From assembly GCA_040008015.1 (NCBI GenBank), contig JBDTTZ010000125.1, positions 1 to 41,822 of the forward strand: a DNA stretch of 41,822 bases. The letters run 5' to 3'. Below the pieces are notes generated by a model. The model saw only the letters and a program-made list of their open reading frames with translations, did no database searches and had not been told where the DNA came from. The position numbers were made by a program, and so were the translations under genes. The DNA is from Gemmatimonadota bacterium. GTDB taxonomy: Bacteria > Gemmatimonadota > Gemmatimonadetes > Gemmatimonadales > GWC2-71-9. Of the stretch, positions 1-41,822 are shown in pieces. The number at the start of each line of letters is the position of its first letter. Position 1 is the first letter of the stretch.

Positions 1-160
1 CGTAGATGCCCCGCACCATGAAGCTGTACGCCAGCATGATGAAAATGGGGATGGCGAAGAACAGCACCAGCCAGAACGTCCCGGGGCCAAGCAGGCTCCA
101 GGCCTGCGCCTGGGGGCGGCGGTGCAGCCAGGCCAGGGACCGTTCCCGGACGCCGGCCAT
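1..160 (-). CDS. ABC transporter permease, N-terminal part (PotB-like); gene continues past the window start
   Basis: Reverse-strand translation from the ATG at 160-158 reads MAGVRERSLAWLHRRPQAQAWSLLGPGTFWLVLFFAIPIFIMLAYSFMVRGIY. This is a basic cytoplasmic tail followed by a hydrophobic TM segment, typical of PotB/CysT-type permeases. Its ATG overlaps the TAA stop of the upstream ATPase (TAATG). Confidence 0.6.
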   Translation of the reverse strand, partial: MAGVRERSLAWLHRRPQAQAWSLLGPGTFWLVLFFAIPIFIMLAYSFMVRGIY

Positions 161-1290
161 TACTCGGACTCGAGGATCTGGCAGTCCTCGGGGAGCCAGG
201 CCACGGCGGCCGGGTCTCCCACCTTCCAGGACAGCGGCTTGATCAGCTGGCCTTCATTCCTGATCGCGACCGTGACGTCGTTTCCTTCGGCCAGGGTGAC
301 CACGATGTGCATCATCTCGCCCAGGTAGAAGACCTCCCGCACCTTCCCGTTGGCCGAGTTTTCATTGGGCGGGATCTCGTCGGGCCGCACCAGGTCCATC
401 CACTCGGGACGCACCGCGATCTGCACCTCGGTGGCTTCCCGCACGGCGGGGTTCGCCGGGATCCGGAACATGCTCCCGTCCTTCGTCTCCACCTCCCAGC
501 CGTTGCCGGTGTTCCGCTTCGCGGTCCCGCTGAAGAAGTTCGACTCGCCGATGAACTTGGCGACGAAGGCGGTGCGCGGGTTCTCGTAGATTTCCGCCGG
601 CGAGCCCAGCTGGGCGATCTTGGCGTTGCTCATGACCGCGATCCGGTCGCTCATGGTGAGCGCCTCTTCCTGGTCATGGGTGACGTAAATGAAGGTGATG
701 CCCAGCTGCTTGTTCAGCGCCTTGAGCTCGATCTGCATTTCCTTCCGAAGCTTGAGGTCGATGGCACCGAGCGGTTCGTCGAGGAGCAGGATCGGGGGCT
801 GAAGCACCAGGGCGCGGGCCAGGGCGACCCGCTGCCGCTGGCCGCCGGAGAGCTGGGCCGGTTGCCGCTTGGCGAAGATGGCCGGGTCCAGCCGGACCAT
901 TTCCATGGCCTTCCGGACCCGGGGGCCGATCTCCTCCCGGGGAGTCTTCCGCCGCTCCAGTCCGAATGCGATGTTCTTCTCGACCGTGAGGTGGGGGAAC
1001 AGGGCGTAGTTCTGGAAGACCATGGAAATATTGCGCTCGTAGGGGCGCTTGGCGTTGACCACTTCGCCGAGGATTCTCACCTCGCCGCCGTCGCTGTCGG
1101 GCTCCTCAAAGCCGGCCAGCAGGCGCAGGGTGGTGGTCTTCCCGCAGCCGCTGGGGCCCAGGATCGAAAAGAACTCGCCTTTTTTGATGTCGAAGGAGAT
1201 ATCGTTGACGGCCTTGATATCGGCGAAGCTCTTGGTCACCCGGGAGAAGCGGACCACCGGGTCGGACGCCTGGGGTGCGGGAGCTGCCAC
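160..1290 (-). CDS. potA: Spermidine/putrescine-type ABC importer ATP-binding subunit
   Basis: 376 aa. Walker A is GPSGCGKTT, the signature is LSGGQRQRVALARAL, and Walker B is LLLDEPLGAID. The stretch KLRKEMQIELKALNKQLGITFIYVTHDQEEALTMSDRIAVM closely resembles E. coli PotA. A C-terminal TOBE-like domain is present. Confidence 0.9.
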   Translation of the reverse strand: MAAPAPQASDPVVRFSRVTKSFADIKAVNDISFDIKKGEFFSILGPSGCGKTTTLRLLAGFEEPDSDGGEVRILGEVVNAKRPYERNISMVFQNYALFPHLTVEKNIAFGLERRKTPREEIGPRVRKAMEMVRLDPAIFAKRQPAQLSGGQRQRVALARALVLQPPILLLDEPLGAIDLKLRKEMQIELKALNKQLGITFIYVTHDQEEALTMSDRIAVMSNAKIAQLGSPAEIYENPRTAFVAKFIGESNFFSGTAKRNTGNGWEVETKDGSMFRIPANPAVREATEVQIAVRPEWMDLVRPDEIPPNENSANGKVREVFYLGEMMHIVVTLAEGNDVTVAIRNEGQLIKPLSWKVGDPAAVAWLPEDCQILESE

Positions 1291-1395
1291 GGGGAGGCCT
1301 CAGATTAAGGTTGTGCGGATTCGGGCATAACGTACGGCGAAACCTTGAAGCTGTCGAGGGGGATGGGGTAGTTGAGCTTCCTCCACGGACGGCCC

Positions 1396-1568
1396 TTTTC
1401 AACACGTAGTCACGTAGGACACGTAGGTCACGTAGAACAAGGAAAACAGTTAACTGCTTCCCACATGATTTATGCTGCTGTAATAATCTGCGAAAAGAGC
1501 GTTTGTACAGCTGTCAAGAAGGCTTTTCTACGTGGCCCAACGTGCCCTACGTGACTACGTGTTGAAAA
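1396..1568. repeat. Hairpin module H1: long inverted repeat built from tandem CACGTAG heptamers around an AT-rich 88-nt centre
   Basis: 1396-1418 (ttttcaacacgtagtcacgtagg) is the exact reverse complement of 1546-1568. Pairing continues imperfectly to 1437/1526. There are four CACGTAG units on the left, and three intact plus one degenerate CTACGTG units on the right. Confidence 0.85.
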
Positions 1569-1605
1569 CGGTGCCAGGTAAGGGACTCGCCGAACGGAGC
1601 CAGGC

Positions 1606-2055
1606 GTGACCCACAACCCTTACAGCATCCACCCCGGCTTCCTCAGGATGTACCAGGATGCCGCCGACATGAAGCGCGAATCGGCGGCGTTCCTCGAGGC
1701 CGCCCCCGGCTACGTGGATGCCCAGTTCTCCGGACCCCGCGCCGCCTTACGCCCCATCTACGAGGCGATCCTCGAATTTGCCTTTGACCTGGGGAAGGAC
1801 GTCAAGGTGAGTCCCGGCAAGACCATCGTTCCGTTCTACCGAGCGCATGTCTTTGCCCAGGTGAAAACCACCACCCGGACCCGGCTCGACCTGGGGTTCT
1901 GTCTCAAGGGAGTGAAACCGACAGGGCGCCTGGTGGAAACCGGCGGAGAGGCGAAGGGCGACCGGATCACCCACCGGATCGGGTTGAGTTCAGTGAAGGA
2001 GTTTAACAAAGAGGCCAGGGACTGGATGCGAAAAGCGTACGATCTGGATAGTTGA
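1606..2055 (+). CDS. DUF5655-like small conserved protein
   Basis: 149 aa with a GTG start. The pattern KDVKVSPGKTIVPFYRAHVFAQVKTTTRTRLDLGFCLKG...THRIGLSSVKEFNKEARDWMRKAY matches my recollection of the DUF5655/DUF4287-associated family. Confidence 0.7.
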   Translation: MTHNPYSIHPGFLRMYQDAADMKRESAAFLEAAPGYVDAQFSGPRAALRPIYEAILEFAFDLGKDVKVSPGKTIVPFYRAHVFAQVKTTTRTRLDLGFCLKGVKPTGRLVETGGEAKGDRITHRIGLSSVKEFNKEARDWMRKAYDLDS

Positions 2056-2099
2056 CCAATTCGTAGTGCGTGTACTGCCATCGTGCCCTGCTCGGGCTT

Positions 2100-2173
2100 C
2101 GATGCGCGTCAATTGTTTAAAGTTTTCTCTGCGAGCCTCTGCCCCTCGGCGTACTCTGCGTTGAAGCGCATCG
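2100..2173. repeat. Hairpin module H2 in the convergent spacer between the DUF5655 gene and gabT
   Basis: 13-nt arms cgatgcgcgtcaa (2100-2112) and ttgaagcgcatcg (2161-2173) are complementary at 12 of 13 positions. The 48-nt AT-richer loop carries a core (2112-2152) homologous to 3695-3734. Confidence 0.7.
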
Positions 2174-2212
2174 AAACTGGAATCCGGAACCAGGGAAACG
2201 CCCAGCCCCGAA

Positions 2213-3550
2213 CTACGCGATGGCCTCCAGTGCCTGCTCCATGGCACCCAAACCCTCCTGCAGCACAGCATCCTCGATCGTCAACGGGAAAAGAATCCGG
2301 ACCACGTTGCCGTAGGTCCCCGCCGACAGCAGTATCAGCCCCCGTTCCAGTGCGGCCGCCAGTAAGCGACTCGTGCGATCCTTATCGGGAACCTTGCTCG
2401 CCCGGTCGGTCACCAGTTCCATCGCAATCATGGCGCCGAGTCCGCGGACGTCGCCGATCCACTGGTAGCGCGAGGCCCAGGTCGCAAAGCGCTCGCGCAC
2501 GACGGTGCCCAACTGGGCGGCACGGGCCGAGACATTGTCCTGTTCCATGACATCCAGCACGGCGAGCGCCGCGGCACAGGAGAGCGGGTTTCCGCCGAAG
2601 GTGCCGCCGAGCCCGCCCACCTGGGGCGCGTCCAGGACATCGGCGCGGCCGGTGACGGCGGCGAGCGGAAGCCCTCCCGCCAGGGACTTTGCAGTGGTGA
2701 TGAGATCCGGCACCAGGCCGTAGTGCTCACAGGCAAACATCTTACCGGTGCGCCCGAAGCCGGTCTGAATCTCGTCGGCGATGAGCAGGATCTTGTGCTC
2801 CCTGGCGAAAGAGGCCAGCGCGGAGACGTATTCAGGCGGCGCGGGTACGAAGCCCCCCTCCCCCAGCTCCAGCTCGATGATGATCGCCGCCACGGAGTCG
2901 GGATCCACCACCCCGGCGAACAAGGACCCGAAGTACCCTGGAGCGGCCTGGCAGCATTCCCCGCTTCCCTGCTTCCCCGCTTCCCCGCAGCGATAGCAGT
3001 AGGGGAAAGGAATCCGGTAGATCTCGGGGGCGAAGGGCCCAAAGCCCTTCTTGTATGGCATTACCTTGGCCGTGAGGCCCATGGTGAGATTGGTGCGGCC
3101 ATGAAACGCGTGCTCGAAGCAAACGACCGCGGATCGCCCGGTGAAAAACCGGGCAGCCTTGATGGCGTTCTCCACCGCCTCGGCCCCGCTGTTGACGAAG
3201 AGCGTCTTCTTCTGGTGTCCGCCCGGCGTGATCCGGTTCATTCGCTCGGCCAGCCTTACGTACGGTTCGTAGGTCGAGACCGGCATCGCCACGTGCAGAA
3301 AGTGGTCGAGCTGTTCCCGCACCGCGGCGAGAACCCGGGAATTCCGGTGACCGACGTTGACGGTGCCGATCCCGCCGCCAAAGTCGATCAGCCGGTTGCC
3401 ATCGACATCGGTGATGATCGCACCATCGGCCTGGGCGATGGCGATCGAAGTCGTGGTCGGCACCGCATTGGAGACGGCGTTCTTCCGTCGCTTCATGAGG
3501 GCCTTGCTGGCCGGCCCCGGGATAGGAGTTTTGAGAAGGATTGCAGGCAT
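2213..3550 (-). CDS. gabT: 4-aminobutyrate--2-oxoglutarate aminotransferase (class III PLP aminotransferase)
   Basis: 445 aa. The N-terminus PIPGPASKAL...DVDGNRLIDFGGGIGTVNVGH, plus NSGAEAVENAIKAARFFTGR, FEHAFHGRTNLTMGLTAK..PYKKGFGPFAPEIYR, and the PLP lysine context DLITTAKSLAGG are all typical of GabT. Confidence 0.9.
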   Translation of the reverse strand: MPAILLKTPIPGPASKALMKRRKNAVSNAVPTTTSIAIAQADGAIITDVDGNRLIDFGGGIGTVNVGHRNSRVLAAVREQLDHFLHVAMPVSTYEPYVRLAERMNRITPGGHQKKTLFVNSGAEAVENAIKAARFFTGRSAVVCFEHAFHGRTNLTMGLTAKVMPYKKGFGPFAPEIYRIPFPYCYRCGEAGKQGSGECCQAAPGYFGSLFAGVVDPDSVAAIIIELELGEGGFVPAPPEYVSALASFAREHKILLIADEIQTGFGRTGKMFACEHYGLVPDLITTAKSLAGGLPLAAVTGRADVLDAPQVGGLGGTFGGNPLSCAAALAVLDVMEQDNVSARAAQLGTVVRERFATWASRYQWIGDVRGLGAMIAMELVTDRASKVPDKDRTSRLLAAALERGLILLSAGTYGNVVRILFPLTIEDAVLQEGLGAMEQALEAIA

Positions 3551-3637
3551 GAATACTCGTTAGGGTTGTCTCTTCGAAAGATGCCGGGACGTCCGTTGAT
3601 TCGCTAGAAGGCCGGACCTCCGTGCTGTCCTTTGGGC

Positions 3638-3776
3638 TCGGCAACTGCACACCGCCGAGACGCAAGTTACCGGCCTACCAGTAACGACGAAATTATTGTT
3701 TCAGTTCTCTGCGAAACCTCAGCGGCCTCAGCGTCTCGGCGGTGTGCAGTTGCCGATGAACGGTGTGCTGTTGCCG
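3638..3776. repeat. Hairpin module H3: perfect 26-bp inverted repeat, 67-nt AT-rich loop, plus a third direct half-copy
   Basis: 3638-3663 (tcggcaactgcacaccgccgagacgc) is the exact reverse complement of 3731-3756. The segment cggtgtgcagttgccg (3740-3755) is repeated directly as cggtgtgctgttgccg (3761-3776), identical at 15 of 16 positions. The module lies in the gabT upstream region. Confidence 0.85.
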
Positions 3777-3810
3777 TTAAGAAAAGCGCCGCCCAACCTG
3801 CGGCGGCGCC
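3777..3810 (-). terminator. Intrinsic terminator downstream of the M16 peptidase gene
   Basis: On the minus strand the sequence is aaaGGCGCCGCC-gcaggttg-GGCGGCGCuuuucuuaa. This gives an 8-9 bp GC stem (3786-3793 pairing with 3802-3809), an 8-nt loop and a U-tract, located about 25 nt after the TAA stop at 3835-3837. Confidence 0.6.
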
Positions 3811-3834
3811 TTTGCATTTCTTCCCTTTCAGGAC

Positions 3835-6627
3835 TTACGGCGTAGGCGGCGTCTGCAGCGGGTTCCCATCCGCGTCGATGAAGTGAATCTCACCCAGGTT
3901 GAGCTCGCGAATCCCGGCCTCGATCTTCGCCCGGTCCCCCACCACCACCCAGATCAGCCGGTCCGGCGCAATCACTTCCTTCGCCGCGGGGGTCATCTGC
4001 GCCGGGGTCAGCGCGTCCACCCGGGAGGCATAGGTCTCGTAATAGTTGTCCGGCAGGCCGTAGGTGACGATCTCGTTGATCGAGCCCATCACCGCGTTCA
4101 TCGTCTCCCACTGTCCCGGAAGACTCAGCGTCATCGAGGCCTGGGCCCGGCTCAGCTCGTCGGCGTCAGCCGGACGCGACCCGCCGATGTCGCTCAGTTC
4201 CCTTACCAGCTCGGCCATCGACTCCTTGGTCTTGTCGGTCTGCACCGGGGCGTAGGCGAAGAACGGCCGCTGGCCCTTGGCGTCCCAGAGCACGGTGAAC
4301 GACCCGTACGACCAGTGCTTGTCCTCCCGCAGGTTCATGTTGACGCGGGACGTGAAGTTGCCGCCCAGCAGGGTATTCATGGCCTGGATGGCGACCTCGT
4401 CCGGATTGCCCTTGGGCGGCGCGACATTGCCGGCGAAGATCACCGACTGGTCGGAGCCGGGGCGGTCCACCAGGTACACGGAGGGCCGGGCCGGCACCTG
4501 CACGGTGCCCAGGTTCTTGGTCGGCACGCTGCCCGGCCGCCAGGATGCGAACAGCCGCTCCAGCCTTGGTTTGAGCTCCGCCATCGTGGTGGCACCTACC
4601 ACCACCAGCGTCGAATTGTTGGGCTTGAACCAGGTATTGCGGAAGTCGATCAGGTCCTGGCGGGTGATCGAGTTCACCGACTCAGTGGTACCGGAGCCGG
4701 TCAGCGGATTGCCGTAGGCGTGGCCCTGGCCGTACAACAGCCGGGGGAATACCCGGAGCGCCATCGACACCGGCTGCACTTTCTCCCGTTGGATCCCGGC
4801 GAGCCGCTGCCGCTGGAGCCGCTGGAAATCCTCCGCCGGGAAGGACGGATGCAGGATCACGTCGGCGAAGATGCCGAGCGAGGCGTCGAGATTCTCCTTG
4901 AGAGCGGATAGCGATACCGACGACATGTCGAGCCCCGAGCCGGTGTTCAGGTTGGCGCCCAGCATCGAGAGCGTATCGCTGATCTGCAGCGCATTGAGCG
5001 AGGTGGTTCCTTCATCCAGCATGTTCATCGCGAGGCTGGCGGTGCCCGGCTTCCCGAACTGGTCGGCCGCGAATCCCGCGTCGATCATCAGCACCATATT
5101 CACCTGGGGAATCGTATTCCGCTGGGCGAGCACGACCCTGAGGCCGTTGGACAGCGTGTCGCGCACCATCTCGGGGAAGCGCACCGCTGGCGGCGAACCC
5201 GGGCCCGGCACCTTGCTCCGGTCCACGCCGGTGCTGGCCGCGGTGAACTCGGGGAACGGCTCCACATTCAGGATGTACACGCCGTCGGAGAGCCATCGCC
5301 GCGACGCGTCCAGCAGGCGGGCGGGCGTCGCGCCCGCGACCCAGGCCAGCATGCTCTTGTACTGCTCCGGGTTCCCGGCGAACACCTCGCCCTGCGCCAG
5401 CACATCGCTCTTGCCTCCGAACCCGCCGATCCGCTCGACCCCCCGGACGAAGTTGGCCCGGTACCGGGTCTGCACCCGGCGTATCTCGCGCGGGGTGGGG
5501 CCGGTCGCGAGGAAGCGGGCCATTTCCTCGTGGATGGCGCGCTCCACCACCGCCGGGTCGCCGCCCGGCTTTACCGTCGCCTGGATCAGGAACTGGCCGC
5601 CGATTTCGCGAAGATCGGTGAAGACACCGACGTCGGTCGCGCTCTGGTCGTCATACACCAGCCGCTTGTAGAGTCGGGAGGTCTTGCCGGCTCCGAGCAC
5701 GTCGCTCACCAGGTCGAGATAGGTACCTTCCTGGCTGCCCCACGCCGGGATATTCCACACCATGTAGATCCGGCTCTGCGGCACCCGGTCCTGGAGCAGT
5801 TGGCGATGGGTGCCGGTCATCGGCGCGGGCCAGGCGGTATGATGGGCCACCGGCGGTCCCGAGGGGATGTCACCGAAGTACTGCTCCACCTTCTGCCGGG
5901 CGGTCGCGCTGTCGATGTCGCCCGCGAGGACGATCACCGCGTTGGCGGCGCCGTAATAATTTCGGAACCACTCCTTCACGTCGTCGGTCGAGGCCGCGTT
6001 CAGGTCGTCCATGGACCCGATCACGGTCCACGAATACGGGTGGGAGGCCGGATAGGTCGCCTCGGTGATCAGCTCCTCGGTCTTGCCGTAGGGCTCGTTC
6101 TCACCCTGCCGCTTCTCGTTCTGTACCACGCCGCGCTGCTCGTTCACCTTGGCGGTGTCCAGCACCCCGATCAGGTGACCCATCCGGTCGGACTCCATCC
6201 AGAGCGCCATGTCGAGCGCGGGGGTGGGAACGTTTTCGAAGTAGTTGGTGCGGTCGTTGTTGGTGGTGCCGTTCATGTCGGTCGCACCGGCGCGCTCGAA
6301 CGGCCCGAAGTAGTCGGTATTGAAGTTCTCCGAGCCGTTGAACATCAGGTGCTCGAACAGGTGAGCGAATCCGGTGCGGCCCGGCTTCTCGTTCTTGGAC
6401 CCGACGTGGTACCAGATATTGACCGCAACGATCGGCGCCTTGTGGTCGGTGTGGACCAGCAGGGTCAGCCCGTTGCCGAGGATGTAGCGGGTATAGGGAA
6501 TGGCGATCGGGGCGGGCCGGGGAGCAACGCGCCGTGCGGGCGCCGGGGCCTGTGCCGATAGCGGAAGGGCCGCGGCCATCAGTGCAGCAACCGCCACCAC
6601 CTGGCCGACACTTGAACGGGAATACAT
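3835..6627 (-). CDS. Secreted two-module M16 (insulinase/pitrilysin) family zinc peptidase
   Basis: The HxxEH zinc motif is FAHLFEHLMFNGSEN. The length fits duplicated M16 active and inactive halves. I place the start at Met111 of the listed ORF (ATG at 6627), which gives the signal peptide MYSRSSVGQVVAVAALMAAALPLSAQA. The upstream 110 codons look non-coding. Confidence 0.9.
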   Translation of the reverse strand: MYSRSSVGQVVAVAALMAAALPLSAQAPAPARRVAPRPAPIAIPYTRYILGNGLTLLVHTDHKAPIVAVNIWYHVGSKNEKPGRTGFAHLFEHLMFNGSENFNTDYFGPFERAGATDMNGTTNNDRTNYFENVPTPALDMALWMESDRMGHLIGVLDTAKVNEQRGVVQNEKRQGENEPYGKTEELITEATYPASHPYSWTVIGSMDDLNAASTDDVKEWFRNYYGAANAVIVLAGDIDSATARQKVEQYFGDIPSGPPVAHHTAWPAPMTGTHRQLLQDRVPQSRIYMVWNIPAWGSQEGTYLDLVSDVLGAGKTSRLYKRLVYDDQSATDVGVFTDLREIGGQFLIQATVKPGGDPAVVERAIHEEMARFLATGPTPREIRRVQTRYRANFVRGVERIGGFGGKSDVLAQGEVFAGNPEQYKSMLAWVAGATPARLLDASRRWLSDGVYILNVEPFPEFTAASTGVDRSKVPGPGSPPAVRFPEMVRDTLSNGLRVVLAQRNTIPQVNMVLMIDAGFAADQFGKPGTASLAMNMLDEGTTSLNALQISDTLSMLGANLNTGSGLDMSSVSLSALKENLDASLGIFADVILHPSFPAEDFQRLQRQRLAGIQREKVQPVSMALRVFPRLLYGQGHAYGNPLTGSGTTESVNSITRQDLIDFRNTWFKPNNSTLVVVGATTMAELKPRLERLFASWRPGSVPTKNLGTVQVPARPSVYLVDRPGSDQSVIFAGNVAPPKGNPDEVAIQAMNTLLGGNFTSRVNMNLREDKHWSYGSFTVLWDAKGQRPFFAYAPVQTDKTKESMAELVRELSDIGGSRPADADELSRAQASMTLSLPGQWETMNAVMGSINEIVTYGLPDNYYETYASRVDALTPAQMTPAAKEVIAPDRLIWVVVGDRAKIEAGIRELNLGEIHFIDADGNPLQTPPTP

Positions 6628-6765
6628 GGGGTCTCCGGGGTGATCCGTAGGGGGGACTACCAGCATAATCGGGCGGACGGGATAGTTCAAATTGCCGGCT
6701 CTTGATCCCGGCTTGACCGGTCTGGTTGAACGTGAGATCGCGATTTCACTCAACCGGAGCGTTTC

Positions 6766-7872
6766 ATGTCGGCTATTCTCTGCGGTACAGCTATGCTGGC
6801 CCTGCTGAACTTCCAGCAGGCCAGTGACCGGGGGGCACCGGGATTCAGCGTCGTGGTCGATTCCGCGCGCCACGAGGTACGGGTGGTGACGGGGCCCTAC
6901 GTTCTCCCGGCGATGATGGGAGAAGGTCATCACGGCAATCATCACGCCGAGGGGCATGAGACCCCCCTCTTCGGATTTGCATGGCCGGTCTCCGGAGGAC
7001 TACGGGGCTTCAGCGTCGAAGTGATGGATGGCTCGCATCGTCCCCTGCCCCAGACCCTGCTGCACCACTTGAACGTGCTGAATCTCGATCGGCGCCAGTT
7101 GTTGCAGCCAGCGGTCGAGCGGGTCGTGGCCACGGGACAGGAAACCCGGCCGGTGCTGCTTCCCCCGTCGATCGCCATTCCGTTGCCCCTGGGCGCCCGC
7201 ATGGCCATGATGGCCGCATGGAAAAACCCGGGAATGACCGACCTCCATGATGTCTGGGTACAGCTGACATTTCGATGGAGCCCCGCGGATCTCGTCCCGC
7301 GTCCCCAGCCGGTACTCCCCGTGGCACTTGATGCAGATTACGAGGTAGGGACCTCGGATGCGTACGATCTTCCGATGGGACATTCGCTCAAGACCCGCGA
7401 GTTTGTCATGCCGATCGACGGGCGCCTGGTTGCCGTCGGCGGACACCTGCACGACTACGGGGTGGCGCTCCGCCTTGAAGAGGTGGCAACGGGCCGAGTG
7501 ATCCTGGAGTTGAAGGCAGAGGTGGCCCCGGACGGGCGCCTTCGCGATATGCCGCGAAAGCTGCCCGGGGTGAGCGGACCCGGCCTGGCGCTTCGTGCCG
7601 GCCGGCGATATCGCGTGGTCGGTGAGTACAACAATACGTCCGGACGGGTGATCCCGGATGGCGCGATGGCGGTGATCGGCGGACTCTTCGCTCCCAGGTG
7701 TATGCGATGCTGGCCGGGGATTGATCCGACCGATGCGAGCTTCGTCCGGGATCTTGCGACGCTACCGGGAGCCGGTTGGGCCGGCAAGAAATGGCTTGAG
7801 ACACCTTCCCTTACGCAGTTGATCCGCGCGCCACTAACGCCGAACGAGGCAGGGATGACAATGATTCCCTAG
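6766..7872 (+). CDS. Secreted His-rich protein with a copper type-II monooxygenase (PHM/DBH)-like ligand pattern
   Basis: 368 aa with a hydrophobic N-terminus. A His-rich tract EGHHGNHHAEGHE is present. Candidate ligands are HH (100-101, LLHHLNV), H161, HxH (227/229, GGHLHDYG) and M301 (DGAMAVIGG). The functional call is tentative. The confidence value refers to the CDS being real. Confidence 0.6.
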   Translation: MSAILCGTAMLALLNFQQASDRGAPGFSVVVDSARHEVRVVTGPYVLPAMMGEGHHGNHHAEGHETPLFGFAWPVSGGLRGFSVEVMDGSHRPLPQTLLHHLNVLNLDRRQLLQPAVERVVATGQETRPVLLPPSIAIPLPLGARMAMMAAWKNPGMTDLHDVWVQLTFRWSPADLVPRPQPVLPVALDADYEVGTSDAYDLPMGHSLKTREFVMPIDGRLVAVGGHLHDYGVALRLEEVATGRVILELKAEVAPDGRLRDMPRKLPGVSGPGLALRAGRRYRVVGEYNNTSGRVIPDGAMAVIGGLFAPRCMRCWPGIDPTDASFVRDLATLPGAGWAGKKWLETPSLTQLIRAPLTPNEAGMTMIP

Positions 7873-8459
7873 TTCCGGCGGCTCCACGGCGGCACGATCT
7901 GGTTCATCCGCGCGTAGGAGACCAGCTGGCCCAGGTGCTCGTGCAGGTCAATGAGACTGTAGGTCACGGCTGCCCGTGGAAAAGTGCGCTGTCCGAAGAA
8001 CTGGAATGGCGTGTTCATCTTCGTGAGCGACAGGCCACCAAAGGTGGCGCTCAGGTTCTCCATCGCTCGGTCCATGGCGGCCAGCAACTGGTCATCCGGC
8101 AAGGCACTGAGGCGGGCCTCTTCAGCGTCAAAATTGGCGACCGAACCGGCCGGAAGCGGCCGGCCGAATCCGACCGGCTCGACAAATCCCTCCGCGGCGA
8201 TGTGGGCGAAGACCTCGTGAAACGACCGGCTCCCCGCCATGGGGCGCCATCCCAGCTTGTCGGCGGGAATCGCCCGGGCCAGCGCCATGAACTTCTGCCG
8301 CAGGCCGTCCACGTCCTCCTTGTGGACCTGGCGCCAGTTGGCGAACTCGGCTGAGTCACTGACCGCCTGGGCACGCAGGGGAGCGGCTGAAAGGCACCCG
8401 ATAGCCATGACGAGGGCAACGATCGGCCCTGAAGGTCTCGGTGTCATTGAATTCTCCAT
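7869..8459 (-). CDS. DinB-family (DinB_2-like) protein with signal peptide
   Basis: The four-helix-bundle His pattern is present (FHEVFAHIAAEG ... LIDLHEHLGQLVSYAR). I chose the start at MENSMTPRPSGPIVALVMAIGCLSAAPLRAQA (ATG at 8459). The start is uncertain, with 8447 and 8528 as alternatives. Confidence 0.8.
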   Translation of the reverse strand: MENSMTPRPSGPIVALVMAIGCLSAAPLRAQAVSDSAEFANWRQVHKEDVDGLRQKFMALARAIPADKLGWRPMAGSRSFHEVFAHIAAEGFVEPVGFGRPLPAGSVANFDAEEARLSALPDDQLLAAMDRAMENLSATFGGLSLTKMNTPFQFFGQRTFPRAAVTYSLIDLHEHLGQLVSYARMNQIVPPWSRRN

Positions 8460-8623
8460 CGAAAGGGTAGCGCGGGAGCCAGTGGAAGCTCTGGCTGCCA
8501 TACGGCGGCTCCCCGCCCCGGGGTTCAAATCGGTCCATCATGCCCGGGACCGACTTGACGATCTTCAGGTCCGGCAGCGGAATCGTTACCATGGAGATCA
8601 AGACCTTGACCCAAAGAGGTTTC

Positions 8624-9226
8624 ATGTCCCGAATCAGATTGTGCCTGGTTGCCCTGTTAGCGGTCGGCGTGCCGTTGGGAGCGCAACAAGTTCCCACACC
8701 GGACCAGCAGATCGCCGCGGCGCTCCTGCCGCTCCCGGAGCCACTCCGCGCCGGGGCCGGGGTGCGCGGATTCACCTCCAATCGGGAGCGGGTGACCCTG
8801 CGACCGAGCACCAATGGCATTGTCTGTTCCGGCGACTGGCCCGGTGATGACCAGTTCGACGTCCGCTGCTACAACGCGGAATTCCTGGCCGTCATTGATT
8901 TCACCCGGGGGCTGTATCAGGAGGGGCTGGGCGACTCGCTGGTCGAGGAGCGGGTCAAGGCCGCTGTCGATTCCCGGGCAATCCACCTGCCAGGGTATCC
9001 CACGGCGGGTTACCGAATGCTGGGTCCAATCGTGGCGTACGATGGGAGCACCAACACCGCCGGAGCGGCGATCGAGAAGTGGCAGTCGGTGCACTTCCCA
9101 TTCCTCACCGCGGCGGAAATTGGTTTGCCCACGGAACCGGAAGGGACCATGCCGTACGTCATGGCGTCAGGGAGCTGGTGGGCGCACGTGATGATCGAGC
9201 ATTTGCCGGAGCACGAGAACAGATGA
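8624..9226 (+). CDS. Hypothetical secreted protein
   Basis: The start at MSRIRLCLVALLAVGVPLGAQQ (ATG 8624) is preceded by aaagagg. I recognise no domain. Its stop overlaps the next start (ATGA). Confidence 0.6.
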   Translation: MSRIRLCLVALLAVGVPLGAQQVPTPDQQIAAALLPLPEPLRAGAGVRGFTSNRERVTLRPSTNGIVCSGDWPGDDQFDVRCYNAEFLAVIDFTRGLYQEGLGDSLVEERVKAAVDSRAIHLPGYPTAGYRMLGPIVAYDGSTNTAGAAIEKWQSVHFPFLTAAEIGLPTEPEGTMPYVMASGSWWAHVMIEHLPEHENR

Positions 9227-9756
9227 CTCACGTCGCGCTGTTGCGGGGGGTCAATGTCGGCAAGGCAAAACGGGTGGCGATGGCCGACCTCCGCGGCCTG
9301 TTCGAAGAGCTCGGATTCCGCGAGGTGCGCACCCTGCTCAACAGCGGGAACGTGGTGTTCACGGTACCCGGCCGCGTGAAGAAGGACCTTGCGACCGGCA
9401 TCGAGAAGGCGATGGCGGAACGGCTGGGCGTCACCTCGCGGGTGACGATCCTGACCACTGCCGAGCTCGACACCATCGTCGCCGGAAACCCGCTGCTCGG
9501 GGTGGCGACCAATCACTCGCGGCTGATGATCAGTGTGGTCAACTCCGCGGCGGACATGGAACACCTGAAGCCGTTGCTGAAACGGGACTGGGGGACGGAT
9601 AAGATGGGAGTGGGGCCGCGGGTGGCCTACCTCTGGTGCCCCAACAGCATTCTCGATAGTGAATTGGCGGGGGCGGTTGCCAAGGCGTTGGGTGACCGGG
9701 TCACCTCACGCAACTGGGCCACCATTTCAAAGCTTCATGTCCTCACCAGGGGTTGA
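9223..9756 (+). CDS. DUF1697 domain-containing protein
   Basis: The N-terminus MTHVALLRGVNVGKAKRVAMADLRGLFEELGFREVRTLLNSGNVVF is the hallmark of the DUF1697 family. Confidence 0.85.
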   Translation: MTHVALLRGVNVGKAKRVAMADLRGLFEELGFREVRTLLNSGNVVFTVPGRVKKDLATGIEKAMAERLGVTSRVTILTTAELDTIVAGNPLLGVATNHSRLMISVVNSAADMEHLKPLLKRDWGTDKMGVGPRVAYLWCPNSILDSELAGAVAKALGDRVTSRNWATISKLHVLTRG

Positions 9757-9769
9757 GCCAAGTCCCGGG

Positions 9770-10579
9770 TTACTTCCAGACGCGGATGTAGTCGACCCGC
9801 ATCGTGCCGGGGAATACGGTGGCCGAAGTCGGGTTGCCGGCGAAGGTACCGCCGACCGCCAGGTTCGCGATCAGATACATCCCGGTTTGCGGGATGTGCG
9901 ATGTGGTGCCGGCTCGCCAGATTCCATCGACATACCAGGTCAGGGACCCCGGCTTCCACACGACTGTCACCGTGTGAAAGCCGGTCGTGAAATTGGCCCC
10001 GGTCCAGCTCTTTTGCCAGCCGTTAACGACGGGCCAGAGTCCCCAGTAGTGTCCCAGCCATATCGTGCTTGGGGAGCCACCCTTCAGCTCCAGCATGTCG
10101 ATTTCCGGAGGGAAGCTGCCGTAGGGGATGTTCATGGTCCAGAAGGCCGGCCAGTAGCCCACACCCGGCGGAGTCTTGAGCCGGATCTCCGCCACACCAT
10201 AGAGCCACTTGTAGCTCTTAGCGGAAGTAACCATTCCCGAAGTGTAGGGCTGGCTTCCCAGCGGTTTCCTGGTGGCGGTCAGATTCAACATTCCGTTCGC
10301 GACCGTGACGGCCGAGGACGCATATCCTTCAAGCTCACCGTGCTGGGGCGTCCGTCCGTAGGGATAGTTGGTAGTCCATTTCTTAGTGTCGAGCCTGGTT
10401 CCGTTAAACTCATCGCTGAAGGCCAGGAGCCAGTTGCCGGAGGGACCGAACGGGGGAGGCGTAACGGTAGTAAGCTCAGAAGAAAACTCAGAATCAGTCG
10501 AAGGCTGTTCCGGCTGCGCACACGCGGCGAGCACGAGAATAGACAGCACAAACGAGCGATGGTGAATATTTATCGTCAT
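9770..10579 (-). CDS. Glycoside hydrolase family 16 lipoprotein (beta-glucanase/laminarinase-like)
   Basis: The catalytic ExDxxE motif is PPEIDMLE. WPAFW and the terminal MRVDYIRVW are typical of GH16. The lipobox is LVLAAC. Confidence 0.9.
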   Translation of the reverse strand: MTINIHHRSFVLSILVLAACAQPEQPSTDSEFSSELTTVTPPPFGPSGNWLLAFSDEFNGTRLDTKKWTTNYPYGRTPQHGELEGYASSAVTVANGMLNLTATRKPLGSQPYTSGMVTSAKSYKWLYGVAEIRLKTPPGVGYWPAFWTMNIPYGSFPPEIDMLELKGGSPSTIWLGHYWGLWPVVNGWQKSWTGANFTTGFHTVTVVWKPGSLTWYVDGIWRAGTTSHIPQTGMYLIANLAVGGTFAGNPTSATVFPGTMRVDYIRVWK

Positions 10580-10610
10580 GGGCCCAAGTGATTGCAGGTG
10601 GAGAATTGGA

Positions 10611-10636
10611 GACGGCCGCAGTGCAGTGCGGCCGTC
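10611..10636. terminator. GC-rich perfect hairpin (possible terminator, strand ambiguous)
   Basis: The sequence is gacggccgca-gtgcag-tgcggccgtc, a 10-bp perfect stem. It is followed on the plus strand by aggtgttttc. It lies between the MocR remnant and the GH16 gene start. Confidence 0.35.
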
Positions 10637-10825
10637 AGGTGTTTTCAGATGGAGGTGCTTGGGGGCAAGTTATGAACAGAGGAAGCGTTTGCAAGTGAGG
10701 CGTATCACCCACATCAACTGCAATTCCTCGCACTACACAGTAGGCTCACTGAAATGGCGGCCGCGGGATCATCGATCGGCTTCAATGGCCCCGCGGCGTT
10801 GTACCGGAGCCACAGATCATACCGT

Positions 10826-11258
10826 TCAGAAGATGCTGGACAATGCTGCAGCCCGCTCGCGCACACCCCGCCGGATCTCTTCCGAATCCACCGCCGCGAA
10901 CCCCAGCTGCACGCCCTTCGACACCGCTCGCCCGCTTCCGTAGTGATTCAAAGGAATCACTTCCACATCCCGCATCGGGGCAGCCGCCGCCGCCGCGGTT
11001 CCATCCACCCCGCCCTGCAACCAGCCCACGGTCTGCAACCCAGCTTCGACATTGGAAATCTCCAACAATCCGGACAGCCCTCCTTCGCCGATTCAGTACC
11101 GACAGCCGCTCGGCGTACACTCCACGCATCCGCCGGACGTGGCGCCCGAAATGTCCGCCACTGTTGAAATCAGCGAGCACGGCCTGCTCCAGCAGGGGCG
11201 CGTGCCGGTTGGTCACCGACTGGACAGCGGCGACCCGATCCACCAGGTCGTCCGGCAC
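10826..11258 (-). pseudogene. Remnant of the C-terminal aminotransferase domain of a MocR/GabR-type (GntR-PLP) regulator or class I/II aminotransferase
   Basis: Two minus-strand frames together read ..DRVAAVQSVTNRHAPLLEQAVLADFNSGGHFGRHVRRMRGVYAERLSVL, then a frameshift, then EAGLQTVGWLQGGVDG...RDVEVIPLNHYGSGRAVSKGVQLGFAAVDSEEIRRGVRERAAAL. This matches the last ~150 aa of MocR-type proteins. The N-terminal ~300 aa are absent. Confidence 0.6.
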
Positions 11259-11371
11259 GACGCCCTGCCGGTGATCTGGCGGGCCCAGGCGGTCGCGCTC
11301 ACCGGTGGCGCTGCTCCTGGGCGTCCTGGTGCGAGCGGAGAAGGTGGCGATGCTGTCGGTGCTGGGACGCC

Positions 11372-11799
11372 ATGGATGCGCTGGACCAGTAGCTCGGCAG
11401 CTGCGGAATGGAGGAGACCCTTCTTCATCTGGTGCGGCTCAGAGCCTCGCAGATCAACGGCTGCGCCTACTGCATTGACATGCACTGGAAGGATCTGCGC
11501 GGGCTGGGCGAGGGAGAGCAGCGGCTGTATGGGCGGACGCGTGGCGGGAATCCCCGTACTACACCGACCGGGAGCGGGCGGCACTGGAGTGGACCGACGC
11601 AATCACCTTGATTGCCGATGGCCACGCGCCCGATGGGACCTATGAAGCCGTGCGGCAGCATTTCAACGAGAAAGAATTGTCCAACCTGACGGTCGCCGTG
11701 GCGGCCATCAATGCCTGGAACCGGCTATCCATTGCCGCCCAGCTGACGCCGGGGACATACCAGGCCGCGAAAGTTGCTCTCCCCTTCGAGGACGGGTAG
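11372..11799 (+). pseudogene. Carboxymuconolactone decarboxylase / AhpD-like (CxxC) gene disrupted by an in-frame TAG and a 1-nt frameshift
   Basis: The reading is MDALDQ-TAG(11390-11392)-LGSCGMEETLLHLVRLRASQINGCAYCIDMHWKDLRGLGEGEQRLYG. The frame then shifts near the GGG run at 11531-11533 and continues as ADAWRESPYYTDRERAALEWTDAITLIADGHAPDGTYEAVRQHFNEKELSNLTVAVAAINAWNRLSIA. Confidence 0.7.
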
Positions 11800-11844
11800 T
11801 ATATCCATCCTTCGCGCCGTCCCGACACTTAACGGAGACTTACC

Positions 11845-12159
11845 ATGATTCTCAAGAAACTGCGTGGGCTGCTGCCCGCTTCCTGGGTTCTGCTCGCGGC
11901 CGCAACGGTTACGTCCTGCGGCTCCGGCGTGGACGGCGTCTACCACGATTCCACCGGCCAAGTCACGCTGGAACTCAAGTCGGGCGGGAAGGCGCACATC
12001 ACGCTCATGGGCGAACAGCACGACCTGACCTACAAGATCGAGGGGAACAAGATCGCCATGCGGGATCCGACGGATTCCACCAGCGGCGAGGTAGTCGCCA
12101 CCCGGAACACCGACGGCACCCTCGCCTTCGCGATGTGGACCCTGTCCAGGAAGAAGTAG
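11845..12159 (+). CDS. Small hypothetical lipoprotein
   Basis: 104 aa. The signal and lipobox are LLAAATVTSC. acggagac lies upstream of the ATG. No homology recognised. Confidence 0.6.
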   Translation: MILKKLRGLLPASWVLLAAATVTSCGSGVDGVYHDSTGQVTLELKSGGKAHITLMGEQHDLTYKIEGNKIAMRDPTDSTSGEVVATRNTDGTLAFAMWTLSRKK

Positions 12160-12283
12160 GGGCAAGACCATCGCGAGAGTCCCGGCAGCATCTCCGGCGA
12201 AACAGCTGGCCGGGTTCCTGGCGAAGTACACTCCGGAGCTTGCCAGGTCCGCCCGCGCGGCCCGGACCAGGCTACGTAAGCAG

Positions 12284-12634
12284 GTGCCGGGTGGCATCGA
12301 GTTTGTCTACGACAACTACAACGGTCTGGTGTTGGGCTACGGACCGACCGAACGGCCTTCGGAAGCGGTGCTTTCCCTGGCCCTGTTTCCCGACCACGTC
12401 ACCCTGTGCTTCCTATATGGCGCCACCCTGGCGGACCCCGGCAAACTCCTGAAAGGGAGCGGCAACCGGGTCCGCCACGTCCGGCTGAGCTCGCCGACGA
12501 CACTGGAAGAACCGGCCGTCCGCTCCCTGATCGGGCAGGCCATTGCGGCCGCGTCACCTCCCTTCCCCGCTGACGGGCCGCCGCGCACGGTGATCCGGGC
12601 GATCTCGCCCAAGCAACGGCCGCGACGAGCCTGA
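12284..12634 (+). CDS. DUF1801 (YdhG-like) domain protein, possibly lacking its proper start
   Basis: IEFVYDNYNGLVLGYGPTERPSEAVLSLALFPDHVTLCFLYGATLADPGKLLKGSGNRVRHVRL is typical of this DUF1801 subfamily. The listed start is GTG. Family-like sequence continues in frame upstream to about 12164 with no ATG, GTG or TTG. Confidence 0.7.
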   Translation: MPGGIEFVYDNYNGLVLGYGPTERPSEAVLSLALFPDHVTLCFLYGATLADPGKLLKGSGNRVRHVRLSSPTTLEEPAVRSLIGQAIAAASPPFPADGPPRTVIRAISPKQRPRRA

Positions 12635-12636
12635 AC

Positions 12637-13698
12637 GTGACCGACCTCCTGACTCGACGGCTCTACAACCAGCACATCGCCGGCTCTCCCCTGAAACAGC
12701 CGGAGGACGTCGTACGGTGGCTCGGGGCGGTACAGTCGCAGGACTACCTCGGGGCGAAATGGTCACTCGGACAGCGGCTGCGAAACGGTACCGACGCGAC
12801 AATAGACCAGGCGTTCAACGATGGCAGGATTCTCCGCATCCACATGCTGCGGCCGACCTGGCATTTTGTTTCACCGGAAGACATCCGCTGGATGCTGCAG
12901 CTGACCGCACCGCACGTCCATGCCCTCAACAAATACCCCTACCGCGTGAGCGGGCTGGATGCGCCCGTCCTGACCCGGACCAGCCGGCTCATCGAGCGAG
13001 CCCTCGAGGGCGGACACTCGAAGACGCGGAAGGAGCTGGCGGCGATCCTGGACAAGGACAAGGTCGGCGGAACTGGCCTGCGGATGGTGTGCATCATGAT
13101 GAACGCCGAGCTGGAGGGGGTGGTCTGCAGCGGGCCACTCAAAGGAAAGCAGCACACCTACGCGCTGCTGGAGGAACGGGTCCCGCCGGCTCGCGCCCGC
13201 ACGCGCGACGATGCGCTGGCTGAGCTGGCTCGCCGATTCTTCACCGGTCATGGACCGGCCACCGTCAGGCACTTCGCGTGGTGGTCGGGTTTGTCGATGA
13301 AAACGGCCAGGGCCGGACTGGAGATGGTGCAGCACCAGCTCTCCAGCGAAGCGATCAACAGCCATATCTTCTGGTCGGGCCCGGACTCCCGCCGGGTTCG
13401 CCCCGGCAGGGCCGCCTACCTGATTCCGGAATACGACGAATGCCTGACGGGATACCGCGATCTCGCGGTGCCGGATGCCGCGCGCGCCAGGGGACTCCGG
13501 CCCGCGGGGGACGGATCGGTACGCCCTATCATTTTTGGCGGAAAGCGAGTTGGAACCTGGCGACGAGTCATACTCAAGGGCAGCCTGACCGTCGAAGCCA
13601 ATCTGTTCGCGAAGCTGAGTGCCGCCGAATCCCGCGCTCTCGAGGCGACCGTTCGACGCTACAGAGAATTCCTCAACCTGCCGGCAACCCTGGCCTGA
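12637..13698 (+). CDS. Winged-helix DNA-binding domain protein of the AlkZ/YcaQ DNA glycosylase family
   Basis: 353 aa with a GTG start. The N-terminus LLTRRLYNQHIAG...DVVRWLGAVQSQDYLGAKWSL, plus RILRIHMLRPTWHFV and VPEYDECLTGY-like segments, are characteristic of the HTH_42 family. The candidate catalytic motif is Q-S-Q. Confidence 0.85.
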   Translation: MTDLLTRRLYNQHIAGSPLKQPEDVVRWLGAVQSQDYLGAKWSLGQRLRNGTDATIDQAFNDGRILRIHMLRPTWHFVSPEDIRWMLQLTAPHVHALNKYPYRVSGLDAPVLTRTSRLIERALEGGHSKTRKELAAILDKDKVGGTGLRMVCIMMNAELEGVVCSGPLKGKQHTYALLEERVPPARARTRDDALAELARRFFTGHGPATVRHFAWWSGLSMKTARAGLEMVQHQLSSEAINSHIFWSGPDSRRVRPGRAAYLIPEYDECLTGYRDLAVPDAARARGLRPAGDGSVRPIIFGGKRVGTWRRVILKGSLTVEANLFAKLSAAESRALEATVRRYREFLNLPATLA

Positions 13699-13699
13699 T

Positions 13700-14125
13700 A
13701 TGCGATACGTCACACTGATACTGCTTGGACTCGCTGCCTGCCGGCCCGCGGAGAAGTCGCCGCCCGGCTTCGCCGATTCGGTTGCCACGACCGGGACGCC
13801 CGACCCGGCCTCACGAATCGCCTTCGCCATCCTGGCGCCGAAGGCTGGTGATACGCTGGTCGAAGGAGCCGTCTACACGATCCACTGGTGGGCCGGCGGC
13901 GCCGCGCGGATTAACCTGGGTGCCGCGATGGGCGGCCACGACAAGGGCTACCTGCTGACCGATGCTCCATCGATTCCGGACTCACTGGTATGGACGGTCC
14001 CGGTGGGTTTTGTCACCGGGTTCGGCGTCAAGACATCGAGCGACATGCGTTTGCGTCTCGAGGACGCGGGAGATCCCACCCGCTACGTGGAAACCGGTCC
14101 CTTCACCATCGTGGGGGCTCGCTGA
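13700..14125 (+). CDS. Hypothetical lipoprotein
   Basis: The start at MRYVTLILLGLAAC (ATG 13700, lipobox LAAC) lies 1 nt after the upstream stop. No family recognised. Confidence 0.65.
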   Translation: MRYVTLILLGLAACRPAEKSPPGFADSVATTGTPDPASRIAFAILAPKAGDTLVEGAVYTIHWWAGGAARINLGAAMGGHDKGYLLTDAPSIPDSLVWTVPVGFVTGFGVKTSSDMRLRLEDAGDPTRYVETGPFTIVGAR

Positions 14126-14161
14126 GCTGCCGACGTTCTTCAAGACAGGAAGAACAAGACA

Positions 14162-14302
14162 GCATGGAGCTTTTTTCAGTCCCAGCCTCCCGGATATCGC
14201 AAGCTGGTGATCTGGAAAATCATGACCGCCAAACGGGAGGAGACCCGGCGCAAACGACTGGAAACGCTGATTGCCGATTCGGCCCGGGGCCGGAGAACCT
14301 GA
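14162..14302 (+). pseudogene. C-terminal fragment of a YdeI/OmdA-family protein
   Basis: The frame is open from the preceding TGA but has no start codon. It reads AWSFFQSQPPGYRKLVIWKIMTAKREETRRKRLETLIADSARGRRT*, the conserved tail (..AK.eETR.kRi..) of YdeI/OmpD-associated proteins. Confidence 0.5.
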
Positions 14303-14361
14303 AGCGCCGCTGCATCTTAGAGCCCGCCGGCCGGTCAATCACCGCGACTGAGGTTAGATTC

Positions 14362-14667
14362 ATGGGGTGCGGGGTTCCCCGTACCCAAATTGTGGAGCCG
14401 CCGGTGAGTAGCCATAAACCCGAACAGCGTCACCTCTTCGTCCGCGGTCGCGATTTTCATTTTGTCACCTACGATGGCCAGCCCGCCAACGAACGGCGCG
14501 GAGAGGCCGCGGTTCCCCCTATGTGGTTTCTGATGGGGCCGGCAAAGCGCTGGCCGGTGATGCCTCACGTAGTGGGCCAGTCGGATGAAGACGTCGAGAA
14601 GGCCATGATGACATGGCTGACTGCGCAGGGCCTGGGTCGCTTGCCAAAGAATGCCAAAGCGGGCTGA
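14362..14667 (+). CDS. Hypothetical protein
   Basis: The ATG at 14362 is preceded by gagg, 8 nt upstream. The 101-aa sequence looks like coding sequence (HLFVRGRDFHFVTYDGQPANERRGE..). The upstream part of the listed 225-aa ORF overlaps other features and is discounted. Confidence 0.45.
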   Translation: MGCGVPRTQIVEPPVSSHKPEQRHLFVRGRDFHFVTYDGQPANERRGEAAVPPMWFLMGPAKRWPVMPHVVGQSDEDVEKAMMTWLTAQGLGRLPKNAKAG

Positions 14668-15523
14668 CACCCTCGTAACCATCGTCGGACTGCTGCTTGC
14701 CGCCGCGGGACCCGCCCGCGGCCAGATGGTGCCGATCGCTCCCCGGCTGCTCGACCCCCGCACTGAAATCCCCGCTGGAAGACTCGAAGAGCACGTGGTG
14801 TTCGACTCGTCCTATCATCGCGAGCGCCGGATCTGGATCTACACCCCGCCTCACTACGATCCCCGGGTCGCCACTCCGTATCCGCTGATCGTCGCGTTCG
14901 ACGGCAATGACTATCGCGACACCATGCCGCTTCCCATGGTGCTCGACACCCTGCTCGCGGCCGGTCGGGCTCCACCCTTTGTCGCCGTGCTCATCGACGA
15001 TTCCGCCTCCGGCGTTCGCATCGCCGACCTGGGCAATGCGGCGCGGATGACCACGTTCCTGGGACGGCAGCTGATGCCCTGGGTTCAGGGAGGGTGGCGG
15101 GTGACGACCGATCCGGGCCGGGTCATCATTACCGGCTCCAGCGCGGGCGGACTCGGCGCGGCGTACGCAGCGCTCACCCGTCCCGAGCTCTTTGGCAACG
15201 TGTGGTCGCAGAGCGGAGCCTTCTGGCGCGGAGCCGAGGGTTCCAACGGCCCGCCCTGGGAATGGCTGACAATTCAGGTGAAAGCGGCGCCGAAAAAGGA
15301 GATCCGGTTCCTGCTCGACGTGGGGGAAAACGAGGATCACCCGACCCTGAATGGCGCCGGGCCCAACTTTCTGGAGGCGAGCCGCCGTTTCCGAAATGCC
15401 CTGGTATCGAAGGGGTATGCCGTGACCTACACGGAAGTCCCGGGTGGCCAGCATGCTCCCCAATGGTGGAGGCTCCGGCTGCCCGAGGGGATCGTGATTA
15501 TTGCTTCGGGATGGGACAAATAA
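14651..15523 (+). CDS. Secreted esterase-family alpha/beta hydrolase (enterochelin-esterase/Fes-like)
   Basis: It has a signal peptide. RIWIYTPPHYDP..YPLIVAFDG, the nucleophile elbow GSSAGG, and the C-terminal YTEVPGGQH are typical of the 'putative esterase' family. Confidence 0.85.
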   Translation: MPKRADTLVTIVGLLLAAAGPARGQMVPIAPRLLDPRTEIPAGRLEEHVVFDSSYHRERRIWIYTPPHYDPRVATPYPLIVAFDGNDYRDTMPLPMVLDTLLAAGRAPPFVAVLIDDSASGVRIADLGNAARMTTFLGRQLMPWVQGGWRVTTDPGRVIITGSSAGGLGAAYAALTRPELFGNVWSQSGAFWRGAEGSNGPPWEWLTIQVKAAPKKEIRFLLDVGENEDHPTLNGAGPNFLEASRRFRNALVSKGYAVTYTEVPGGQHAPQWWRLRLPEGIVIIASGWDK

Positions 15524-15607
15524 GAAAAGGATTAATCTCCCCACACCCGTCACCGAAACCGACCCCCGCCCGCCCTGACTCCTACATACTTTAAGTCATT
15601 TATTAAC

Positions 15608-15624
15608 AATGGTATAGCACCATT
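15608..15624. promoter_or_regulatory. Palindrome AATGGT-atagc-ACCATT upstream of the carrier-protein operon (candidate operator)
   Basis: It has perfect 6-bp arms with a 5-nt spacer. It sits in the AT-richer 220-nt spacer about 120-135 nt upstream of the ATG at 15744 and abuts a TTGACT hexamer (15624-15629). I found no convincing -10 element. Confidence 0.25.
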
Positions 15625-15743
15625 TGACTCAGGGAGGATTTCACTCGGTCATTCAGGACTGCTTCTTGCTAACTCTTGCAGTCACGGGCGACTCCGGGAA
15701 TGCGTCGCGGCGCCCCATTACCTGAAAAACTCCGGAAAATCAC

Positions 15744-16922
15744 ATGTCCCACGCGCCCCACCAGGCGGCCACCAGCCCAGGCGAACTCCTGGCCCGCGCC
15801 CAGGCCATCGCAGCCAACATCGCCGCGAAGCAAGCACCCGAAGTCGACCGACACGCACGTTTCCCCCACGAAACCGTGGAGGCAGCGCGCGAGGCCGAGC
15901 TGTTGTCGGCGCTGGTGCCGGTGGAGCTCGGAGGGGCGGGCGCAAGCATGGGTGACCTTGCCGCCATGTGCGCGGCCCTGGCCCAGGGCTGCGGCTCGAG
16001 CGGCATGGTGCTCGCCATGCACCACATTCAGATCGCCTGCCTCGCGCGCCATGCCCGCTCGTCATCGTTCTTCGAAGCCTACCTCCGCGACGTAGCCGAA
16101 CGGCAGCTGCTCCTGGCCTCGATAACATCCGAGGTGGGAACCAGCGGCGACACCCGCTCCAGCATCTGCGCCATTGAGCGCGGCGACGGGCGATTCAGCC
16201 TGGTCAAGGACGCTACCACCGTTTCATACGGTGAGTACGCCGACGATCTGCTGGTGACCTGCCGGCGCGCCGCCGATTCTTCCCCGTCCGACCAGGTCCT
16301 GGTCCTCGTCCGCAAAGCCGACCTCTCGCTGGAGCGGACCGGCGAGTGGGACACCCTGGGGATGCGCGGCACCTGTAGCCCGGCCTACAAGCTGACGGCC
16401 TCCGGCCCCGAGTCGCAGATCGTTCCTGGCGCGTTCGCCGATTCGTCGGCGCAGTCGATGGTTCCCTATTCGCACATCCTGTGGAGCGCGGTCTGGCTGG
16501 GCATCGCCACCGACGCGATCGCCCGCGCATCGGCATATGTCCGGGCCGAGGCGCGCAAGAAGCCGGGCACGATCCCGGCGACGGCGACCCGGCTGGCCGA
16601 GGCCTCGGTGATGCTCCAGTCCATGCGGAACGACGTGACCGCCGCCGCCGCCGAGTTCGATGCCCTGGACGGCTGTCTCGAGCCGCTGTCGAGCATGAGC
16701 TGGGCGCTGCGGATGAACAATCTCAAGGTCGCCAGCTCGGAGGCGGCACCGCGGATCGTGCACCAGGCCCTCCAGATTCTCGGCATCATGGGATACAAGA
16801 ACGATTCGCCCCTCAGCGTCGGCCGGCAGTATCGCGACGTCCTCTCCGCGTCGCTCATGATCAGCAACGACCGGATCGCCTCGAAGAGCGCCTCCATGCT
16901 GCTCGTGCTCAAGGACGAGTAG
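15744..16922 (+). CDS. Acyl-CoA dehydrogenase-fold flavoprotein (non-canonical catalytic-base region)
   Basis: 392 aa with ACAD N-terminal, middle and C-terminal domain patterns (RFPHETVEAAREAELLSALVP.ELGG, TSEVGTSGD, GYKNDSPLSVGRQYRDV). Where MCAD-type enzymes have Y-E-G-T, this protein reads MISND. Confidence 0.9.
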   Translation: MSHAPHQAATSPGELLARAQAIAANIAAKQAPEVDRHARFPHETVEAAREAELLSALVPVELGGAGASMGDLAAMCAALAQGCGSSGMVLAMHHIQIACLARHARSSSFFEAYLRDVAERQLLLASITSEVGTSGDTRSSICAIERGDGRFSLVKDATTVSYGEYADDLLVTCRRAADSSPSDQVLVLVRKADLSLERTGEWDTLGMRGTCSPAYKLTASGPESQIVPGAFADSSAQSMVPYSHILWSAVWLGIATDAIARASAYVRAEARKKPGTIPATATRLAEASVMLQSMRNDVTAAAAEFDALDGCLEPLSSMSWALRMNNLKVASSEAAPRIVHQALQILGIMGYKNDSPLSVGRQYRDVLSASLMISNDRIASKSASMLLVLKDE

Positions 16923-17834
16923 ATGACCGCCCCCTCCGCCCCGCCGGTCTTCCACGATGAGCTGGTCGCCCACGGCCTGATTACGCCGGTGGGCGTGCTC
17001 GGCGCGTTCGGCCGCCGCCAGGTCTTCGAGGACGTGCTCGAGCGCCTCGACGCCCTGATTCTGCGGCTGGCAAAGGACGATGCGGTCGAGTCGATGACAT
17101 TTCCGCCGGTGATCGACCGGGCCATCATCGAGCGCACCGGGTACATGGATTCCTTTCCGAACCTGTGCGGCGTGGTGCACAGCTTCGTGGGACCCGAGCG
17201 CGATGCCCGGGCGATTTCCGAGCGGATCCAGAAGGCGGAGCCCTGGGGCGACATGCTGGCCATGACCGATGTCGTGCTGAACCCGGCCGCCTGCTACCCG
17301 CTGTATCCCACCTGCCGCGGCATCCTCCCCCCGGGCGGGCGCGAGGTCACCATGGCGGCCTGGGTCTACCGGCAGGAGCCGTCGGCGGAACCGACCCGGA
17401 TGCGATCCTTTCGGGTGCGGGAGTTCGTGCGGCTCGGCGCGGCGGAACACTGCGTTGCCTGGCGTGACCAGTGGCTGGAGCGCGGGCTCGCGATGCTCAC
17501 GTCGCTGGAGCTGCCGGCCCGGTCCGACGTCGCCGCCGATCCGTTCTTCGGCCGTGGCGGGAAGATCCTCGCCGCCGGCCAGATCGAGCAGCGGCTCAAA
17601 TTCGAGGTGCTGATCCCGGTCATCTCCGACGAGGCGCCGACGGCGTGCTGCTCGTTCAACTACCACCAGGACAAGTTCGGGAGTGCATTCGACATTCGAA
17701 CCGCCGACGGAGAGGTGGCGCATACCGCGTGTCTCGGTTTCGGCATGGAGCGGATCGTCATGGCGCTCTTCCGGACTCACGGCTTTGATCCGAAGCAGTG
17801 GCCCCGGGCAGTCCGCGAGAAGCTCTGGTCATGA
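16923..17834 (+). CDS. Amino acid--[carrier protein] ligase (truncated methanogen-type seryl-tRNA-synthetase homologue)
   Basis: At 303 aa it is a class-II aaRS catalytic core only. Motif 2 is MRSFRVREF and motif 3 is CLGFGMERIVMALF. Cys124, Glu167 and Cys270 sit in the contexts expected for the active-site Zn ligands. There is no tRNA-binding domain. It is adjacent to a carrier protein and a PPTase. Confidence 0.8.
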   Translation: MTAPSAPPVFHDELVAHGLITPVGVLGAFGRRQVFEDVLERLDALILRLAKDDAVESMTFPPVIDRAIIERTGYMDSFPNLCGVVHSFVGPERDARAISERIQKAEPWGDMLAMTDVVLNPAACYPLYPTCRGILPPGGREVTMAAWVYRQEPSAEPTRMRSFRVREFVRLGAAEHCVAWRDQWLERGLAMLTSLELPARSDVAADPFFGRGGKILAAGQIEQRLKFEVLIPVISDEAPTACCSFNYHQDKFGSAFDIRTADGEVAHTACLGFGMERIVMALFRTHGFDPKQWPRAVREKLWS

Positions 17835-18841
17835 ACCGGATCCAGGTGCTTCCCGGGTTCGAGGTCGCCGGCTACCGGCGGCATGAGCTGCACGCCGACG
17901 ACCGCGTCTGGGTGGAAAAGAACTGCTACGTCGATGTCTGCATCGAGCTGCTCCACGCGCTCGGCCTGGAGCCGCTCGCGCTGCTGGGCGCCTGCGCCGC
18001 GATCGACTTCGAGGGAGACAACTTCACGTTCTTCAAGCCCTCGCACGACGAGATGCGCCTCTTCTTCGGACTTGATGTGCAGGAGCTCAATGTCTGGCGC
18101 CCGCTCATCGAGCACGCGGCCGAGCACCTGGCCGCCGGCAAGCTCATCAGCACGGAAACGGACAGTTTCAATCTGCCGGACACCGAGGGAACCGATTACC
18201 AGCGGAACCACGTCAAGACCACGATCATTCTCGCCGACCTGGACGTCGAAGCCCGGCGGCTGGGGTATTTCCATAACGCCGGCTATTACACCCTCGACGG
18301 CCAGGACTTCGCCCGGCTCTTCCGCCTGGACCAGGCGCCTGATCCGGCCTTTCTCCCGCTGTTCGCCGAAGTCATCCGGGTAGACCGGCTGGTGCGGCGG
18401 ACTCCCGGTGCGCTGAAACGGCTGGCCCGCGAGCTCCTGGCCATCCACGTGGCACGCCGGCCGGCGAGCAATCCACTCGTCGCGTTTCAACACCGCTTCG
18501 AGCGGGATCTCCCGGAGATCCAGGGCCAGGGTCTCGGGTATTATCACGCGTGGGCCTTCGCCACGGTGCGCCAGGTCGGCGCCGCGTCCGAGCTGTTGTC
18601 GCTGCATCTCCGGTGGCTGGGCAGCCCGGAGGCCGGCGAGAGCCTGGCATCGGCGGCCGACGACTTCGAGCGCCTGAGTGCCGCCGCCAAGACGTTCATC
18701 CTGAAGGCGGCCCGCGCCGTCAACACCCGCCGGGCAGTGGATGCCTCGGCAATTTTCCTGGAGATGGCCCAGGCCTGGGAACGGGGAATGTCTCGGCTCG
18801 CCCTGGCGGTCGGATCAGAAATGTCGGAGCAGCCCGTATGA
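17831..18841 (+). CDS. DUF1839 family protein
   Basis: The start MNRIQVLPGF.. (ATG 17831) overlaps the upstream stop (ATGA). The sequence HELHADDRVWVEKNCYVDVCIELLHALGLEP..FEGDNFTFFKPS matches my recollection of DUF1839, a family usually found next to aa:CP ligases. Confidence 0.75.
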   Translation: MNRIQVLPGFEVAGYRRHELHADDRVWVEKNCYVDVCIELLHALGLEPLALLGACAAIDFEGDNFTFFKPSHDEMRLFFGLDVQELNVWRPLIEHAAEHLAAGKLISTETDSFNLPDTEGTDYQRNHVKTTIILADLDVEARRLGYFHNAGYYTLDGQDFARLFRLDQAPDPAFLPLFAEVIRVDRLVRRTPGALKRLARELLAIHVARRPASNPLVAFQHRFERDLPEIQGQGLGYYHAWAFATVRQVGAASELLSLHLRWLGSPEAGESLASAADDFERLSAAAKTFILKAARAVNTRRAVDASAIFLEMAQAWERGMSRLALAVGSEMSEQPV

Positions 18842-19242
18842 CCGCCGCCGCGCTCACAGTCGGGATCGACCTGGTCCAGGTGAGTCGGATCGCCGAGTCA
18901 TTGGACCGATTCGGAGACCGTTTTCTCAAGCGGATCTTCACCGAGGGAGAGATCGCCTACGCCCGGGCTGAGCCGGAGCAGACCGCCGAGCGGCTGGCCG
19001 CCCGCTTTGCCGCCAAAGAGGCGACGATCAAGGCCATGGGGCTGGCGGAGCAGCCGTTCAACTGGCGGGACATCGAGGTCCGGCGGACCAGCTCCGGAGC
19101 CTGTGAGATAGATCTCCACGGCTCCGTCGGGGCATTTGCATCATCCTCGGGCGCCGGCCCGCTTATCGTAAGCTTGAGCCACGAGGGTGACTACGCTACG
19201 GCAGTGGTCATCTCCTGTGGACCACGAATCCAGGACACATGA
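18838..19242 (+). CDS. acpS: Holo-[acyl-carrier-protein] synthase (AcpS-type 4'-phosphopantetheinyl transferase)
   Basis: 134 aa. GIDLVQVSRI, FAAKEATIKA and SLSHEGDYATAVV are canonical AcpS motifs. There is an ATGA overlap with both neighbours. Confidence 0.85.
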   Translation: MTAAALTVGIDLVQVSRIAESLDRFGDRFLKRIFTEGEIAYARAEPEQTAERLAARFAAKEATIKAMGLAEQPFNWRDIEVRRTSSGACEIDLHGSVGAFASSSGAGPLIVSLSHEGDYATAVVISCGPRIQDT

Positions 19243-19502
19243 GCCCGCAAGAGACGACCCGGATCACCGAGACGGTTCGCCGGATCCTCAAAGAACACGG
19301 CCGCTTTTCGCGTGACGTCGAGAGCCTGGCTGCCGATGCCGACCTGTACCAGGCCGGGATGACGTCGCACGCGAGCGTGAACATCATGCTGGCGCTGGAA
19401 GGGGAGTTTGACGTCGAGTTCCCCGACCACATGCTGACCCGGGCCGTGTTCTCCAGCATCAATTCGATGCGCACCGCGGTACAGGAGCTCCTCCCGCAAT
19501 GA
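19239..19502 (+). CDS. Dedicated acyl/aminoacyl carrier protein
   Basis: 87 aa. The ACP helix-II region is LYQAGMTSHASVNIMLALEGEF, with the phosphopantetheine-attachment Ser in GMTSH. Confidence 0.85.
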   Translation: MSPQETTRITETVRRILKEHGRFSRDVESLAADADLYQAGMTSHASVNIMLALEGEFDVEFPDHMLTRAVFSSINSMRTAVQELLPQ

Positions 19503-22039
19503 GTGGGGCCGGGCGTGGACGCGTCCGCTCCATCTCCGGCTACCAGGTCGAACGGCTGTCCGAGGGATGGGGGGTGGCGTCATGCCCTCCCGATGCGATT
19601 GACGGGCCGGCGGCGCTGGCGGCCGCCTCGCTCGAATGGCTTCCGGCACTGGTGCCTTCCACCGCCGCCTCGGCGCTGCGCGCCGCCGGTCGCTGGTCCC
19701 TCGAAGATCCTCCCCGAAAATTCGACGCCGAAGACTGGTGGTACCGGACCTCGTTCCGCGCCGATCCGGCAGAGCCGGGCGAACAGATCTGGCTCTGCTT
19801 CGACGGACTGGCGACGATATCCGACGTCTGGCTCAATGGAGAGCCCCTGCTCTGCTCGGCGGGAATGTTCACCGCGCGCGAGCACCGCGTGGACCAGCAG
19901 CTCCGAGCCGAGAACCATCTCGCGATCCGCTTTCGCTCTCTTGACTCGCTGCTTGCGGCCCGCCGGCCCCGGCCCCGCTGGCGGGCGCCGATGGTAGAGC
20001 ACCAGCAGCTGCGCTGGCACCGAACCACCCTCCTCGGCCGGACACCCGGGTGGTCACCGCCCGCGGCGGCGGTCGGACCCTGGCGCCCGGTGCGCCTGGA
20101 GCGCCGGCGGGGTGTCATCATCCAAGACGTGCGGCTGCTGGCGCATGGCAGCGGCGCACTGGATGTCTCCTGCCGGGTAGCGACCCTCAGCGGTGAAACG
20201 GTGTCCGGGGCGGAGATCATCGTCGAGCGCGATGGCCGCACGTATGGCACGGCTCTCAACCTGTCAGGCTCCGGCGAATTCAGCGCAACACTCCAGGTGC
20301 CCGACGCAGAGCTGTGGTGGCCCCATACCCACGGGGACCCGGCCCTCTACTCGGCACGCCTCCGCCTGGGACGCGCCCGGGAGATCATCGAGGTTGACCT
20401 GGGCGCCGTCGGCTTTCGCTCCGTCTCGCTCGAGACCGCCGGTGATGATTTCGAGATCCGGGTCAACAGTGTCCCGATCTTCTGCCGCGGTGCCTGCTGG
20501 ACACCGCTGGACCCGGTCTCGCTCGGAGAGTCTCCCGGGACACTGGACCAGGCCATGACCCAGGTGGTAGCCGCCGGCATGAACATGCTGCGGGTAGGCG
20601 GCACGATGGTCTACCAAAGCGACGATTTCCTCGATGCCTGCGATAGCCGCGGCATTCTCCTCTGGCAGGACTTCATGTTCGCGAATATGGACTACCCGGA
20701 GGATGACAAGTCGTTCATAGCCGCGGTAGACATCGAGATTCGGCAGGAGCTGGGCCGATTGCAGGGCCGTCCAAGCGTGGCCGTGCTGTGCGGAAACAGC
20801 GAAGGGGGTCAGCAGGCCGCGATGTGGGGAGCGACGCGGGATCGGTGGACGCCGGCCCTCTTTCACCGGCTCATTCCCGACCTCGTCGCGGCGTTCTGTT
20901 CCGGTGTTCCCTATGCCCCGTCATCGGCATTTGGCGGCGCGTTTCCGCACCAGGCTAGCACGGGAGCGACATCATACTACGGCGTGGGAGCGTATCGCAG
21001 ACCACTCGAGGACGCCCGCCGGGCCGAAGTGCGCTTCGCCTCCGAATGCCTCGCCTTCGCCAATGTCCCCACGGCGCAATCCCTGGCGGCGTCGCCGGTG
21101 CTTCGCGGCGCCCGGGTTCATCATTCCGCCTGGAAGGGCCGCACGCCGCGCGACCCGGGCGCCGGCTGGGACTTCGACGATGTGCGGGACCATTACCTCG
21201 CCCTGCTCTTCGGGGTGGACCCGCTCGAGCTCCGCGCCTCGGATCACGAGCGCTACCTCTCGTTGAGCCGAGTGGTAACCGGTGAGGTCATGGCGGCAGT
21301 CTTTGGCGAATGGAGGCGGCGGCGATCCACCACCCGCGGTGGCCTGGTCTGGTTCCTTCGCGATCTCTGGGACAGTGCAGGATGGGGAGTAATCGATGCT
21401 TCCGGGAAACCAAAAGCGGCATGGCACTATCTCCGGCGGGCGCTGGCGCCGGTCGCGCTCTTTCTTTCCGACGAAGGGGGCAACGGAATCGGCGTTCACC
21501 TGACGAACGACACTCCGCTGATGGTGGAAGGGGACCTCGAGATTGCGCTCTTTCGCGGGGCGGTCCCGGTCACCCGCGGGCACCAGGCTGTATCGGTCGC
21601 GCCCCACGACTCACTGGAGCGCAATGCCGCCGACTGGTTCGACAGCCTCCACGACCTGAGCTATGCCTACCGCTTTGGTCCCCCGGCCTATGACCTCATG
21701 GCGGCCACCGTGCGTGACGGGTCGGGCAGCGTGATTGCGCGGGCCTGTCACTTTATCCAGGGCCTGCCTCGCGTCATGGTGCCGGAGATCGGGCTGACGG
21801 CCGAGGCGCGACGAAAAGCCGATGGGTACGAGCTAGTGGTGCGCACCCGTGATTTCGCCCAGTCAGTGACCGTCGAGCTGGAGGGGTACACGAGCGAAGA
21901 CAACTTCTTCCACCTTGCCCCGGGCGAGGAGCGTGTCCTCGAGATCCGGCCCGATGGCTCGGGCGCTTCGGCGCGCGGAACCCTCAAACCGCTCAATTCG
22001 GAGATGGCCACACCGGTGTCGTTCCCAGGCAACCCGTGA
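19499..22039 (+). CDS. Glycoside hydrolase family 2 protein (beta-mannosidase-like), no signal peptide
   Basis: 846 aa. It has DWWYRTSF and LCFDGLATISDVWLNGEPL. The acid/base context is LCGNSEGG and the nucleophile context is VRFASECLAFANVP, so both catalytic Glu residues appear retained. The start overlaps the carrier-protein stop (ATGA). Confidence 0.85.
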   Translation: MSGAGRGRVRSISGYQVERLSEGWGVASCPPDAIDGPAALAAASLEWLPALVPSTAASALRAAGRWSLEDPPRKFDAEDWWYRTSFRADPAEPGEQIWLCFDGLATISDVWLNGEPLLCSAGMFTAREHRVDQQLRAENHLAIRFRSLDSLLAARRPRPRWRAPMVEHQQLRWHRTTLLGRTPGWSPPAAAVGPWRPVRLERRRGVIIQDVRLLAHGSGALDVSCRVATLSGETVSGAEIIVERDGRTYGTALNLSGSGEFSATLQVPDAELWWPHTHGDPALYSARLRLGRAREIIEVDLGAVGFRSVSLETAGDDFEIRVNSVPIFCRGACWTPLDPVSLGESPGTLDQAMTQVVAAGMNMLRVGGTMVYQSDDFLDACDSRGILLWQDFMFANMDYPEDDKSFIAAVDIEIRQELGRLQGRPSVAVLCGNSEGGQQAAMWGATRDRWTPALFHRLIPDLVAAFCSGVPYAPSSAFGGAFPHQASTGATSYYGVGAYRRPLEDARRAEVRFASECLAFANVPTAQSLAASPVLRGARVHHSAWKGRTPRDPGAGWDFDDVRDHYLALLFGVDPLELRASDHERYLSLSRVVTGEVMAAVFGEWRRRRSTTRGGLVWFLRDLWDSAGWGVIDASGKPKAAWHYLRRALAPVALFLSDEGGNGIGVHLTNDTPLMVEGDLEIALFRGAVPVTRGHQAVSVAPHDSLERNAADWFDSLHDLSYAYRFGPPAYDLMAATVRDGSGSVIARACHFIQGLPRVMVPEIGLTAEARRKADGYELVVRTRDFAQSVTVELEGYTSEDNFFHLAPGEERVLEIRPDGSGASARGTLKPLNSEMATPVSFPGNP

Positions 22040-22758
22040 CTTCATTAACCACGCGGGAGCAGACCATCACGCTGGCCGGGCTGCGCACCATCGTCGTGGC
22101 GGCCGCGGAACCGGAGCTGGTCGTCATCATGTTGCATGGCTATGCCATGACGCCGGAAGATCTCGCTCCCTTCGCCCATTCCATGAAGATTCCAGCGGTC
22201 TTCCTGGTCCCCGAAGGCCCGCTGGCGGCCTGGCCGGCCGGACGCGCGTGGTGGGAGATGGATCATGAGCGCCGGGCCCTGGCGCTGGAGCGAGGACCGC
22301 GCGATCTCCACGCCGAGCACCCTGCCGGCGCGCCCGCGGCACGGGCGGGACTCCTGGCGTTCCTGGCGGAGAGCGGGACGCGATGGAAGGGTTGCTCGCG
22401 CGCGATCGTGGGCTTTTCGCAGGGTGGGATGCTGGCTTGTGATACCCTGCTGAGGGAGCGGCCTGACATCGCGCGGCTGGCGCTGTTGTCCTCGTCCCGC
22501 ATCGCGGCCGATGAATGGCTGCCGCTGGTGCCCCGGATGCGAGGGCTCCCGGTCCTGGTCAGCCATGGCCGCGCGGATGACGATCTCGCCTTCGGCGCCG
22601 GCTGTGCGCTGCGTGACCTGCTTCAATCCGGTGGGGCAGAGATGACATGGGTGCCCCACGATCACGGGCACGAGATTCCGCTGGTGGTGTGGCGGGCGCT
22701 GAGAAAATTCCTGTCTAGCGGAAAGGCAGAATCCGCACGGCACCGATCGCCGCGCTGA
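22036..22758 (+). CDS. Alpha/beta hydrolase of the phospholipase/carboxylesterase (acyl-protein thioesterase-like) family
   Basis: 240 aa with a GTG start overlapping the GH2 stop (GTGA). The triad contexts are VIMLHGY, the nucleophile elbow GFSQGG, SHGRADDDL and HDHGHEIP. Confidence 0.8.
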   Translation: MTSLTTREQTITLAGLRTIVVAAAEPELVVIMLHGYAMTPEDLAPFAHSMKIPAVFLVPEGPLAAWPAGRAWWEMDHERRALALERGPRDLHAEHPAGAPAARAGLLAFLAESGTRWKGCSRAIVGFSQGGMLACDTLLRERPDIARLALLSSSRIAADEWLPLVPRMRGLPVLVSHGRADDDLAFGAGCALRDLLQSGGAEMTWVPHDHGHEIPLVVWRALRKFLSSGKAESARHRSPR

Positions 22759-23764
22759 GCGGAGCCAGCACCCGCCTGGTGAGCCGCCAGCCATCGCGGG
22801 ACACCCGGCGCATCGCGTGCAGGCTGGTAAGAAGAGTGAAGAATCTTCGCCGGAGGGTCCGCCGCTTCGGCGCGACCCGGACCGGCTGGCCGGCCGCGGC
22901 ATAGATATGGGTTCCCTCGTCGATCATTGTCTTGCCGGTATCAACCACGCTTTGCAGGGTCGCCAGCTGCAGCTCGGTGTTCCCCACCCGTTCCCGCGCC
23001 ACGTCGCCCTGTGCGATCATCCGGTCGTAGAGTACCCCGAAATTGCGCCGCCGCATCGCTTCAGCCGCAAAGGGAAACACCGTGATAGTCTTTCGCTGGC
23101 CGCTGCGATCGATGATCTCGGTGGCCATGGGCTCAGAGGTGTACACCGGGACCGGCGCGGTGTCCTGGAAGCGGTGCTCGAGACAGTGGGTGAACGTCAG
23201 CACTTCCAGGCCGACGTCGAAGAACAACGCCTTGGCGCCAAGGGACAGCATTTTCTCGTAAGGAGAACCAGGTCCGCACGAATGAGCCAGGTCCTCGTGA
23301 CCGGAGATGACCCACTCGGCCCGGGGACCCCAGGCCAGCAGCGGATGCAGCGGGTTGGCGCTCCGGATCACGCCGGCCCGGCGGCGAAAGGACTCCGACA
23401 TCACGCCCATCATCGACGGCGTACGCCGGACGTCGAAAACGCTTTTCGATTCCAGGTAGGCCTGGGCCGAGCTCCGGTAGGGCATCGACACCATGAAGAG
23501 GTGACCCCGGGGGCCGATGATGCTGAGAATGCGGTCGATGACGTGCGGGGCGTCTCCGCTGAATCCATTCATCGAGCTGAACGACGCCTGCATGAGGATC
23601 GAATCGCCCTCGCCAATTCCCAGGCGCCGCAACGCCGCGTCCAGGTCGGCCGGCGAGTAGGCCAGCGTCGCCCGAATCACCCGGTAACGCAGGAGTCGGA
23701 TCGCCTCCTTGAGGCGGGCTCGGAGCGAGGCCGGTAGCCACGCGAACAGCGCGCGCGTGGTCAC
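22715..23764 (-). CDS. AAC(3)-family (aminoglycoside N3-acetyltransferase-like) acetyltransferase with a C-terminal extension
   Basis: 349 aa. LRRLGIGEGDSILMQASFSSMNGFSGDAPHVIDRILSIIGPRGHLFMVSMPY and ...SCGPGSPYEKM.. follow the Antibiotic_NAT family pattern. Its 3' end overlaps the convergent hydrolase gene by 44 nt. Confidence 0.8.
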   Translation of the reverse strand: MTTRALFAWLPASLRARLKEAIRLLRYRVIRATLAYSPADLDAALRRLGIGEGDSILMQASFSSMNGFSGDAPHVIDRILSIIGPRGHLFMVSMPYRSSAQAYLESKSVFDVRRTPSMMGVMSESFRRRAGVIRSANPLHPLLAWGPRAEWVISGHEDLAHSCGPGSPYEKMLSLGAKALFFDVGLEVLTFTHCLEHRFQDTAPVPVYTSEPMATEIIDRSGQRKTITVFPFAAEAMRRRNFGVLYDRMIAQGDVARERVGNTELQLATLQSVVDTGKTMIDEGTHIYAAAGQPVRVAPKRRTLRRRFFTLLTSLHAMRRVSRDGWRLTRRVLAPLSAAIGAVRILPFR

Positions 23765-23933
23765 GAGCGCACCGGGAGCGTTGGACCGTCCAGGGTGAAA
23801 TTGGGCATGGTTGCACTGAGACTGTGCAGAACCCGAGCCACCGGCTTGGCGACCTAACCCAATGCCTTGGTGTGACTTGACTGCATACCAATCTGAGGCG
23901 TAGCGGCCGCGCTACATCCTCGACGCCACTGCG

Positions 23934-24818
23934 CTACTGCCGCTGATAGAGCACCGTTTCTATGGTAACCTGCCCGCCGCGAGGCAGCGGAACCGTAATT
24001 TCCTCCGCTTGCTCCCCGCTTCCGAACAGCATGAAGAGTTGCCCGTTCGAGACGGTGTACCGCCCCGAATTCACCGGGTCCTCCTGCGCTGCAAGATCGA
24101 AATTGAAATGCTGCAAGTCGGGCGCATTGTCATAGCATCGATATACGTGACCGTCAGCAGAAAAGAGGTAGTAGTGCAGCGCGAGTCGGTGGTCCCCGTA
24201 GCCGGCCGGGCGGTTCAGGTTCACCACGTACTTGGGCTTGGTCCCCATGTAGAGGCCGGCAATCTGCCGGCCCAGCGGCCCGGGCCCGTTGGCCACCGAA
24301 GGTGGAGCCGCGGCCGATTCCACCCTCAAGCTCCGATACATAGCCTGGAGTGTTGGCCCTGACCGCATCCAGCTCTCCGGCGTTGCCGCCTGGGCGTCCA
24401 TGATGGCCGCATATCCCCGCGCGACCAGGATCGTCCGCACGTGCTGGTGCATCACCCCGGCGACATTCTCGATAAACTGCACGCTGTGGACGGCTTCCGC
24501 GCCCGGAATGCTGTCCCGGCTGAAGATCGGCTGAGCCGCGACATTGCTCTCCTGGAACTGGGGATCGATCCATCGTTTCAGGAGATCCTCCTGCAACAGC
24601 TGCTGGATGTCGCCGTTGATTGGCCGAAACCAATAGACCTGTACCCCGGCATTGGCCTCGTTGGAGGAATACGACTCCGGGTTGGGGACGACGCTGCGAT
24701 ACCAGCTGGCCGGCGGCTGGTACCGGAGCAGGGGAATCGTCTGCTGGGCAACGACCTGGTATGGCATCAGCGCAACGAGCGCAACCAGACCGGCGATCAT
24801 CCGTAGTATCAGCCGCAT
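23934..24818 (-). CDS. Hypothetical secreted protein
   Basis: 294 aa with the signal peptide MRLILRMIAGLVALVALMPYQVVAQQ. No family recognised. Confidence 0.65.
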   Translation of the reverse strand: MRLILRMIAGLVALVALMPYQVVAQQTIPLLRYQPPASWYRSVVPNPESYSSNEANAGVQVYWFRPINGDIQQLLQEDLLKRWIDPQFQESNVAAQPIFSRDSIPGAEAVHSVQFIENVAGVMHQHVRTILVARGYAAIMDAQAATPESWMRSGPTLQAMYRSLRVESAAAPPSVANGPGPLGRQIAGLYMGTKPKYVVNLNRPAGYGDHRLALHYYLFSADGHVYRCYDNAPDLQHFNFDLAAQEDPVNSGRYTVSNGQLFMLFGSGEQAEEITVPLPRGGQVTIETVLYQRQ

Positions 24819-24931
24819 AGCGACTCCGTGAGGTGTGACTGGAAACCTTCTCCCCGAGAGCCTAGGCTTAGGGCGTCACTCACCTGTCCGATAGCGTCAA
24901 TTCGCAGGTGACACCCATAGCCCGGGTCAGA

Positions 24932-25654
24932 ATGAATCCGCCCCAGCCGTTAGAGACCCAACATGTCCCGGTCGCCATCGTAACCGCCGCCAGCCGAGGC
25001 ATGGGCGCCGCTTGTGCCCGGGAGCTGGGTGCCCGGGGCTACCGGCTTGCTCTCCTCGCCCGCTCCGACGACGTGGATGCACTGGCGATGGAACTGGGGG
25101 CCGTGGCGATCAGAGGCAGTGTGACCGAGCCGGCGGACCTGGACCGGATCGTGGATACCGCGCTCCAACATTACGGCCGGATTGACGTCGTGGTCAATAA
25201 CACCGGCCACGCCGCCAAGGGCCGGCTCCTCGACATCACCGACGCCGACTGGCACGCCGGTCTCGACATGTTGTTGCTGAACGTGATCCGCATGGCCCGC
25301 CTGGTCACTCCTGCCATGCTCCAGCAGAAGACCGGTTCTCTGGTCAACATATCCAGTTTTGCCGCGGAGGAGCCGGGACTCAAGCATCCGGTCTCCGCCG
25401 TGCTCCGGATCGGGTTGGAGAATTTCGCCCGGCTCTATAGCCAGCAGTATGCCGGGCACGGCCTCCGCATGAATAACGTGCTGCCCGGCTGGATCGATAC
25501 CTATCCCGTCACCGACGACGTGCTGGCCGCGATTCCGGCGGGACGGCCCGGCAGCGCCGAAGAAGTGGCGAGGGTGGTCGCCTTTCTCGCCTCGCCTGAC
25601 GCGAGTTACATCACCGGTCAGAGCCTGTTGGTCGATGGCGGGTTGGTGCGGTGA
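24932..25654 (+). CDS. SDR-family oxidoreductase lacking the canonical YxxxK motif
   Basis: The Rossmann motif is VTAASRGMGAA. NNTG, NISS and the PG motif are present. No Y-x3-K occurs between NISS and PGW. The start is uncertain: ATG 24932 or GTG 24908. Confidence 0.85.
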   Translation: MNPPQPLETQHVPVAIVTAASRGMGAACARELGARGYRLALLARSDDVDALAMELGAVAIRGSVTEPADLDRIVDTALQHYGRIDVVVNNTGHAAKGRLLDITDADWHAGLDMLLLNVIRMARLVTPAMLQQKTGSLVNISSFAAEEPGLKHPVSAVLRIGLENFARLYSQQYAGHGLRMNNVLPGWIDTYPVTDDVLAAIPAGRPGSAEEVARVVAFLASPDASYITGQSLLVDGGLVR

Positions 25655-25685
25655 GAATGGTGACCGAGTGCTTCCTGGAGAACCC

Positions 25686-27047
25686 ATGAAAGACCTGCTG
25701 ACGGCTACCGCCGAGCGCGCGAATCGTTACCTGGAGGACCTCCAGACTCGCAGCGTCGCGCCATCGAGGGAAGCGATTGCCCGCCTCGCCACTCTGAGCG
25801 CTCCGCTGCAACCAGAGCCCCGTGCTCCCGAAACCGTACTCCAGGAGCTGGACGAGATCGGCTCTCCCGCGACCACCGGCATTGCGGGTCCCCGCTATTT
25901 CGGCTTCGTCATCGGTGGATCCTTGCCGGTCGCGCTGGCCGCCAACTGGATGGCGTCTGCCTGGGACCAGAACTGCGGGCTGTACAACATCACGCCCGGC
26001 GCGGCATTCCTCGAAAAGGTGGCACTCGATTGGCTGCTCGACATACTCGGCCTGCCCCGGGGATGCGCCGGCGGGTTCGTCACCGGCACCACGGTCGCCC
26101 ACCTGACGGCGCTCGCCGCGGCGCGGCATGCCGTTCTCGCCCGGGTCGGCTGGAACGTCGAGGCCGATGGGTTATTCGGTGCTCCACCCATCACGGTCGT
26201 CGTCGGCGCCGAAGCCCATGCCACGCTGTTCAAGTCACTCGGCGTGCTGGGCCTCGGACGTAGCCGAGTGGTCAAAGTCCCGGTGGACGGACAGGGGAGA
26301 ATGCGGCTGGACGCGCTCCCTCCGCTCACCGGACCAACCATTGTCTGCACCCAGGCGGGGAACGTGAACACCGGCGCGTGCGATCCCACCCGTGAAATCG
26401 TCGAGTGGGCGCATGCCGCCGCCGCCTGGGTCCACGTCGACGGCGCCTTCGGGCTCTGGGCCCGGGTGGCGCCTTCTCGCGCATACCTGGTCGAGGGCAT
26501 CGAAACGGCCGATTCCTGGGCCACCGATGGCCACAAATGGTTGAACGTTCCCTATGACAGCGGGATCGCGTTCGTGCGGGACCAGGACGCGCTTCGAGCC
26601 GCCATGGCCATCACCGCCGAGTACCTGCCAACCGAGAGTGAAAATCGGAACCCGTCAGATTTTGTCCCCGAGCTGTCTCGGCGTGCCCGCGGTGTGGATA
26701 TCTGGGCGGCCCTCCGCTCGCTGGGCCGCTCCGGCGTGACCGAGCTGGTCGAGCGAAACTGCCGCCAGGCGCGGAGGTTCGCCGAAGGACTCAGCACCGC
26801 CGGCTACCAGGTGCTGAACGACGTGGTGCTGAACCAGGTGCTGGTCGCCTTTGGTGACGCAGTGACGACCAATCGCGTCATCTCGGAGATTCAGCTGGAG
26901 GGAACCTGCTGGTGCGGCGGGACCGTGTGGCAAGGCCGGACCGCCATGCGAATCAGCGTGTCCAGTTGGGCAACCACCGACGCCGATGTCGAGCAGAGCA
27001 TCGCGGCGATGATACGGGTCGCTACCGCCGTGGGCAGAGGGGAATAG
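25686..27047 (+). CDS. Group II pyridoxal-dependent (amino acid) decarboxylase family protein
   Basis: The start MKDLL is preceded by ggagaa. The PLP-lysine context is ATDGHKWLNVPYDSG. GFVTGTTVAHLTALAAAR and HVDGAFG are typical of the family. Confidence 0.85.
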   Translation: MKDLLTATAERANRYLEDLQTRSVAPSREAIARLATLSAPLQPEPRAPETVLQELDEIGSPATTGIAGPRYFGFVIGGSLPVALAANWMASAWDQNCGLYNITPGAAFLEKVALDWLLDILGLPRGCAGGFVTGTTVAHLTALAAARHAVLARVGWNVEADGLFGAPPITVVVGAEAHATLFKSLGVLGLGRSRVVKVPVDGQGRMRLDALPPLTGPTIVCTQAGNVNTGACDPTREIVEWAHAAAAWVHVDGAFGLWARVAPSRAYLVEGIETADSWATDGHKWLNVPYDSGIAFVRDQDALRAAMAITAEYLPTESENRNPSDFVPELSRRARGVDIWAALRSLGRSGVTELVERNCRQARRFAEGLSTAGYQVLNDVVLNQVLVAFGDAVTTNRVISEIQLEGTCWCGGTVWQGRTAMRISVSSWATTDADVEQSIAAMIRVATAVGRGE

Positions 27048-27083
27048 AACACTCTCCATGCCGTCCGCTGCTGCCGGGTCGCG

Positions 27084-27530
27084 ATGACTCGCGCCACCCT
27101 CCTCGCTTTTCTACGCGGCCATCGTCTGGCGGTGGAAACCTCGGTAGCCTCCGGCGGCGGCGTGCAGGCCGCCGTCGTCGGCATCGCGGTCATCGACAAC
27201 TTTGAGCTCGTCTTCGATACGCTGGAAACGACCCGGAAAGCGCGGAACATCGCGCTGGATCCCCGGGTCGCTTTCGTTATTGGTGGAACCGTTGACGGCG
27301 AGGCGGTGACGGTCCAGTACGAAGGAGTTGCGGACCGGCCGAGTGGCGAGGAGATGAAGACCCTGCAGCAACGATACCTGGAAGTGTTTCCGGATGGCGC
27401 CGAGCGGCTGAGCTGGCCGGGTTTAATCTACGTCAGGGTGAAGCCACGCTGGTTGCGCTATAGTGATTACGGAGGGGAGCCGCCGATCATCCTGGAGTGG
27501 AGCGAGAGGGATCTTGAGGCGTTGGTCTAG
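27084..27530 (+). CDS. Pyridoxamine 5'-phosphate oxidase-like FMN-binding split-barrel protein
   Basis: 148 aa. The FDTLETTRKARNIALDPRVAFVIG...VQYEG pattern is characteristic of PNPOx-like proteins. Confidence 0.8.
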   Translation: MTRATLLAFLRGHRLAVETSVASGGGVQAAVVGIAVIDNFELVFDTLETTRKARNIALDPRVAFVIGGTVDGEAVTVQYEGVADRPSGEEMKTLQQRYLEVFPDGAERLSWPGLIYVRVKPRWLRYSDYGGEPPIILEWSERDLEALV

Positions 27531-27572
27531 GGAGTGCGGGGGGCGGGTACTTTTGCGTGGTGGGCTTTCAAT

Positions 27573-27603
27573 CGCGAAGACGCGAAAGGGCGAAAGCGCG
27601 AAG
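27573..27603. repeat. Left inverted repeat of the GxxExxY cassette (tandem CGCGAA[A/G]-type units)
   Basis: The reverse complement of cgcgaagacgcgaaagggcgaaagcgcgaag matches 28033-28063 at 28 of 31 positions. Confidence 0.8.
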
Positions 27604-27630
27604 TGGTTCTGACTGCTTGAGACAACATGA

Positions 27631-28023
27631 CTAGACAGTTATGTCGGCAAATCGATTTACCAGTCGGCGCACTTCGAGTCTTGGCGTATTGAAGTTTATG
27701 AGCAGCCCAACGGTCAACTTGGTGGCTTTGAGATACGATCGTAGCTGCGAAAAATGAACCTCGCTCAGAGCCTTTACGGCTTTGAGTTCGACGATCAGTT
27801 CGTTCCTGACCACAAGATCAACCTGATGGGTGCATACCTCTATCCCCTGGTAGGTGACCACGATACGGCTCTCGCTAAGGAATTCCAGACCTGCTCGTGA
27901 TAGGGCGATCCGCATCGCATTGCGATACGCCTTCTCCAGGAACCCCGGGCCAAGCTCGCGATGCACATCCAGAGCGCACCCAATCACCTCATTGGACAGT
28001 CTATCGAACTGAAGTTGTTTCAT
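27631..28023 (-). CDS. GxxExxY protein (PD-(D/E)XK nuclease superfamily)
   Basis: The start is at MKQLQFDRL (ATG 28023). The name-giving motif is G-F-L-E-K-A-Y in ELGPGFLEKAYRNAM. The PD-(D/E)XK-like core is DLVVRNELIVELKAV. The gene is visibly AT-richer than its neighbours. Confidence 0.85.
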   Translation of the reverse strand: MKQLQFDRLSNEVIGCALDVHRELGPGFLEKAYRNAMRIALSRAGLEFLSESRIVVTYQGIEVCTHQVDLVVRNELIVELKAVKALSEVHFSQLRSYLKATKLTVGLLINFNTPRLEVRRLVNRFADITV

Positions 28024-28032
28024 CGCCAGACC

Positions 28033-28063
28033 CTTCGCGCTTTCGCCCCTTCGCGCTTTCGCG
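28033..28063. repeat. Right inverted repeat of the GxxExxY cassette
   Basis: cttcgcgctttcgccccttcgcgctttcgcg lies immediately upstream of the cassette gene's ATG and is the partner of 27573-27603. Confidence 0.8.
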
Positions 28064-28156
28064 CTTGAAAACTCACCCAGCTCAAGGGCCCAAGGTACGC
28101 ACTCCGCACCCAACCTGGGTAACCAAACCCACGCACTCCCGTACCGGAAACCCGCC

Positions 28157-28828
28157 CTACAGGAAATCCTTCTTCCGCGCCTGCATGTAAAACGTCAGCG
28201 CCAGCAGCAGGACGATCACGCCGACCTCCGCCCCCATGATGCTCACCGCCGGCCAGCTCCAGGCGACCGAGGTCCCCTTCATCCCGGCCGCGATCGCCTG
28301 GTTGTGCGACACGGCGTACATGAAGTACTGGATGAACAGGTTCCCGAAGACCATCGCCCCGATGGTCCACCCGACGGACTCGGTGATCACTGCGGCCGCC
28401 AGCGTCAGGATGTAGCCGGCGAAAAGCTGGGTGAAGACCAGGATGACGAACGGTATCAGGCCATCGGGAATGCCGGTCACCACCACCACCGCGCAACTTC
28501 CAGCCGTGATCACCGTCCACGGTACCAGGAAAATCACCAGGTTGGCGACCACCTTCGCAGCGGTGTACTCCCGGTAGGAGATCGGCAGACTCATCACGAA
28601 GGGAAGGGTCTGTTCCTTCCGCTCGTTGATCACCGTCACCATGATCAGGTGGATGCCAAGTGAGATCACGATGGTCACCAGCAGAACGCTTCCAGCGTAG
28701 AACGCTCCCTCGCTGCCCAAACTGAGCAGCCAGAGCGAGGCGATCCCAGCCAGGGTGTAGCTCAGGAGGACCCCGCGCTGGAAGTACCAGTCCTTGAGGA
28801 CCAGCCGCCTCACCATGCTGTTGTTCAT
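28157..28828 (-). CDS. ABC-2 type exporter permease
   Basis: 223 aa with about 6 hydrophobic spans. It is translationally coupled (4-nt overlap) to the upstream ABC ATPase. Confidence 0.75.
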   Translation of the reverse strand: MNNSMVRRLVLKDWYFQRGVLLSYTLAGIASLWLLSLGSEGAFYAGSVLLVTIVISLGIHLIMVTVINERKEQTLPFVMSLPISYREYTAAKVVANLVIFLVPWTVITAGSCAVVVVTGIPDGLIPFVILVFTQLFAGYILTLAAAVITESVGWTIGAMVFGNLFIQYFMYAVSHNQAIAAGMKGTSVAWSWPAVSIMGAEVGVIVLLLALTFYMQARKKDFL

Positions 28829-29721
28829 ACCGCCACCTCGCTCCTTCTCCCATGGACGTTCGCCACGAAGATCTCTTCCAGGGTCATGGTTTCTACCGCG
28901 TGCACCGTGGCGCCGGCCTGTTGGTACACGGCGTTCATCGCCGGGTCGTAACTCCCGGTCGTCAGCACCGACAGCCTGCCGCTCCGGACCAGCTGGGTAA
29001 CACCCGGCAGGGCGGGGAGGCTGACCTCCGGCGGAACTTCCAGCCGGACTCGCCTCCAGCGATCGAGATAGGTCTCCTTGTCCCCCGAGTCGATAATCCG
29101 TCCCCGGTCGATGAAGGTGATCTGATCAGAGATTTGCTCCACGTCCAGCGTGTTATGGGAAGAGAACAGGATCGTTCGCCGGTCGTCGGCCAGCACTTCC
29201 ATCAGCTCCGCCAGCACCTCGTGCCGGGCGACCGGGTCGAGCCCGGTGGTCGGCTCGTCCAGCACCAGCAGCCTCGGCCGGCGCGCCAGGACCAGCAGCA
29301 GCGCGGCCTTGACCCGCTGACCGTGGGAAAGCCCCTTGATCTTCTGCTCCCTGCGGATGTCGAATCGCTTGAGCAGGGTCGCGGCGTAATCCGGATCCCA
29401 CGCCGGGTAGATCGAGCGCACAAAGTCCATGTGCCAGGCCAGCGTCGCAGCCCCGTAGAGCCTCATGTCCTCGGAAACGAAACCGATGTCGCGCTTGGCG
29501 ACCGCCTGCTCGTCCGGCATGGAATGGCCGAGGACCCGCACCTGACCCCGATCCTGGTGGATCAACCCCATGAGAATGCGGAGCGTGGTGGACTTGCCGG
29601 CCCCGTTCGCCCCGATGAAGCCCATGATGTGGCCATGGGGCAGCTCCAGCGTAATACCGTCCAGCGTGAAGTGAGGATAGTCCTTCCCCACGTTCTCGAA
29701 CCGTACCGCCACGTCGCTCAT
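28825..29721 (-). CDS. ABC transporter ATP-binding protein (ABC-2/YtrB-like)
   Basis: Walker A is GANGAGKST, the signature is LSHGQRVKAAL, and Walker B is LLVLDEPTTGLD. Confidence 0.9.
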   Translation of the reverse strand: MSDVAVRFENVGKDYPHFTLDGITLELPHGHIMGFIGANGAGKSTTLRILMGLIHQDRGQVRVLGHSMPDEQAVAKRDIGFVSEDMRLYGAATLAWHMDFVRSIYPAWDPDYAATLLKRFDIRREQKIKGLSHGQRVKAALLLVLARRPRLLVLDEPTTGLDPVARHEVLAELMEVLADDRRTILFSSHNTLDVEQISDQITFIDRGRIIDSGDKETYLDRWRRVRLEVPPEVSLPALPGVTQLVRSGRLSVLTTGSYDPAMNAVYQQAGATVHAVETMTLEEIFVANVHGRRSEVAV

Positions 29722-30116
29722 ACTCCCTCCTTGGTCCTTCCGCTCCAGATCTCGCGCAACCGGGATTCGAGCTCGTCCTGGTCGAGACCCAGTAATGCCG
29801 CCACCCGCGCCGCCGCCTCCAGGTGCTTTAGCAAATCCTTTTCGAACATGGCGGGTCCCACATCCTGCCCCTCTGCCACGAAGGAGCCCTTACCATGCAG
29901 GGTCAGGATCACACCCTCGCGTTCGAGCTCGAGGTAGGCCCGCTTGACCGTGATGACGCTGACCTTCAGGTCGACCGCCAGTTGGCGGATGGACGGGATC
30001 TCCTGCGTCGGTTTCCAGTCCCCGACCGCGACCCGCTGCCGGATCTGCTCCATGATCTGGAGGTACATGGGCCGCCCATCCGTCTGCGAAATGACGAACC
30101 CACTGTGCATACTCAT
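29718..30116 (-). CDS. GntR-family transcriptional regulator, YtrA subfamily
   Basis: The winged HTH is PMYLQIMEQIRQRVAVGDWKPTQEIPSIRQLAVDLKVSVITVKRAYLELEREGVILTLHGKGSFV, followed by a short C-terminal tail. The start is probably ATG 30116 or 30110 rather than the TTG at 30146. Confidence 0.85.
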   Translation of the reverse strand: MSMHSGFVISQTDGRPMYLQIMEQIRQRVAVGDWKPTQEIPSIRQLAVDLKVSVITVKRAYLELEREGVILTLHGKGSFVAEGQDVGPAMFEKDLLKHLEAAARVAALLGLDQDELESRLREIWSGRTKEGV

Positions 30117-30129
30117 ATACTGAGTATAT
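30115..30129. promoter_or_regulatory. Perfect 15-bp palindrome ATATACT-G-AGTATAT (candidate YtrA autoregulatory operator)
   Basis: I checked the base pairing position by position over 30115-30129. The palindrome overlaps the likely start codon of the GntR gene in an AT-rich patch of the divergent spacer. Confidence 0.4.
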
Positions 30130-30211
30130 ACAGTTACGAAGTACAAGTCAACCCCCGACTTGGAGCGCCGATTCTTCCGCTGGATCGTTTCTCCAGCTAC
30201 AGTAGATCGCT

Positions 30212-30730
30212 ATGATTGTCATTGAAACCGAGCGACTCCTGCTGTCTCAAATCACATCCGACGACGCTCCATTCATCCTGGTGCTGCTGAACGAGCCTTC
30301 GTTCCTGCGATTCATCGGCGATAAGGGCGTGCGCACCTTGGAGGATGCCGGGGAATACATTCGCAAGGGACCGGTGGACAGCTATGAGCGGCGGGGCTTC
30401 GGACTCTATCTGACTCGGCTGAAGGAGCCCCTTGTGCCGATCGGCATTTGCGGCCTGGTGAAACGGGAAGCGTTGGAGGATGTGGACATCGGCTTTGCCT
30501 TTCTTCCCGGGTTCTGGTCGAAGGGCTATGCCTTTGAGGCAGCATCGGCGGTCCTGAAGCATGGCCGCGAGGTCGCGGGCCTCAACCGCATCGTGGCGAT
30601 TACCGACCCGGAGAACGAGAGCTCGATCCGGCTGCTCGAACGACTGGGCCTCCGCTACGATCGGATGATCCAGCTTTCCGAAAACAGCGGTGCCAACAAA
30701 CTGTTTGTCCCGGGGACCGCGACCTTGTGA
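30212..30730 (+). CDS. GNAT-family N-acetyltransferase (RimJ/RimL-like)
   Basis: 172 aa. IETERLLL..ITSDDAPFILVLLNEP.F and GICGLVKRE...DIGFAFLPGFWSKGYAFEAA are typical of the Acetyltransf_3 pattern. Confidence 0.9.
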   Translation: MIVIETERLLLSQITSDDAPFILVLLNEPSFLRFIGDKGVRTLEDAGEYIRKGPVDSYERRGFGLYLTRLKEPLVPIGICGLVKREALEDVDIGFAFLPGFWSKGYAFEAASAVLKHGREVAGLNRIVAITDPENESSIRLLERLGLRYDRMIQLSENSGANKLFVPGTATL

Positions 30731-30993
30731 AAGATGCAACGTCGGAACTCACAATCCTGGTACGGGACTACGCCCAAGGCCGGCTCCCGTTCTGGGCCTT
30801 CCACCACTCGTTCATCGAGGGCTTTGTCCGGCTCCCCGAGCGGGCCATGGGTTGGGCCCGCTGGAATCGGGTCTATCAGCTGGTGCTGATATCGGCCCCC
30901 GATCCGGTTTCGGAGGCGGACCAGGCTTCGGGCGTGATCGGTGAGAGCACCCTGAAGGCGCGTCTGGCCGAGCTTACCGTGGGACACCGATGA
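30727..30993 (+). CDS. Hypothetical small protein
   Basis: 88 aa with a GTG start overlapping the GNAT stop (GTGA). No family recognised. Confidence 0.45.
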
Positions 30994-31172
30994 AACTGGT
31001 CGTGCTGGCGGTCCTTGCGGGGGACCGTATGTTGGGCGTCACTACGCCGCTCACCGCCCACAGCACCGACGCGAACGTCGCGATGGCCATGGGCGTACCC
31101 GCCCTGGCGCTGGGGCATGGCGGGCACGGAAGCGGCGAGCACTCTTTGAGCGAGGAATCTCTGGACCTATGA
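30990..31172 (+). pseudogene. 60-codon ORF equivalent to the extreme C-terminus of an M20/M28-type metallopeptidase
   Basis: [37 protein letters not shown] matches the ..TDAn....GiPa..lG.gg.g.aHs..E.i.l tail of M20/M28 peptidases. The rest of the enzyme is absent. There are ATGA overlaps on both sides. Confidence 0.45.
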
Positions 31173-31555
31173 GCAAGAAGTCGGAGCGGAACAAGGAGAC
31201 CGCCAGGGCGTTCTACGACCTGATGTTCAATCAGTCCAAGCCGGCCGAGGCCGTGGCCCAGTTCGTGGGCGATGAATACATCCAGCACAACCCCGGGGTG
31301 GGCGATGGCAAGGCGGCCTTCGTCGAGTATTTCACCCGCATGGCCCGGGACCATTTTGGAAAACATGTCGAGATCAAGCGCGCCTTTGCCGAAGGGGACT
31401 ACGTGATCCTCCATTGCCACCAGCAGTGGCCGGGCGATCTCGACTGGGCAGGGATCGACATCTTTCGATTCGACAAGAAGGGAAAGATCGTGGAGCACTG
31501 GGACGTGTTGCAGCGCATTCCTGAGAAACCGGCCAACTCCAATGGAATGTTTTGA
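31169..31555 (+). CDS. SnoaL-like / NTF2-superfamily protein
   Basis: 128 aa. The [40 protein letters not shown] ... [20 protein letters not shown] pattern is typical of the family. Confidence 0.85.
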
Positions 31556-32076
31556 GACCGGTCACTGTGTCGCAGTCGGTCCGGGTTGTCGTCAACGACA
31601 AGATGCAGCGCGGGTACGTCTATTTCCGGAGTGAGGCGCCGGGCCGGCATTTCGACCCGGGCTTCAAGCCCCAGCTTACCCCCCGGCAGATGCTGGCCCT
31701 CGGTGTATTCGGCGGGAAGTACCTGACCGATTGCCGGAGAGAGTTCCCCGAGAGCTGGTTCGCCCGGGCCCGGCTTTCACCCGACCGCCACGATTCCAGC
31801 CTCAATCTCTTCAAGGTGAACGCGTCCAGGCCGTTGAGCTATTGGAGGAAGAAAGGATGGATTCGTCCCCAGGATCCTCGCGGCTGGTTCCAGTGGTACT
31901 GCCGATATTACCTGGGGCGCCGCAGCGAGGACGATGAGCGCCAGATCCGGCGGTGGCGCGCGATTGTCCGCCACCTGGCCCAGCTGCAGAAGCACTGCAT
32001 GCCCCGGGACCTGGATTGCCGCCGCCGCCAACGCCAGGCTCTGCTTCATTGGGCCTACGATAGCCGCAAGGTTTGA
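31552..32076 (+). CDS. Conserved hypothetical protein
   Basis: The well-conserved-looking core is [29 protein letters not shown]...[26 protein letters not shown]. The start is uncertain: TTG 31552 overlaps the upstream stop, and ATG 31603 is the alternative. Confidence 0.7.
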
Positions 32077-32293
32077 GACGATGATGCGGGGAGCTGGATG
32101 AGCAATCCCCGGAACCGCGTCGGCCAGGCGCTGGCCGCCCTGCGGGTCCTGTCACCCTGGTGCATCGGCACGATAGATGGTTTGTCGTGGGCGGGAGGCG
32201 CAACGGCATGGAGTACAGCGTTCTGCTGATTTCCTGTTTCCTTGCCATTGCCGGGGCGGCGGCACGGGGCCGGCGGGAAACGGACCAGGAAAC

Positions 32294-32830
32294 ATGACCG
32301 ACTTCGTCCGGCCCGCCGATGCGCCGGGCCATGACCCGTACATCGCCAGCCTGCTGGACGCGCTGGGCAGCCGAGACCCGGTCCAGGTCATGGCGGAGAC
32401 GCCGGACGCTCTCCGCCGCGGGATCGCCGGCATGTCGGAACCACAGCTCTCAATGCTGGAAGCTCCCGGCAAGTGGTCGGTCCGCCGGATGCTGGCGCAC
32501 CTCGCGGATTCCGAGCTGGTCGGAGGGTTTCGCTTCCGAATGATCCTGGCGCATCGCGATCCCGCTCTTCCCGGCTATGACCAGGATGCCTGGGCGGAAC
32601 ACCTGCACTACGGCGACGCGGAGGTCGACACTGTCCTCAACACCTTCACCACGTTGCGCCGCGCGAATTTGTGCCTCTTCCAATGGACCTCGCCCGAACA
32701 ACGCCATCGGGTAGGGCTGCACTCCGAGCGAGGCGCGGAAAGCCTGGGCTTCCTGATGAACCTCTACGCCGGGCACGACCTGGTGCACCTGCGCCAGCTC
32801 GCGCGAATCCGCGGGGCGATCGGAGCGTAA
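32294..32830 (+). CDS. DinB-family protein
   Basis: The start MTDFVRP is preceded by aggaaa. WSVRRMLAHLADSELV...LYAGHDLVHLRQL gives the DinB His triad pattern. Confidence 0.8.
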   Translation: MTDFVRPADAPGHDPYIASLLDALGSRDPVQVMAETPDALRRGIAGMSEPQLSMLEAPGKWSVRRMLAHLADSELVGGFRFRMILAHRDPALPGYDQDAWAEHLHYGDAEVDTVLNTFTTLRRANLCLFQWTSPEQRHRVGLHSERGAESLGFLMNLYAGHDLVHLRQLARIRGAIGA

Positions 32831-32836
32831 GGCGCC

Positions 32837-33295
32837 ATGGCCACACCCCGCTCGCTCCGGGATCCCGCCGGCCGGTCGGCAATTCTCGACCGCCTGGCCC
32901 GGCTCACGCCAGCTCATGAACGACGCTGGGGCAAGATGGAGCCTGCTCAGTTGCTGCCCCACCTGGGAGAAGGCCTCCGGATGGCACTCGGCGAGCGGAG
33001 AATGGAAGGTCCGATAAAGCGCGGTCTCGGCGCCCTGATCTTCCGCTACCTCGCCATTCATCGATTCCCCTGGCCCGAAGGGAAAATCCCTGCCCCACGC
33101 GGGACGTTCAAGACACCCAGCGCGGGCTGGGAGCAGGATCGAAAGCTGCTGATCGAGCTGATTGAGCGCTTCGCAGCCGCAGAGCCGGGACTGTTTGCGG
33201 TGGAGCATCCATCCTTTGGCCGGATGAGGCCGAAAGACTGGGACGTCCTGCAATACCGCCATCTCGATCATCATTTCCGGCAATTTGGTGCCTGA
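32837..33295 (+). CDS. DUF1569 domain-containing protein
   Basis: The C-terminus HPSFGRMRPKDWDVLQYRHLDHHFRQFG is the DUF1569 hallmark. Confidence 0.85.
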   Translation: MATPRSLRDPAGRSAILDRLARLTPAHERRWGKMEPAQLLPHLGEGLRMALGERRMEGPIKRGLGALIFRYLAIHRFPWPEGKIPAPRGTFKTPSAGWEQDRKLLIELIERFAAAEPGLFAVEHPSFGRMRPKDWDVLQYRHLDHHFRQFGA

Positions 33296-33357
33296 CGCCG
33301 GCGTGATCCACGGCTGAAGACCCGGCCCGGCTCACCATCGTCATTCACGGAGGTCCC

Positions 33358-33819
33358 GTGCGACTGTTCCCGGCTCTCGCTCTCGCTGCTACCCTCGGGT
33401 TCACTGGAACCGCCCGGGCCCAGCAGATCGACTCGGCCAAGGCCGCCCTGATTCGCCGGATCATCGACGTTACCCACATGGGCGAGCAGATGATCCTGGC
33501 TATCGAAGCCAGCGTTCCGGACCAGCGGGCGGCCAATCCCCGCATTCCGTCGGTATTCTGGGATCGCTTCCTCGAACGGGCGAACAGCCGCAAGCAGGAG
33601 CTGTTGGGCGAGATGGTCCCCATCTATGCGAAAATATTTACCGCACGCGAGCTGGAGCAGCTGCTGCAGTTCTGGCAAAGTGGTATCGGCCAGCGCTTCA
33701 TCGAGCTGCAACCCCGGCTGACCCAGGACGTCATGACGGCGGCGCGGGATTGGGGTGGCCGCCTGGGCGCCGAGATTGCCCAGGAGCTGCAAGCGGAGGG
33801 AGTCGAGATCAAGCCGTAG
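33358..33819 (+). CDS. DUF2059-like secreted protein
   Basis: GTG start preceded by ggagg. The signal peptide is MRLFPALALAATLGFTGTARA. The IYAKIFTARELEQLLQFWQSGIGQRF pattern is characteristic. Confidence 0.75.
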   Translation: MRLFPALALAATLGFTGTARAQQIDSAKAALIRRIIDVTHMGEQMILAIEASVPDQRAANPRIPSVFWDRFLERANSRKQELLGEMVPIYAKIFTARELEQLLQFWQSGIGQRFIELQPRLTQDVMTAARDWGGRLGAEIAQELQAEGVEIKP

Positions 33820-33918
33820 CCCGGCAATTCCGGAAACCGGCCCCATTGCCTGCATCCCCGACGCACCTGGCCGCTCCCAGCGGCCATTCGCCGCAGCGCG
33901 CTTCTCCCTGCCTGCACC

Positions 33919-35073
33919 GTGCGGTACCTTGTCACGATGACCGCCCGCCGTTCCCCCGGTATCGCTTCCCCCTGGTTCATCCCGGGATTCGTCCTGCTGC
34001 TTGCCAGCGTACTCGGCATCATCGCATCGTGGCAACACCACGCAACGATGGTCTACGAAGGCGGCGACTCCTCCGCGGGCCACGCGCTCGGCATGGGAAT
34101 GCCGTTCTGGTATCTCTGGGCCCTGCTGACCCCGGTGGTTTTCTGGTTCGCCCGGAAGGTCCCGCTGGAAGGGCGCCGATGGCCATGGCGCGCGCTGGCC
34201 CACGCCGGGTTTGCCGTCGTCATCTCGCTGGTCCATGCCGCGCTGGAGATCGGGTTCCGCAGCCTCGCGCTGTTTCATGCCCACACGACCGTGCTGCGGG
34301 TCACCCGGTCCTCCCTGGTCCAGGCGTTCTATTCCCTCGGCACTGACCTGCTCCTTTACAGCTTTATCCTCGGCACCTGGTACATGTTCTCGCTCTATCG
34401 CAAGCTGAAAGAGCGGGAAGTCACTGCTTCCCGGCTCGAAGCGCAGCTGACCCAGGCCCGGCTGGCGGCGCTGCGGAGCCAGCTGCAGCCGCATTTCTTC
34501 TTTAACGCCATGAACACCATCGCGATGCTGGTCCGGGCCCAGGAGAACGCGCTCGCGATTCGCACCGTGGCGGGAATGAGCGACCTGTTGCGTCACGTTC
34601 TCCAGGAAGACCCTCCATCGCTGGTGACCCTGCGAGAGGAGCTGGTATTCGTGGAACGCTATCTCGAGATCGAGCGCATTCGCTTCGGGGACCGGATGCA
34701 TTCCAGCATCCACACCGGGCCGGACACCCTCGACGTGATGGTCCCCAACCTGTTCCTTCAGCCGCTGGTGGAGAACGCGGTGCGGCACGGCGTAGGCCGG
34801 CGAGCCGAAGCCAGCCTGGTCGAAGTCCGCGCCACGCGGCAGAATGGCAAGCTCACCATCACGGTGCGCGACGATGGGCCCGGTCCCTCGTCCACCGCCA
34901 TCAGCTCCGCCGGCGTGGGCATTGGCATCCGGAACACCCGGGAGCGGTTGCACGAGCTGTACGGCGATCGCTTCACCTTCGAGCTGCGCGACGCGGCCGG
35001 TGGTGGAGCCCAGGTCACGATCGAGCTGCCGGCGGAAATGCCGGAGCCGCTCAACCCGGCAGTGGAGGGATGA
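33919..35073 (+). CDS. LytS/YehU-type sensor histidine kinase
   Basis: There are multiple N-terminal TM segments. The His_kinase signature is LRSQLQPHFFFNAMNTIAMLV, and the HATPase motifs are LQPLVENAVRHG and GVGIGIRNTRERL. The start could also be ATG 33937. Confidence 0.85.
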   Translation: MRYLVTMTARRSPGIASPWFIPGFVLLLASVLGIIASWQHHATMVYEGGDSSAGHALGMGMPFWYLWALLTPVVFWFARKVPLEGRRWPWRALAHAGFAVVISLVHAALEIGFRSLALFHAHTTVLRVTRSSLVQAFYSLGTDLLLYSFILGTWYMFSLYRKLKEREVTASRLEAQLTQARLAALRSQLQPHFFFNAMNTIAMLVRAQENALAIRTVAGMSDLLRHVLQEDPPSLVTLREELVFVERYLEIERIRFGDRMHSSIHTGPDTLDVMVPNLFLQPLVENAVRHGVGRRAEASLVEVRATRQNGKLTITVRDDGPGPSSTAISSAGVGIGIRNTRERLHELYGDRFTFELRDAAGGGAQVTIELPAEMPEPLNPAVEG

Positions 35074-35855
35074 CCGCCCTGGTCCGGGTGATGGTCGTGG
35101 ACGACGAGCCGCGGGCGCGGTCCGGCATGATCGCCCTGCTCGGCCGGGACCCGGAGCTCACGGTGGTGGGCGAGTGCGGTGACGGGCTGACGGCGGTATC
35201 AGCCATCGGGAAGCTGACCCCGGACCTGGTCCTGCTCGATGTGCAGATGCCGGAGGCTGACGGCTTCGAAGTCCTGAGGGCGATCGGCAACGAGCGGATG
35301 CCGGTAGTGATCTTTGTGACGGCCTACGACCAGTTTGCCGTGAAGGCCTTCGAGGTGAACGCGCTCGACTACCTGCTGAAGCCCTTCGACGACGAGCGCT
35401 TCACCGCGGCGATCGACCGCGCCAAGCGCGCGCTCCGGCAGGACCCGGCCGGCCTGGCGGACCTGGGCCGCCGCGTGGCCGGTTTGCTGGAGCAGACCGC
35501 AGGTGTCGCGGCCGGCAAACCGCTGACCCGGATCATCGTGAAGGAGACCGGGCGCGCCATCTTCCTGAGCGTAGACGAGCTGGACTGGATCGAAGCCGCG
35601 GACTATTGCGTCAAGCTTCACGTGCGGGGACACACCCACCTGATTCGGCAGTCCATGCAATCGCTGGAAGGCCGGCTCGATCCGCAACGGTTCTTCCGGG
35701 TTCACCGGTCCGCCCTGGTCAACCTGGACCGGGTCAAGGAGGTCCAGCCGCTCTTCAAAGGCGAGCACGTAGTGATCCTCCAGGATGGCACCAGGCTCAA
35801 GCTGAGCCGCAACCGCAAGGACAGCCTGGAGGCGCTGCTGGGCCAGTCCCTGTAA
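35070..35855 (+). CDS. LytR/AlgR-family response regulator (REC + LytTR DNA-binding domain)
   Basis: VMVVDDEPRAR..DLVLLDVQMPEADGFEV is followed by the LytTR region (IEAADYCVKLHVRG..FFRVHRSALVNL). There is an ATGA overlap with the kinase gene. Confidence 0.9.
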   Translation: MTALVRVMVVDDEPRARSGMIALLGRDPELTVVGECGDGLTAVSAIGKLTPDLVLLDVQMPEADGFEVLRAIGNERMPVVIFVTAYDQFAVKAFEVNALDYLLKPFDDERFTAAIDRAKRALRQDPAGLADLGRRVAGLLEQTAGVAAGKPLTRIIVKETGRAIFLSVDELDWIEAADYCVKLHVRGHTHLIRQSMQSLEGRLDPQRFFRVHRSALVNLDRVKEVQPLFKGEHVVILQDGTRLKLSRNRKDSLEALLGQSL

Positions 35856-35964
35856 CCATTCGCTGCACCCCCACCCCATCCGCTGCAAACCGTTTGTTCC
35901 CAGGCCCCCGTTTCAATAGAGTCGATCATCCACCGAGTCCCCTACACTATCACGGGAGCTGCCC

Positions 35965-36924
35965 ATGTCTTCCCCACGTCTGGCACTGTTGCTGGCGCTG
36001 CTCGTCCCCGCCGGAGTCGTTGCCCGGCACGACCAGGTTGTCTCGCCCGCTGATGACATCCTGGTCTCCACGACGTGGCTGGCCGGCCGTCTCAACGACC
36101 CCGACCTGGTCATCCTGGAAGTCGGACCCCGCGAAGCCTACGACGCCGGCCACATTCCCGGGGCACAGTTCGCGGACCTCATGGCGCTGTCGGCGCCGCA
36201 CAACATGTCGATGAGCCGCGAGGCCGAGCGGGAACGAGACACCACCCTGGCTCTCGAGCTTCCGACGACCTCGCACCTCGATTCCGTGCTCAGCGCCTTC
36301 GGGATCTCCAACGACTCGAGAGTGGTCGTCTATTTCAACGAGGAGTGGCTTACTCCGGCGGCACGGGTCTTTCTGACCCTTGACTATGCCGGGCTCCGGG
36401 GCCGGGTCTATTACCTCGACGGTGGCACCACGGCCTGGAAGGCGGAGAACCGCCCGGTCAACAAGGATGTCCCGGCGCCCCGCCGCGGCTCTTTCCATTC
36501 AGCCACCCGCAATGACGTGGTCGTTAATTCCTCCTTTGTGAAGGCCCATCTCCGCGATCCGGCTATCCGCATCCTCGATGCCCGGGACGCCGAGTTCTAC
36601 AGCGACACCCATGACAACGGGATGAAGCGGGGCGGCCATATTGCCGGCGCGGGCAGCGTTCCTTTTGGGACCCTGGTGGATACCCTCTCGATGCGATTCA
36701 AGAGCAAGGCGGAGCTTTCCCGCATGTTTGCCGAGCAGGGAGTGCGTCCCGGCGCCACCATCGTGAGCTACTGCCATATCGGCCAGCAGGGCAGTCTCCT
36801 GTATTTCGCGGCGCGCTACCTCGGCTATGAAGCACGGCTCTATGACGGATCCTTCCAGGACTGGAGCCGCCACGCGGAGTTACCGGTCGAAGGCGCGCGC
36901 CGGGCCGCGGGAAGCGGGAACTGA
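35965..36924 (+). CDS. Exported tandem-rhodanese sulfurtransferase (thiosulfate/3-mercaptopyruvate sulfurtransferase-like)
   Basis: It has a signal peptide, MSSPRLALLLALLVPAGVVA. The N-terminal rhodanese domain is inactive, and the C-terminal domain has the active-site loop YCHIGQQGS. Confidence 0.85.
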   Translation: MSSPRLALLLALLVPAGVVARHDQVVSPADDILVSTTWLAGRLNDPDLVILEVGPREAYDAGHIPGAQFADLMALSAPHNMSMSREAERERDTTLALELPTTSHLDSVLSAFGISNDSRVVVYFNEEWLTPAARVFLTLDYAGLRGRVYYLDGGTTAWKAENRPVNKDVPAPRRGSFHSATRNDVVVNSSFVKAHLRDPAIRILDARDAEFYSDTHDNGMKRGGHIAGAGSVPFGTLVDTLSMRFKSKAELSRMFAEQGVRPGATIVSYCHIGQQGSLLYFAARYLGYEARLYDGSFQDWSRHAELPVEGARRAAGSGN

Positions 36925-36929
36925 CCGTC

Positions 36930-38357
36930 GTGCCCGCACTCGCGAAACCGCGTCCATCGGGCGTCCCCGGTACGTCGAGCGTCCCTGCCCGACTTACCGT
37001 CGGATCCGGCGTGCGGGTTCCGGTCCTTGGCGGTGCCGAGCGGCGATATGTCAACCTGGATAACGCCGCCAGCACTCCGCCTTTCACCAGCGTGCTGCGG
37101 ACGGTCAACCGTTTCTCCCGCTGGTACAGCAACGTGCACCGCGGAGTGGGATTCAAGTCCCGGCTTTCCTCCCACGCCTACGAGGAGGCGCGGGTCACGG
37201 TGGCGCGTTTCGTCGGGGCAACGCCGTCCGACGTAGTCATCTTCTGTCGCAATACCACCCATGCCATCAATCAGGTCGCGCACCGGGTGTATTTATCGCA
37301 GCGCCCGATCGTGCTGGTCTCCTCGATGGAGCACCACTCTAACGATCTCCCGTGGCGCCGGGTGGGCCAGGTCGTCCACATCGCGCTCGACGGAGCGGGC
37401 CGGATCGACGAGGATCACCTGGGAACCCTGCTCCGGCAGTACGGGCCGCGGATCGGCATGGTCGCCGTCGCCGGCGCCTCGAACGTCACCGGCATCGTCA
37501 ATCCGGTTCACCGGTACGCCCGGCTGGCTCACGAGGCCGGCGCCCGGATCCTGGTGGACGCAGCGCAGCTGGCGCCGCATCGCCCCATCGATGTGCGCCC
37601 CGCCGGCGATCCGGAGCACCTGGACTTCGTGGCCTTTTCCGGACACAAGATCTACGCTCCCTTCGGCGCCGGCGTGCTGGTCGGCCCTCGCAGCCTTTTC
37701 CTTGAAGATGACCCGTACGAAGTCGGCGGCGGCACGGTGGACATCGTGAACCAGAGGGAAGTTGTCTGGACCGACTTGCCGGATCGGGAAGAGGCGGGAA
37801 CTCCGTGCATCGTGGGAGCCATCGCGCTGGCGGCAGCCATCGAGCGGATCGAAACCATCGGCTGGCCCGCGCTTACCGGCCACGAGTCGAAACTCACCGC
37901 CAGCGCCCTGCGCCGCCTGGCCGAGATTCCCGGGCTCACCCTGTATGGCGACATTGACCCGGCCCGGGCGGCGGAACGCCTTGGCGTAATGGCGTTCAAC
38001 CTTGATGGGCGTCCCCACGCGCAGGTCGCCGCGATTCTCAGTCATGAGTGGGGTATCGGAACCCGGAGCGGCTGCTTTTGCGCCCAGATCTACCTGAAGC
38101 ATTTGCTGGGCATTGACGATACCGGTGCCCGGGAAATCGAGCGCAGGATGCGGTCGGGCGACCGGCGCGACGTACCCGGCGCGGTGCGCCTCAGCATCGG
38201 GGCGTACAGCACCTCGGCAGACATCACCCGCATCGCCGCCGCGCTCGGAGCCATCGCCGCCGGGAACGTCAGCGGCACGTACCCGGTCGATCAGGGCTCC
38301 GGAGAATATCATCCAACGGGAATGCGGTATGACTACGGCAGCTATTACGGAGGTTAA
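36930..38357 (+). CDS. Class V aminotransferase-fold PLP enzyme (cysteine desulfurase / selenocysteine lyase-like)
   Basis: YVNLDNAASTP is present. The PLP-lysine context is FSGHKIYAPFGAGVL, and the Cys loop is GTRSGCFCAQ. The start is uncertain (GTG 36930 or a later GTG). Confidence 0.85.
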   Translation: MPALAKPRPSGVPGTSSVPARLTVGSGVRVPVLGGAERRYVNLDNAASTPPFTSVLRTVNRFSRWYSNVHRGVGFKSRLSSHAYEEARVTVARFVGATPSDVVIFCRNTTHAINQVAHRVYLSQRPIVLVSSMEHHSNDLPWRRVGQVVHIALDGAGRIDEDHLGTLLRQYGPRIGMVAVAGASNVTGIVNPVHRYARLAHEAGARILVDAAQLAPHRPIDVRPAGDPEHLDFVAFSGHKIYAPFGAGVLVGPRSLFLEDDPYEVGGGTVDIVNQREVVWTDLPDREEAGTPCIVGAIALAAAIERIETIGWPALTGHESKLTASALRRLAEIPGLTLYGDIDPARAAERLGVMAFNLDGRPHAQVAAILSHEWGIGTRSGCFCAQIYLKHLLGIDDTGAREIERRMRSGDRRDVPGAVRLSIGAYSTSADITRIAAALGAIAAGNVSGTYPVDQGSGEYHPTGMRYDYGSYYGG

Positions 38358-38367
38358 CCGCCCCACG

Positions 38368-38904
38368 GTGAAGACCGTGGTTCGACAGCGTCGCACCGCC
38401 GCACCGTACATGAACCCATACCTGGCCGGCGTCGGGGTGGGGCTGGTTCTGCTCACGGCATTTGTGACCATGGGCCACGGTGTGGGTGCGTCCGGCGCGG
38501 TCGTCTCGATCGTCGGCGCGGGGGTGCAGGCCGTCGCGCCGGCCCATGCGGCCGGCAGTGAATTCTTCCAGCCCTACCTCGGCGCGACTCCCGTCCGCAC
38601 TCTCGATACCTGGCTGGTGCTGGAGCTCGCCGGGATTTTTCTGGGTGGCTTCGCCTCGGCCTGGCTGGCCGGCCGGGTGAAGCCGGGAATCACGGGCAGA
38701 AGGATCGGAGCGTCACCCCGGCTGCTGAATGCGGTCGCCGGGGGAACCATCATGGGCTTCGCCACCCGGCTGGCCCGCGGATGCACCAGTGGCCAGGGCC
38801 TCACCGGTGGCGCTCTGCTCAACGTGGGGAGTTGGGCGTTCATGCTGGCGCTTTTCGCCGGCGCGTACCTGGTCGCCCATCTGGTGAGGCGGCAATGGAC
38901 CTGA
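38368..38904 (+). CDS. YeeE/YedE-family sulfur-compound transporter, half-size subunit 1
   Basis: The signature is RLARGCTSGQGLTGG, with TM-rich flanks. The start is ambiguous: ATG 38329, GTG 38368 (13 nt after ggagg) or ATG 38410. Confidence 0.75.
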   Translation: MKTVVRQRRTAAPYMNPYLAGVGVGLVLLTAFVTMGHGVGASGAVVSIVGAGVQAVAPAHAAGSEFFQPYLGATPVRTLDTWLVLELAGIFLGGFASAWLAGRVKPGITGRRIGASPRLLNAVAGGTIMGFATRLARGCTSGQGLTGGALLNVGSWAFMLALFAGAYLVAHLVRRQWT

Positions 38905-39503
38905 CCGCGCCGTTCTATCAATTCGGAGCCCTGGGTCCCGGGTCCGGACTTGTCGTCGCGGTGCTGATCGGCGCCGCCTTCGGCTTTTTCCTCGAGCGCG
39001 GAGGCCTCGGCAACGGGAGGAAGCTGGCATCCCAGTTCTACCTCAACGACCTCACCGTGTTCAAGGTGATGTTCACTGCGATACTGACCGCCCTGCTTGG
39101 GCTCTTCTGGCTGGGCCAGGTCGGGGTGCTCGACACCTCTCTGATTCTGTTGAGTCCCACCTATCTCGTGCCCCAGATCGTCGGAGGGCTGCTCTTTGGG
39201 GCCGGATTCGTGATCGGAGGCTATTGCCCGGGCACCTCCTGCATCGCCGTGGCCAGCGGTAAGCTCGATGCACTCGCCGTGTTCGGCGGCATGATGGCCG
39301 GAATACTGGTCTATGGCGAGGTCTATCCCTCCATCCGCCCCTTCGCCGAAAGCACCAGCATGGGGCGGATCAGCCTCCCCGAACTGCTCTCGGTCCGGCC
39401 GGGTGTCATGGTTGCGGCCGTCACGATGCTGGCGCTGGGCGGTTTCGTCCTCGCCGATCGGATCGAAAAGCGCCGGGGAAACCGGCTGGTGCAGCCCGAA
39501 TGA
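38895..39503 (+). CDS. YeeE/YedE-family sulfur-compound transporter, half-size subunit 2
   Basis: The start MDLTAPF is preceded by gagg. The signature is GGYCPGTSCIA. It overlaps the upstream gene by 10 nt. Confidence 0.8.
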   Translation: MDLTAPFYQFGALGPGSGLVVAVLIGAAFGFFLERGGLGNGRKLASQFYLNDLTVFKVMFTAILTALLGLFWLGQVGVLDTSLILLSPTYLVPQIVGGLLFGAGFVIGGYCPGTSCIAVASGKLDALAVFGGMMAGILVYGEVYPSIRPFAESTSMGRISLPELLSVRPGVMVAAVTMLALGGFVLADRIEKRRGNRLVQPE

Positions 39504-40099
39504 TCAATCGCCTGCTCGGTTTCACCGCGCTGCTACTCGGCGGGTCTGCTCTCCTGGTGCCCGACCGACCAGCCGTCGACTCTGCCGGGACGCCATCTCC
39601 CGCTCACCACGATCTAGTCGCGGCGGAGAGTCTCGCGGCCCGGATCATGGCGAATGGGACGGCGGGACTGACCCTGGTCGATCTACGGGCCCCGACTGCT
39701 TTCGATTCCTACCACATTCCCGGCGCCGTGCGGCTGGAAGCGGGCGAACTGGGCCAGGCCCGGCTGCCGGAGGCGAACACCATCGTGCTGTACGATGATG
39801 CGGAATCGAGCGCCGCAGGCGTCTGGCTGCTGCTCAAGGCCCAGGGGTACGCCAGCGTGTATGTCTTGTCCGGTGGAATGGCCGCATGGAAGGACGAGGT
39901 CCTCCACCCTGCCCTTCCCCCGGGCATGGCTCGCGAGACCGAGGCTCGTTTCGGCAGGCAGATGGAGCTGAGCCGGTTCTTCGGCGGAAGCCCCGTGCCC
40001 GCCCCCGCGCGACGGATCACCCCGCCTTCGCCCAGGCCAGACTCAGCCGGAAAAAAGAAAGAAAGCTTCGATATCGGGCCCGGGGGGTGTTTCTATTAG
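39500..40099 (+). CDS. Membrane-anchored or secreted rhodanese-homology-domain protein without the catalytic cysteine
   Basis: LTLVDLRAPTAFDSYHIPGAVRL...IVLYDDAESSAAGVWLLLKAQGYASVYVLSGGMAAWKDEV is a rhodanese fold. The position of the active-site Cys reads Asp (YDD). The N-terminus has a hydrophobic segment. There is an ATGA overlap with the upstream gene. Confidence 0.7.
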   Translation: MINRLLGFTALLLGGSALLVPDRPAVDSAGTPSPAHHDLVAAESLAARIMANGTAGLTLVDLRAPTAFDSYHIPGAVRLEAGELGQARLPEANTIVLYDDAESSAAGVWLLLKAQGYASVYVLSGGMAAWKDEVLHPALPPGMARETEARFGRQMELSRFFGGSPVPAPARRITPPSPRPDSAGKKKESFDIGPGGCFY

Positions 40100-40263
40100 G
40101 AATAGACTAACTGTAGCAGCGATACATCTGGATTCTGCGAGACTGATCATCTCCGCTGTGAGTAAGATCATTCGACATAACCTGCCGAAATCGTTGCAAC
40201 TTCGTCCACCATGTCCTAGTTTGCGTTTTAGGTTCGGAATACCACTGCGCTCCGAGGCTTTTG

Positions 40264-41058
40264 ATGTCGCTGTCACCAGTTCAGGATCACGTCGGGCCCA
40301 GGCACCTCGTTCAGCTCTACGGGAGCGACAACCGTTCCTTCATCAAGAACGTGAGCCGCTTTCTGACCCAAGCCCTGGAGCAAGAGGGCGGTGCGCTGAT
40401 AATTGCTACGCCCGAGCACCGCGACGCCATCTATCGGAAGCTGTGGAGTCACAGAATCTCCCCGTTCGCCGCCGAGGAGGAGCATCGCCTCGTCATGATG
40501 GACGCGGGAAAGACCATGGCCCAGTTCATGGTTGGCGGAAAGCCGGACTGGGACCGGTTCGAATCGGTGATCGGGGGAGCCTTGCGAAGGGTCCGGACCG
40601 GGAAGGCCACGGCGGCCCGCCATGCCTTCGGGGAGGTTGTCGCGGTATTGTGGAAGGCGAAACGGTTTTCGGAGGCGGTCTGCCTGGAGCAATACTGGAA
40701 TCGCCTGCTGCAGTCGAGCGGCTTCAGCCTGTTTTGCGGATATCCGGTGGATGTTTTTTCGACTGATTTTCATGGTGACGCGATGGACGCGGTGCTCTGC
40801 GCTCACTCCCACCTGCTTCCGACCAACGACAAGCTTGAATCGGTGCTGCACCACGCCATGGACGAGGTCCTGGGCTCGCTCGGCGCGATGATCCGCGAGC
40901 GGTACGTGGAGCAGGAGCCCTCGCAGCCATCCCGGCTGCCGCCCGGGGAGGGGTTGGTACGCTGGCTCCGTACCAACCTGCCGGAGGATGCCGATGAGAT
41001 TCTCCGGCTGGCACGCCGCCACTTTCACGACAGCCAGCAGCTGGTTTCAAGAAACTGA
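40264..41058 (+). CDS. MEDS-domain protein (DcmR-like sensory domain)
   Basis: RHLVQLYGSDNRSFIKNVSRFLTQALEQEGGALIIATPEH follows the MEDS pattern (H.VqfY.sd..l...v..fl..gl). The ATG at 40264 is preferred over the TTG at 40261. Confidence 0.7.
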   Translation: MSLSPVQDHVGPRHLVQLYGSDNRSFIKNVSRFLTQALEQEGGALIIATPEHRDAIYRKLWSHRISPFAAEEEHRLVMMDAGKTMAQFMVGGKPDWDRFESVIGGALRRVRTGKATAARHAFGEVVAVLWKAKRFSEAVCLEQYWNRLLQSSGFSLFCGYPVDVFSTDFHGDAMDAVLCAHSHLLPTNDKLESVLHHAMDEVLGSLGAMIRERYVEQEPSQPSRLPPGEGLVRWLRTNLPEDADEILRLARRHFHDSQQLVSRN

Positions 41059-41065
41059 TCCGGAT

Positions 41066-41383
41066 TCAGCCCAGTCCCCGGGACTCCTCTAGCCCTGATT
41101 CCCGCCGCTCCGTCAACAGCCGTTCAGTGAAGTCCAGCCGGTTCTCCAGCTCTGCCACCCGCTTCTCCAGCTCATCGATGTACTCGCGGTGCTCGGCCAG
41201 CTCCTCGTCCTGCTTGTAGTCCAGATCGCCCGGTGCTCCGCGGGCAGCGGCCCGAATGTGCGGTTGTATGGTCTTCTTCATCTTGCGTCGCGCGCTGGGA
41301 TGGCCCCATTGGCGGCGACTGCGCAAGAACATGACCAAGAGAAATGGAGCCAGAGCCCAGAATATCCATCCGTGCGAATCCAT
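41066..41383 (-). CDS. Small membrane protein with a C-terminal coiled coil (PadR-associated)
   Basis: 105 aa. It has an N-terminal TM segment, WIFWALAPFLLVMFL, then a charged heptad-like region, EYIDELEKRVAELENRLDFTERLL. It lies 11 nt downstream of the PadR gene. Confidence 0.55.
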   Translation of the reverse strand: MDSHGWIFWALAPFLLVMFLRSRRQWGHPSARRKMKKTIQPHIRAAARGAPGDLDYKQDEELAEHREYIDELEKRVAELENRLDFTERLLTERRESGLEESRGLG

Positions 41384-41394
41384 GATTCACCTCC

Positions 41395-41822
41395 CTAGTT
41401 CAATTCCCACGCCTGTTCGATCTCGAGGGCGGTGCGCTGCAGGATCTCGGCGACCTTCTTGACCGCGGGATGTTCCGGGCCCTTGCGCCAGGCCCGCTTA
41501 TACGTCGCCCGGGCAACCTTGCCGAATGCGCCGTTCAATTCTCCCATCGCGCCGCCGGCGAAGTCCCGCACCGTCTCCCGCACCCGGTCGAAGATCTCCT
41601 CCAGCACATCGCGATGCTCGACCAGGAACGCCTCGCCCTCAGGCATAATGTGATACACCTTCTTCCCATCGGTATCGACCGCCCGGATGTAGCCCTGATC
41701 CTCCAGCAGCTGCAGGGTGGGATACACGGTGCCTGCGGACGGGGTGTAGCATCCCCCCAGCTTCTCTTCCAGCGCCTTGATCACTTCGTAGCCGTGCATC
41801 GGCTTTTCCTTGAGTAGCCGAA
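41395..41822 (-). CDS. PadR-family transcriptional regulator (5' end outside the window)
   Basis: The reading frame is open to the window edge (..LLKEKPMHGYEVIKALEEKLGGCYTPSAGTVYPTLQLLEDQGYI), which is the canonical PadR winged helix. Confidence 0.85.
   Translation of the reverse strand, partial: RLLKEKPMHGYEVIKALEEKLGGCYTPSAGTVYPTLQLLEDQGYIRAVDTDGKKVYHIMPEGEAFLVEHRDVLEEIFDRVRETVRDFAGGAMGELNGAFGKVARATYKRAWRKGPEHPAVKKVAEILQRTALEIEQAWELN

Follow-up and report, generated by a model that had tools for sequence, protein, structure and literature searches.

A seven-gene operon from a Gemmatimonadota bacterium and the aminoacyl-carrier-protein pathway that it may encode

Layout of the operon and gene families

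The window, that is, the whole stretch of 41,822 nucleotides that was analysed from a Gemmatimonadota bacterium, contains a confirmed seven-gene operon (Table 1). Each of the seven ORFs reads in frame at the coordinates given in the initial annotation, and its description of plus-strand genes joined without spacers was reproduced exactly: the spacings between consecutive genes are 0, -4, -4, -4, -4 and -4, with TAGATG at 16920, ATGA at 17831, 18838, 19239 and 19499, and GTGA at 22036. This type of junction is common in this genome, because 7 of the 24 same-strand junctions in the rest of the window also have a spacing of <=0. No other run in the window is as long as these six, which would have a chance of about 0.29^6 (~6e-4) if the junctions are independent. 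A 220-bp gap forms the 5' boundary, and a convergent gene overlaps the final 44 bp at the 3' boundary. The junctions suggest that the seven genes are transcribed as a single unit. Profile searches (Pfam and NCBIfam) upheld the family earlier proposed for each gene.

Table 1. Genes of the operon with their positions in the window and the profiles matched
Gene	Product	Length (aa)	Coordinates	Strand	Profiles
1	ACAD-fold flavoprotein	392	15744..16922	+	Pfam Acyl-CoA_dh_N, Acyl-CoA_dh_1
2	Amino acid:[carrier protein] ligase	303	16923..17834	+	NF005479
3	DUF1839	336	17831..18841	+	PF08893
4	AcpS-type 4'-phosphopantetheinyl transferase (PPTase)	134	18838..19242	+	PF01648, TIGR00556
5	Dedicated aminoacyl carrier protein	87	19239..19502	+	NF005480
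6	GH2 glycosidase, beta-mannosidase type	846	19499..22039	+	Glyco_hydro_2_N2, Glyco_hydro_2, Ig_mannosidase
7	Small alpha/beta-hydrolase	240	22036..22758	+	PF02230 (Abhydrolase_2)

The reading of gene 2 as an amino acid:carrier-protein ligase held up, as it passed the cutoff of the NCBIfam amino acid--[ACP] ligase equivalog model (407.6 bits, cutoff 357), whereas it scored 68.6 bits against the SerRS model (cutoff 611), and ligase and carrier both matched the solved Bll0957 and Atu2571 complexes. The matches of gene 2 to PDB 4h2w and 3mey (Bll0957) have E values of 5e-81 to 2e-79, and Cys124, Glu152 and Cys270 are invariant in all 81 aligned sequences. Only residues 230-509 of the type-2 SerRS 3w3s (527 aa), corresponding to the C-terminal catalytic core, align with gene 2, and these alignments support the prediction that it is a methanogen-SerRS-type class II aaRS catalytic core lacking the tRNA-binding domain. 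The ligase and DUF1839 proteins already carry NCBI names.

The presence of a dedicated carrier and PPTase in the operon was likewise confirmed by the profile searches. Gene 5 scored 105 bits against NF005480 (ACP; cutoff 72) and matched both the 'Aminoacyl carrier protein' chain of 4h2w and Atu2571 (2jq4) at E 1e-16, with AGMTSHASV aligned to AGLSSFASV; phosphopantetheine is predicted to be attached at Ser43, which is invariant in 70/70 sequences. Gene 4 matched PF01648 (E 1e-19) and TIGR00556 (96.9 bits, cutoff 45), the models covering residues 6-125 of the protein that begins at 18838.

Gene 1 is a candidate tailoring enzyme for the aminoacyl-S-carrier. Its family profile lies at about the same distance from short-chain ACADs (88 bits), from the aminosugar N-oxygenases KijD3 (83) and DnmZ (80), and from DszC, and both canonical ACAD catalytic glutamates are missing: the Glu of the Y-E-G motif is replaced by Ile/Val373 in 74/74 family members, and the IVD-type Glu position, located by mapping IVD onto the family alignment, is Ser243, next to an invariant His244. 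Since the dehydrogenase bases are missing and flavin N-oxygenases resemble it just as closely, we lean towards an O2-dependent oxidation, e.g., of the alpha-amino group or C-alpha, to which we give an even chance, over a classical alpha,beta-dehydrogenation, which is possible but doubtful. The oxygenase reading is nonetheless a weak one, for the flavoprotein resembles true ACADs at least as much as it does oxygenases. No flavin reductase was found in the window; one adjoins the cluster in 7-8 related loci and is absent from most.

Gene 3 matched PF08893 (DUF1839) at E 1e-95, and the protein predicted from the 17831 start is the same as NCBI record P0121 (100% identity and coverage). In its AF2 model (pLDDT 87.5, pTM 0.88), a papain-like domain at the N-terminus is followed by a helical one at the C-terminus. 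In a Foldseek search against the PDB, the only significant matches of this model were AziU2/U3, CtaG and CcbD, including CcbD-PCP complexes (E 4e-8 to 5e-4), and the first non-significant match followed at E 0.29. The top match, AziU2/U3, is no acyltransferase, and the likeness to CtaG and CcbD is at the fold level only (TM 0.52-0.64, identity 9-18%); sequence and profile searches gave no match to BtrH_N, DUF6005 or any PDB chain. Cys32, located at the N-terminal end of helix 32-43 in the model, is invariant in 65/65 sequences, as are His127 and His148, and Asp138 is conserved in 64/65. DUF1839 has been described as a papain-like family with a remote relationship to DUF6005, whose gene adjoins AsbD in petrobactin clusters, and with a non-canonical C-(T/S)-H arrangement instead of Cys-His-Asp/Glu (PMC10318531). 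CtaG is a papain-like PCP-dependent ligase with a ping-pong mechanism and the fold homologues AsbE and BtrH (PMC12865890), and CcbD takes proline tethered to a carrier protein onto its Cys and passes it to the amine of an amino sugar (PMC12945683). As CtaG and CcbD move acyl groups off carriers, DUF1839 is likely the off-loading enzyme, a predicted carrier-protein-dependent transacylase, in preference to the alpha/beta-hydrolase previously suggested for release.

Gene 6 is a predicted cytoplasmic GH2 enzyme, a core partner travelling with the carrier gene, whose catalytic residues appear intact. It matched 5n6u (E 2e-60) and BtMan2A 2je8 (2e-53), and its Glu435 (GNSE) and Glu516 (SEC) align with the Glu residues of CGNNE and SEFG in BtMan2A, respectively. 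Among 57 GH2 sequences, Glu435 is Glu in 54 and Glu516 is conserved in all, while the Asn is replaced by Ser434 in 55; inspection of the gene 6 N-terminus by eye revealed no signal-like sequence. Gene 7 matched the carboxylesterases 3cn7, 5dwd, 1auo and 4f21, and its Ser128 (GFSQG), Asp181 and His212 are invariant in 27/27 sequences. The carboxylesterase/phospholipase family includes acyl-protein thioesterase homologues, and gene 7 is predicted from its family to be a semi-conserved accessory esterase or thioesterase.

Conservation of the gene neighbourhood

A survey of genomes yielded 80 loci, 44 of them with good flanks, whose ligases are those most similar to gene 2 (53-80% identity); because the loci were defined by the closest ligases, the co-occurrence counts describe this subfamily and not all amino acid:carrier-protein ligases. 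The well-flanked loci come from Gemmatimonadota, Alpha-, Beta- and Gammaproteobacteria, Myxococcota and one actinomycete. The cassette is common in soil bacteria.

In the well-flanked loci the ligase is accompanied by the ACAD-fold protein in 44/44, DUF1839 in 43/44, the carrier in 43/44 and GH2 in 42/44, whereas the PPTase occurs in 24/44 and the small hydrolase in 20/44, the latter at variable positions, as also in the 11 of 12 long metagenome loci that contain it. The conserved unit is therefore five genes, namely the ACAD-fold protein, ligase, DUF1839, carrier and GH2; the partners listed in the initial annotation stand as far as this core is concerned, and the PPTase and small hydrolase are accessory. 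The order ACAD-ligase-DUF1839 is invariant, with the ACAD always immediately 5' of the ligase (44/44), and the (PPTase)-carrier-GH2 block shifts position as one unit among related loci. In the reverse survey starting from DUF1839, a ligase lay immediately upstream in 45/45 metagenome loci.

Random neighbours had been named as one outcome that would undo the earlier proposal, and the partners turned out not to be random, with the core present in 42-44 of 44 loci across phyla. It is thus extremely improbable that gene 2 is an ordinary tRNA-charging SerRS paralogue amid chance neighbours, even though it is homologous to methanogen-type SerRS and its relatives are called 'seryl-tRNA synthetase' by JGI pipelines; this reading is contradicted by the co-occurrence, the lack of a tRNA-binding domain and the contrast between the two model scores.

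Two further genes adjoin many of these cassettes: a ~600-aa tandem alpha/beta-hydrolase (47/80 genome loci; 11/12 well-flanked metagenome loci) and a membrane Acyl_transf_3 protein (14/80 and 9/12, respectively). Both are absent from this window, so the earlier view that the locus supplies a full set of parts does not hold. Glycan-related neighbours in related loci include exosortase-type hydrolases, GT4 and an XrtA/PEP-CTERM priming glycosyltransferase (TIGR03013, 560 bits), and no polysaccharide genes were found near the operon in this window. Transporter, scaffold-building, resistance and sugar-catabolic genes are not conserved with the cassette across the related loci.

A putative carrier-protein-templated pathway

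Taken together, we consider it somewhat more probable than its opposite that the operon encodes a free-standing carrier-protein-templated pathway in which a small amino acid is activated, modified and transferred. Judging from family membership, the PPTase would convert the apo carrier to its holo form at Ser43. The ligase would activate a small amino acid with ATP and load it as a thioester onto the phosphopantetheine arm of the carrier, an activity predicted because of close homology to Bll0957 and Atu2573, whose systems have been characterised both biochemically and structurally and take Gly or Ala. The gene 1 flavoprotein may carry out an oxidative tailoring of the carrier-tethered aminoacyl group. 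DUF1839 would move the acyl group from the carrier to Cys32 and on to a nucleophile on an acceptor, in a ping-pong manner like that of CtaG, CcbD/LmbD, AsbE and BtrH; its fold, conserved residues and strict gene linkage all point to this step. More tentatively, the acceptor would most likely be sugar-containing, given the GH2 that accompanies the carrier and the glycan-related genes in relatives. Gene 7 would be an accessory editing or deprotection esterase/thioesterase and not the main release step.

An alternative, in line with the role of candidate release hydrolase that the initial annotation gave to gene 7, has a free modified amino acid as the product: the ligase would load the carrier, the flavoprotein would oxidise the tethered residue, and gene 7 (elsewhere the tandem hydrolase) would release it through thioester hydrolysis, with DUF1839 and GH2 in other roles, e.g., editing or processing. 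We consider this rather unlikely: although gene 7 has an intact Ser-Asp-His triad within the carboxylesterase/phospholipase family and some hydrolase is present in most clusters, it is DUF1839, and not the patchily distributed and variably placed gene 7, that is nearly always fixed beside the ligase and that combines an invariant Cys with a fold shared by transacylases known to off-load carrier proteins, and the strictly linked GH2 would be left without explanation.

A second option keeps the chemistry of the transfer pathway but supposes a small diffusible acceptor (polyamine, aminoglycoside-like or siderophore-like), in which case the operon would be a compact natural-product cluster and GH2 would serve prodrug activation, self-protection or precursor supply, not a cell-surface glycan. 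All the characterised fold relatives of DUF1839 act in small-molecule biosynthesis and the operon stands alone in the window without polysaccharide genes; this option is unlikely but deserves attention, with Acyl_transf_3, exosortase-type hydrolase, TIGR03013 or GT4 genes often adjoining the cassette in relatives and with transporter, scaffold-building and resistance genes not conserved alongside it. A third option is a catabolic or salvage operon, in which GH2, the esterase and DUF1839 as a papain-like amidase would dismantle a soil-derived aminoacylated glycoside and the flavoprotein would oxidise the released moiety. In its favour, three of the seven proteins are members of hydrolase superfamilies and retain their catalytic residues, and the GH2 is beta-mannosidase-like and predicted to be cytoplasmic. 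Such a function is improbable: degradation offers no evident place for an ATP-dependent ligase, its dedicated carrier and a PPTase, the DUF1839 fold relatives are synthetic transacylases, and neither transporters nor sugar-catabolic genes accompany the cassette in a conserved manner.

Comparison with known systems

The nearest characterised ligases are Bll0957 and Bll6282 of Bradyrhizobium and Atu2573 of Agrobacterium, with the carriers Bsr0959 and Atu2571 (Mocibob et al. 2010, 2013; PDB 3mey, 3mf1, 3pzc, 4h2s-4h2y and 2jq4). The operon shares with the Bll0957/Atu2573 systems the NCBIfam equivalog family of ligase and carrier, the truncated class II core and the Cys/Glu/Cys residues, and differs in its Gemmatimonadota host, in a ligase only ~44% identical to Bll0957 and in having the PPTase, carrier, GH2 and hydrolase all 3' of DUF1839. 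The initial annotation held that the pathway and product of such ligases had never been established, and a 2022 review agrees in giving their biological role as still unknown.

Like CtaG, CcbD/LmbD, AsbE and BtrH, the DUF1839 model combines a papain-like N-domain with a helical C-domain, has its putative nucleophile Cys where the first long helix begins and is encoded beside an adenylating enzyme and a stand-alone carrier; it differs from them in having no detectable sequence similarity to the group, in a reported C-(T/S)-H arrangement and in relying for carrier loading on an aaRS homologue rather than an ANL adenylase or ATP-grasp enzyme. Gene 1 shares its fold with the aminosugar N-oxygenases KijD3, DnmZ and ORF36, with DszC and with the prolyl-carrier dehydrogenases PigA and RedW. 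Its family profile scores about as high against KijD3 and DnmZ as against true ACADs, and the canonical Glu base is absent; matches to the DszC, SfnB, HsaA, PigA and RedW-type NCBIfam models are weak and all far below cutoffs, and gene 1 would presumably act on an amino acid bound to a carrier.

An analogy, and not a membership, can be drawn with DltABCD, which D-alanylates teichoic acids, and AlmEFG, which adds glycine to Vibrio lipid A, in that a stand-alone ligase charges a small carrier of its own with Ala or Gly destined for a non-peptide acceptor; the gene 5 carrier is weakly similar to DltC (NF003464, 9e-5). The ligase here belongs to the class II aaRS superfamily rather than ANL, the operon lacks an MBOAT (DltB), DltD or AlmG homologue, and the flavoprotein, DUF1839 and GH2 are additional.

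The same five-gene set, with GH2, DUF1839, aa:ACP ligase, ACAD and ACP conserved together, was reported in proteobacteria by Ozhelvaci & Steczkiewicz (2023), who classed DUF1839 as papain-like and proposed fatty-acid/phospholipid or glycan processing (PMC10318531). The operon is thus a further member of an already published, functionally unsolved cassette, and the initial annotation overstated its novelty, given this neighbourhood and the existing NCBI names. The published account mentions no Gemmatimonadota or Myxococcota examples, tandem hydrolase, Acyl_transf_3 or flavin reductase, nor a link of DUF1839 to carrier-protein off-loading (PMC10318531); that link, likely from the predicted CtaG/CcbD-type fold, is what the present analysis adds.

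Operon layout, boundaries and the aminoacyl-carrier module

The window, 41,822 bp long, constitutes one contig of a metagenome-assembled genome (MAG) from Gemmatimonadota. The initial annotation described seven forward-strand ORFs between positions 15744 and 22758 as a single translationally coupled operon. On re-reading, their coordinates proved exact and every junction named for them was present, with TAGATG at 16920, ATGA at 17831, 18838, 19239 and 19499, and GTGA at 22036, giving six successive spacings of 0, −4, −4, −4, −4 and −4. Overlapping junctions are common in this genome, with spacing ≤0 at 7/24 other same-strand junctions in the window, so that a single junction is weak evidence; the six successive overlapping or abutting junctions of the operon form the longest run in the window. 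The start at 17831 gives the same 336-aa DUF1839 protein as the NCBI record, and the start at 18838 gives a 134-aa protein, of which the phosphopantetheinyl transferase (PPTase) models cover residues 6–125. Upstream, the operon is bounded by a 220-bp gap behind an unrelated esterase gene, and downstream by a convergent AAC(3)-like gene that overlaps its last 44 bp. A consensus promoter scan returned 0 promoter-like sites and the terminator scan gave fewer terminator-like sites than were found in shuffles, so that neither was informative. Rfam models identified no riboswitch in the window as a whole or in the 5′ gap, not even a glycine riboswitch, which might have given a clue to the substrate.

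The flanks, whose gene calls were made by hand from GC3-scored ORFs, consist of unrelated housekeeping genes. The upstream esterase and the downstream PLP decarboxylase, SDR and AAC(3)-like genes were each considered as parts of the system and rejected, none of them matching an exosortase-associated family. Homologues of the AAC(3)-like gene recur downstream of the cassette only at the two closest Gemmatimonadaceae loci (L001 and L002; L numbers denote related loci from other genomes, fetched by ligase similarity) and in no other lineage. The SDR, decarboxylase and PNPOx-like genes may constitute a separate small operon, and the SDR–decarboxylase group is not conserved with the cassette. The PD-(D/E)XK nuclease family gene lies in the stretch of lowest G+C in the window (0.589, positions 27001–28000), has a low GC3 of 0.61 and may be a recent acquisition.

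Features of the window and example loci from related genomes
Feature	Position	Strand	Remarks
DUF1801 gene, followed 2 bp later by AlkZ-like DNA glycosylase gene	12284-13698	+	glycosylase: PF06224, 1e-59
Gene 1, ACAD-fold flavoprotein	15744-16922	+	392 aa
Gene 2, amino acid:carrier-protein ligase	16923-17834	+	303 aa
Gene 3, DUF1839	17831-18841	+	336 aa
Gene 4, PPTase	18838-19242	+	134 aa
Gene 5, carrier protein	19239-19502	+	87 aa
Gene 6, GH2	19499-22039	+	846 aa
Gene 7, small hydrolase	22036-22758	+	240 aa
AAC(3)-like (aminoglycoside 3-N-acetyltransferase-like) gene	22715-23764	-	PF02522, 3e-41; NF033082, 78 bits, below the cutoff of 270
SDR gene	24908-25654	+	20-bp overlap with the PLP decarboxylase gene
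Group II PLP-dependent decarboxylase gene	25635-27047	+	best match a diaminobutyrate decarboxylase model, far below cutoff
PNPOx-like gene	27084-27530		after the decarboxylase gene
PD-(D/E)XK nuclease family gene	27631-28113	-	PF13366, 3e-37
Tandem alpha/beta-hydrolase in related loci	L004, L007, L050 (L050:14559-16415)		examples
HpaC/C1-type flavin reductase in related loci	L005:4005-5000, L007:3628-4674, L017:265-1251, L030:3991-4998		others found
Cluster with two ligases in an actinomycete MAG	L070:10001-16729		ligase-carrier-ACAD-ligase-DUF1839-GH2

Profile searches upheld the family calls first made for all seven genes from the sequence. The gene 2 product, a class II aminoacyl-tRNA synthetase catalytic core of the methanogen SerRS type, scored 407.6 bits on the amino acid:[carrier protein] ligase equivalog NF005479/PRK07080 (cutoff 357), compared with only 68.6 and 53.6 bits on the SerRS models (cutoffs 611 and 490). 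Its residues 11–300 align with the solved ligase Bll0957 (~1e-80), and its residues 43–301 align with residues 230–509 of the 527-aa type-2 SerRS 3w3s, that is, only with the C-terminal catalytic half, which indicates that the tRNA-binding domain is absent. All 81 family sequences have Cys124, Glu152 and Cys270, which align with the corresponding residues of Bll0957; we take these to be the ligands of the active-site zinc in the structures of Bll0957 and methanogen SerRS. A dedicated carrier protein is encoded near the ligase. This gene 5 product scored 105 bits on the carrier model NF005480 (cutoff 72) and matches the aminoacyl carrier protein chains of the ligase–carrier complexes 4h2w–4h2y as well as Atu2571 (2jq4) at 1e-16, with its Ser43, invariant in 70/70 sequences, aligned with the attachment serine. 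Gene 4 encodes a single-domain AcpS-type PPTase (PF01648, 71 bits; TIGR00556, 96.9 bits against a cutoff of 45; TIGR00516, 73.3 bits against 59.8). None of the seven proteins contained a condensation, ANL adenylation or thioesterase Pfam domain, in agreement with the earlier suggestion that the pathway is independent of NRPS.

The 2010 description of amino acid:carrier-protein ligases reportedly presented them as connecting ribosomal with non-ribosomal peptide chemistry. Their biological role was still listed as unknown in a 2022 review, and our search of the literature for a solved function of the ligase system found no resolving paper. The ligase family, the carrier and their structures are already known, the conserved neighbourhood was published in 2023, and the ligase and DUF1839 proteins are already named in the NCBI records. 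What is new here is the quantified five-gene core, the catalogue of optional partners, the structural assignment of DUF1839, the missing base of the flavoprotein and the N-S-E motif of the GH2 protein.

A five-gene core and its optional partners

The ligase was aligned with its relatives and Bll0957, and the 80 loci most like it were fetched, each GTDB species being represented by a single genome. They belong to Gemmatimonadota, Alpha-, Beta- and Gammaproteobacteria, Myxococcota and one actinomycete (53–80% ligase identity), and the seven proteins of the window were mapped onto them by tblastn. Cultured bacteria that carry the cassette include Undibacterium spp., Nevskia soli DSM 19509, Citreicoccus inhibens M34 and Azospirillum sp. 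BE72. Partner counts were taken from the 44 loci in which the ligase is flanked on each side by at least 6.5 kb; being drawn from the loci nearest to the window ligase, they describe its subfamily. The ACAD-fold gene occurred in 44/44 of these loci, DUF1839 and the carrier protein in 43/44 each and GH2 in 42/44, and the PPTase and the gene-7-type hydrolase in 24/44 and 20/44, respectively. In the reverse direction, a DUF1839 query on metagenome contigs found the ligase directly upstream in all 45 loci that had at least 1 kb of upstream sequence. The initial annotation had proposed a neighbourhood survey and had allowed that the partners could be random neighbours, which these counts reject. 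The cassette therefore has a five-gene core of ACAD-fold protein, ligase, DUF1839, carrier and GH2, with the PPTase and the small hydrolase as optional members. Across the 44 loci the order ACAD–ligase–DUF1839 was constant, the (PPTase)–carrier–GH2 block shifted as a unit to a downstream, upstream or divergent position, and the exact gene order of the window was found in eight loci. One cluster, in an actinomycete MAG, carried two ligases, 61% and 41% identical to that of the window.

Clustering of all other ORFs of the 80 loci revealed further recurrent partners. A ~600-aa tandem alpha/beta-hydrolase adjoined the cassette in 47/80 loci, mostly directly after GH2, with one half resembling exosortase-A-associated hydrolase 2 and the other hydrolase 1 (TIGR03101, 1e-28; TIGR03100, 2e-40; both below cutoff). 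This hints at a relationship between the cassette and the uncharacterised ligase/ACP/hydrolase sub-cluster found in XrtA exopolysaccharide loci. A membrane Acyl_transf_3 protein was present in 14/80 loci, an XrtA/PEP-CTERM-type priming glycosyltransferase (TIGR03013, 560 bits) in 8/80, GT4 glycosyltransferases in 5/80 and GNAT proteins in 4/80. An HpaC/C1-type flavin reductase stood at the cluster edge in 7–8/80 loci, all gammaproteobacterial, and carried a C-terminal extension (NF045919, 206 bits, below the cutoff of 340); in these loci the ACAD-fold protein may use reduced flavin. Among the long soil-metagenome loci, the tandem hydrolase and the gene-7-type hydrolase each occurred in 11/12 and Acyl_transf_3 in 9/12. 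No homologue of the tandem hydrolase, Acyl_transf_3, flavin reductase, priming glycosyltransferase or GNAT protein was found anywhere in the window. The view that this locus supplies the full set of parts thus did not hold, as the tandem hydrolase and Acyl_transf_3 of its relatives have no counterpart here, and the absence of these extra genes indicates that the Gemmatimonadota operon is a compact, reduced version of the cassette.

Candidate roles of DUF1839, the flavoprotein and the hydrolases

A Pfam scan of the DUF1839 protein at E up to 10 returned only DUF1839, with neither BtrH_N (PF14399) nor DUF6005 (PF19468). The DUF1839 profile gave no relevant match in the PDB, so that these searches yielded no link to CtaG or CcbD at the sequence level, and in an exhaustive search of representatives the best 150 matches listed were all close DUF1839 members. 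DUF6005 is presumably AsbE, judging from the known asbABCDEF order. An independent survey of papain-like proteins had placed DUF1839 among them, with a rearranged C-(T/S)-H site, and had described it as remotely homologous to DUF6005, which in petrobactin clusters has an AsbF-like gene on one side and AsbD on the other (PMC10318531). An AlphaFold2 model built from a 41-sequence alignment (pLDDT 87.5, pTM 0.88) consisted of a mixed alpha/beta part (residues 1–185) and a helical bundle (192–332). When it was compared with the PDB by Foldseek, all 17 matches with E ≤1e-3 were AziU2/U3, CtaG or CcbD, the last of these also in complex with the CcbZ PCP domain (E 4e-8 to 5e-4, TM-score 0.52–0.64, 9–18% identity), and the next match had E 0.29. 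The best of them, AziU2/U3, is not an acyltransferase.

The model has in common with the CtaG/CcbD/AsbE/BtrH type the two-part fold of a papain-like N-domain and a helix-rich C-domain, and with CtaG (9quz) and CcbD (7yn2) a Cys near the N-terminus, which is nucleophilic in that type (Cys11 in CtaG; a C19S variant of CcbD appears in PDB titles). In DUF1839 this is Cys32, the first residue of helix 32–43, invariant in 65/65 sequences from several phyla. Trp27, Glu29, Asn31, Tyr33, Asp35, His127, Lys129, His148 and Glu180 are likewise invariant in the 65 sequences, and Asp138 is kept in 64. The canonical site of this type is a Cys-His-Asp/Glu triad; His127, His148 and Asp138 are thus conserved in DUF1839, for which the survey describes the rearranged site. 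CtaG is a papain-like PCP-dependent ligase with a ping-pong mechanism via an acyl-Cys intermediate, and among its fold homologues are AsbE and BtrH, which transfer acyl groups held on carrier proteins to free amines (PMC12865890); CcbD/LmbD take carrier-tethered proline onto a Cys and from there to an amino sugar, at its amino group (PMC12945683). On the basis of the model, DUF1839 is predicted to belong structurally to this class of carrier-protein transacylases, by a link that is at the level of the fold only. This gives it a concrete candidate job, the Cys-based ping-pong removal of an acyl group from the carrier, as in CtaG and CcbD.

The gene 1 product has both the N- and C-terminal Pfam domains of acyl-CoA dehydrogenases (ACADs) and aligns over its full length with SCAD and BCAD structures. 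Its family profile scored 88 bits for SCAD/BCAD, 83 for KijD3, 82 for an 'ACAD type 2' protein (5gj7) and 80 for DnmZ, with DszC also near, so by sequence the family appears about equally similar to short-chain ACADs and to KijD3, DnmZ and DszC. No paper came up in the literature under the PDB codes 5GJ7 and 5Z8T. When HMMER aligned the family with a true ACAD, its sequence '...SAALMIGNDRI' stood opposite 'ITQIYEGTNQI', and the position of the catalytic Glu of Y-E-G is occupied by Ile/Val373, hydrophobic in 74/74 sequences. The position of the IVD/LCAD-type base corresponds to Ser243, by our own mapping of IVD onto the same alignment, and is followed by an invariant His244. As neither catalytic Glu is present, we describe gene 1 as an ACAD-fold flavoprotein and do not file it as an acyl-CoA dehydrogenase. 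On the one hand, this absence, together with the flavin reductases flanking some related clusters, tilts the balance, thinly, towards an oxidation in which O2 would be used on the tethered amino acid; a flavin reductase, which a two-component flavin monooxygenase would need as its partner, flanks the cluster at 7–8 of the 80 loci, and none lies within the window. On the other hand, it is quite possible that the protein is a non-canonical dehydrogenase or oxidase. We also considered a link to the aminomalonyl/hydroxymalonyl-ACP pathways (ZmaG-J and FkbH-K) and rejected it, as there is no 3-hydroxyacyl-dehydrogenase partner and the PDB matches listed for the gene 1 family at E ≤1e-8 do not include FkbI.

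Gene 6 carries GH2 Pfam domains and is beta-mannosidase-like. Its Glu435 and Glu516 correspond in the alignment to the CGNNE and SEFG glutamates of BtMan2A, which we take to be the acid/base and the nucleophile, and are kept in 54/57 and 57/57 family members, respectively. The clan GH-A Asn directly before the acid/base Glu, which normally contacts the sugar 2-OH, is absent and replaced by Ser (Ser434) in 55/57 members, giving G-N-S-E in the cassette proteins versus N-N-E/N-E in beta-mannosidases. The substrate may therefore carry a different substituent at C2 and may differ from a plain beta-mannoside. Gene 7 encodes a small hydrolase of the carboxylesterase/phospholipase type, with an invariant Ser128–Asp181–His212.

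Proposed pathway and relation to known systems

In the pathway that we propose, the PPTase would prime the carrier and the ligase would load a small amino acid onto it, both steps resting on close homology to characterised proteins; by analogy, Gly or Ala is the expected substrate. The flavoprotein would then oxidise the carrier-tethered residue, and DUF1839 would pass the product via Cys32 onto an acceptor, as judged from its fold, conserved residues and linkage. This acceptor would probably be sugar-containing, since the GH2 protein is always carrier-linked and catalytically intact and polysaccharide-related partners occur in other genomes. The small hydrolase could serve as an optional esterase or thioesterase. 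A more specific and tentative version, which we consider rather unlikely as a whole, is that DUF1839 is the missing off-loading enzyme of the amino acid:carrier-protein ligase systems in general, a CcbD-like transacylase that moves an oxidised Gly/Ala-derived unit, formed on the carrier by an oxygenase of the ACAD fold, to an amino sugar or glycan, with the N-S-E GH2 protein tuned to the modified sugar. If true, this would be a widespread, previously unrecognised route of aminoacyl glycoconjugate decoration in soil Gemmatimonadota, Myxococcota, Proteobacteria and some actinomycetes.

Cassettes of this kind are very common and number in the thousands (>7,500 ligase and >3,000 DUF1839 homologues were found). 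The present operon is an ordinary example, and alone it does not settle the role of the ligases. The analysis sharpens this long-standing question, pointing to a flavoprotein other than a classical dehydrogenase and to a sugar-containing acceptor. Having its own PPTase and no membrane component, the compact operon of the Gemmatimonadota could serve as a convenient minimal system to be reconstituted either in vitro or in a heterologous host. While the Dlt and AlmEFG systems have none of their transfer components in common with this operon, they likewise use a stand-alone ligase and a small carrier to deliver Ala or Gly to an envelope glycoconjugate.

Follow-up and report, generated by a model that had tools for sequence, protein, structure and literature searches.

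A widespread amino acid:[carrier protein] ligase cassette in a Gemmatimonadaceae-like genome, with a GH2 glycosidase as a core member and an AAC(3)-like acetyltransferase as a lineage-specific neighbour

Background

The closest described relatives of the locus analysed here are the neighbourhoods of Bradyrhizobium Bll0957/Bsr0959 and Agrobacterium Atu2571-Atu2574, which were described in 2010 in a note in proof (Biol Direct 5:48; PMC2922099) and appeared again in 2023 (JBC 299:104801, supplement; PMC10318531). They comprise a carrier protein, a SerRS-like ligase of the amino acid:[carrier protein] type (aa:CP ligase), an ACAD-like enzyme, a DUF1839 protein and a GH2 glycosidase, and the 2010 note in proof already predicted that an amino acid is ligated to an amino sugar of the cell surface (PMC2922099), so that the amino-sugar aminoacylation proposed in a sequence-only reading of the present DNA is not a novel idea. 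The window, by which we mean the whole stretch of 41,822 nucleotides analysed, shares all these genes and the same predicted logic of transferring an amino acid to the amine of a cell-surface sugar. It differs in originating from a Gemmatimonadaceae-like MAG, in having its own AcpS, a small Abhydrolase_2 gene and a convergent AAC(3)-like gene, and in lacking both the 600-aa double hydrolase and nearby polysaccharide genes.

In the lincosamide system, which consists of an adenylation enzyme (CcbC/LmbC), a carrier protein (CcbZ/LmbN) and a condensation enzyme (CcbD/LmbD), an enzyme that resembles a protease, depends on a Cys and has a helical C-domain moves the carrier-bound amino acid to a sugar amino group; CcbD is a carrier-protein-dependent enzyme that acylates an amino sugar (PMC12945683). 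The lincosamide loading enzyme is an A domain, whereas that of the cassette is a homolog of class II aaRSs; the cassette lacks the thiooctose, ergothioneine and mycothiol genes of lincosamide clusters, which in turn have no GH2 partner. In the butirosin side-chain pathway (BtrI, BtrJ, BtrK, BtrO, BtrH and BtrG), as predicted for the cassette, an amino-acid-derived group is built and modified on a small carrier protein and passed by a papain-like transferase to an amine, in butirosin that of an aminoglycoside. The cassette, however, contains neither the ATP-grasp enzyme BtrJ, nor a BtrG-type deprotection enzyme, nor an aminoglycoside core pathway. The module associated with exosortase A (XrtA/PEP-CTERM; acyl-CoA ligase, ACP, hydrolase 1, hydrolase 2 and PLP decarboxylase) also combines a carrier protein, a loading ligase and alpha/beta hydrolases within exopolysaccharide loci, but without GH2, DUF1839 or an aaRS-like ligase. 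The 600-aa hydrolase of most cassettes, missing from the window copy, resembles hydrolase 2 of this module fused to hydrolase 1 (TIGR03101 91 bits, TIGR03100 122 bits, both below cut-off).

Results and discussion

Gene content of the window

The relevant features of the window are as follows:

15744-16922, + strand: ACAD-fold flavoenzyme, first gene of the operon (Pfam Acyl-CoA_dh_N, Acyl-CoA_dh_1)
16923-17834, + strand: SerRS-like, tRNA-independent aa:CP ligase (NCBIfam NF005479, 407.6 bits, cut-off 357; PDB match to Bll0957, 5e-81)
17831-18841, + strand: DUF1839 protein, papain-like, which probably transfers the acyl group from the carrier protein (Pfam PF08893, 320 bits)
18838-19242, + strand: AcpS-type phosphopantetheinyl transferase (Pfam ACPS 69 bits, TIGR00556 94.6 bits)
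19239-19502, + strand: dedicated carrier protein, ACP (NCBIfam NF005480, 105 bits, cut-off 72)
19499-22039, + strand: GH2 glycosidase of beta-mannosidase architecture, 846 aa, cytoplasmic, core cassette member (Pfam Glyco_hydro_2_N2 80 bits, Ig_mannosidase 34 bits, Glyco_hydro_2 26 bits)
22036-22758, + strand: Abhydrolase_2 serine hydrolase of carboxylesterase/acyl-protein-thioesterase type, 240 aa, frequent accessory (PF02230, 36 bits)
22715-23764, - strand: AAC(3)-like acetyltransferase of the Antibiotic_NAT family, 349 aa including a basic C-terminal tail, lineage-limited neighbour (PF02522, 142 bits)
22715-22758: 44 nt in which the convergent hydrolase and acetyltransferase genes overlap at their 3' ends, both stop codons read directly
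23934-24818, - strand: predicted secreted protein, encoded on the acetyltransferase strand and upstream of that gene, with a signal-peptide-like N-terminus in the translation and no match in Pfam or NCBIfam

At the ACAD/ligase junction the TAG stop is directly followed by ATG (16920-16925), ATGA overlaps occur at 17831 and 18838, i.e. at both ends of DUF1839, the GH2 start codon, ATG at 19499, shares bases with the ACP stop TGA at 19500-19502 (ATGA), and the GTG start of the hydrolase overlaps the GH2 stop (GTGA), a 4-nt coupling also seen in loci L110 and L109. The acetyltransferase stop (CTA on the + strand) lies at 22715-22717 and the hydrolase stop TGA at 22756-22758, which yields the 44-nt overlap. 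The coordinates and overlaps of the sequence-only reading all hold on re-reading of the sequence.

A conserved cassette in which GH2 is a core member

We examined 80 loci, the closest of 582 matches, among which Rhizobiales and Burkholderia copies were not directly sampled; frequencies refer to the 42 DUF1839 loci flanked on each side by 8 kb or more (full-flank loci). The cassette comprises ACP, an ACAD-like enzyme, a SerRS-like ligase, DUF1839 and GH2, in most cases accompanied by a phosphopantetheinyl transferase and by one alpha/beta hydrolase or two. Its copies are spread over hundreds of genomes in at least six phyla, and surface-glycan genes usually lie next to them. ACAD, aa:CP ligase and ACP are each present in 42/42 full-flank loci, and a GH2 orthologue joins them and DUF1839 in 41, an AcpS-type phosphopantetheinyl transferase is found in 27, the 600-aa double hydrolase in 26, the small Abhydrolase_2 hydrolase in 22, across several phyla and often start/stop-coupled to GH2, and either hydrolase in 35. 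GH2 directly follows ACP in 48 of 64 loci and DUF1839 in 13 of 64; it is absent within the flanks covered at the full-flank locus L090 (Acidimicrobiales) and at the related L094, which has only ~4.9 kb upstream. Of 41 relatives of the window's genome, the five that have DUF1839 are also the five that have the GH2 orthologue, a search begun from the GH2 side recovers the same cassette, a 1438-aa GH2::double-hydrolase fusion protein exists, and the distances between pairs of GH2 sequences follow those for DUF1839, ACAD and the ligase (r 0.65-0.78) as closely as the core genes follow one another.

The GH2 and Abhydrolase_2 genes are thus inherited with the cassette across phyla, and the earlier assignment of both to the carrier-protein pathway is upheld by synteny, phyletic pattern and the fusion; GH2, which had been called unexpected in such a pathway, is instead a core member, on record since 2010 and again in 2023. 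The role of the small hydrolase as a frequent accessory is reported here for the first time. It is extremely improbable that GH2, the hydrolase and the AAC(3)-like gene adjoin the carrier-protein genes merely by chance. Other neighbours in the window do behave in this way, the SDR gene being matched in only 3/42 full-flank loci and the PLP decarboxylase, esterase and AlkZ-like genes in none, and the AAC(3)-like gene is rare; but chance is excluded for GH2 by its frequency, its occurrence in the same genomes and the fusion, and is very unlikely for the hydrolase in view of its spread and frequent coupling to GH2. Fortuitous placement of these two genes is refuted by the locus counts.

At least one glycan-type gene (GT4, XrtA/PEP-CTERM priming glycosyltransferase [572 bits], UDP-glucose/GDP-mannose dehydrogenase, Acyl_transf_3, AsnB-like or AMP-ligase) is present in 26/42 full-flank loci, and no polysaccharide genes were found in the window's own flanks. 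The double hydrolase was not found in the window's genome, which is 82% complete, and therefore this copy of the cassette may be reduced. The window's copy is an ordinary member of a widespread aa:CP ligase cassette family, with the acetyltransferase as one lineage-specific neighbour.

The GH2 glycosidase and the small hydrolase

The GH2 protein matches beta-mannosidases in the PDB at 2e-60 to 4e-45, and its AF2 model (pLDDT 89.6) aligns with BtMan2A over all five domains with TM 0.82. It shares with BtMan2A (2je8), DtMan (5n6u), XacMan2A (6byc) and mouse MANBA (6ddt) the five-domain architecture (TM 0.78-0.82) and, at aligned positions, the acid/base and nucleophile Glu, which lie in the motifs CGNSEGG (431-437) and FASECLAF (513-520); E435 is kept in 61/63 orthologues and E516 in 63/63. 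Identity to these enzymes, however, is only 20-24%, and in the cassette clade Ser replaces the Asn before the acid/base Glu (NE motif; S434 is kept in 62/63 orthologues), the conserved P183-G184-W185 replaces W-D-W and is preceded by a conserved Arg/Trp-rich loop unlike beta-mannosidases, a small residue occupies the W395 equivalent, and Asn is found at C424. The roles of these pocket residues we take to be those known from the BtMan2A literature. Judged by alignment, the clade keeps both catalytic Glu and appears to lack several residues of the beta-mannosidase sugar pocket, a feature new to this study; the label "beta-mannosidase-like" fits the fold and catalytic pair and not the sugar-binding residues.

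The 846 aa represent the maximal ORF, which leaves no room for a signal peptide, none of the 63 orthologues has a hydrophobic N-terminal stretch, and a median of 19 aa precede W24, the first invariant residue. Unlike the beta-mannosidases compared, the protein is cytoplasmic; the earlier statement that it has no signal peptide and keeps both catalytic Glu contexts was borne out. It is odd that a biosynthetic loading system which consumes ATP should have a hydrolytic glycosidase as its partner, and this counts against the pathway proposed below.

The small hydrolase carries GFSQGG at residues 126-131, its triad S128, D181 and H212 is conserved in at least 95% of 24 orthologues, and it matches the carboxylesterase 3cn7 in the PDB (2e-12).

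DUF1839 and the proposed pathway

The AF2 model of DUF1839 (pLDDT 90) has as its best matches AziU2/U3, CtaG and CcbD, all with probability 1.0 and TM 0.53-0.57, although identity to CcbD is only 12-14% (TM ~0.55); Cys43 is invariant. The model thus folds like the carrier-protein-dependent amide synthases CcbD and CtaG, a similarity found here for the first time. A 2026 paper assigns BtrH and AsbE to the CtaG fold (PMC12865890), so that the butirosin analogy gains support at the level of fold; at the sequence level, DUF1839 and the Pfam family BtrH_N do not match even when E is raised to 10.

The cassette probably loads a small amino acid on the carrier protein and decorates a sugar with it, and the glycoside or amino-sugar acceptor suggested earlier remains the best-supported idea. 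With a probability of roughly 0.55, the segment at 19499-23764 is the distal half of a cassette copy working by the following mechanism. AcpS would generate holo-ACP, which the ligase would charge with a small amino acid, expected from the homology to Bll0957 to be Gly or Ala. The tethered aminoacyl group would then be modified by the ACAD-fold flavoenzyme, whose best PDB matches are about equidistant between true ACADs and amino-sugar nitrososynthases or DszC. DUF1839, with its CcbD/CtaG/BtrH-type papain-like fold, would take the acyl group on Cys and hand it to an amine, most likely on the sugar of a glycoside or glycan precursor. GH2, with its putatively remodelled -1 pocket (Ser for the NE-motif Asn, PGW for WDW, the W395 equivalent lost), would make the acceptor or trim the aminoacylated glycoside intracellularly, and the serine hydrolase would remove an ester or thioester, e.g. 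to clear mis-loaded carrier protein or to deprotect. A possible role of the AAC(3)-like enzyme, which stands outside the conserved pathway, is to N-acetylate this new amine.

It is unlikely that the cassette is instead catabolic, with GH2 splitting an imported glycoside or glycosylated amino acid whose amino-acid part is carrier-activated for flavin-dependent oxidation. The cytoplasmic location and hydrolytic competence of GH2, the ACAD fold, typical of degradative pathways, and window flanks without biosynthetic glycan genes would agree with such a role. However, no transporter or sugar-kinase family recurs among the ORF families common to the loci, the frequent neighbours are glycan-building genes, and the presence of a dedicated carrier protein, a phosphopantetheinyl transferase and a transferase of the CcbD/CtaG fold is characteristic of biosynthetic systems.

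The AAC(3)-like acetyltransferase

The acetyltransferase belongs with AAC(3) enzymes and FrbF to the Antibiotic_NAT fold family and has the conserved T-x-x-H-x-x-E segment. Unlike AAC(3) enzymes, it falls far short of the NCBIfam AAC_3 cut-off (78 vs 270 bits), and its closest solved relative is FrbF (3e-14), an enzyme of a phosphonate pathway and not of aminoglycosides. Unlike both, it bears a 70-aa basic C-terminal tail, conserved in the aligned close homologues P0002, P0003, P0006, P0007 and P0008, and has relatives in polysaccharide or carrier-protein loci. The earlier step from "AAC(3)" to an aminoglycoside-type sugar is weak, because the wider relatives are found in exopolysaccharide loci and not in aminoglycoside clusters. 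It is accordingly very improbable that the locus makes an aminoglycoside-type antibiotic, with this enzyme serving in self-resistance or tailoring (butirosin taken literally): family membership and the BtrH fold class of DUF1839 would fit, but the window has no aminocyclitol genes, aminotransferase/dehydrogenase sugar-tailoring genes or glycosyltransferases, and the phyletic spread of the cassette and its usual surface-glycan neighbours also speak against it.

The only places where the AAC(3)-like gene adjoins the cassette are the window, G003, L020, L021 and L113. It is present in 2/42 full-flank loci and in 2/41 relatives (the window's own genome, G000, and G003), and a search at E <= 1e-10 did not find it in G008, G011 and G022, genomes that do carry the cassette. 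It is confined to one Gemmatimonadaceae sublineage, which has not been reported before, and is a sublineage-specific addition outside the conserved pathway rather than the general partner once suggested. Whether it is nevertheless functionally tied to the cassette, N-acetylating an amino group (of an amino acid or a sugar) installed by the pathway, is a tentative proposal to which we give somewhat less than even odds. In mycothiol synthesis MshD acts after MshC, a parallel for acetylation following amino-acid attachment. All tailed homologues for which sufficient context is available (identity of at least 57%), namely those of the five loci above, are convergent to the cassette hydrolase, this is the only Antibiotic_NAT gene found in the window's genome, and its motif is conserved. 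Unrelated acetyltransferases also recur within other cassettes: a GNAT (Acetyltransf_3) ORF family occupies the DUF1839-AcpS gap in five loci (position confirmed for L024 and L040), and another GNAT precedes ACP in L110. On the other hand, the gene is rare, all five cases come from one sublineage and their shared synteny may therefore be mere inheritance, the gene is read from the opposite strand and forms a unit with the predicted secreted protein, and a tail-less sister clade (53-58% identical) resides in a separate Wzx/Wzc polysaccharide locus.

The 44-nt overlap falls in the C-terminal tails, which are variable and not conserved in either protein, and it differs in size from relative to relative (68 nt in L113, 4 nt in L020, absent in G003), so that the suggested antisense interference at 22715-22758 is without support. 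The predicted secreted protein encoded at 23934-24818 has a 65% identical homologue at the same position in L113.

Operon layout

The contig, complete at 41.8 kb, belongs to a MAG of 3.4 Mb in 544 contigs that is 82% complete, and the nearest relatives of its aminoacyl:carrier-protein (aa:CP) ligase cassette are found in Gemmatimonadota and Gemmatimonadaceae MAGs. The reading frames and junctions that had been proposed around the GH2 glycosidase gene, including an overlap with a convergent gene, proved exact when read again from the sequence:

19499-22039 (+), GH2 glycosidase of 846 aa; ATG overlapping the carrier-protein stop
22036-22758 (+), small hydrolase; GTG overlapping the GH2 stop
23764-22715 (-), AAC(3)-like gene; 44-nt overlap with the hydrolase gene

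The genes upstream of GH2 are coupled just as tightly as GH2 and the hydrolase, and therefore we regard 15744-22758 as a single seven-gene unit with the order ACAD-like, aa:CP ligase, DUF1839, AcpS, ACP, GH2, hydrolase. The ligase and the ACP pass the equivalog thresholds of NF005479 (407.6, cut-off 357) and NF005480 (105.2, cut-off 72), respectively, and the ACAD-like, DUF1839 and glycosidase genes that are linked in aa:CP ligase cassettes are all found in the window. The ligase matches the structures of Bll0957 with an E-value of 5e-81; for Bll0957, the literature cited in PMC9437257 gives glycine or alanine as the amino acid loaded on its carrier protein, and the same paper states that Bll0957 and Atu2573 both aminoacylate carrier proteins in vitro. 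True ACADs on the one hand and amino-sugar nitrososynthases/DszC on the other are found at similar distances from the ACAD-fold enzyme. No Rfam model reached its gathering threshold in the window, and a promoter and terminator scan of 15400-25000 gave nothing exceeding shuffled expectation, with no terminator between the convergent hydrolase and AAC(3)-like genes.

Linkage of GH2 to the carrier-protein genes

An alignment search with DUF1839 in a collection of species-representative genomes yielded 582 relatives, the best 80 of which were fetched with 10-kb flanks; 42 loci among these 80 have at least 8 kb on each side and form the full-flank set. The loci are distributed among Gemmatimonadota, Myxococcota, Gammaproteobacteria including Burkholderiales, Acidimicrobiales, Acidobacteriota and a Brevibacillus. 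ACAD, ligase and ACP genes are present in all 42 full-flank loci, GH2 in 41 and AcpS in 27, while the small hydrolase accompanies 22, a double hydrolase of ~600 aa 26, and either one of the two 35. Among the 41 related genomes, GH2 orthologues (E <= 1e-200) occur in five (G000, which is the window's own genome, G003, G008, G011 and G022), exactly the genomes that carry DUF1839; the two genes share one cassette in every case, the copy in G008 being divided across two contig ends. This pattern is patchy even inside the genus and is therefore no simple vertical background. The search from the GH2 side identified two homologues on long contigs, both again within the cassette; in one of these, GH2 and the double hydrolase are joined in a single protein of 1438 aa (L109:6445-10761). 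For each of DUF1839, ACAD and ligase, pairwise distances correlate with the GH2 distances (r 0.65-0.78), and as strongly as the core proteins correlate with each other. The gene directly upstream of GH2 is ACP in 48 of 64 loci and DUF1839 in 13, and in 19 loci [AcpS-ACP-GH2] and [ACAD-ligase-DUF1839] form two divergent blocks.

Four independent lines of evidence are thus concordant in linking GH2 to the carrier-protein genes, and GH2 together with the small hydrolase almost certainly belongs to the carrier-protein pathway. The sequence-only reading had called for a co-occurrence check of GH2 with ligase/DUF1839 cassettes, which came out in its favor both in the fetched loci and in the five genomes; it had also regarded a glycosidase as an unexpected member of such a pathway, whereas these counts make it an expected one. 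The association is already in print: in the supplement of PMC10318531 (Ozhelvaci & Steczkiewicz, JBC 2023), proteobacterial DUF1839 genes consistently adjoin GH2, aa:CP ligase, ACAD and ACP. The earlier interpretation is therefore partly supported and mostly anticipated in the literature, and among copies of this known, functionally uncharacterised cassette the one in the window is ordinary, its hydrolase set being reduced and its acetyltransferase neighbor limited to the lineage.

Several further neighborhoods deserve description. Two Acidimicrobiales loci, L090 and L094, possess AcpS, ACP, ACAD, ligase and DUF1839 in flanks with GT4 and priming glycosyltransferase genes, and GH2 was not found within the flanks searched (~10 kb on each side in L090, ~4.9 kb upstream in L094). 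In L109, gene calling splits DUF1839 in two (271 and 79 aa), probably owing to a frameshift. In the window, an SDR and a group II PLP decarboxylase are encoded downstream (24908-27047), and the operon is preceded, at a distance of 2 kb, by an AlkZ-like DNA glycosylase gene (12637-13698, Pfam 203 bits). The former pair is not conserved with the cassette and the latter is not linked to it in other genomes; as candidate pathway members the PLP decarboxylase, an esterase and the AlkZ-like protein were rejected (0/42 related loci each), as was the SDR (a match in only 3/42).

Fold and sugar pocket of the GH2 enzyme

The GH2 protein exceeds the cut-offs of three Pfam models (Glyco_hydro_2_N2 80.2, Glyco_hydro_2 25.7, Ig_mannosidase 33.6 bits), and its best solved relatives are β-mannosidases (5n6u, 2e-60; BtMan2A, 2e-53). 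An AlphaFold (AF2) model built on 37 orthologues (pLDDT 89.6, pTM 0.93) exhibits the five-domain fold with a central (β/α)8 barrel, and Foldseek superposes all five domains on BtMan2A with a TM-score of 0.82 over ~880 columns at 24% identity. In the alignment with 2je8, E435 (CGNSE motif) and E516 (FASEC motif) fall on chain positions 439 and 532, the acid/base and nucleophile of BtMan2A, which we take to be E462 and E555 in the published numbering. Of 63 cassette GH2s, 61 retain the former and all 63 the latter, and none of the orthologues has an N-terminal hydrophobic segment. On these grounds the enzyme is cytoplasmic and probably catalytically competent; the absence of a signal peptide and the presence of both catalytic Glu residues, as originally noticed, hold across the orthologue alignment.

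The sugar pocket is a different matter. The -1 subsite of BtMan2A is presumably made up of W198-D199-W200, W395, C424, N461 and W533. In the cassette GH2 clade, W198-D199-W200 is replaced by P183-G184-W185, C424 by N396 and W533 by Y494; the position of W395 is G367 in the window and small and variable (G, S, A or P) elsewhere in the clade, and the Asn that precedes the acid/base Glu is replaced by S434 (Ser in 62/63). The residues expected in the -1 subsite of a β-mannosidase (EC 3.2.1.25) are thus not those of the cassette enzymes. Accordingly, of the label "β-mannosidase-like" the architecture and the two Glu residues stand, but the pocket residues, changed clade-wide, do not fit it, and we file the protein as a GH2 with β-mannosidase architecture, not as a β-mannosidase. 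The GH2 paralogues of relatives in L007-L013, considered as an internal control for the pocket residues, belong to different GH2 types and diverge too far for an alignment of the active site, and no catalytic-residue mutants were shown among the PDB entries in a second structure-sequence search.

An Arg/Trp-rich loop (residues 152-185, window 19952-20053), modelled with low confidence, precedes the PGW motif; its R158, W161, Q169, R172, W173 and R175 are invariant in the cassette clade, and no counterpart was seen in the aligned β-mannosidases.

Hydrolases and glycan setting

The small hydrolase (240 aa) matches PF02230 (Abhydrolase_2) with 36.3 bits (cut-off 23), and its nearest structures are Pseudomonas carboxylesterases (3cn7, 2e-12; 1auo, 4e-7). 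Its triad S128-D181-H212, with the elbow G-F-S128-Q-G-G, is at least 95% conserved across 24 orthologues. The genomic context suggests that it may act as a thioesterase on the acyl-carrier protein. Its proposed association with ligase cassettes is confirmed by its presence in about half of the full-flank loci (22/42), where it behaves as a frequent accessory, often start/stop-coupled to GH2 as in the window. Most cassettes carry, beside it or in its place, the ~600-aa protein composed of two α/β-hydrolase halves, which resemble exosortase-A-associated hydrolases 2 and 1 with scores below cut-off, and to neither of which the small hydrolase is detectably related (BLASTP E > 0.2). The double hydrolase gene lies 3' of GH2 in most cassettes (L023:13863-15650, L045:2442-4286 and 41 other loci); the window lacks it, and a search of the 82%-complete genome did not recover it.

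Glycan-building genes are present in 26/42 full-flank loci, among them a bona fide XrtA/PEP-CTERM priming glycosyltransferase, and in five loci an Acyl_transf_3 gene is located between the two hydrolases; the window itself contains no glycan-building genes.

DUF1839 and the proposed pathway

The AlphaFold model of the DUF1839 protein (17831-18841, pLDDT 90) reveals a papain-like N-terminal domain, in which the invariant C43 opens a helix (43-54), followed by a C-terminal helical bundle (203-342), i.e. the arrangement characteristic of the CtaG/CcbD/BtrH-type fold. Foldseek relates it with probability 1.0 to 8gs1, 9qvp, 7yn2 and 9dks, and the only significant structural neighbors are AziU2/U3, CtaG and CcbD. 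Searches against Pfam at E = 10 matched PF08893 alone and not BtrH_N (PF14399), and a DUF1839 profile found nothing significant among PDB sequences; the likeness to CcbD and CtaG, as judged from the model, is visible at the fold level only. CcbD uses its Cys to pass an amino acid from the carrier protein to the amine of the lincosamide amino sugar (PMC12945683), and CtaG is a PCP-dependent ligase in a fold class that includes BtrH and AsbE (PMC12865890). The analogy with butirosin, which had been drawn from the GH2, hydrolase and AAC(3)-like genes together, thus gains support from the fold of DUF1839 but not from its sequence, as does the 2010 prediction (Biol Direct 5:48) of an amino acid ligated to a cell-surface amino sugar.

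Our best explanation combines membership of GH2 and the small hydrolase in the carrier-protein pathway with acylation of a sugar amine by that pathway, and we give it a probability of roughly 0.55; the second component, considered by itself, stands at even odds. The GH2 would either make the acceptor or trim the aminoacylated glycoside. A more ambitious version, which we consider unlikely, would make the cassette a general tRNA-independent route from a small (possibly oxidised, N-acetylated) amino acid to an amino sugar, with the acceptor in a surface glycan or else in a small glycoside, and its GH2 a new specificity class within the family, directed at the aminoacylated sugar or perhaps at an intermediate presented by the carrier protein. 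Three features suggest such a specificity: the Arg/Trp-rich loop is invariant, ACP and GH2 are constantly adjacent, and the Asn of the NE motif is replaced.

The question of what aa:CP ligases do in the cell dates from their discovery in 2010, and the present results sharpen the experiments. The ligase is co-inherited with a serine hydrolase and with a cytoplasmic, probably catalytically intact GH2 whose sugar pocket is altered, and DUF1839 is predicted to fold like CcbD, which suggests a sugar-amine acceptor and aminoacylated glycosides as the substrates to try. For the window itself the message is mainly negative: its GH2 is expected, and its AAC(3)-like gene is no sign of aminoglycosides or resistance.

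The AAC(3)-like acetyltransferase

The AAC(3)-like protein matches PF02522 (Antibiotic_NAT) with 141.8 bits over residues 57-280, and it remains far below the cut-offs of NF033082, the AAC(3) equivalog (78 bits, cut-off 270), and of the NCBIfam AAC(3) subfamily models (36-50 bits, cut-offs 420-675); its closest solved relative is FrbF, an enzyme of a phosphonate pathway. A tail-less sister clade (53-58% identical) is encoded within a Wzx/Wzc/FemAB-like/ATP-grasp polysaccharide locus, and distant members (40-44% identical) occur in two loci with ACP, AMP-ligase, AsnB, KAS III, SDR and FabA-like genes, one of which also contains glycosyltransferase and Wzx-type flippase genes. The surroundings of the homologues showed no aminoglycoside producer or resistance context; these neighborhoods point instead to surface-glycan and carrier-protein chemistry. 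The gene is therefore no indication of either aminoglycoside chemistry or resistance, and the suggestion that it marks an aminoglycoside-type sugar is weak.

Nor is it a general partner of the cassette, as it is present in only 2/42 full-flank loci. Orthologues with the same basic C-terminal tail are confined to one Gemmatimonadaceae sublineage, where all five with context (in the window, genome G003 and loci L020, L021 and L113) are convergent to the cassette hydrolase. A functional tie limited to this sublineage is possible, if rather doubtful; in its favor, GNATs, unrelated in fold, are inserted in other cassettes, so that acetyltransferases of unrelated folds recur there. One such GNAT gene (Acetyltransf_3), confirmed between DUF1839 and AcpS (L024:10717-11652, L040:10818-11645), belongs to an ORF family found also in three further loci, and another GNAT precedes ACP in L110.

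The 44-nt overlap resides in the variable tails of both proteins and amounts to 68, 4 or 0 nt in relatives, so a regulatory meaning was rejected. In L020 the AAC(3)-like frame (14894-17092, -; 732 aa) extends into a squalene-hopene-cyclase-like toroid domain, and in L107 and L108, which carry distant AAC(3)-like homologues, such a toroid has a gene of its own. Upstream of the acetyltransferase, the window encodes a secreted-type protein (23934-24818, -; 294 aa with a signal peptide), which has no family match and whose homologue, 65% identical, occupies the same position in L113.
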